A stretch of 64,000 nucleotides of DNA from Octopus vulgaris (Eukaryota): positions 74,710,001-74,774,000 of the forward strand of contig OX597814.1 of NCBI GenBank assembly GCA_951406725.2, written 5' to 3'. Positions 1 to 64,000 of the stretch are shown in pieces (position 1 is the first letter of the stretch; each line of letters opens with the position of its first letter). The notes beneath the pieces are model-generated. The model did no database searches and was not told the DNA's origin. It was given only the letters and a program-made list of their open reading frames with translations. Made by a program: the position numbers and the translations under genes.

Positions 1-13212: not shown

Positions 13213-13510
13213 ATTTTAAATGAAAAACCTGTTGTGAAAATGCTACTGAGTCTACGCATGAACAATTTTGATTTCACCATGTCACATTTCGTGCATTTAT
13301 GAAGAACCTGGTGTTTTTGACATCTTATTTTGCATACACGTGCGAAGAATTCACAAATATGAAATGTGATTTAAATATGCTTCACCTATAAAAATCAAAA
13401 TCAGAAACTACTTGGTATAAGCGTATACCTGCATTACACAACTGGAACTTTACATTCCATGGTGCACCCCTGTCTTTGGTGCATTGAGTGAAATAAATAC
13501 ATTCCATATT
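13213..13510 (+). other. Putative non-coding terminal exon (3' UTR) of the EGF-peptide gene
   Basis: Strong acceptor CTTTCTTTCTATTTTTCAG ending 13212, branch-like TACTAAA upstream, AATAAA at 13492-13497, unique sequence. Pairing with the 7854 donor is inferred. Confidence 0.45.
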
Positions 13511-13527
13511 TATAATTTTGTCGCAGT

Positions 13528-13680
13528 TGGTGAACTGGGAGAATCGACAGAGCGTCGGGCTAAATACTTAGTAACATCTCTTCCGAATCTCTACTTTCTG
13601 AGTTCGAATTCCTCCAAGATCAACTTTACCTTTCAGGATCAATAAAATAAACTATCAGTTGAGCTCTTGGGTCGATATGA
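13528..13680 (+). mobile_element. Diverged SINE (family B)
   Basis: CTGAGTTCGAATTCCTCCAAGATCAACTTTACCTTTCA..GATCAATAAAATAA matches family B. Confidence 0.65.
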
Positions 13681-14212
13681 CCACCTTCAACTTAGCCCTT
13701 TTAAATACGCCAACATTTAAAACCGCATTTATGATATCGTCATAAAGACTTTCAAAGTTCAGTGTACTTTCTTTTAGAATTAGTTTATATCTAAATTAAT
13801 AAACAAATTATCTTGCGGTATTAACTTGGTTTTACTTTAGATCGGTAATCTCATAAGTAGAGTCGTTGTTTCCGCCATTAATATTTATGTTCGCCATTAA
13901 TATTTATGTTCGGTAGTTTTGTGAGCATTATTTTGTAAAATGAGGCATTTATTGTGCTAACACTGCATGAGTATTTATTATATATATTTATTGTGGCATT
14001 CTCTTTCCATACAAATACACACACACACACACACACACTCACACACACACACACACACACCACACATACACAAACAGATACAGAACGCTTCAGAAGAAAT
14101 TATATCAATATATATACGTATACACACACACATACACACACATACACACACACACACACACAGAAGACTACAGAAGAAATTATATCAATATACATATACT
14201 TATATACATAAA

Positions 14213-14765
14213 GTTTTAGGGTAAATGTATATATGGTGACAGGAGGATTGACCCAGAATCCGCCGAACGAGTGGTCCTTACTGATGAAGGCTATGGAAAT
14301 AGCCGAAACTAGACATTCAGTTTAAGGGATTCTCGAGTCGGTGTTTTGGGAGATTGTAGCTCCTATGAGCGTATAAGTATTCGTCTATGTGCTTTTTCTA
14401 CAGCATTAGAGCATTTTAGCTCATATTTCTAGCAATGTAGATGTCTTGACACCCTTAGTCGCTTTCAGTGATATTACATTGGACATAGCTTTTCATATTA
14501 ATTTTTGTATACACATTAGCGATCCTCTAAATCACTCATAAATTTTTTATGGTAAGTACATATATGCTGACAGAAGGATTGGCCCACAATCTGCTGAACG
14601 AGTGTTCCTTACTCATGAAGCTTACAGAAATAGCCGAAACTGGATTTTCGTCTAAGGAATTCTCTTATTTCTAGCAGTGTAGGTGCCTTGACTCCATTAG
14701 TCGCCTTCAGTGACAATTATATTTTTCCTTTATGGTATTACATTGCACATAGCAGCTTATATTAA
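14213..14765 (+). mobile_element. Tandem ~331-bp repeat with a type I hammerhead per unit (non-LTR retrozyme / tandem pLTR-like)
   Basis: Units start at about 14215 and 14546. Cores at 14281 (CTGATGA) and 14612 (CTCATGA). The second unit has an internal deletion. Confidence 0.75.
14275..14329 (+). ncRNA. Type I hammerhead ribozyme
   Basis: TCCTTA-CTGATGA-A-GGCTAT-GGAA-ATAGCC-GAAA-CT..AG-T-T-TAAGGG. All three stems pair; GUU triplet. Confidence 0.8.
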
Positions 14766-14789
14766 TATGTGTGTGTGTGTATGTATATG

Positions 14790-14855
<66 letters not shown>

Positions 14856-16281
14856 TGTATGTATGTATGTATGTATGTATATTACCCTCCTTTAGCTATC
14901 ATCGGTGAATATGTCTTGTTAGTTATAATTTTTATCGTAAGCTTATGCTCATTATTGACTCATTATTGAATCAAAGAACTTCTATGCATTATCATTCATT
15001 TGTCAACGAGCTTTTAAGGAAATTACCCTAAATTATTTTTTACTACTTTTGTTTTAACTAGCATTTTTTTTTTTACTATCTTCATTTCAAATTCATTCTT
15101 AACGTACATATCCTCTCACACACATGCTCAAACAAACGAACGAACACACAGATATGCACAAATATTTATATTAATTTAAAAGTTCAAACAAACAAAATTA
15201 AGTTTTATTTTCTAGTCAATATTTATAAGTAAATGATAGTTATGTAAAAACATTTCAGCGCGCATTTCGAATAAATATACTGTATTACATTTAGTATTTA
15301 TTCGCACTGCACTCTCATATCTTAGTTCTGCGCTCTCATATCTATCTCAGTTGTGTGCTATTTAATGATTGAAGAGTAAATGGATATTTATTTGAATTTG
15401 TAAATATAAATTAAATCACGTTAAACCTTTTATATAATTTATTTTCAAATAAAATCAATATTTTTCTATATACGCTTTGAGTGATTTTTTACAGTCTGAA
15501 TTTTGTCTTTTTTATTTTGTTATTTTGAATATTGATATCGATCACAATGTTGTGCCTTTTGGAAGCAAGTGAATGCTTAAGAGCACAAATTATCTTCCAT
15601 GTTTTATGAGATTGCCATCAGTCTTTTCCCTTCATGCTTGTCAACAATTCTAATGGGAAAGGTATGAAAATTACAATTATATATACTCTTTCTCGAAAAA
15701 GACTGTCTTTTGCCAAGTAAAAAATTGGTAGTATATATCTACATGTTGTGAGTAGGTTAAAGCATTGGTGCTCTATGTACAGACATCGTAGTTGTCGATA
15801 CAATAATTAATGGTTGTATACTGGGGTTGATTATATATCTCCTATCTTGCAAAATAAAATAAAAATGCTGCTGACCCCTATTCAGGCCTAATTGAAAGGA
15901 ACATTGATCAAACAATTTCCATCTGCAACGATTAAGTCTGTTTGCGAGTATCGAGGACTACGTTTGTAATGCCTACTAAAGACGGTTGGGTGGGACTTGA
16001 ATGAGATTTGGTTCCAACTTCTAGCAGGTATAGCAACCATTCAGAGGCTCCCTTATTAATTCAAGAGTGCCTAAATCAAGTAACATCCAATTGTTTATCT
16101 CGAATTTCAGTTCGTCAAGTTCCTATGGTGTTTGTTGCTTTGCTAACATTACATATTTCTCGTCTATCTAGTTCAAAAATAATTTACTTTATTATTAATA
16201 TCACTGGGAAAGTTTAACTTCCCATTTAATTTAGCATCTCTTACTTGAGTTAAGTTCAAGGAATTATTTCATTCGTCATAA

Positions 16282-16460
16282 AGGCGGCGAGATGATAGAA
16301 TCGTCAGGACGCTGGGCAAAATCCTTAGCGGCATTCTGAGTTCAATTTTCAGTGAGGTCGACCTTGTCTTTCATTCTTTCGGGATCGATGAAATAAGTAC
16401 TTGTGGAACACTGGGATCGATGTAATCGAGTAATCCACTTTTCCCAAATTTCAGGCCTTA
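16282..16460 (+). mobile_element. SINE (family B)
   Basis: AGGCGGCGAGATGATAGAATCGTCAG..CTGAGTTCAATT..GAGGTCGACCTTGTCTTTCATTCTTTCGGGATCGAT. Confidence 0.75.
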
Positions 16461-16683
16461 TACCTGGCTCCTGGGTGCCCTGGCCAAAATCCACTCCACT
16501 GCAAGCATTCGGACTAGATCTTAATCCTTCGGCTAATCAAGTGAAAAATGTATTCCGAAAGCTAAAATGAATAAAGCAATGTGATTGAAATAGCAAGGAT
16601 CAAGGATCGTAAGCTATGCCCGCTTTCTCTTTCCCCAGTATCGTTAGTTTATTTCTAGAAAAACTATAATTAATTTTATTGCA

Positions 16684-16715
<32 letters not shown>

Positions 16716-16912
16716 TGTGTGTGTGCGCACGCGCGTGCGAATGGATTTGAACGTTAGTGACTTAAAAAAAGACAATCACATTAACTTCAGTTCAGATGTC
16801 CTGGCGCCACAAACACTAGAAGCTCATATGCTGCTCCTCAATCCCAGTTAAGTGGAACAATTAGTATTTCCATTTTATTTTATATACATACATATATATA
16901 TATATATATATA

Positions 16913-16978
<66 letters not shown>

Positions 16979-16981
16979 TAC

Positions 16982-17025
<44 letters not shown>

Positions 17026-17149
17026 ATGTTTTCAGATGAATTTGTTTTATTTAAGTGTTTCGTGGGGTTTTTGTAATTTTGATCTTTCTCTACAACTTTC
17101 GTTTATCGTTTTTGAAATTTTAACAAATTTGACACCCATTCAGTCATAC

Positions 17150-17885
17150 GACAATGGAGTAGCAAGTTCAAAACCAAAAACAAAAACAAAAGCTGAAAGA
17201 AAAAAGAAAAACAACATTCTCGACACCTACTTCTCTTTGATTTCATTGAAGGTTCCCAAACTGTTAAACCTGCGCCAGATATGTGTGCTGTGTACAGAGA
17301 AGGCCTGCACAGAAATCATTTTTACAATTCAAGGAAAAGAAATTCGACTTTATAGACTCTCCGCGTCCCATCTGATCTGTTCAGCTCCATGAGAATCGAT
17401 TGAACGAGCTCATCCATGAGAATTCGTACCAGTCTACTTGGGAATTGGCCTAGTAAAGGAGATACACTCATTATACTGTCGACCGCCACTTCATTCGATG
17501 AGTAGGATGCAAACGACCCGACTGGTGTTACGGTGTGCATCTTCAACACTACAGTGCTCGCCCGTATGTCGCTAATTTGACCAAAAATGCTATTTAAGAG
17601 TTCTGCACCCACTCTGTTCTTCCGATATAGCACCTTCAGTCACTCTCCAACAGGCTACGGGAGACCTTTCGTTCAACAACAATGAGGAGTTGAGAACATG
17701 GCCCGATGAATTATTCGGTGATTTCTACCGTCAAAACAATGACAAGATCGTGGAATATTGGTAAGAAGTCGTGAACAGTGAAGAAGAATATATTATTGAC
17801 CGATTTGTTAAAATCGTGATGAAAAACAAGGATCTAAAATAAATGAAAAAAACAAACGAATTCACCAGACAACCTCACAACCCAA
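17150..17885 (+). mobile_element. Decayed, internally deleted mariner element
   Basis: Broken translations RHLLLFDF..DMCAVY, FKEKKFDFIDSPR..LNELIHEN..STWELA (HTH), and C-terminal FNNNEELRTW..DFYR..EVVNSEEEYIID. Confidence 0.7.
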
Positions 17886-17920
17886 TGTGTGTGTGTGCGC
17901 GCGCGTACATAAGCATGTAT

Positions 17921-17959
<39 letters not shown>

Positions 17960-19687
17960 TAATATATATGTGTAATGCAATAAAAAGATCATGTGTAATC
18001 GAAGATGATAATCCGAAAACATTCCAAAATGATAATCCAGGAGATCCTGAGTTGGTAATCGAGAACATAATTGGATATAGATAAAAGCGAGTCTGTCTGT
18101 GTGGCTGTGGTTAAGAATATATTCAAATACATAACAAGTGCGTAGACAATGACAAACACAGTAAGAAGTTTGGCACTGAATGAGTGAAGGAAATATATGT
18201 TGGACTTTTAGGACTTATTTGCTCTTGATCGGAAATTCTAAAAAAAAAAAGCACAGTGATATAGAGAGAGGAGGAATAAAGAGAGAAAATGAGAGAAAAA
18301 ATGGAAAGGTAATTAGTCCATTTGTATTTATGTAGATAGGTATGTCTATGGATTTGGTGAGTGTTTATTACTGGCATTTGTGAATGCGTCAGCGTCAGTA
18401 GTGTGTATATGTTTCCTTTTAATTGTGATAGTGCTTGTGTTTAAGTTGTGTCATAAAAAATAGGTGTGAGTATATGGTTGTATGTATGTGTTTGGCGTGT
18501 TTGCATTTAGCATGTTTGTGTATGTATGTGGGGGGATACTTGTGTCAATATAGATTTTTGTATATGTGTGCATATGGTCGCTTTTGAGCATGTACGAGTA
18601 TCTGTGTGATTTTATAGTATGTAAAGCAGGTCAATGTATACGTGAATGTGTTTGATGTGTATTTAGCGCGTGTGTATGTATACGTGTATCAACAGCAGAT
18701 AAGCAAGAACGTGTTATATTTGTTGAATAGTGATGGTATTAATGTACAATGTATGACAAAGGTAGATGTGCATTTATTTATAATTGTTTATATGCCAGTT
18801 GTAAATGTATTTGCGTGTATGAGAGAGAGAGGAGGCAGAGAAAAAAGAGGGAGAGAGAGGTTTTTGGATTGTGGTAGGTTAGCATGGCAAATTGCGTTTT
18901 CTTAAGTGTGAAGTGTGTATATTTGAAAAAGCGATTAGAAACGGAGCGATTGGTAACAAGGTGACAAGGAAGCTGACAGAAGTGCTGGAAATGGGGGAAG
19001 TAAATACAAACGCAGATGGAAGGGGTTGACAAAGGAAATAAAGGGACTTGAGCTATTCAATGATAATATATGTCACCCCGGAAAAGCCGCATATATGTCG
19101 ACTTCATGGTTCTGTGGTGTGTCCAATACATTAGGAGAAGATCTGACCTGAACATAATGAACGGAAAGATTGGGGTAGTTTTACTTCACAAAGTCACCTC
19201 AGTGATCTATCGATCTATCGTAAAGATTGAGAAAGAAATGGGAAACAGGAGAAGTCAACACAGAAAAATAAAGAAACACAGAGACTGAAACTGCGCTTGC
19301 GCGCTGAATTTTGAAATGTTATAACATATAATAATGAGACACGTGTTATTTGTCTCTGAATTATAAGTTAGTTGTTAAGGCCGGTTACTGATGAGAATTC
19401 GCCTAGCAAATTATCTTATTTGCTAAAGAAATTTGAAACCTAGGTATAACCGCAAAAAATAACAAGGTAAAAGTTTTTATTTTTCATTTCCTTCGAAAAT
19501 TGCTATAAAATGTGGCTTTGGTCGTTTTGGCTGCTTCTTCTAGCGTGTAAAAATGACCTGTTAAAGGGTAGTTTTCTTTTGTGCTTAAATGTACACTATT
19601 TTATATACATACATACATACATACATACATACTCGGTTTCACGGGGAAAGAGCAAACTTAGAAATACATACATATATATATATATAT

Positions 19688-19819
19688 ATTTATTATATAG
19701 AAGGAGCTTCTACAGGACTAGAACTGTTTCATTCAAGAGAAATCTTCAGCAAGCTTCCTGAAGATTTCTCTTGAATGAAACAGTTCTAGTCCTGTAGAAG
19801 CTCCTTCTATATAATAAAT
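19688..19819. repeat. 132-bp near-perfect palindrome
   Basis: 19688-19749 is the rc of 19758-19819. The centre is C-AAGCTT-C (single mismatch, no spacer). Confidence 0.95.
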
Positions 19820-19885
19820 TAATTTTACTCTGCTATGTATTGAGTACCTTATTTACTGTGGTTAACCCCGAATCAACCCGGGACC

Positions 19886-19938
<53 letters not shown>

Positions 19939-20056
19939 AATATAAGGATAAAATCTATATAAGAATTTATCAAGTAGTCAGCGTGAAAAACGAGTTAAGG
20001 GAAAAATTTATATAAAATATATAATTAATATATTCCCTTTTAAATACATGTATTAT

Positions 20057-20680
20057 ATTAAGAGCATTACTACACGTAAATGCCTCACGCTATAAAGGAC
20101 TTTTAAAGTCAAAGCTGCCGTAATAAATATACAGTTTACCGACAGCGAGGGAATGCTACTAGGAAGTCGTCTCTTAAGAACAGATTCAGCCGCAAATCAG
20201 ATGATTTCATAGTTAATGTACATAATCCACTTTCTAATCGTCAGTGCAGGCATAATCAGAATAGACATACACAAAAAAATGAACAAAATTCACATGCCAG
20301 ACGAACACCAAATCTATCCAATAAAGCACATAGAAATGCTCACACTTATATAGCCATGTAAAAGACGGGATTTTCAAATTACTTCTCGGTACACGTGCAT
20401 GTTCGGAATAATTCAACACTGAATATATGTGCTATGTTGGATACATTTGGTGTTCATCTGGTATGTGAATTTTGTTCATTTTTATGTGTTCTGGTTATGC
20501 CTGCACTGATGATTAGAAAGTGGATTATGTACATTAACTATGAAATCATATGATTTGCGGCTGAATCTGTTTTAAGAGACGACATCCAAGTTGCATTCCC
20601 TCGTTGTCAATACACTGTATATTTATTATGATAGTTTTGACTTATAGCGTGACGCATTTATGTGTAGTAATGCTCTTAAT
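20057..20680. mobile_element. Fold-back element with ~260-bp inverted arms, each carrying a stem-II-less HHR-like motif
   Basis: Arms 20057-20331 and 20426-20680. Homologous to 986-1385. TGCA-CTGATGA-TTA-GAAA at 20502-20519. Confidence 0.8.
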
Positions 20681-21260
20681 TGCCATAAAAAATGTGGCGG
20701 ACCCATGGGGACGATGCTACTGTTGCTTATAGGCCCAAGAAGACATCTTCTCCAGCTGGCTAACGACACACTGTCTGTGTCTGATTAGTATTTGCGAAGG
20801 GAAATCATTGTTCCCATCAAGCAATAATAAATCTCTGAGCGAGAAGTAAACAGTAGCAGCATGGGATAAACAACAGTAGCATCGTCCCCTATGGGCCCGC
20901 CACATTTAATTGGCAAATATACTTCACGATTCCGTGCTGCTACTGTTTACTTCTCGCTCAGAGATTTGTTATTGCTTGTTTTCCTTTTTCTTGATCAGCG
21001 ACAGTTTGTCACTGGAAAAAGCATATAACATTTTGCGTTTGGAATGAGTTCTCACCGCTAGCTGGCGATTATTACACACTGATGACGGGTAAATACCCAG
21101 AAATATGGTTCTGTGTGTATCACGTAAGGACGATGATTTCCCTTTGCAAATACTGATCAAACACAGACAGTGTGTCGTTATCCAGCTGAAGGAGATGTCT
21201 TCCTGGGGCTATAAATAAAAGTAGCATTCCCCTACGGGTCCGCCATATTTAGATGGCAAA
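20680..21260. mobile_element. Nested fold-back element (A-B-C-A'-C'-X-B'-A') with an HHR-like motif in X
   Basis: Segment A (TTGCCA..TGTGGCGGACCC) has rc copies at about 20870-20916 and 21220-21259. C and C' are 20820-20862 and 20933-20978. HHR-like motif at 21073-21118. Confidence 0.75.
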
Positions 21261-21329
21261 GGGTGTAATAACCTATTTATAAAGGTAGAAATTCTAGGTT
21301 TTAGTGAAATGTTTTTAAATAACATAGAT

Positions 21330-21660
21330 AAATAAATAAATGGAGTTAAATGCAGGTGTTATTCAAATCTTTTTACTTCCGACATATGTTTCGAAGAAAA
21401 CATTGGTATTATTCCAGAAAGAAAAAAATGATGTAAAACAATGCAATCTTCTCACCAGAGAAAGAAAGAAATCAAACACATCAATAAGACATTTTAACAG
21501 AATGTAATGACTGCGTATATGATGAAAGGAACGCTAGCAATTTTTTTAAAAACACCGTTAATAGATATAATGTCAAAGGCAGTGTATAGAAAGAGGAGGA
21601 GGAGAAAGAAAGAAATTAGCAGAAAACTAATAGTGGAGAGATATAGAGCAATAGGTGATT
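21330..21660 (-). mobile_element. Decayed PLE pLTR with extended-stem-II hammerhead (core mutated)
   Basis: rc TTCT-CTGGTGA-GAAGA..TCTTC-GAAACATATGTC-GGAAG at 21376-21463, same layout as 32908-32990. Confidence 0.6.
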
Positions 21661-21959
21661 AGGAATAAAGCTTAAAGGCTTGGAAGTAGATATATTTAGA
21701 GGAAATATAATTGTCTACCTTGGTAACGCAGTCTAGATTTAATACACATGACGAGGAGGCCAGTGAGAGACTCTCTAAGGTCTGTGAAACATTGGGGAGG
21801 TTGAGGTCTATCAGCGCTGGTGTATGAATGCGAGACCTGAACAACCTACTGCAGACATATCCAATGTCCCGAGGGATTTCGCCTGCGATGCTTATATAAT
21901 ATCCTAAAGATCTTATGGCGATCTCATGTACCTGTTACGAGAGTACTGCAGTTGGTGAA

Positions 21960-22115
21960 TATGATGAGTATCATGTCCATTATAATGAAACACTATGGTC
22001 TTGTCATCATGTCCGTTTAGAGGACACCCACATGCCACAACAAGAACTATATGGCAAACTGGAGCAAGGAAAACATCCCCGGTGCAAGCCATGCAATCAT
22101 TTCAAAAACAATCTT
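21960..22115 (+). mobile_element. RTE-clade LINE C-terminal remnant
   Basis: LWSCHHVRLEDTHMPQQELYGKLEQGKHPRCKPCNHFKNNL resembles the RTE W.GHV.RM.D.R.PKQ.LYGEL..GKR motif. Confidence 0.6.
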
Positions 22116-22957
22116 GTGTGTGTCTGCTTCTCAAAAGCAAGCCGAAGGCGTGGTCACAGAGGTGTGCCTGTTTACCTATGTAATATCTGACATGGTTTCT
22201 CGTGCACCTTATAAAGCAGAGTGTGTGGTTTGGTTAGACATTCAGATGGTCGGGCCTCTGCTGCTGGGGTTGACTTGTGGTCGGTGTAGAATGACTTGTA
22301 AGTCCCTTGCATGCTTTAGGAGCAATATGAGACGTCTTCAACAATGGAGAAATTAATTGTGATGTTTGTTAGTGTGAAATGGGTCTAGCAAGTGGTCTAA
22401 TTATGTGTGTGCGTGCGCGCGCAGGCGTGTGTGTGTATGTGTGTATTATATAATTCACTATATCACTGGTGCACGTTCGTTCAGGCAATTAAAAATAACT
22501 GCTACAGTCAAGATCTGTAGTCTTGATGGCTTGCATTGAAAATCTTGTATCTAAATCAACTGGACGTAGTTAGCAAGCATATCTTCGGTTCCATAAACTC
22601 AAAGCTTATACGTGCCGCTGACTTACTACAATGAAATAGTAATACTGCTGTAATTAAGTCGTTCAGTAGTATAGAAAATGAAGCACTATCGATTCATCTG
22701 GTACGGCGAAATTCAAATTATCAATCACAAAAGCCCTTCTCCAGTAAATTTTATAATTTGGTGAAATATTTTCTACAATTAGTGACAGATAATAATGACT
22801 ATTATGCCTCTCTTATTTAATAATGACACCTTTCAGGTTAAAGGAAGTGCGTGAGAGATGAACACCTTCATTTGTAGTTTCGATGGGCCAAAGTTTACAA
22901 ATTTTAACTACTTGTACATTTCAGTCATGCTTTAAATAATAAGTTTTTCAGTATAGA

Positions 22958-23175
22958 ATTGTATGGAGATGACAGGATGGCAGTCATCCGCATAAATTGA
23001 CACGATGTAAATACATTTAGAAAAACGTTAACAGAAATATAGAAAAAATTGAAGTTAAACTTAGTCCTAATTTAAGATTCGTCAACATTTTAGGCAACAC
23101 ACTAGACTCAACTACAGGGAAGCATTACCTTTACAGAAAGTCAAATGAAGACATATTATATACAAATAACTCTAA
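22958..23175 (+). mobile_element. Decayed PLE reverse-transcriptase fragment
   Basis: Broken translation LYGDDRMAVI..FRKTL..TLDSTTGKHYLYRKSNEDILY parallels LYRDDALFVI..TTLDLNSKLHYPFRKEGE in the 896-aa ORF. Confidence 0.6.
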
Positions 23176-24736
23176 TAGTCTACGCTAAATCATGTAAAAA
23201 AAACACAAGAGCAATGTGAATAGGATATTGAACTGCGACAGCGAAATCATTTAGCCCCGCTGCACTCCACTGCAAGTACATAATCAAAGCGAAGACATTT
23301 CAAGAAAAAATTGGAAGAAGTGTTAAATGGACCACAGAGTAGTGTAATTAGGAAAAGGGAGAATAAGTACACAACGTTCGGATAATTGTCTGGTAGGAGT
23401 TGGGGATAATTATTTTACTGAGCACTGAAAGATGAAGTTTAATGAACTGAATTCGTTTTTCATGAGAACGGGTCGAATAATTTTTTCCCGAAAGACCTTC
23501 AAATGGTTAATTATTTTAAAAACTTGTGCATGATTGTTTACAGCGAACTATGCTTTTATAGGTATGTGTCATATTCAGATGGTGCCACATGACCAACCTA
23601 TTTTATGACAAATTTTATAAGAGGGTTGTAACTCACTGTAGAACCAAGATCGAGCACAACAGAAAGTGACACGAGACCAGAACGTGAAGCCTAAATAAGT
23701 ATGACGCGTGTATTGTAAGCTATAAGGCTGTGGCTGCGAAGGGGTTGTTTTGCGTCATCTAGAAATATGGTTCTTAATAGTTTACTGTATTTATGCGAGA
23801 CGTGTGAGCATACTTGTGTGCTAAGAGAAAATTAAATTGTATGAATGTATGTATGTATGTATGTATGTATGTATGTATGTATGTATGTATGTATGTATGC
23901 ATGTATGTATTATGTATGTGTGTATGTATGTACGTATGTATGAATGAATGCATGGGTGTATATAAGTGTGTGTGTATGTATATGTGTGTGTGTATGTATA
24001 TGTGTGTAATTACATACCTACCAGCACATACACTTATATTTGTGAGTAGATAAATAGATAAATAGCTCGCTAGCTAAATAGGTAGCAATCTCGTTGGGAA
24101 GCTAGATAAAAAAATGGAGACAGACTAAGAAAGGCAGAGAGTGGGAGGGAGGTGGAGAGAGAGAGAGAAAGAACGGTGAGGCGATGTAAGAGGAGAAAAC
24201 AAGAAAGATCGTAGAAAAATAAGCTATCAATATAGATTATCTAGGGCAGTGTATATTATTATGTATAGTTTCTTCGGACATTCTGGAGTCTATCTCGAAA
24301 CACAGATACACAAAAGACACATGAACGGCCGTAAACATAGATAAACACTTGCATACACACATACTCAAAGATAGCGTGTATGAAAAACAAAAGAAGAAAG
24401 CTAATTATCATGTGTATTTAATATATTTTCAATGAGTGTAGATTGATTACCTTAAAGTTAATGATATATTAACGCAATGTTGTTTTTAAATGTACATGGT
24501 GAAGAAAGGATCATTAAAAAATATACATTGCTAATTATAACCTTTAGACTGCAGCAAAACCTGACGAGAAGGTCTTTGTATACAAGACGTCCAAAACCTA
24601 CTACCATCAATAAAAGACACCACGTTTAGTATAAGGTAGTATTCTAAAAGAATAAGCTAGATTATGAAGTAGCGAGCAGCATAGAGGAAAGTTTAAAAGT
24701 AGCAGATTCGCAAAACCGAATACGAATAAGATTATG

Positions 24737-25250
24737 ACATCCATCCATCCATCCATCCATCCATCCATCCATCCATCTTCTCTGGAAGGGTCTTGGGGAT
24801 AGAGTCTTCAGATACATCCTCCATAGGGTCATATCAGAAGCAATCGTCATTTGACTTCCTGCTGCGTTCCCAAGCGTGATGAAATGAGTCTATGGATACC
24901 ATCTAACCATCTTGATCTTGGTCAACCCCTAAGTTTCCTGCCCGTTGACTCATCTTCAAGAATCCGTCTTGCGATCTTTCTCTGCGACATTTTTATCATA
25001 TGTCCGTAGTACCGAAGCTGTGACCTCTCAATGAGACGTAGCGGCTCGTCTTGGAAAGACACCCTGATCTCTGAGCCATACATTCTATCGAATAACCTTA
25101 CTCCAGAGATTCTTTGCAATCATACTCATTCGATCAGTACCCTACATTTATGGCCGTAGGTGAGGATAAGCACAGAAACCGAACTGAAAATAGTAAGTTT
25201 GGCTTTTTAAACCATTCTGTCCTCTTCTGACCCTCTAGCATAATCTCTAT
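24737..25250 (-). mobile_element. RTE-clade LINE 3' remnant with (GGAT)n tail
   Basis: ORF 24922..25119 QRISGVRLFDR..IERSQLRYYGHMIKMSQRKIARRIL..GRKLRG. Tandem GATG tail at 24739-24776. Confidence 0.75.
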
Positions 25251-25569
25251 CACCCAATATATTTCGCGTATACATTTCTTTACACTCAGCAAGAAAAAGC
25301 ATCTGGATCTGCGATCGTCACATTCTGACACCTGTTCCCTTCCGTACCAGTTCCTATTCTCCTTCAACTTTATCTCTACTAAATCTTTACTTAAAGAATA
25401 TCTCTTGATGTTCCGACAAGTGGTTAAAGAAAATTCAAGAAATCCATCTTCAGCAACTTCAAATAGATTCTGTCTTTATTGATGATATCACAAACGACAT
25501 GGTAAGCAACAAAAGTTTAAATAGAGTTGTGAAAATTCATCCCAGTAATTACTAAATACGGAAGACTGG

Positions 25570-25890
25570 GGAACCGCCATGGAGATTTAGTCCAACAAAT
25601 CGACCCCTAATCTTTATTATTTTTTGAAGCTTGGTACTTATTCTAATGGGGTCTTTTGTCAGGTAAATCATAAGGACGTAAACAAGCCAACTCGGTTGTT
25701 AAGCGGTGGTAGACGACAAACACACACGCGCGATGGGCTTCTTTCCGTTTACGACTACCAAATCTATTTATAAGGCCTTAGTCGGCCCAGGGCTATAATA
25801 GAAGACACTTGTCTAAGTTACCACGTAGTGGGACTGACTCCAAGATCACATGGTCTGGAAGCGAACTGCTTAACCACAGAGCTACGCTTG
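25570..25890 (-). mobile_element. SINE (family A)
   Basis: Matches 3245-3594 (GTCGGCCC..GGCTATA..GAAGACACTTG..GTAGTGGGACTGA). Confidence 0.75.
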
Positions 25891-25978
25891 TACCAAGTAG
25901 CTGTTATACAGAAAATTTACTCTAATTTTGCTTATTTTGTCAGAGCTAAAAACCGACAAAATATTGTTAAAAGGATTA

Positions 25979-27113
25979 CAAGGTTCGGCTGAAAAGTCCA
26001 TAGGCTGATCAAGTTACTCTCATGGAATGTGACCAAATAAGTTTATTTTTCATCATGGTTCCCCTTGCGATCCACACACTTCTTCCATCGGTGTCGCAGT
26101 GCTTGGATCCCATTGACGAAAACGCTTTCATCTTGCTCGTAAAAAAAAGAGTCCAGCAGCAGATATGACGTCATCATCACTGTGATACTGGTTTTCAGCC
26201 GAGTGTTTTTTCATATTGGGGAACAGACGATAGTCAGATGGGTCCAAACCAGGAAAAGAGGGAGAAAAACCACAATCATGCACAAGTGCCATTGAAAACT
26301 AGAGCTTGTGTGCTGAAGTATGGTCTTGGTGAAACAAGACTCCTTTAGTCAATTTCCCAGGGCGTGTGGTCTTGATCGTCTTTCGTAACTGCCTTAACAA
26401 GTTGGTATTAAACTTTCTATTGATAGTGTGGCCATTTTGAAGTTAGTCAATAAACAAAATGCCTTTTGCATCCCAAAAAACAAGCTATCATCTTCCCTGC
26501 AGATGAAATGACATTGGCTTTCTTTGGAGCAAGTGAGGAGGGGTGATTCCAGTGCATGAATTGTCTCTTTGTCTCTAGCTGAAAGTGAAGAAGCCAACGC
26601 TCATCCTGCGTCAGGAAATGTTCAAGGAAATCAGTTGGATCTGCGTCAAACAATGATTTTCCCGCGGTGTAGTCAATCTGATGCGCTTTTGATCAAAGTT
26701 TTATGTAAATACGATCAATGTTATCCTCGGTTGTGGCAGTTGCAGGACAACAAGACCTTGGGTCATCTTCAAGAGTCTCCCTTCCCCTCCTAAATTCAGC
26801 TGCCCACTTTTGCACTGCTGATAAAACTGGAGTGTCTTCTTCTAATGTAGCAATTATGTCAACATGAATATCGTTGGAGTTAAACTGTTTTTCAGTAGGT
26901 ACTTGGTAACACCAAGATGCCAAATTTTGTCCATTTTCAAGAGAAGTCGCTACTAGTTACATTTGAAGTTTCTTTTGGACAGTCAGCTGTGAGTATCCCT
27001 GGAAAGAAACATTGCAGTTATTTACGAGAGGGGTGAAATTAATGCATGCAAGATCTCACAGCTTTAGCATCACTCCTTGATAGTCATCCTATTTATTTTT
27101 CAGCCTACCTTTG
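25979..27113 (-). mobile_element. Decayed mariner transposon with TIRs and TA target duplication
   Basis: Fragments VQKWAAEFRRGRETLEDDPRS and FLEHFLTQDERW..PKKANVISSAGKMIA. Ends TA-CAAGGTTCGGCTGAAAA and TTTTCAGCCTACCTTTG-TA. Confidence 0.85.
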
Positions 27114-27761
27114 TATTTAGAGAGTTATAAAAAGAACTCCCTTACAATGAGCTTTATCTTAATCAATACACAGTGATAAATTGATAAAGTTACAAAAAGT
27201 CAGGTTAAATTACAAACAGTATACAGTATTGAAATACTGAGGATGTCGGTTTTAACTTCTCTTCCCCCACTCTACGGTTGATAAAATCCGTTCTGCAATC
27301 GATTTACTGTTCTAACTAGATGCATGTGACTAGATGTGTGGCCAGTTACTAATGTAAAAATCCTCTATTATGTTCAATACTTTCTAAAATGCATGTACAA
27401 TGAAATTTAAATTTAACAATACATTCCTAATTATTTTCTTAAAATTCTATTGTTTAAATTAACCAGCACGTTTCAACTTTGTAGCGATGATTTTCAACTC
27501 TGTGTAATTATGCAAAACAGTATTCACGAAGTATTCAACTGGTCTGAAACTTACTTGGTAATTTATCCAGCCACGCAATGTCTTGCTGGTTATATATTTA
27601 CTTGCTATTGTTTAAGAAATAATTCATTTTATATTGATTTAATGGACACAAGAGGATTGACAATTACAATATTAAAAAAAAAAACCTGAAAGCCGAAGTA
27701 AAAAAAAATGCTGACTTTTCATATTGTTAAAAGCCATATTTTGTAGTGTATGAGTTTGTGT

Positions 27762-28070
27762 AAGAGTGGCAGTATGGTAAGAAGCTTGATTTTTAACCAC
27801 ATCGTTGTGGGCTGTTCCACCTCGTGGCACTTCGGGCAAGTGACTTCTACTGTAGCCTGGATCCGACCAAAGCTTTAAGTGGATTTACCAGACAGAAACT
27901 GAAAGAAGCCTGTCATACACATACACACATAAACACACAAACACACACACACACACACACACACATGTATATATGTGTGTGTGTATGTGTCTTTATGTCT
28001 ATGTTTTCCCCCAACATTTTTTGACAACCGGTGCTGATGTGTTTACGTTCTCATAACTCAGTGGTTCAGT
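27762..28070 (+). mobile_element. SINE (family A), truncated
   Basis: GAGTGGCAGTATGGTAAGAAGCTTG..GTGGCACTTCGGGCAAGTGACTTCTAC..GAAACTGAAAGAAGCC..TGTTTACGT. Confidence 0.7.
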
Positions 28071-28239
28071 GGGGGGAACATTTTTTTTTTCACAACAAAT
28101 TCTGATACAGTCGGAATCTACGCCATTTGAAGCGTATTTGTAGAGAACTTCATTAAAAATACCTATTTTTCTGAAAGTTACTTGTTGGGGTAGATACGTG
28201 AAGGTACGCTGCAGCTAACTCCACCGGCTGCTGTATATC

Positions 28240-28831
28240 ATTGCGCATGCGTTTGAGATGCATATTGCAAATATTGATTCGTGTGTTAAGTGAATCTCTT
28301 TTAATTTATGTGGAACCAAAATATCGAGCTTCTTAACGTTTCCAAGACATTTTAAGTGATTTTCAATTGCTGTGTGTGATACATTTAACCTCTCTGCAAT
28401 CTCTTGCAGTTATATGACAATTATGGCTTTGATTCGGTCATCATAAACTTCAGTAGGTCGACCAGAACGTTGGTCATCTTTGAAAGAAAAATCTCCCGAA
28501 CGGAGTTTTTAAAACCATTTCTCACATGTGCGTTCTGTTAAGCAATCAACACCATAAACTTCCAATATCTCTTTGTGAGCCTCAGCAGCTTTCTTGCCTT
28601 TACAGAAATAAAAAAAAAAGCAAAATATGGCAAAATGTTCGTTTTTGCACTCTATGTTAAAATTGACACTAAACTAACTGCTGTAAACAAAATTACGTGC
28701 AATTTGCTTCTAAAGTAAGCTAAAGTAACAGCTATTAAACGTCAAAAGGAAAAAAATCATAACTTTGACAAAAGTCTTAAAAACATCGTAACTCTATTTG
28801 CGAAAAACGAAATTATTTTCTTGCCAACCTA
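28240..28831 (-). mobile_element. 5' half of a decayed mariner
   Basis: The rc translates GKKAAEAHKEILEVYGVDCLTERTCEKWF..FKDDQRSGRP..LDILVPHKLK (WVPHEL-like). TIR-like TTATTTTCTTGCCAACCTA at the end. Confidence 0.8.
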
Positions 28832-29478
28832 AACCGCTGCAATATGAAACTTGAGAAACCAACACTTTCATTTATAATAAATATGCTATATTCTACTTTG
28901 TTCTAATTTGGTATTGAGTCCTTTATGTAAGTTTCAGTTTTAGTTCCAAAGACCAAATTTATCTGTACATTCATATAATACAATTATTAACATACATAAA
29001 CACACATAAATACATGGTTATCCATATGCGTGTGAAGATGTATTGTATTTTAAAGTAGATCATTCAGTATGTTGTAGTATCAAATAGCACTAAAATATTA
29101 TGCTTTCATTTAGAAATTATGTTATGTAAGCAATTATAATGTGACTTATAAATTATCCGATCCATGAGGGAAGACACACAAGGGCGTAGAACCATCCGAT
29201 CATTCGCACTGAATACTTTAGATGATTTGATAAGGATTTTGAAATTCTTAAGTTACACCAGTAATAAAATGGTAAGTAGTATCATTAATACCCTGTACTC
29301 TTTCTAGATGTCAACACTTTTACCAGTGAAATATTTTCAACTAAACAATATTAAGCATGAAAATCATAGTTTCATTTGTTTTGATTTAATATACTTCAGC
29401 CTGTTTCTTTTTCAGGAAAGGGCATCGTCTTTAAACTCAGCTTAGAATATTGGTTTCAAATTTTGGCACAACGCCAAC

Positions 29479-29690
29479 AAAATAAGTACCCGTAGAGCAC
29501 TGAGGAATCGATGGAATCGAATTACCACATTCGATTTCATTGATTCCTCAGTGCTCTACGGGTACTTATTTTATCGATCTTGAAAGGATGAAAGGTATAA
29601 TTGACTTCGATGGAATTTGAGTGCAGAACGTAAAAACGCATGAAATGCAGCTAAACATTTCGCACGGTGCAGTAACGACTCTGCCTTGCC
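29479..29690 (-). mobile_element. Family B SINE with an inverted duplication forming a 44-bp-arm hairpin
   Basis: 29479-29522 pairs with 29529-29572. The SINE body continues to 29690. Confidence 0.75.
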
Positions 29691-30829
29691 AACTCGGAAT
29701 ATTGCTAGCATTCATTTCATGGCTTTCTGAAACTGAAAAACAAGTCCGATCTGAAAGAGTTGGGTTACATAGTAACGGGTTGCATTCTATTATTTAAGTT
29801 AAATAATAGACAGAATTATTGAATAATAGTAATTCCCACTGTACACACAGGCACGTTTGCACGTATACACATATGCACATATGCACAGGCGCTCTTACGC
29901 GCGCACACGTGCACACACAACAAACTTCCACCTAAATTTCCGTTCTCGAAATTTTTTCTATTCACCTCAATTCAACAAGGCGACAGGCTCTGACTGTATC
30001 TTACCATCACTCTACTGAGATAAATCCCAATTTATAGAAACATGCTATGATGTGCCCAATCCCATTTCCAAGTACCAGAAATATTCAGACCATGCCAACT
30101 ACCAATCTAACCTTTTATATACAACTCATCCTTCCATTATCTTTGCTTCTTGATTCTTGCAAGAAAATATTGATATTTATTACCTCTATATTTTCTTTCT
30201 TCTCAAGTTTCCTTTCTGTGTTAAGCATACAATACATCTTTTCTATATTTATAACTATGTTTCGAACAATTCCGAATCACCAATCTGAAGTTGTTCTTGT
30301 TTGTCTTATTACACAATGACATACTAGAGATTATATCGATACCAGTTTAAAATACCTTTAAAAAAACAATGCTCACAATTTTTGATGTCAATAATTAATA
30401 AAATTAAAAATTAAATAATTTACTAAAATTAATGATTGAGAAATACACTTATAACAGTTATAATTTATCATTATCGTAAATAATTAAATACTAGCAAGAA
30501 ATCTGGAGTAGCGAGAGAGGTATTAAGTCTCAACAGGTGTTTAATTGCTTGAGAAATTAATCCTGATGATTCTGTACAAATTTGTTATCTGACACGACGT
30601 TTCTAGTTTTAGAACAAAAATACAAAAAAATATGAAGACATGTAACAGATTTTTCATTAAAGTTACGTAATGATATATATATATATATATATATATATAG
30701 CGTATTCCAAATGAACAGGGTAATGTAATCCGATAGTAGAACAAGTTCCGCGAATTAGGTACTCCAAAGCCAGTTGGAAGGCCGACCGTCCGTGTGAGCG
30801 TGCGGTAAATAGTACCCCCCCCCCAAAAA

Positions 30830-31147
30830 AAAACCGAAGAGGACGTGATACATGCAAAGTGTTAGCAGACGCTCAGGGAAAGAAAGAAAGTTATCTCTTC
30901 GTCAGAAACAGGAGACGAACGAAAGTCCAAGATAAAAGGAAGACGGAGGAAAAAAATCGTCAACGATCCCACATGTGGTTACCGCCTTCCTTTTCTCTTG
31001 GTTTTTCATCCGTTTCCTGTTTCTGACGAAGAGCTTTGCACGAAACGTAAAACTACCTTTCTTTTCCTGAGCGTCTACTAATACTTTGCTTGTACCACGT
31101 CTTCGGATTATGGTTTTTCCTTGTGTTTGGCCTTCGTTTTTTTTATT

Positions 31148-31150
<3 letters not shown>
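30830..31150. mobile_element. Fold-back PLE-derived element with a minimal type I hammerhead at 31019-31053 (+)
   Basis: The left arm is the rc of the right arm with a deletion through the HHR. Motif: GTTT-CTGACGA-A-GAGC-TTT-GCAC-GAAAC-GTA-AAAC. Confidence 0.7.
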
Positions 31151-31215
<65 letters not shown>

Positions 31216-31812
31216 GCACACATTTCATGTGATTGAAGAGATTGACTCTTATGCTTTTCCAGTCACAAAAGGGTGACATGTAGCGCTCTACGTTGGCTCA
31301 CTGTAAGTAAATTACAGAGGGCAGCGCTAAGCAGTGATAAGTGAAATTGTAATGTTATTGTTAGTCGGAATATGCTTGAGGCACTTTCGAACTGATAATT
31401 ACCCTATAAATAGAGACTGTTTTAAGCATCAATGGTCTGAGTGTTGTAGATGTCTATGCAGAATGTCATGTCTTCTCTCGCGAAGTTTCAATGTGTGCGA
31501 AGCTGCGATCTGATATACACACTCCTTTTTACATAGTGGTTCTAATGACTGCATGCTTATCCAGATATGCGTTATAAGATGGCAAACATGAAACGATACG
31601 TATGTTCGTGTGTTAAATCCAGCTTCTGTGCTAGGCTTTTGTTTTCAACTAACATGCATGTTGTATTACGTTTTTCATATCCTGTTGACTCGTTGTGGAG
31701 ATATGTGTAACTCATAACCAACTTATGCGGTGTAAATTAAATCACATCTAAATGTTTGCAAGGTGTTGTTAAATCATTCACACGTAGCTTCCGCAAACAC
31801 CACTTACGACAT

Positions 31813-31888
<76 letters not shown>

Positions 31889-32352
31889 GCTTTATCTCCA
31901 AGAATTTGAACTGCAGTTTTTACCTCTGTAGAAATGTAATGCTCTATGACTCACGTGGGTGGACAGGGAGAATAATAGATCTCATTCGTATTTTTGGATT
32001 CACTAGTACTGGGTGTCTGGCATGGTTTGTCCGATGTTACAGATATCGGACGGGTATGTTTGATTCTTAGTATTTTCAAATCTAAATCAGAAGAAATCTC
32101 TGAGCTGATGAAGGAAAAGTGGCGTTTTACCCACAAATCCAGAAACAGACTGTCCTCGGGTATCGTATATGGATGTGATCTTTCATTGTTTTTCCCTTAT
32201 ACCTATGTGAGTTATTTTCTGAGTATGCATTGTCTGGAGACTTTTATTTGCAGTTGAAGAAATAGCCAAATTTTTGGCTGCTATTTCTGAAAAGTTCGGT
32301 GTGTGGTAAAGTGAATTTTTTTACTTTACCATATTTTTATAAATTAATACTT

Positions 32353-32424
<72 letters not shown>

Positions 32425-32813
32425 GGCATGTGATGTCAGTAATTACTCACGGTAAGCAGTTGGTGATGTTTATGGAATAAAACACAAAAAATAAGCGAAA
32501 CACAGGCGCGCGATTGAGTCGTAGACAGATTTACTTCTGCTTTTTATAGCGCGTAAAGAAAACGTTGTAGGAATGGATGCAGCACGTGTACTAAAGCAGT
32601 TCTATGCGTAGCTTTAATAGTGAGATTGAAAGGTAGGAGCAAATTATGTCTACCTAATCTGTAAAAAAATAAAATATTTTGTATTTTATGCAGAGTAACC
32701 TTCATAATTTCATTGAATTAGGTGCATATTTTGTCATAAAAGGAAAATATTACTATCGATCTAATTTATTCAGGATAGGCAGTGCCTACCTTGCCTACCC
32801 AGGCGGCATGTCC

Positions 32814-32861
<48 letters not shown>

Positions 32862-32907
32862 CAAATGAAAGAATGGAGTCGAACGACGATTTAACAAAAT
32901 TCCTTTA

Positions 32908-32990
32908 TTCTCGACATATGTTTCGAAGACAGCAAATTCTTAATTCCGAAGGAATAAAGGGTGCATTATGCCGCCTTCTCATCAGGAAAG
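32908..32990 (-). ncRNA. Type I hammerhead with extended stem II
   Basis: rc TTTC-CTGATGA-GAAGGCGGCA-(34 nt)-TGCTGTCTTC-GAAAC-ATAT-GTC-GAGA. 10-bp stem II, palindromic stem III, GUC triplet. Confidence 0.8.
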
Positions 32991-33564
32991 ACAAGGAACT
33001 TATGTCAGTATCATGACGAACAAAAACTTTTAGATGACTGCCCACACGGAGTCCATAGTGATAATGAGTGTTTCTTTAAAATATTCCGTTATAAGCAGTG
33101 ACGTCAAAATTGGTTGGATGGAGAAGATTCTAAAAAGTTCAAGAGTTCAAAAATGGTTGGAAGGGGAAAGTTCTAAGAATAGGGGGGTGACAGAGTGCAA
33201 GTCGTATGTATGGTGATGCGTTGTTGTTTGCTTTTGCCAATGATATTGAGTGCCTATGTGTGTGTATGTATATAACTGCATTCGTGTCTATGTGTGTGTA
33301 TGTGTGTGCGTGATTGTTTGTGTGGGGGGATAAATGCCAAATACATCTAGTGGTGAAGTGACAGGTTTGTGTCTGTGTGTTTTATTGTGCTTATGATAGA
33401 GAGAGGAAGAGAGAAAGAGAGGGGTAGAGAGACAAAGGTAGAACATACTCCAACGAATTTGGTCGTAGGCCTTCAAGTAACGGAGTATAAAAAAATTTGT
33501 CTATGGTGTTGTTATAGAAGTGGAACAAAATTATTAAATTCAAGGAGGTTATCTATATTAATCA

Positions 33565-34600
33565 TCATTCATATGAGTGGTAGGTGTGTTTCTGCCAGTG
33601 CATGCACCTATAGGATTTTTCTACCATTGTGTTTACTAAAGGGAATTTGGCGAAAAGTATATAGAAAAGCTCGGAATTACAAACGGCACAATATTTCCTG
33701 CCCTTATCAAAAGGAAAGGATACAGACAATATAGACCATTCCAGCTTGAAAGTTATATTGCTGTCCTTAAGACGCAAAACTAATTTACTTAGTCCTGTAC
33801 TTTGTTGTTTCCTCTTATCTCGGAAAGTTGAATAATGATTGGAAATCCTCTGGGATAATTTAGAAGTAGTCGCCCCAACATAGAAGAAGACACCGGTACC
33901 GGAAGAAACCTTACACTGGTAAATGGAATTTCTAATTTTGGAATTACTGGACAAGAACTTTAATCTGTTAGGGTTTACCTCCGAGACTAAGACGGAGTTT
34001 TTATTGTTATGATTGCTGTTAATATAACTGCTAGCACTGACCACTATACTATTTCTATTATTGTTATTATTAATTGTACTATCGCCGGTAATATCCCTGA
34101 CTATAGAAATGCTGCCGTTGTTATCATCAATACTACCACTGTTATTAGAAATGCTATCGTTGTTACCACTAACACTACCACTGTTAATAATCCGACTAAT
34201 ATTATTATTAATATTACCACTGTTGATGCCAACGCTGTTATGAATGTTGCTATTATCAATACTATTTCTATTATTATTATTGTATGTTTGGTTGGAATTG
34301 GTAAGAATAGTGTTGTAACTCCCAGGTGAAGAATCCTTGTTTAGCAGCTTGTTATTATGGGAGGCAATAATTTGCGATAGATTTCTAGTGTTAGAGAATG
34401 CAATCCTTACCTTATGCGAATTGATAGTAGAGTAATACCTAGAATTCCTGGGAAAGTTCCTAGCTACGGCTTCACGGAACTGCAAAGGAAGGTTTGACTT
34501 GATTTGTTTTCCGAAAGGTATGACAAACCAGATATAGTTTTTAGTGGACTTAGAATTGTTCAAAGTGTTACCAGTTGCATTAAAGGGAATATTTCTGTGC
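33565..34600 (-). pseudogene. Open C-terminal part of PLE polyprotein (GIY-YIG endonuclease)
   Basis: Homologous to the C-terminal half of the 896-aa ORF. The ATG-proximal residues are an artefact of the inverted duplication. Confidence 0.8.
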
Positions 34601-34994
34601 TGGAAAATTGGGATTGGTTGCCGATTGCCTCCCCTGGTCCGTAAATTATTTTTCTTAAGTATAGTGGTGCCTACGTTGTTAGAGCACAGAAATATTCCCT
34701 TTAATGTAACTGGTAACACTTTGAACAATTCTAAGTCCACTAAAAACTATATCTGAGTCATAGAAGCCAGAGCATGAGCCTTTAGGTGCAAACCTTTGTT
34801 AGATCCATGAGTGTAAATCCTTACGTGCAATCCTGCGTATATCCATGTGGATTAACTCGGGGAAGTCCCAGAAACGGCTGTAAGATTTTGAATTTCTTCC
34901 TATAATAATATTTGTATATGACTTGAGATGTTTGCCTTGCCTTAACGTTTGCTGTCCTGTTTAACAATTATATATAAATATATGTATATATATA

Positions 34995-35840
34995 TATTTT
35001 GTATTTTTATATATATTTTTTATACATAAATTATTGCGGCGTAACGTACACCTTGTTCTCTTATATGTATGTAAGCATTCCCCTAAACTTTGTACGACTA
35101 CCACACACACTTTCTCTATACTTCACTGGTCTCTGTCTTTCTCTTTTTTCGCCTCTTTGATTCTTTGGTCTCCTCTTCCCCCACTCTCTCACATTTCTCT
35201 GCCTTTCTCACTTTGCACCTCACTGACCCTGCCTTTCTTTTGTCCCGTCAATACTTGGCACGCTCTCTTTCTTCTCCCCTCCTTAATTCCTTCTTTCTCT
35301 CTCTTCTCCCCCTCCTTGGTGCCTTTTTCTCTCTCTTCTCCCTCTCTTTGATTCCTTTGCCCCCTTTTTTCTCTCTCTTCTCTTCTCACGTGACCGACGG
35401 TCAACTATAGCCTTTCGGCTTCTGAGAACCGCCACGACAACATCGATTTTTTCGTCTGCCATAAGGCATTATTTTTCGAATATGCCAGCTAAGTTGAACT
35501 GTCTCAAGTCGAAAGACGCCTGTTGTTTTTGTCCTGTTATTATTATTATTATTGTTTTTTGTATATTCGTTTTTTGTATTTATATTCGTGTGGCATCGTT
35601 TTTCTGTCCTTGTTTCGTATACATACGATCTTTTTTCCAAGAAATCTAATGCTCGTAGCTTAGTTTTTCCTTGGGGCTGGCCGGATCGGAGCGATCTCAG
35701 GATTAATCAGCCGAAATTGCGAGGATGATCCGGTTCTTGGCTGAAGATTAGAGGCTTCGAATGACCCGTCCGTTTTTTGTGTCGTCTATTTGAATGTTTT
35801 GCGTTCTTGTCCCATTTTGTATTTTTATATATATTATTTA
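34995..35840 (+). mobile_element. PLE 3'-UTR/pLTR-like repeat with permuted HHR-like motif (copy 3)
   Basis: Bounded by the direct repeat TTTGTATTTTTATATATATT, pyrimidine-rich tract, sits between TA tracts. Confidence 0.55.
35680..35756 (+). ncRNA. Candidate non-circularly permuted hammerhead, copy 3
   Basis: GCCGGATC..GCGA-T-C-TCAGGA-TTAATC-AGCC-GAAA-TTGC..GATCCGGT-TCTTGG-CTGAAGA-TTAGA-GGCT. Confidence 0.6.
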
Positions 35841-35859
35841 TACACACACACACACACAC

Positions 35860-35978
<119 letters not shown>

Positions 35979-36034
35979 CATACATATATATATATACATA
36001 TATATATATACATATATATATACATACATACAAA

Positions 36035-36094
<60 letters not shown>

Positions 36095-36095
<1 letters not shown>

Positions 36096-36285
36096 GCCAT
36101 GATAGATCGTTAGCTACTACACACATTTTTTCTCTCCTTGTTTTTTCTGTGTACCTTTCTGTAGAAGAGTGTAGGCTCGATACGTAAAAGACTTTTTCTA
36201 TTCCTGAGCGCTATACTAATACATCTGTTTGTTTTGTACACCACCTGTCTTCGTCTTTTGTTTATTTTCGTAAACTTTCCCTTTA
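36095..36285 (+). mobile_element. Short PLE pLTR-like repeat with a degenerate minimal HHR (36155-36190), inserted in (TA)n
   Basis: CTTT-CTGTAGA-A-GAGT..GCTC-GATAC-GTA-AAAG. Downstream TTCCTGAGCG..TACTAATAC is shared with 31060-31090. Confidence 0.65.
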
Positions 36286-36286
36286 C

Positions 36287-36348
<62 letters not shown>

Positions 36349-36357
36349 GCATATATA

Positions 36358-37085
36358 CAGGTGTTGGACAAAATAATGAAAGCCCCTTAAAATTTCGAAA
36401 AAAATTTGTTAATGTGAGGTACGACCGCCTTTGGCAGTAATTACAGCTTGAATTCTACAAAGTTTGAATTGTTTCCAAAGTAATTTTTGTCCATTCTTCA
36501 GCTAAACCAGTCTCCAGTTCTTGTGATGATGACAGAGGATATCGACTCCTTACTTGTTTTTCTATAATGCACCATAAATGTTCAATAATATTGAAATCTG
36601 GGGACTGTGGTGGCCAGATGTTCAACTTCACTAGAATGTTCCCCGTGCCATTCAGTAACAACTTTAGTTGGTGCATTATTATCCTGAAAGATTGCATTTC
36701 CCCCCGGAAACAGTTCCGCAACCATAGGATGAACTTGATGTGATAAAATGCTTAAATAGTCTTGTCTATTGATTCTGCCATGAAGGGAGACAGTACTTCT
36801 TGATACAACAAATATTTCGATGGTTATTGTAACGCTAGCGCCAGCCATGCGAGTACCAACAATTTGACCTGTTCAAAAGTCCGATAGATTTGTCATTTTA
36901 ATGAATTTTAATTACCTTTTTCTGGTGATATCTGAAAAGAAACAGCAATTTTAGCAAAACACATTAAGCAACACTAATAATAAATCAAAAGACATAAACA
37001 TAAACAAGCTTTTGCCGGTTTTATAGATATTTCAAGATTATGACGCTATGACACTAGGTGCTTCCATTATTTTGTCCAACCCCTG
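36358..37085 (-). mobile_element. Internally deleted Tc1-like transposon with TIRs and TA TSD
   Basis: TA-CAGGTGTTGGACAAAATAATG and CATTATTTTGTCCAACCCCTG-TA. Fragments IFQDNNAP and WPPQSPDFNIIEHLW. Confidence 0.9.
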
Positions 37086-37086
37086 T

Positions 37087-37168
<82 letters not shown>

Positions 37169-37316
37169 TAAAAGCAATAAAGATTCAAGTTAATTTAAAT
37201 GAATTTAATTGAATATGGTACCTAACTTAGATGCACCAAAAAAAACTATACTGATTTAACAATACAGTAATGTGGGGTGATTATAAGCGAGAATGAAGCA
37301 ACAAGAATGGATAGGT

Positions 37317-37407
37317 TTTTAGTACGATCGTTTCATACAAGGACAGGTTTTATTAAAAGTTGCAAAAATTACAGCATATAAACGTGTCCCGTACTCATCA
37401 GCTAAAA
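37317..37407 (-). ncRNA. Type I hammerhead with extended stem II (3' pLTR, sense to ORF)
   Basis: Reverse complement of the motif at 41940-42030. Confidence 0.8.
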
Positions 37408-38961
37408 TACATGTGAGTTCTCTAGACATCCTAGTGGTTGAGGCTATACTCATGAAGTAATGTAGATAATTAAGTAACATAAACAGATTTCAAAAGTTCA
37501 TTAAAGTTCTTTAAAGATGATGTACAGTCTTATCACAGAATTTCAAAAAAGTCTTAATAGCATCACAGAATTTCAAAAAAGTCTTAATAGCATCACAGAG
37601 AAGGTGACCCGATCCATAGTGCACATATGAATTTCCAGAGATATGATGAGGGGTTACATACTCACAGAAAGCAAATTTATCCATTGTCAATTACAACGAG
37701 GTGGGTTTCAATTCCTGCTTATTAGCATTACAGAGAGGGTGAGTTAATCCTTTGTATAGATGCACAATTTCCAATGGTGTAGGTGTAAATTTCCAAGGAA
37801 TTTCATATTCACCGGCGATAAATTTATCAATGGTTGAACACAATGAGGTAGGTATCAAATCTTGCTATATGAATAGGTATTTGTCACATTAATCAGATTA
37901 CTGCTATTTACAAGAGGCTGTAGCTATTTAACTTTTAAGGCTGAAGAGCTTACTAGAGCTGTATAGAATAGAAGAGGGAAGGGCATAGAAGAAAAGAGAG
38001 AAAATAAAATAGAGAGAAAATAAAAGAGGAGGGAGCAAAAAAGGGGGGGGGGAAGGGGGACTCAAAGAGAAGAGAAAAGGAAAAAGAGGATAAGAAGAAG
38101 AAAAAGAAAAAAGAGAAAAGAGAAAGAAATAGGGAAGGAAGGGAAAAAAAAGAGAAAAAGAAGAAAAAAGAAAAAAGAAGAAAGAAGAAAGAAAAAGAAA
38201 AAAAGTTTCTAGTTATACAGAAGAATTGGTAGACGACAAGTCTGGTTTTAGCTTACAGGCATCTAGGAATTAGGGGAGAATATTATTCTTTGACCAGTTA
38301 AAACAGCTAATTTATTGCTGTTGAAACCAGCTATGAATTTAAAGAGAATCTAAAGAGATAACACAGTTAGGGGTTTCGGGGTCAGATGCTAAAATCACCA
38401 GAAAATACATTAGGGAAAACTAGATATAATCTTATCAAAAAGTCATTAAAATTTACTTATTTAATTTATTCATTTTATTGTCTTAAGGAGTTGCCGTTAT
38501 TATTCACACATTGACGGACTACAGGTCAAGTCTTAGAAGATCATTTAAAAGGTGTTAGGGGATTGTCTATCATAATGAAGATAATCATATTATCACCGAG
38601 GGAATAGTCTCATTTATTTAATTTTGAAGTAGAATTATGGGTCTATAGTAACTCATTCTAATTAATTAGAGTTATGCTAATTAAATTAGATTAAGATGGG
38701 AACTAAAATTAAAAATTACAATTAAGATTTAAAATTAAGAATTTAAAAAATTTTTAAAAATTTAAAAATTGTGAGTTTGAAATTAAATAAAGCCTCAATT
38801 AAGCAGCGAATAAGTGCTATTCATTTCCCTGTTCTCAAAAAACTGATGCAGATATAGGACAAAGATAACTGTAGTGTGAGAACTCTTATTTATCTACTTA
38901 AAGCAGTGCTATACCAGTAGAAAACAGGTTATATCAATCTATCTAGTTACGAATATTCTAA

Positions 38962-41652
38962 TCATTTAAAATATTTTAAAGTCTTCAATTTAGCGTGGAC
39001 ACAAACTTGACCTAGCTCGATATGGTTATTCAATAGGTTTCTATGTTTTCTATGCTTTAGAATTTCATATGTCTCCATGGAGCATAGTTGGCAACCAACC
39101 CTACTATTTTTATACGGAATTGCTCTCCTAACTATTTCCCAATTAAGGTTATAATTTTTATTATTATTTTTGAGTTCCCAGATTTTGTTTGAAAGTGTGG
39201 TGGTACCAGCTTTATGACGTAATTTAAAAGTCGAGATGTGATTTCTAACTCTAGCTAAAAAATTTATTGTACATCCAATGTAATGATATTTGTTATTCTC
39301 CGTGGATATGGTACATTTATAGATTACATTATTTTCTCCACATAGACCAGGTGCCGGGCATTTTGATTTTATTCTACACTTACACACAGGAGGAACACCT
39401 TCAGGCTTTGGATTATTCTTGGGTAGATGTTTTAGGTTCCTATTATTTTGATTATCATTTCTATAGTTGGTGCTGATATCTAAAGTATTGCTATTATTTC
39501 TTGATCCTTCTGTTTCATTATTTAGATCTAAAGTCCTACCATGATTTCTTATATTATTGGTAATGTTAATATTATTGCTAGTCTTTTTATCCGACTGCAT
39601 ATTGTTGTTATAGATATCACTAATATTTTCATTCTCCTTATTTTCTCTATTTTCGCTATTTCTATTATTTCTATTATTAACATTATTACTTCTACTAATA
39701 TCGGCATTGCTATTATTACTATTAATGTTAATGTTATTAGTCATTCTGTGGTTACTAATTTCACCTATGTTTTGATAGTTACTATTGCTGCTTTTATTGT
39801 TGGTAGTATTATTACAATTGCTATTGGTATTCATGCTGATATTATTATTATTATTATTATTATTATTTATATTTCTATCTTTCCTGGCTAGTTTAATGTT
39901 GTTATTATTAATCTTAGCTATTAAAGTGGACATATTTGGGAGGGTTGAATAAGAAATCCTAACTGTTTTCCTAGAAATAATTCTATGATATCTATGAGAG
40001 ATAGGGAAATTTTTTTCCAGAATCACTTTGAATTTGTTCCGTATATCCGATTGTATCGCACAGTTGAACGGAATATTCAGCCATAATATATCTTTTTTAT
40101 TAAATTTAGGGTTCGTAGAATTATTACTATTCATCTCACCGGAGTTATTGTATTTGTTACCATTATTATTATTTTTATTTGTGTGTATCTTAGGTTTATC
40201 TACTTCAATACTATCCGAGTTACCTATGTTCTGGTCAATGTTTCTATTTGAATTGTTGGGCCTATACGCTATATTAGCGTTTACCATTATTTTAATTCTA
40301 CTTTTATTTCGGGCTTGGTCTTTATTGCTGCTTACGTGATTATTGATAACTTCATTATTAGGAATACGTGAGTTCCCCTTATCAACGAATGTAATCTTTT
40401 GGTTGTATCCAGCCTTAGTTAACGCCGCATTATAATGCTCAGAATGGGAGTTAAAAATATCCTTATTGGATGATAATTTTGAAATTCTTAATGAAATATT
40501 TCTTACTAGAGATTCTATAATATTTGGGGGATGATTTGATAATTTATTTATGTAATTCGTGATTTCACCTTCCTTTCTAAATGGGTAATGTAATTTGGAG
40601 TTAAGGTCTAGCGTAGTATCTAGGAAATTAACTATTTTAGTGCCCGGTTCATACGTTATACTGAGGTTGAAATCCCTAAAGAACTTATTAATTTTCTTTC
40701 TAATCCTTTCTATAACAGATTTATTATTACTAGGGATAACAAACAGAGCATCATCCCTATATAGACACCCCTGTAATTCTGGGATATCCTTGCTTATGCA
40801 TTTTAATAGATATGCGCCTACTAGGTTGGTTACCTCAGCCGAATCACTGGAACCCATTGGTATATCAAAAAAATTTGGTGTATCTGCTCTAGTCCATAAT
40901 TTATCTTCAAATTCTATAAATGTCTTCCTAGCTAGTAGCACAATATTGATTTCTTCTCTAGATATGAGGGAGCGATTCATGGCAAATATTAGTGATTTGT
41001 TGAGTAAGATAGGGGAAATGCTAGAGTAATAACTATTAATATCGAACTGAATAAAGGACAGACTACTAGTATTAGTTAGAGACTTAAACCATTTTAGAAC
41101 TTCATCGGTACTTAGCCATAGGTTTAAGGGGAGAAGAGGGGTTATTTGGGGTAGAACAGTATCCAAGATAGATTTACTAAGTCGGCCAATGTCCGACCTA
41201 GTTGGACAGATCAACCTTACCGAAGGGTTTTCCAAGAAGTTCTTTTTGTGGTCTTTAAGATTGATCCTGGGCTCACATGGTTTAAGTGGCTCCGTTCTAT
41301 CCGTTAAATTTAGCTTTTCCATGATCTCTTTCATTTCCAAGTTTACTTTCTTCAAATTAATCCTAGTCGTAATTTTATATTTGGAGTTTAGTTCTTTCCT
41401 AATTAATTTGCTATAAATATCGTAATCAACTCTATACATATTACCCGTTTTATCTGCTGGTACCAGGATTCCATGTTTGCACCGGGTTGACTGAATAAAG
41501 TTCCTAAGGTGTCTAAGGTGAGGGTTATATCTTAACGGGTGTTCCTTGAAGCTAATATCATCTATAAGATTCAGCAAGTCTTTCTCAAAATTCTCCAGGA
41601 ATGGGTTCTGAGGTGGGCTTTTTCTACTTTTAAAAATTCTTCTAAAATTCAT
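38962..41652 (-). CDS. PLE polyprotein: reverse transcriptase plus C-terminal GIY-YIG endonuclease (896 aa; frame stays open upstream to about 41750)
   Basis: PADKT, KDHK..RLICP, FDINSYY, PMGS, YRDD, FLD, CKCRIKSKCPAPGLC, VIYKC..YIGCT, CQLC..CVH. Confidence 0.95.
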   Translation of the reverse strand: MNFRRIFKSRKSPPQNPFLENFEKDLLNLIDDISFKEHPLRYNPHLRHLRNFIQSTRCKHGILVPADKTGNMYRVDYDIYSKLIRKELNSKYKITTRINLKKVNLEMKEIMEKLNLTDRTEPLKPCEPRINLKDHKKNFLENPSVRLICPTRSDIGRLSKSILDTVLPQITPLLPLNLWLSTDEVLKWFKSLTNTSSLSFIQFDINSYYSSISPILLNKSLIFAMNRSLISREEINIVLLARKTFIEFEDKLWTRADTPNFFDIPMGSSDSAEVTNLVGAYLLKCISKDIPELQGCLYRDDALFVIPSNNKSVIERIRKKINKFFRDFNLSITYEPGTKIVNFLDTTLDLNSKLHYPFRKEGEITNYINKLSNHPPNIIESLVRNISLRISKLSSNKDIFNSHSEHYNAALTKAGYNQKITFVDKGNSRIPNNEVINNHVSSNKDQARNKSRIKIMVNANIAYRPNNSNRNIDQNIGNSDSIEVDKPKIHTNKNNNNGNKYNNSGEMNSNNSTNPKFNKKDILWLNIPFNCAIQSDIRNKFKVILEKNFPISHRYHRIISRKTVRISYSTLPNMSTLIAKINNNNIKLARKDRNINNNNNNNNNISMNTNSNCNNTTNNKSSNSNYQNIGEISNHRMTNNININSNNSNADISRSNNVNNRNNRNSENRENKENENISDIYNNNMQSDKKTSNNINITNNIRNHGRTLDLNNETEGSRNNSNTLDISTNYRNDNQNNRNLKHLPKNNPKPEGVPPVCKCRIKSKCPAPGLCGENNVIYKCTISTENNKYHYIGCTINFLARVRNHISTFKLRHKAGTTTLSNKIWELKNNNKNYNLNWEIVRRAIPYKNSRVGCQLCSMETYEILKHRKHRNLLNNHIELGQVCVHAKLKTLKYFK

Positions 41653-41939
41653 TTCGGTATTCCTTTCCTGTGGTTTCTTCTTCTGTTTGACATCAAAATG
41701 GTACGTTTTCCACCTGATTCTTCTGATGAAATCGTTAATCCTATGAATGTGTGATGCTATTAAGACTTTTTTGAAATTCTGTGATGCTATTAAGACTTTT
41801 TTGAAATTCTGTGATAAGACTGTACATCATCTTTAAAGAACTTTAATGAACTTTTGAAATCTGTTTATGTTACTTAATTATCTACATTACTTCATGAGTA
41901 TAGCCTCAACCACTAGGATGTCTAGAGAACTCACATGTA

Positions 41940-42030
41940 TTTTAGCTGATGAGTACGGGACACGTTTATATGCTGTAATTTTTGCAACTTTTAATAAAAC
42001 CTGTCCTTGTATGAAACGATCGTACTAAAA
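41940..42030 (+). ncRNA. Type I hammerhead with extended stem II (inverted 5' pLTR)
   Basis: TTTTAG-CTGATGA-GTACGGGACA..TGTCCTTGTAT-GAAAC-GATC-GTA-CTAAAA. Confidence 0.8.
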
Positions 42031-42060
42031 ACCTATCCATTCTTGTTGCTTCATTCTCGC

Positions 42061-42117
<57 letters not shown>

Positions 42118-42202
42118 TATATACATACATACATACACACACACACATATATATATATAGATATATAGATATATGTAATGTGTGTGCATGTGTACATCTA
42201 TA

Positions 42203-42239
<37 letters not shown>

Positions 42240-42330
42240 TTATATGTGTATACACACATCTATATCTATATACACGCACTCTAAACACATATGTGTGCAT
42301 ATATATACATGTAGGTATGTATGTAGGTAT

Positions 42331-45300
42331 GTCATTATTCAGTTTATTTCAGGATTTCTTGCCAATAGAGAAAGAACCGGTTTCTAACCTAGATCCAAGG
42401 TTCCTTCATTGGAATTTCAACATCAACAACAGAGAATTTTTGTTTGTATGTATGTATGTATGTATGTATGTATGTATGTATGTATGTATGTATGTATGTA
42501 TGTATGTGAAAATTTGAATGTTTTATGTATGTATTCTCATGCATATATTTGCATATTTAGACAATCTCATATATATTTAATTGATTAACTTCTGGAAAGT
42601 TTTACAGATTTTTTTACAGTTCTAGTGATCGATTGGATCTGTAGTCGTTGGATTAGCTTTCTCCTTTCTATTTTTGAGAAGTCTAATTTCTCAATCTTGG
42701 TATTTAAGGCAGTGTGTTACATATCGCAAGGACCCCAATAATTACAGGTATAAACCTGAACTTGTAATATGGATAGAACAACTGCAAATTTCTTAATAGT
42801 TCAGCATAGGTGTTCTCTTTTTCACTGGTCTTCAGCTTTATGTTAACAGCCGCTGGGCAGTTAATTTCCACAACTGTGCACAGTTTCTTTTCTCTATCTC
42901 AAATCACTTTTTCAGTCTGTTTTGCTTACATTTTATTGAGGTCCTTACTGGTACATTCCACCAGTATTCCTTTTTATTATGAGTGGCTATGGTTTCTACC
43001 ATATTATGGTTTTTATTTCCCTGTCTTCGGGATTGTCCTTCCAACGGATTTCATTGTAGAGTGTTCTAGCTACAACGTCATGACTCATCGGTAGATAATG
43101 CCGTGATAACGTTTTCGGACAACTGCTTATGATGTGGGGATATCTTCAGTGTGAACTCCACAAAGTCTGCATCGGTTGTCATATTTTACAGCTTTTCCTG
43201 AATCTCTATCCGTTTTGTGAATCAGCTATTTAGTTGATATTTCCTGTTCCTGGATTGCAAACGCATGCCCTTCAAAGTGGGAGGTAGTAATCCGGCTATT
43301 CGTCCATGATAAACTGCTTTGATGATAGATGTCATTATCATCATAGAGGTTTCTATTAATAATCCATGCATAGTCTTCTGCTCATGTAGGCTCATCCTTT
43401 CATCAGATGATATGTTGCGGTAGAGTTGTGCAACTTCTTTGGGCATGTAAAGAGTGTTCCAAGTATTATGATGTTATCAGCCGCATCTATGCAAACTTGG
43501 TCAAGGAATTCACTTGGTGATTAAAAAATGTTGCCGAAAGAATATGATACGACATTCAACGGCATTTTGGATCGATGTTAAGCCTCTGCCAATATTTTCA
43601 TTTTAGGTAGAGGCGATCTACATCACTGTTTATGTGGAAATTATGCGTGTTTGTTAGTATTTTTCGGATTTTCATATCAATGGCTCGGATCTCATCAAGC
43701 GTCCAATCAAGTAACACAAATTTTGGTATGACTACTGGCACTGCAAACACATTATTGGCCACTGTTTTATTGTATGCAAACAGTTCTGAAGTCCAAATTT
43801 TGTTTATTTGGCTGTAATATTCTTTAGTGACACGTGTTTTGTTACAGGTGCCACTGTAAGATAGTTTTTCATCCACCCCTAGATACCTGTAACATTCCTC
43901 GTCAGATACGGGGGAAACAGTCAAATCATTGATGGAGATGTTACTAGTCTGGTTTTTAGTTTCCCCCTCCTTTTCACAACCATATTATAACATTTATCCT
44001 GACCAAACCCCAACCCTACATCTTTTGAGAATGTTGTAACTAGGCCCAAACTCTTTTTCATCTCATGCATATTCTTTGCATAAAGTTTCAAGTCATGCAC
44101 AAAGAAACAATGTGTAATTTTGGTATCTCTGTTTCCTTGTGAACCAGTGAGATATCTTTCAGACTTCCTTGATATCACTGACAAGGGATTTACAGAAAGT
44201 ATAAACAACATCAGAGAGAGGCTGTCTCCTTGGAATATACCTTTGCGATATTGTATTCTGTCAGTGATAATACAATCACTCTTTGTGCTTAATTTCAAGA
44301 TGGTGGTCCACGATGAAGTCAGGTCGGCTATGGCCTTGACTATTCTCACAGGAACTTTAGCAAGTTGAAGGGCTTCTAGCATCCATGAGTGGGGAACAGA
44401 GTCAAAGGCTTTCTTGTAGTCTAGCCACATTGAAACTAGGTTCCTCCTATGCTCTCGCACCTCTGACATCACTGTTTTGTTGATTAAAAATTGCTCCGCA
44501 CATCCCCAGACTCCCTTCTTCCCAGCTGCTTTTTCTGTGATAATGTTAATGGTTTCACAATGGTCCTGCAGGAAAAGGTCTAAAGATGCTGTATATATGT
44601 TATACATTAAGTTCTGGCATGGCCGGTAGTTTTTTTGCCATATGGAAGGTTCTGCATTTGGGGATCAATTTTGTCTCTGCCAGAGCTAACCAGGGCGGTA
44701 TGCTACTGTTCCCAAAGAAAGCCTGCTAGTACAGATTGATAAGACATGGTCAGTAGAATGTTAGTCTCTTGTACCAATATCCAGCAATCAAGTCTCTTCC
44801 AAGTGCTTTTCCATTCTGGAGTTTCTGGATCATAGTTGCAAGAGTTTCACATCAATTCTGTATGTTTTGGGTGTAACGCAGGAGCAATGACTATTTCGGA
44901 TTTCTTCCAGCTACATAGCACCTTGGTTAAATTCCTTCTCTTCACTCCAGATTTTCCTCCAGAAGGAGTCTGTCTTCTCGTGAAGGAGCTTCCGTGATAT
45001 TTACTGCTCCTCCTCTCATGTTTCTGTGTACTGCTGCCTGGTTGAGGTTAAATTTTTTGCTAATTGTTCTTCCCTCGGTTATTCTCTTCTCATGTCGGAG
45101 TTTTTCACTGACAGCGTTTAGCTCCTGCTTGAGGGTAATCAGTTTGCAAGTGAGTGTCCACTTTTTGCTGTCTCCAAACATCATTTCTATCTCTACTTTC
45201 TATCTTTACTTTCTGTTGGTGGGACGTATAGAGATTTGCTTGTTTGCATACAATAAGCATCATTACATGACTGATGGTCTTCCGCAAACCAGCTATCTTT

Positions 45301-45537
45301 TTCTGTCTTCAAAACCCATGATGGTGCTTTCTTATTTCGGTTTTGCTTACTTTCTGAATATCATTCATGTGCTGTTTTACAGTAGTAGCCAGCGCATATA
45401 GACAGACGTTAACCTGCCAAATGTGTGGGTTCATCACACTGTTGTAAATACTCATCACCAATTTCGTTAACAGCTTTTAATACCGTATCTGGTCGTTTTT
45501 TACTTACTTTGGCAGAGAATACTCTCCCACCGAGAGA
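42331..45537 (-). mobile_element. Decayed 5'-truncated RLE-type LINE (R4/Dong-like) flanked by (TATG)n
   Basis: WLDYKKAFDSVPHSW, GIFQGDSLS, FFVHDLKLY, YRYLGV, DVDRLYL. Many frameshifts and stops. TATG tracts at both ends. Confidence 0.82.
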
Positions 45538-45749
45538 GTATGTATGTATGTATGTATGTATGTATGTATGTATGTATGTATGTATGTATGTATGTATGTA
45601 TGTATGTATGTATGTATGTATGTATGCATGCATGTATGTATGTATGTATGTATGTATATGTGTATGTATGTATGTATGTATGTATGTATGTATGTATGTA
45701 TGTATGTATGTATGCATGTATGTGTAGTGTCATTCTACTGTTCATAGGC

Positions 45750-46140
45750 ATTTTAAAAGCTGAGAATGAAGTACAAATGCGTGTCCTGGTTATGTGTGGT
45801 GATTTATGTCTGTGTTCTTGTAAAAAAACAATGAGTAGTCATGTTACCATTTAAAATATTTTCAAGGTCACGCAAATAATATATATGTCTAGCATGGGTA
45901 TGGGTTGTGTGTAGACATTTGTGTGTATAAAGTTTAGAAGTGAAATGGAATGGTGTTATTGCCAAAATGAGATGAAACATTGTAAGCGAGAAGAGGCAGG
46001 TCATTATTGCACATAAGGAAAAGCGAAGAAAACATAACGGAACTATGGCGTGCAGAGATGATAAAGAGTACCATTTTGGTATTAGTTATAATAGTTCAAC
46101 CTGACAGGTATCTTCTGATCGAAAAAAACCCCTGAGACGG
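45750..46140 (+). repeat. Unclassified dispersed repeat, homologous to the rc of 62455-62870
   Basis: Shared blocks GAAGTACAA..CGTGTCCT, ATGGGTTGTGTG, TGTTATTGCCAAAATGAG, GGAACTATGGCGT, AACCTGACAGGT..TGAGACGG. Confidence 0.7.
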
Positions 46141-47449
46141 ATCTTTTATCTTTTACTTGTTTCAGTCATGTGACTGCGGCCATGCTGGGGCACCGCCTTG
46201 AAAAAGAATTTTAAGTAGAATGAATTGATCGCAGTACTTATGTTTTTTTATGTTAGAGTAAAGCATGCGGCCTGAACTGCAGAGAGGGTCTTAATACGGA
46301 GAACTATAGAATTGGAATAGAACGTATATTTTGCAAGTTAGTAGGAAGTATTAGCTGAATCATCTTGGACCTAAGTCTTTGGGTGTTAGATTAGAGAACA
46401 GAACAGTCCAACGCATTTAAAAAAAAAAATTATATATTTTCATGGTTAGTATGGACACGACTTACGTGTTTCATCTCACATTTCCATTCCTGTAAGAAGT
46501 TAATATGTAAAAGTCGACCTCTCAGTATCCGTTCACTGATGTCGGATAGGAACAGGAGAGATAAATTATTTTCCAGTTATTATAGCAACCTTCCGTGTCA
46601 CATCCAACGGGACAGATACTCTGTCTATCCTGCGTTACGATACACATATCTGTGAGGTCCTTTGCAACTTAACGCCTATTTGCCCGTCAATAACCTACTT
46701 ATACAAGCGAGCTATTACATAAGTTACTCGATCTTCCTCATACCACATCACACGCTAATAATCTCTTTCTGTCTGTCTGTCTCCCCTCTCTCTCTCTCTC
46801 CCTCTCTCTCTTTCTTTCCTTCTCTCTTCTTCCATTACGCATCCCACTTACCCTACCTTCGACCGGCTAGAAATAGCAGCCAAATCTCCCCTAAATATTT
46901 ATCTCACTCTCTCCAGAAGGAAGAACTACATTTGATAACATAGTCTTAGATAGACAATGATAGAAGGTCTTTCAACATATGTCCGTTCAATGAGAGTTGG
47001 AATTGCTACAGGTCTTAATTCAATTCTAAAATTCACAGGAAATTGTCTTGTACGTTCGTCGACCTATGGTAGATAAGCTCGTTTTCTTGACCTGTTATGA
47101 TGCACATTGAAGTAGTACACGTGTATTTAGTAGCTTCATTTTACCACACGATGTTTTTTCACCAAGCCTTTCTTTGCATTCAACCAAAGAAGATAAATAG
47201 TACTTTTTTTCACCAGATTTGTATTAATAGGAAATATTTAGGGGATACTACGTGTTACACGAAATAATGAGTAATCCCGTAGACAACATAGCTTATTTCG
47301 ATGTATATATGTATTTGTGTACGTGTGTATGCTATGTATGTGTGTATGTTATGTGTGTGTGTGCGTGTGTGTGTGTGCGTGTATTCGTGTGTTATGCATA
47401 TATTTGCAATCGCTAATGAACGAGTAGAAATGAGTGCTTAAGGTATAGT

Positions 47450-49950
47450 TCGCCGCGAGATTTGAGGAGAACTTCATTGTTTACAACAGTATACCACTAA
47501 AGAAAAGAACGATTGTGATAAGAGTCAATAGATACGAACAATCTTGATGTAACCCTTATCAATCAATTTGCTAAAGAGCACCTAGCGCAAACTGACACTC
47601 CTAGTTTCCTGACATTGAATGTCTTGCTGTACTGTGTGGCAATTACCTTTCGCCAACAGCTGGAAGTAACTGAGATTGATCGAAATAACATACAACCTAA
47701 AATAGCTTACTTTTCAGAAAAGAATACATAAACAAACGGAAAAGCATGATATAACTGGATACTATCATTAGATATCGAATGAATAATGAATAATGAATAC
47801 TAGCTCCGATTTTATGATAGGCAGACTCTTTACAATCTATAGGAACTCCCTGTGAGAGAAAAGCAAACTAATTGCTCCTCAAACATGAACTACATATTTT
47901 CGAAGAAAATTACAAGAGCGTAGGACTATGAATTAGATGTTTACATTATACCCAAAAGTTGTAGATTGCAGCATAAAAGATCATACCATCAATTCTCCTT
48001 GGGGTGATCTTGTTAGGAGAAATCTGAACTTTAAATATCAGCACTGCCGTTATGCAGCACGGTTAAATGAATTTTAGAGTGAGTGCTGTACAAGCGTCTC
48101 TCCTAAAACATAAGATATCACCAATTAAACTCTCCTGAAAGTTGTTTGAAAAGTACCGAATGAAAAGTAACCTTGATGAAATCAATCTACCTAAGGTGCT
48201 ATGTAGCTGGAAGAAATCCGAAATAGTCATTGTTCCTGCGTTACATCCAAGACATACAGCATTGATGTGAAACTCTTGCAACTGTGATCCAGAAACTCCA
48301 GATGGAAAAGCACCTGGAAGAGATTTGATTGTTGGATATTGGTACAAGAGGCTAACATTCTACTGACCATATCTTATCAATCTGTACCAGCAAGCTTTCA
48401 TTGGGAACAGTAGTAATAGATGCTGAACTTTATGTACCATGCCAAAGAAAGAAAGAAAACTACAAACACCATGCAAGTTATATATAAACTGTATTCAGAT
48501 TTTTTTTGCGTTTCTCCAATATTTTATTACGCCTTCACGAGATTCCATTTGCTACAGACTATGCCATTACAAAACTGCTACGACATGGAGTGTACATCTA
48601 TCAATAACAATTCAAGCAACTATTCGGGAACAAACTGAATTAGATTATAATTATCAACAGGAATATACGTGAGTATTGGCCTGCGTGTACTGCTGCCCTT
48701 TCTGGCAATGAGGCATTTATCAGGAAATTTCATAAAATATGTCTTAGGATTTGCAGAGGATGGAAAACCGCGTAATCTCTTTTTGTTGATAACCTGAAGC
48801 AGTTAGAGCTACTCACAATAGCCTTATGAAATAAAGGAAAGAAATTTGATCAGAATAAGTGTTCATATTATTGCAAAATAAAGATTGTTGGCCAGACTAG
48901 GAGTATCGCTATCAAAGGCTTGTTCTCCTCTGTCTCCAATGACAAATGCGTTGTCGCTTAGAATAACAAAGAATAACGAAGGATTAATTCAGCTGACTTT
49001 GAAAGAGATGGAAGTTAGAGATGTTATCATTCAATAAGACCACATCTCTTAAACACTTTTGCAATGATAGTACTAACATCTGGCATGCGAGACTGAACAT
49101 TTGAAAGTCTCAGAAATTTGGGTATCAAAGCAAGGAAGATATCAACCACCATTGGTAAGCCTTCACGTCTACAGTGATATTATGATAAATGGTGGGAGGA
49201 AGGTAGGGCCGCGATTTCAATCTAAACTATCTTTGAGTGCCGTATAGTATCACTCAGATAATACTTACTATGCAGAAAGAGAGAACTGAATGCATCAAAT
49301 GTATAATCATTTCCTAGAAAATAATATTTGTTCAGGCCCAATGCATTCTGGGATGCAATCCATCCCAAGTGAACTTTGCCTTTCATACTTTCAAGGTTGA
49401 TAAGGAAAACACCTATCTAGAAAGGATGATTAGGGGTTAGATTAGACTATTAGTGTATTGGACAACATTCCTTGCGGTGATTTATACCAGCTCTTTACTT
49501 TCTGATACTTCCTTCTCTCAGTTTAGTATAACCATCTGGCCGATGAGTATCTTTATCAGTGTTCACTCTGCTGCAAGCATTTGAGCCAGGTCACCGGTTT
49601 GAGGATAACGTCACACTACAACCAATCTCAGAGGCTCTGAAAAAAATAAAGGTCCACAGGTGCTTCTCGTTCCTTAAAACTAAATGGCAAAAAAATTGTG
49701 AGTAAATGAGAGACCCCTGAACATGTAATGAGAGTGCACATGTGTTCTGTGTCAGCTAAGGAAAGCTAGACTGACATGCTTATTAACAGATCTGGGGAAG
49801 AAACGCCCATAATATTAGCAGGAAGTTATGGACGAGTACATATCTCGCAGACTACAAGATACCAACAAGCATCGCCTCTACACGACCTGAGATATATTAG
49901 ATCGCATCTAGAAGGAAACACAATCCTTGCTATTCAGAAATAGCTGATGC
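47450..49950 (+). mobile_element. Possible very old LINE (RTE-like) remnant
   Basis: Only scattered motif ghosts (DGKAPG, TDHI, GV..AC.L.P-like). No long ORF. Confidence 0.35.
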
Positions 49951-50874
49951 TTCTAAACGCTTGATCAATAAAATGGATAACGATGCTACGAAACTTCCAT
50001 GTTGTTTTAGAAAATGTTCATTGTGTCGTGTCGTACGAATGTGGAATACATGCAGCTGCCAAAAAATGTCTGTAAGATTCTTCTCTCCCTTACATATGAA
50101 AGTAAGTAGATATATGACAGTCTGTCTGGAATGTCTTGTTTCGTTCTTTGTGGCAGAGGAATATATGTTGTGACTATAGGAGCCTTTACTCACATACACA
50201 AACACATACAACCATTACATTGTTAGTGACCGGCTTGAATTCTGTGAAGAAGCTAAATGTCAATGTAAAACATACATACGAATGTAAACAGATGTGTTAT
50301 CTTTAACTGATGGTGAATAGGAAGTGTTGCATCAAACAGTTCAACATATACAGCTGGAAAGGTAAATAAACAAAATGATTTATGGAATGAGTAAAAAAGA
50401 GGAAATGAACGTACAAACTGAAGAAGAAAACTGAAAGTAGGTAATAGAAAAACTGACTGCTGAATGTAACAAGAGAATTACAAAATTGGGATGCATGTAG
50501 AGTATTACACCAATTTCAGGATTACTCACTACTAATTTTTGCGAGCTATAATCCGCTAGCTATTTTTACTTAATTTATTTAAAAATTATTTTTAGGATAT
50601 TTGTAGCTTACCATAAAAAAAGATTAAAGCTAAATTAAGACAGTTAGGTATGTAGTAATAGCTATTTGTTTGTTATCCCTAGCATATCGAGTGGCTGTAT
50701 AAGGTTTCCATAATGCAATAAAGTGAATATAGACTTGTCCGCAGCAACTTACTTAGTCATGTACCGGACGTTGGGTTGATCCTTCAGTACTGGAAACCAC
50801 TTTCATTTTGACAAGTAAAAGTAACTGCGTATTCTGACGTGGACGACGCACTTTATGCACAAGGATCGAAGTCT

Positions 50875-51078
50875 TTTCTACTCTAGGAACAAAGCCCGAA
50901 TTTTTTGGGGAGGAGCCAGTCGATTAGATCAACCCTAGTACGCAACTGGTACTTAATTTATCGACCCCGAAAGGATGAAAGGCAAAGTCGTCCTCGGCGG
51001 AATTTGGACTCAGAACGTAGCGGCAGACGAAATACCGCTAAGCATTTGGCCCTGCGTGCTAACGTTTCTGCCAGCTCA
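50875..51078 (-). mobile_element. SINE (family B)
   Basis: Near-identical to 6880-7027. Confidence 0.8.
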
Positions 51079-51194
51079 CTGTCTTACAAGGATCGAAAAA
51101 GTCTGAACAAGCTAAGGTATTCGTCACTAGATTTCGATTATTTCCATTCGTACATTGGCAAGGGGCTCACGACAAACATTTTTTAACTTTAAGC

Positions 51195-51314
51195 TGTATT
51201 GTAAGAAGTTTGCTTCCCGACCACACGCTTCCAGGTTCAGTCCCACTGTGCGGGCCCAGGGCTGACCAAGCCTTGTAAGTAAATTTGTGAAACAGAAACC
51301 GAAAGAAGCCTGTC

Positions 51315-51400
<86 letters not shown>

Positions 51401-51610
51401 GTGTGTTTGCATGTCTTTGTGCTTCTTCCCTACCATCGTGTGACTATTGTTATCAGTGCGTTTACGTCTCTATAACCTAGCGGTTCGGTAAAAAGAGCCT
51501 GATAGAATAAGTACCTGGCTTTAAAATAAATACTGTGTTGTTTGACTAAAACCCTTTGAGACAGTGTCCCAGAATGGCTGCAGTCCACTGACTGGAACAA
51601 GAGAAGGGTT
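51195..51610 (+). mobile_element. SINE (family A) with an internal (TG)n
   Basis: GTAAGAAGTTTGCTTCCCGACCACA..GGTTCAGTCCCACTG (B box)..GAAAGAAGCCTGTCG..TAGCGGTTCGG. Confidence 0.75.
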
Positions 51611-52193
51611 AAAAACTAAAATAAAAAAAATTCATATAAATTGTGCCGTGACGAAATACGAGCTCTCCAAACCGAATTAACAAAGCTCGCTTCTTCAACT
51701 AAACATAAGATATAAGGTTGTAATGAACACACATTCACAACAAACTATCAAACTTTCAGGTACAAAATATCAAATAGAACTACATTTTGATGCATTTATA
51801 GCTTGTCAGGCAAGTATTCATAGCACCGATCGTTTAGAACTCTTAATAAAGGAATTCCTTCACCATCAATTGCAGCTGATTGGAAAGCCCATTGAACAAA
51901 ATGTAGAACACTATTGATGCATCATTACATAAGTAATAATTAGTTTGAATGCCAGAAATTGCAGCCAAATATCCGTCACTTCACGCCCAATCGTTTTAAT
52001 TAATTTCTAACTTTTAATGATTAGACCCCCCTCCCCCAATGTCATTGAAAAATTTTTTTACATAATATAAAAGGTGAAATAACTGGAGATGCACGAAGCA
52101 GCGTTGACCGAAATATATTTAGCGCGTTAGTTCATACACACAAACGTACTCCTTTCAATAAGTAGTCACGTTACCATTGCACACACACACACA

Positions 52194-52237
<44 letters not shown>

Positions 52238-52667
52238 GCATACGCATATACATATATATTTCATAAACATATATGCATGCATACATATATATATAATACA
52301 CACATATAGACGTTCATTCATATGTATATACATGGGTATATATAGTGTGTTTACGTTTAGAACAGAATTGAAGAAGCATAAAAAATATGTCAATGAGTTT
52401 ATATTAACGATGTACCAGAAAGTGAATTAAATTGTAAATAATAGCTTTCAATACGTTAAGTAGAGAAAACCTTGGATAGTAAAATGGGGGTAAAAAAAAA
52501 CTATAGGGGAGATTCAAACCAGGCATCTTTTGTAACCCTAATAGTCAGGATACCAATTATACTAAAGTAACCTTCAACTTGCCATCACCCAAATAATTGA
52601 TTTTTCTACAGTTACATTTTAAATGTCAATCAACTCTTTCACGCATTAGAGATTAAAGAAAATTTGA

Positions 52668-52738
<71 letters not shown>

Positions 52739-53468
52739 CATAGTTAAAACCTTGTGCATTCACGGACATAGGAAGACTATTCACTGCAAAAATAATCCCA
52801 GGAGAAAATCTCTGCATAGATATGCGTGAAAACACATCATTGGGCTATGAATGGCATTGTCGAATCGCAGGATGCATGTGTTTCTGAGTTGTTATACTCC
52901 ATCAATTGCTATTACGGAATCAATCTTTTACAGTGTCGCAAAAACGGCCGGTCGTATATATAAAAATAGCAAATAGTACAATTTGAACAGACAACAGGGT
53001 AACCCCGTCAATAGGAGAGGTTGGGAAGGCGAAAGGGGAGAGTAAAGTGTAGTGTCGGAAAGAAACAGGGGACGCTTAGCTAAGAGAAGTGAAGAAAAGT
53101 TAGTAATGGTACAAGTTAAGGCGCCTGTGAACGTGATAGGAGGAATGAAGGGAGGAATGACAGGAAGAATGAAAAGGTAGAAGAAAGTGACAATTGAGGA
53201 ATTAGTAATTAGCAATGGAGAAACGAAAAGCTAAAAATGAAAAATGAAAAGAAAAAAACTTGAAAAATGAAATGATGAAGAGCTAAGCCAGTGTGAAAGA
53301 TAACATGAGCTGTGAGGAGACCCTTGGAAATCGTTTAAAATTCCATAAAGTTTTTCAGAAATTTTAAACGTTCAAAAGTTTTAAAAGTTTCTCAAAAAAA
53401 TTTTTTTTTTAAACTTCCCCCCAAATTCTCTCTGGGACAATACGGAATTGTCAATGTCTGACGGTTTT

Positions 53469-53549
<81 letters not shown>

Positions 53550-53619
53550 GGGACCTACTGGTGGCGTGTGATCTGTGTATAACATGTTGCTAGGTCTTGG
53601 GTTAAGTATAACATAACAT

Positions 53620-53659
53620 ATGTGAGCGCTTTCGGATCTATAATCCATCTTCAGACGTT
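53620..53659 (-). ncRNA. Minimal type I hammerhead
   Basis: rc ACGT-CTGAAGA-T-GGAT-TATAG-ATCC-GAAA-GCGC-TC-ACAT. Palindromic stem III, weak stem I. The mirror copy at about 54378-54415 is degenerate. Confidence 0.6.
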
Positions 53660-54563
53660 CAATGATGGTTATTGCTGGCATTGGTTAAAGATTCCTGAGG
53701 CAGCAGATGAACTTCCAGCCGTCAAGTTTGTTCCAGCGGTTGAAGCTGGGCGTCCTCTCTCTGATGAAATGGGCTTCTTTTATTCGGAGATTGACTGTGT
53801 CTATTCCTCTTGCCAGTATACGGATAGAGAAATCTCCATCTCAGTGCTAGTGATGCTGGAATACGGCGATGGGTGTTGTGGCTTTGTGGATGTTTTGCTT
53901 TGATGGACACTGGTTCAGACAACATGTGTCCTGTGTATTGTTATTATGGGAGAGGTAGCGTCTGAGGGTGTGGCCTCGCCTCGTGATTCTGGTCGGGAGC
54001 CAGACCTTTTGACGTTGTTCCTTAACTGGTTCTCTACTTGTTCTCCATAGTATGGAAGGTTGACATATATCCATGTTTTATCACTCCGTTCCTCTCTTTC
54101 TCTTTGTCTACTTTCCTCTTTCCTTCCATCGTTGTTGAGGTTGAAGTTATATATGTTATTGTTATTGTGGTCACTGTAGTTGTTGCTGTGACTGCCGCTG
54201 TTGTTGTTCTTTTTCCTCTTTTTCCTCTTCCTGTTCTCACTGCTGCTCTTATTACTATTTGCGTAATCACCTGTCGTCGTTGTCGTTGCTGTGGTCGCTG
54301 ATGCTGTCTTCTTCTCCTTCTTCTTGCAGTGAAAGAGTACAGCGGGGTTCACCCCCCCACCTCTGGAACCTCATTGATCGTCCAAAGAAGGATTATAGAT
54401 CCGAAGGCACTCACATAAGTTATACTCAGCCCAAGACCTAGCAACATGCTATACACAGACCACACGCAACCAGTAAGTCCCATCTATGTATCTATCTGTC
54501 TATTTACCCATCTGCTGTCTTTCTATTTATCTGTCTTCTCTCTGCCTGTTTATCTCTCCATCC

Positions 54564-54626
<63 letters not shown>

Positions 54627-54650
54627 CGTCCGTCTATATGTCTATCCATC

Positions 54651-55691
54651 CTCTCGGGGCGAACCTGGACGTCGACGAGGAGTACCTGACCCGCCTATTC
54701 CAGACGACTTTCGGGCCAGGGCCCATGGACAACTTCCAGAGATCCCTGGCCTGGCAGTGCTACCGAGAAGCGCTACCCGTTCGGGATAAGCTCTACAGAC
54801 ACGGCTCGAGAAACACGGGGCCGACCTGCCCGAGATGCGGTCAGAGCGACGAAACCGTTCTGCACGCACTCGTGCAGTGTCCAACAATTTCCGACCTGTG
54901 GGCTTATGTCGAACAACTGCTGTCACGTGTGGGACGAGTCTGTTTATCAGCTGAGTCTATCGTCAATATTGTCACGCCTCCTTCCTTCAAACGGGAAGGA
55001 AGAGCTATTTTCATCATTCTTGTGGCTATGGCGAAAGAATGTATCTGGTGGACGCGTCTGAAAGGATTGGAGACAAACACTTTCCTCTCTGGTCAATCTC
55101 TCATCAACTTCTTCAAGTACCACTTGAAAAGGAAAGTGAGAGTAGAGAGGCAAGTTTTGTCTAGCGAATGTTTTAAAAAAAGATGGGTGAATGTAGCAAG
55201 GATGGAACGTATGAATGACGAAGCCACCTTGAGCATAATCCTATGAACCCAGAAATTGAAAACAGAGGGTTACCCACTTGCAAACAAATGTGGTAACATA
55301 TAACAATATTGACCAAGGTTACCGTGGTCTTTTTCGTAGGCTTTTCTTCCCACGGATAAACCTTACTTGCTTTCCCCTTTACACCATATATCATAACACT
55401 GTGATACACGATCCCTATTGATCGTTTTTTTCCTCTTCCCCTTTTTTCCCCTTTTTTCTTCTTTTTTCATTTCTCTTTTCTTTTGTTCCTTTTCCTTTTC
55501 TTTTTTTTCTTTTTTATTTTATTTATTTTTTTTGTTCTTTTCTTCCCTTTTACGATCCCTCTTGATCGAAAACCTACGCCACCCCTTTTTTTGTTTCTTT
55601 TGTTTTTTGTTTTTTTCATCCTCCAAAAGAAAAGCTTTACCTTGTAACTTGTCCCATCTGTGTGCAGCCCTGTGTGGCCAATAAAGAAACT
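54651..55691 (+). mobile_element. 5'-truncated Tx1/L1 LINE (ORF2 C-terminal Zn finger plus 3' UTR)
   Basis: LPVRDKL..CPRCGQSDETVLHALVQC, homologous to 60870-61756. AATAAA at the end. Flanked by a 32-bp direct repeat (54619-54650 / 55692-55723). Confidence 0.9.
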
Positions 55692-55723
55692 TATCTATCC
55701 GTCCGTCTATATGTCTATCCATC

Positions 55724-55778
<55 letters not shown>

Positions 55779-55792
55779 CGTCCGTCTATATG

Positions 55793-55891
<99 letters not shown>

Positions 55892-56097
55892 GTTTATTGA
55901 CGGACGTGATGTCAGTTCAGCTCCGAAGGTAATCGTTTATTTTGACTATTTATAGGCCAATTTTTGTGTACATTTTTGCAAATAAGGTGTGTAAGGCAAC
56001 CAACTTTCGTTTGAGTGCTTTTCCAAGGGAGGAATTCGCCCCTAGGGGCAGTTGCAACCCCATTTCATTTCTGTAATTTTCTTCTCGACATTAGAAA

Positions 56098-57978
56098 ATG
56101 TCTAGAAATTTTATTGTAGAACGCTGGTCGCGTTCTTTTATGGAACAACATTTTCCTAGTCTGGAAATGATAGAGAAAAAAAAGAACGTACGCACGGAAA
56201 GTGCAAATATAAATATCGGTAAAATGAACGCTGCAACCACGTGCGATAACAGCCCTGTCACCACCGCTACCACCACCACTAACAACAGCAACCACGAGAC
56301 TACTACTGCTACCACCACCACCTCCACCACCACTACCACGACCAACATAAATGATAAAAATAAAACTCGCACGAAAACTATTGACAAAAACAACAGCAAC
56401 AACAAGAACAACAATAAAAATGAACTATCTAATAGTGAAGATGTTAATACAAAAAATCAACAACAGTAAATTTCGCGGACACTCTTCGCCAGAAGAAGGA
56501 AATAGTAACATTCACAAATGAAGAGCTCATAGAAACAAGAGCTCTCTTTACAACCCGTGGACAAGATTTAGTGCTGCATACACCTCAACACATAAAGCAA
56601 GAAATAGAAAATAAGACAATTGTATATAAAATTATTAGAAAAAACAAAAAACTAAATGAACAGATTACAAAAACTGATGTGGAAAAATGTTTAAAAAACA
56701 TAATGAAAGAAAAAGAGTATATAAACTGGGGTTCCCAGTTTAACACAGTAGTGGTCCGCTTCCCTAACCAGGAAGTGGCAAAAGCTCACTCTACTGAGTC
56801 TCTGGGAAATGATGAAATCATCATGGTCCCATACTACAAAAACCAGAGTGAGTCGAATCACAATTAAAAATGTACCTCCTGAGCTTCCTAACAAATGGAT
56901 AACAGGGGCAATCTGTTACCATTTAAAAAATATTAATATTTTGGAGACCGCCGTGTACCCTGGCGACATTTGGGGTGGGAAGACAATAGTGGTGACCATC
57001 CAGATTGAGGGGGCTTCTATCGAGAGCCTACCGGATAAGATCCACTTGGAGAATGGGCAATGCCTATATGTTGTGGCAGAAAGCAAAAAGCCTAGATGCT
57101 ACAAATGTGGCAGCCCCGAACATTTGATTGCCAAGTGCGATCTGGTACAGAAAAAACAAGAAAGAACAAATCAGAAAACAAATAAAATCCCTTTGTTGCC
57201 AACACCAACACCAACACCAACACACTCAATTATGGAACAATGCCAAGAAAAACAACAAACCAGCAAACAAACCCCAACATCACCAAGAAAAGAAACAGTA
57301 CCAACACAATCACCGATGACGTCACAACCAATTAAACATGTTGAATCAACAAAAAATAGACCCACACCCACACCCAGGACGACAATTAAAAAGACAGAAA
57401 ACACTGACGAGAAGACAAATGCTACCCCTAACACCACAACAACACAAACATCGCACAAAACATCAACAATTTATACAAGCATACATAGTAATGCAAATGT
57501 TTTGCCTCTACCCCATACTGATACGTCGGACGACGAAAGTTCGACGGAATGGCAAATAGCCACAGGGGGTAAAAGAAAAAGATCCAAAAAATCCACCAAA
57601 CAAGGAAGTAAAGCAGGGAGATATCTAACTCAGGACAACATCCCCCTAGACAATCAAAAAAGTAATGAACCCGTAAAACCACACACACAACTAACTGCAA
57701 TAGACACAGACAATAAAGAATTAATGGACTACATCAAATCTAACATGGTCATCTGTGAAGATAACTTTAAGACAAACAATCATCCGCACACCACACCACC
57801 GAAACACATCAGAATTTTACACATAACACAAGCACAACACCACATACTGAAAACAATATTTCCGAATGCAGTAGGCGGGTATCAACGATACCTGTCGAAA
57901 AAACTATACAAACACCTCATCAAAAACAATACAAAAGAAGAAGAAGAAAAAAATGAAACTTTTAAAATGCGTAAGTGA
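56098..57978 (+). pseudogene. Tx1 ORF1 (gag-like, CCHC zinc knuckle), disrupted
   Basis: Pieces 56098..56469, 56571..56867 and 56809..57978. RITIKNVPPEL and CYKCGSPEHLIAKC. Confidence 0.8.
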
Positions 57979-58035
57979 CCTCACTTCTTGTCTCTTGTCT
58001 CTTCTAATATAGTGTGTAAAACACAATTTTCGTAA

Positions 58036-61000
58036 ATGTCAAGTATGCTTAAATTAGGTTGTGTGAATGCGTGTGGCTTGGCGTCGGCTTGGAAGCAAGG
58101 TTACCTTCTAAACGACATCAAGTCACTGGACGTGGATATAGTAGCTATCAGTGAAACCAGACTCAGTAAACCGTGGGCCCTCGAGTCCATGTTTGGCAAT
58201 CAATTTGACATTTATTTTTCTCCCTGTCTGCCGAACATGGGTGGTGGAGGTACTGCGGTGCTTTTTCGAAAGAGTCTAAAGGTAAAAGTAAGAGCAATAT
58301 TCCTAGACCCGGAGGGTGGCTGGTTGTCTTGGACGTGGATGGCAGAAATGGATGTGTATTCCGTCTGATGGCAGTTTATGCACCGTCCTTAACGGGTCGG
58401 GCGGATTTCTTCAGACGTCTAGAGGTTTTCCTGGGTACGTCTAGACCTTTACTGTTAGTAGGGGATTGGAACGCTACCTTGGACACGCATCTAGATTATG
58501 TGGGAAGGGATAGGAATAGAAGGGGGTGTAAGAGCCTCAAAGACCTGCTCAGACGTTTCCATTTGTCTGACAAGTTCCGACTCGACCATCCGAACGTGCC
58601 AACGTGGACTTGGACAAACCGCGTCGGATCGTCGAGATCTTATCTAGATAGAATTCTATGCAGGACAGCGGATAGGGATAGTGTAGGATGTCCACAACTT
58701 AAAATAGTCAGCTACACAGATCACAAATTTGTTACGTGTACGCTCGACTTAGATAAAACACATAGGCAGGGTCCCGGTTACTGGAAACTGAACACGTCGC
58801 TGTTAGCGCGACAGGTTTACAGGATCCGGATTAGCGAGTTAATTAAGAGGGCGCTGACGGGAGCCGTCGTTAACAACCGCTGGTGGTACGCCCTGAAAAT
58901 GGCAATAAAATCGGAATCAATTAGGTTTAGCAAGGAATTAGCGATAGAACGAAATAGAGTAGAGGGAGACTTAGTTAAGAAACTAGAAGAGGCACTTACC
59001 ACTGGCAGCGCAACCAACGTGCTGGCTGCGAGGATGGCCCTCGACCAACACCTCAACGCCAAGCACGAAGGTTGCGTCGTCAGAGCTAAAATGCGTGCCT
59101 TAAGGAACGAAGGGATTGAAGCTGCGCGAGAGGCCCGGGTAGCGGAGGCGCAGCGTGGCAACAGAGCCACCATTCGGTCTCTAATAGATCAACAGGGATG
59201 CAGTTTACTCGAACCCGAAAGGATGTGTGAGGCCTTTCAACAGCACTTTTCTCGACTGTTTGGTGCGAGTGGTGGGTCGGAACGCGGGATGGATTTCAGT
59301 GCCTACCTGACCGACCTGCCGCGGCTCTCGGCAAGAGAAGCGGAGTGTTGTGAAAGTCCCATCACAGCCGCTGATGTGTGGGATGCGATGGCGGGCTGCG
59401 CGAGGGTTTGGATGGTTTACCCTACGAGCTGTATTGTCGAATGCCAGACTTGTTTGGCGACCTATTGGCATCAGTCTACTGCAACTGGCAACAAAACGGG
59501 AGAATCCCCGGTTTCGTGAGCCGAGGTGCAGTGACGTTGCTGAAGAAAGACCCAAACAAGGGGAATTTTATAGATAATTTCAGGCCCATCACTCTGCTCA
59601 ACGCAGATTTGAAAATTTTGGCCAAAGTAATAGCCGAGAGGTTGGCGCTTGTCATTGGTAAACTGGTCGACAGGGCGCAAACATGCGCCGTGCCGGGCAG
59701 AACCAGACATGACAACTTCCATCTGATGCGCTACATTGTGGACAGGGTAGTTAAGGATCCTGGCATGGGTGGGGCGCTGATAAATTTGGATCAGTCTAAA
59801 GCCTTCGATAGGGTCGACCATCGGTACTTGGCGGCCGTCCTCAGGGCGGCTGGCTTCGGTCCCGTCTTCCGCGGTTGGATCGCTGCCTTATATAGCGGCA
59901 TCCGATCGGTGATTCGGGTGAACGGTCACCTGTCGAAACCGTTTGACATCACGCGTTCGGTCCGTCAGGGGTGTCCCCTGTCGGCGCTTCTGTATGTATT
60001 GACTCTCGAGCCGCTACGGCGGAAGCTGGCGACACTGAGGGGCATCCCACGGGAACTGGGTTGCGGGACGAGCGTGTCGGCATATGCGGACGATGTCACC
60101 GTCATAGTGTCGAGCGACAAACACATCAAGATGATAGGCGAGACACTAAGAAAATATGAAACGGTGACAGGAGCAAAGATTAACCCGGAAAAGTCAGTGG
60201 GTTTGCTACTCGGCACCTGGAGAAGCAAGCCCATGCCGTCCGACTGCGGCTCAGTAGTGGGACGCTGGACGGACGGACGGTTAAATTGCTCGGGGTCTGG
60301 TTCAGTCCGAACCTCCAAATGGATAAGAACTGGGATGAGATCACGAGTAGAGTGGTCGCTCTCAGCCAAACATGGGCCGAGAGAAAGCTGTCTCTAAAAG
60401 GCCGGGCGGAGGTGGCGAACGCGTACATCGCATCCGTCATCGATTACCGCCTGACAGTCGTACCTTGTCCCGACGCCACCATCACCAAACTGGAACGCAT
60501 ACTCTTCCTCTTCCTGTGGAAGGGTGGCGTTCCGATGGTGAGGAAGTCCATTTGCTGTCAACATCCGTTGAATGGAGGACTGGGCATGCCGTGGTTGATG
60601 ATGCACAGGCATGCGCTGAGACTGCGACATCTCTGGAAATTCATCGACGACGGTGAACAGGTGTGGGCGCCGTTTGTGAGGCGCGACTTCCCGCAGCTCG
60701 TCTCACTGACCGAACTGCAAACGTGGATCAAAAAGAGACCGAAACTGGGCGATTGGCACCGAGAGTGTCGCCAAGCTCTACAGCAGCTCTGCCGACCGGG
60801 GTCAAACTTGTGCAACTTACAAACGACTAAAGCGTTCTATAGAGGACTAGTGGAGAGGAGGTCCGACGACACACTCGGGGCGTCGACGAGGAATTCCTAA
60901 CCCGCCTGTTCAGGACGACGTTCGGGCCGGGGCCTATGGATAACTTCCAGAAATCCCTGGCTTAGCAGTGCTATCGAGACGCACTACCTGTTCGAGAGAA

Positions 61001-61460
61001 GAGCTACAGACACGGTTCGAAAACCATCACCGGACCGACCTGCCCGAGATGCGGTCAGAGCGACGAAACCGTTCTGCACGCACTCGTGCAGTGTCCAGAT
61101 ATCTCAGAGCTGTGGTCCTTCGTCGAACAGCTGTTGTCACGTGTAGGTCAGGCTCGCCTATCGGCCGAGTCTATCGTGAATATTGTTCCACCACCTTCCT
61201 TTAAACGGGAAGGGAAAACCGTTTTCGTTACGCTGATGGCTATGGCAAAAGAATGTGTGTGGTGGACGCGTTTGAAAGGACTGCAAACAAACACCTTCTT
61301 CTCTGGTCAGTCTCTCGTCAACTTTTTCAAGTACCACTTGAAAAGGAGGATGAGAATAGAGAGGAAGGCTTTGTCGAACGAATGTTTTAATAAAAAGTGG
61401 GTAAAAGTGGCAAAAATGGTCAGTATGAAAGACGACACTATTTCAAGCATAAATCTGTAA
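58036..61460 (+). pseudogene. Tx1 ORF2 (APE endonuclease, RT, C-terminal Zn finger), frameshifted
   Basis: NACGL, ISET, VYAP, GDWN, YLDRI, TDH; FRPITLLNAD, DQSKAFDRV, VRQGCPLS, YADD; CPRC..H...C. Split across at least five ORFs. Confidence 0.93.
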
Positions 61461-61754
61461 CCAAAAGAGACAACGAGAAGTAAGGCGACTTACTCATGTG
61501 TTCTTTTTCGAATTGTCTGAGGTGACCTTGGTCTTTTTTGTAGGTTTTTTCTTTCCAAGGCTACACCTAAACTGTGAACCTTATATATATATATATATTG
61601 CTTTTTTATACACCACACAACCCACAGATTCCTATTGATCAAATGTTTTTTTTTTTTTTGTGCCCCACCCATCCCACCTCGAAAAGAAAAAATTCTACAT
61701 TGTATTTCGTCCATTTTTATTCTGTGTTTAGCCCTGTGTGGCTACAATAAAAAG

Positions 61755-61801
<47 letters not shown>

Positions 61802-62454
61802 AAAACCGTCAGACATTGGCAATTCCGTGTTGTCCCAGAGAAGTTTGAATAATAAAATTTTGTTAAGAAACTTTTAAAACTTTTGAATGTTTAAAATTTC
61901 TGAAAAACTTTATGGAACTTTAAACGAAGATTTCCACAGTTCATGCAATCTATTAAAACCTCGCCCTATCACGTTGTCTTAACTCCTCATAATTTTTTCA
62001 TTTTTTCATTTTTCAATTTTCTTTCTTTTCATTTTTCATTTTTAGCTTTTCGTTTCTCCATTGCTAATTACTAATTCCTCAATTGTCACTTTCTTCTACC
62101 TGTTCATTCTTCCTGTCATTCCTCCCTTCATTCCACCTATCACGTTCACAGGCGTCTTAACTCGTACCAATACTAACTTTTCTTCACTTCTCTTGTTGTC
62201 TGTTTGTACGTTACCATGTATCCTGTCACCAAAATGTCGTTCTAACTGCTGGAACCTCAAAGTTGTTCACAGTTATTTCATTCATCACCTTGAGTTTCAT
62301 TCACTCCTCAGTTATCCACAAGTAAGACGGCCTTAGAGCATCCAGATCTACCGGCATCTCTATGATCTGTCACTCACCAAATGTCTCAGGCTCACGGGAA
62401 TGTTAGCAAAAGTAATGTTGATGCTTTTTAGCAAAATGCTTACATATATTGTAC

Positions 62455-62870
62455 ACCCGTCTCACGTTTTTTTTAGATCTGAAGACACCTGTCAGGTTGC
62501 ACTACTGTAACTAATACAAAGATGGTTCTCATTATCAACTCTGTACGCCATAGTTCCGTTGTTTTCTACGCTTTTCTTTATGTACAGTCTTCTTGTCACT
62601 TCTTAAAATATCTAAACCGGCTTCTTGTCACTTCTTAAAATATATAGCCTCATTTTGGCAATAACAGTCTTTCCAGTTCACATCTAAACATTCTACACTA
62701 GGACCTCATATGCACACAACCCATCCTCACAATAAATATGTGTATCAAGACTTTGAGAATAGTATTCAATAGTAACGTGGCAACTTAGTTTTTGTTCAAG
62801 AGCACAGAGATAATAAATCACTACACATATCAAGGACACGTCCTTGTACTTCCTCCTCAACCTTCAAGGT
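62455..62870 (-). repeat. Second copy of the unclassified repeat at 45750-46140
   Basis: Shared blocks as listed for 45750-46140. Contains a 28-bp tandem duplication. Confidence 0.7.
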
Positions 62871-62969
62871 CTCTATGAACATTAGAACTATACATACACA
62901 TATCTATACACACATATATGCATGTGTACACATATTTACATATATGTGCATATATATATATGTTCATAT

Positions 62970-63015
<46 letters not shown>

Positions 63016-64000
63016 GCATACATATATATGTATATGTATACACAGACACGGGCACAGACACACACACACACACAAATACATCTGTGCATACATATATTGC
63101 GCTTAAAACCAGGATAAATCTTCCAATCCAATAACTATCTCGGACTTAATAAGGAATGACGCTGCTGCAACAAGTAGACACATTCGAAACTGCTATATTA
63201 AAAAAAAACAAAAGAACAAAAGCGCCTTTCAAATATTTGGCGGTGGTTCACTCACCAGCACACCTCAACTTCTGGCTCGCTATGTACGGTCTCCTTTCTT
63301 TACCCATTTTTTAAAATTTATACTAGAACAATTTCTGCACATCTGAATTAACATACTAAATCCTAGAGTTGAAAGGCTTGGTATTTACTCTGCGTCTATT
63401 TAATCCTCCTTCTCGCACCACCCTAACTGTCTTTTACTCCAGAACTCCACAATGAGCACTTCTTCCAGTCTTTTCTTCAGAAAATTTCAAGCTCTTCAAT
63501 TCACTGCAATCTCACTATTTTCCTTCGTAGACATTAACCAATCGATGTTTAAATATTTGCATTAATCTCACGATTGTGCAGGTGAGGAAAAGGCTAATGG
63601 GCATTCCCCACTCTTGCTTGACTAACTCATATAAAATTATATGGAGCTTTGGTTAACGGAAATGAATATTTCCTTTATTGTCTTATTATCGGTGACAGGA
63701 ACAAGAACTAAGAGTCAATGTATGAAAACAGAGTTATTTCCATTCCTAGTTGAAAGCAAATTACAATTCATTAAATCTCTAAATGAATTTTCTTGGAAAA
63801 ACTATGAGTCTCTCTATAACTCATTTGCCCATAACCAGATATTATAGGATCTTGTTCCTAGTCGAAGATACTTATATACTAACTTTAATTTTAATAATGG
63901 TATCAGTGAGAGTATTCAATAAGTCTTTGCTATATTGCTCGTTATACGTTATTTTGAAACCTATACACACTGATAATTATTAGTGTGTATAGCTTTGAAA

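Follow-up and report, generated by a model that had tools for sequence, protein, structure and literature searches.

A probable split-core hammerhead ribozyme, opened between A9 and G10.1, in Penelope-like repeat families of Octopus vulgaris

A 64,000-nt stretch of the Octopus vulgaris genome (assembly GCA_951406725.2, contig OX597814.1, positions 74,710,001 to 74,774,000, forward strand), hereafter the window, carries a motif that resembles a hammerhead ribozyme with its parts in an unusual order. This raises the question of whether the motif is a real ribozyme fold, which strands form its stem II and what kind of element carries it. An initial annotation, made from the letters alone, had described an upstream hairpin, a helix termed P0 and stems I, II and III around the core, and regarded the locus as the third member of a structural class. 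All of the pieces that it named are in place, including GAAA at 35713, CTGAAGA at 35741, AGCC at 35709 with GGCT at 35753, and the pair GATTA/TAATC, and a descriptor confirms a hammerhead-type core in a non-circular order of cut-site block, GAAA block and CUGANGA block. The observation is partly confirmed and its interpretation partly supported. The RNA of the family is quite probably, on the sequence evidence, a split-core hammerhead of the Penelope-like elements (PLEs) that either still is or once was active, and the finding concerns the repeat family, not the single copy in the window.

The motif lies in family B, a repeat for which a search of the 2.8-Gb genome gave 3,214 candidates; the top 40, not counting the window copy itself, are at 96–98% identity. 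A 24-mer of the family has 2,308 exact genome matches and its reversed control has 0; a tail anchor has 2,991 matches and brought in older subfamilies. The unit contains no long open reading frame. Its 3′ end is fixed and lies in (TA)n or (CA)n, its 5′ truncation is variable, and the copies form partial head-to-tail tandems, some with inverted 5′ pieces; head-to-tail joints are present in contigs of public sequencing runs too. Such tandem, truncation and target features are hallmarks of PLEs in the available text of PMC8557442, and with all of them family B has the make-up of a non-autonomous PLE, so the Penelope-like carrier proposed initially is borne out. The two other copies annotated in the window belong to family A, a second non-coding tandem family with 3,077 candidates and no significant similarity to family B over the motif. 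One of the two, at 3925..4050, reads AAAA in place of GAAA and has compensatory changes in P0 and stem I. Further families, C and F among them, emerged from flanking DNA through a descriptor that asked for the core and stems I and III only, without stem II, and three were taken up (1,425, 550 and 2,778 candidates); family G was picked after the layout had been seen in a published consensus and is not an independent test. The same layout recurs in families of unrelated sequence, as the initial annotation had argued. The cleavage triplet is AUC in family B, GUU in A, AUA in D and F and GUA in C and G; AUC is nearly absent among natural hammerheads according to the available text of PMC1636495.

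Across 57 family B copies that span the motif and were chosen regardless of their core, CUGANGA, GAAA and NUH are nearly fixed, and only N7 varies (A in 36, G in 20). In stem I, 306 of 321 cells are paired, and two compensatory positions show A-U/G-C and A-U/U-A swaps; for stem III the figure is 263 of 273. P0 and the upstream hairpin, here H1, are conserved as initially described: H1, found at this place in all six families, is paired in 249 of 258 cells, and P0 in 382 of 432, with G-C/A-U and C-G/U-A/U-G variants at two compensatory positions, one of which is A.C in 28 copies. A further potential hairpin at the 3′ side, H2, is not universal among the repeat families. P0 alone is weak evidence, because 17 of the 27 bare S-G-C cores matched in shuffled sequence carry a P0 of at least 5 bp; the full corrected descriptor matches the window twice and none of 500 dinucleotide shuffles, a search of 64 Mb over both strands. 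A reading of the core as CUGA-AGAUUA-GA, with a long N7, was rejected since G35746 and A35747 are fixed and the bases after them vary. Rfam returned three weak unrelated matches at the locus and no ribozyme family; a scan of the window likewise gave none there among the 150 of 161 matches listed, its hits being microsatellite-driven miRNA noise. The absence of a hammerhead match is expected for a pseudoknotted order.

Stem II is where our reading departs from the initial annotation, which had paired the strand before GAAA with a GGCT lying downstream after a 5-nt insert. The strand before GAAA stands, and its true partner appears to be the upstream GGCTG. This upstream helix, GGCTG/CAGCC, is paired in 251 of 265 cells of the 57 copies and is invariant within family B; its covariation is between families only. 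It comprises 5–6 Watson–Crick pairs with G10.1-C11.1 and is perfect in five of the six families, namely A (GAAGG/CCTTC), B, C (GGCCCC/GGGGCC), F (GAGCAA/TTGCTC) and G (GACACC/GGTGTC); in family D it is imperfect, with one bulge, and a 2-bp GG stands directly after A9. Over the first five stem II positions of the six families, 27 of 30 are paired, a value that 2 of 720 strand swaps match. No downstream partner is shared over the families, the best being 1 bp in family C and 3–5 bp at offsets 1–6 elsewhere. An ordinary type-SGC hammerhead built on the downstream helix would draw on four Watson–Crick pairs (−8.3 kcal/mol) in the youngest subfamily, on a possible 4-bp G-U-rich stem after one extra base in family A and on the end of a spider element of the Naiad type, which by eye is apparently a true SGC form, but only 171 of 212 cells of that helix are paired: 18 copies have C.A at the pair nearest the core, and 14 a mismatch at the one after it. 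These failures follow subfamilies, whole subfamilies lacking GGCT and reading AAACT, and are not scattered decay. In family C there is no partner downstream. The upstream helix surpasses the downstream one in length and strength (−10.9) and is common to five of the six families, and in its available text Eckert et al. 2023 (PMC10085705) knew no insertion of more than 1–2 nt here. We consider the ordinary form very improbable. The proposed conserved off-state, GATTA paired with TAATC, did not hold up either, with 223 of 268 cells paired, one pair A.A in 24 copies and failure again by subfamily. The motif has the marks of a hammerhead in its core with a variable N7, in stems I and III in register and in a stem II closed by G10.1-C11.1 (imperfect in D), and departs from them in that the 10.x strand does not lie 0–2 nt after A9, the downstream partner being unconserved.

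Table 1. Features of the motif and its carriers in the window.
Feature	Position	Strand	Remarks
Family B unit	34996..35844	+	Non-coding tandem repeat, ~810 nt plus short terminal repeat
Family B terminal repeat	34996-35036 = 35801-35844		
S-G-C hammerhead core	35691-35747	+	A-C-B in the initial annotation
Hairpin H1	35637..35674	+	CCAAG 35637/CTTGG 35670; adjoins G10.1
Stem II, 10.x strand GGCTG	35675..35679	+	G10.1 = 35675; detached from A9
P0, 5′ strand	35680..35687	+	P0 bridges the distal ends of stems II and I
Stem III, 5′ strand, with U16.1 (35695) and C17 (35696)	35691..35696	+	
Predicted cut	35696/35697		AUC triplet 35694-96
Stem I, 5′ strand	35697..35702	+	G35700 rare, A in family B
Stem II, 11.x strand CAGCC	35708-35712	+	Within 35708..35720
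G12-A13-A14-A15.1, then stem III, 3′ strand	35713-16, then from 35717 to 35720	+	
P0, 3′ strand	35727-34	+	
Stem I, 3′ strand	35735-40	+	G35740 rare, A in family B
C3-U4-G5-A6-N7-G8-A9	35741..35747	+	
Variable 3′ segment	35748..35781	+	Potential own hairpin H2; contains GGCT, stem II of the initial annotation
Family A copy (copy 1)	600..730	+	Same layout; GUU triplet 649-651; stem II GAAGG 625-629/CCTTC; predicted cut 651/652
Diverged family A relative (copy 2)	3925..4050	-	

We infer the three-dimensional fold, catalysis, RT donor and evolutionary route of the family as follows. The RNA would fold as a hammerhead of the non-circularly permuted class, being a circular permutant of the SGC/CSG/GCS group with its chain opened between A9 and G10.1. 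From its 5′ end the chain would run through H1, the stem II 10.x strand, P0, stem III, the cut site, stem I and a linker, and then through the stem II 11.x strand, GAAA and the returning strands of stem III, P0 and stem I, in that order, to CUGANGA. P0 and stem III would form a nested rod, which is the predicted fold of the family majority, and stems I and II would then close as pseudoknots, as covariation suggests, juxtaposing A9 at the 3′ end with G10.1 at the 5′ end. P0, by bridging the far ends of the 10.x strand and of the 2.x strand of stem I, would fill the role of the stem I/II interaction helix described by Eckert et al. A break at this junction seems plausible because natural hammerheads tolerate extra nucleotides between A9 and G10.1 (available text of PMC3705267 and PMC4209133); stacking of H1 on G10.1-C11.1, in competition with the A9.G12 pair, could count against it. 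The layout may have originated by tandem duplication of a CSG ribozyme, with the 10.x strand taken from one copy and the 3′ stem I strand and CUGANGA from the next. Family C loci (L387-L406, at ~1510-1560) contain a second CTGAAGA shortly before G10.1, with H1 in between; it may be a remnant of the block C that stood upstream in an ancestor of type CSG.

The copy in the window is itself slightly decayed. It differs from the family B majority over the motif by two A-to-G changes, at 35700 and 35740, positions that are ~99% A in four public sequencing runs, and the changes both turn two stem I pairs into G-U and complete a rival hairpin. With nested folding only, the predicted pair probabilities are 0.78 for the rival hairpin and 0.2 for P0/III in the window copy, and 0.0 and 0.83/0.82, respectively, for the family B majority. 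Dominance of a simple hairpin, a danger that the initial annotation had itself raised, is accordingly predicted for the window copy but not for the family. The central C-G pair of the hairpin is C.A in 50 of 54 copies, which makes the hairpin specific to the G35740 of the window copy. The two rare substitutions, by favouring the rival hairpin, have probably crippled this copy, as far as folding predictions go. The minimum free energy of the whole region has a z-score of −0.57, a value that is uninformative for a pseudoknot and dominated by the window copy's rival hairpin.

Retroelement copies could preserve a trace of cleavage in their 5′ ends. The transcript would likely be cut after C35696, the position that the initial annotation had also predicted from the core, and a Penelope-like RT, presumably supplied in trans, would copy from the fixed 3′ end near 35844 toward the cut end. 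Roughly one in four to one in three of the copies reaching this end would stop there and join a (TA)n target at the first TA inside. We mapped 5′ ends in copies chosen by a downstream anchor only. For family B we used 92 copies from the first 100 matches listed, leaving aside the window copy and the last 7; of the 62 copies at risk, 14 end in the 15 nt after the predicted cut, compared with 30 of 664 in 12 other bins (corrected P 7e-6), and in a second set anchored inside the motif 9 of 30 end there, two of them exactly at 35697 (L103, L110). For family A, represented by 68 distinct copies from 70 loci, the window's own included, 19 of 51 end in the 15 nt after the predicted cut against 23 of 643 elsewhere (corrected P 8e-14); two listed places that were skipped (L063, L066) both read through and would make the denominator 53. 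In the next bin downstream 8 of 59 family A copies end, the background is ~4% per bin, and in the 30 nt before the cut 3 of 48 copies end in B and 3 of 32 in A. The pile-up is as expected if the RNA template is cleaved at the predicted site. Most of these ends lie 5–14 nt inside the predicted cut, at the first TA, and not on the cut itself, so linking cut to end needs a trimming step; such an offset agrees with a short flap being lost as the copy joins a (TA)n target. We rejected an explanation by TA microhomology alone, as other bins that are equally or more TA-rich hold 0–3 ends.

A real but non-catalytic fold, serving as a structural or protein-binding signal, with the pile-up marking a transcription start or an RT stall, would also account for the reading-through of most copies, for the 5–14-nt displacement of most ends downstream of the predicted cut and for a slightly raised number of ends (7 of 74 at 35742-56) where the structure is entered from its 3′ side. 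Against this, the catalytic nucleotides are kept while the stems covary, across unrelated families and phyla. The pile-up is found at an equivalent position, measured from the cut, in two families whose sequences are unrelated, lies where an RT would already have unwound the helices and falls off immediately before the cut. Explaining this coincidence between the two families by a transcription start or an RT stall is less economical, and we regard the non-catalytic reading as unlikely. Work on the Poseidon PLE hammerhead weighs against function here, in that the available text of PMC11167929 describes that ribozyme as dispensable in vitro, with no RNA-seq ends at its cut.

The ribozyme could alternatively work only in multimers or circles, through a CSG-type fold in which one unit supplies the 3′ stem I strand and CUGANGA, the next supplies the 10.x strand, cut site and GAAA, and the rest of the unit is inserted at A9/G10.1, or it could need the protein of the element. 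The head-to-tail tandems, the CSG folds of nematode Naiads (by eye, from published consensus sequences) and the possible dimeric or protein-assisted action of PLE hammerheads (available text of PMC11167929 and PMC4209133) agree with such an arrangement, but one unit contains all the partners within 75 nt, minimum-energy folding is predicted to give the local P0/III rod and short single-unit copies start at the cut too, which makes this arrangement quite improbable. We therefore retain the single-unit, split-core hammerhead as the best explanation.

Three non-circularly permuted hammerhead types, SGC (HRIMA-1), CSG and GCS, are described in the available text of Eckert et al. 2023 (PMC10085705), so the S-G-C order is not itself new, whereas the opening at A9/G10.1 apparently is. 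As far as that text goes, the octopus motif shares with the SGC type its cyclic block order, a full core, a helix that connects stems I and II at their distal ends and a short link, of 3 nt in family A and 5 nt in family B, from stem I to the 11.x strand. Its linear order is likewise S, G, C, but block C is not intact and the second strand of the interaction helix does not lie 3′ of stem II, the 10.x strand and that helix strand both being at the 5′ end. Eckert et al. assume that CUGAnGA and its adjacent paired strands cannot be interrupted, whereas here the 10.x strand stands at the 5′ end, and unlike in their types all three inter-block links are present and the ends fall at A9/G10.1. They list SGC only in metatranscriptomes, CSG only in metagenomes and a single weak bacterial GCS candidate; here the form resides in an animal genome in thousands of copies.

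The setting is also that of the PLE pseudo-LTR hammerheads and non-LTR retrozymes (available text of PMC4209133 and bioRxiv 10.64898/2026.07.22.740005), with a ribozyme near the 3′ end of a PLE-like, tandem, non-coding unit of a few hundred nucleotides, a conserved G10.1-C11.1 pair and tolerance of an extra base at 9/10.1. Those hammerheads are of type I (C-G-S), often minimal and dimeric, whereas the octopus units each hold, in place of a type I hammerhead, a multiply pseudoknotted split-core form that has stems I, II and III in full within a single unit. Within the literature covered, mostly openly available papers, we found no hammerhead opened at A9/G10.1 and, in the same scope, no permuted hammerhead in Naiads; the available text of PMC13725137, PMC11662667, PMC10162972 and PMC6765202 describes no split-core hammerhead.

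Naiads are PLEs that, in the available text of Craig et al. 2021 (PMC8557442), are without a canonical hammerhead and carry 'HHR_core' or 'HHR_half_core' flags that fit no descriptor, the octopus Naiad included. They share with the families described here their (TA)n targets, partial tandems, inverted 5′ pieces and short tail. We surveyed by eye the last 300–500 nt of 52 of the 54 S5 consensus sequences of that study (4_Dst and Cmel left out), a span in which motifs lying farther upstream would escape notice, and 8 of the 52 ends clearly have the split-core layout: Bfor, Amil, Anas, Aacu, 2_Movir, Plae, Obim and Ovul, from a ctenophore, corals, a box jellyfish, an acanthocephalan and octopus. 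Stem I is 2 bp in Bfor, stems I and II have one mismatch each in Aacu, and Esco is imperfect. Six of the eight nematode ends have a long interaction helix and are of type CSG; the spider end, Smim, is of type SGC. The octopus Naiad consensus ends carry the exact layout, and the motif of our family is likely one form of the ribozyme reported missing from Naiads. At the same place, the ends of bivalve, hemichordate and some hydrozoan Naiads, as represented by the surveyed consensus sequences, have motifs that look HDV-like, and those of 1_Movir and 4_Chem have putative twister-like ones. Together, these sequence motifs suggest that Naiads may need some self-cleaver at that end.

Within this genome, 538 sites match a 23-nt stretch of the octopus Naiad motif, the stem I of family A is common to the octopus Naiad, and at locus L297 a Naiad-type RT fragment is followed, on its own strand, by the family G motif. 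The motif occurs within the flank at at least 3 of 30 Naiad-RT loci, where it sits near the flank edge and copies are decayed, and at 0 of 30 Neptune-endonuclease loci was it present downstream within the flank. The link to a Naiad-type RT exists for family G only. Family B itself has no N-terminal GIY-YIG and Naiad-type RT and is non-coding; a comparison of units A and B with 80 Naiad or Neptune loci gave no element-level similarity beyond nested copies, the ribozyme layout alone being shared, and our search for the RT donor of families A and B did not find one. Close copy pairs on C1 yielded no autonomous element, 20 further RT-like loci no new family, and four PLE ORF pieces no Pfam match. 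Neptune-like RT fragments beside family B (L104/L105 on the opposite strand, L107 on the same strand) were set aside as they look like nested insertions. A nearly identical pair of open RT + GIY-YIG frames of 750–780 aa, at L385 (1276–3620, +) and L386, represents a young PLE family.

The window contains other elements of this general kind. A 954-codon PLE-like open frame (38965-41826, −), resembling the Hydra clade by eye and without a Pfam match, is flanked by identical canonical type I hammerheads in opposite orientation (41943-42027, + and 37320-37404, −). Another frame, of 393 codons (33568-34746, −), has an Asn/Ser-rich stretch together with a GIY-YIG-like end and is followed by a type I hammerhead (32910-32988, −), and a canonical-order (type I) hammerhead candidate lies at 19385-19449 (+). 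Just downstream of the family B copy, a Neptune-like 3′ end with a decayed canonical hammerhead (36098-36285, +) is similar to the Neptune tail in L339. A LINE-like element, judged by eye, with endonuclease and RT frames occupies 54419-61457 (+), with a second copy of its C-terminal part upstream.

On balance, we think it more likely than not that Naiad-type PLEs and their non-coding passengers, from ctenophores to octopuses, carry active permuted hammerheads in CSG, SGC and A9/G10.1 openings, and that the 5′ ends of their copies record cleavage in vivo. If so, the scheme of six permutations, which has been treated as the full set, would be incomplete, as the layout lies outside it and breaks a block assumed to be indivisible, and RNA switches would gain a new scaffold in a hammerhead whose chain enters at the core. 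Non-circular permutations would move from metatranscriptome and metagenome contigs into animal chromosomes, where permuted folds would be abundant, in thousands of copies. The pile-up of 5′ ends would be a read-out of cleavage during retrotransposition obtained from sequence alone, and would bear on the role of ribozymes in PLEs. For the Naiads, finally, the split-core fold offers a possible answer to the puzzle of their 'half cores' and missing ribozymes: they would not be without ribozymes at all.
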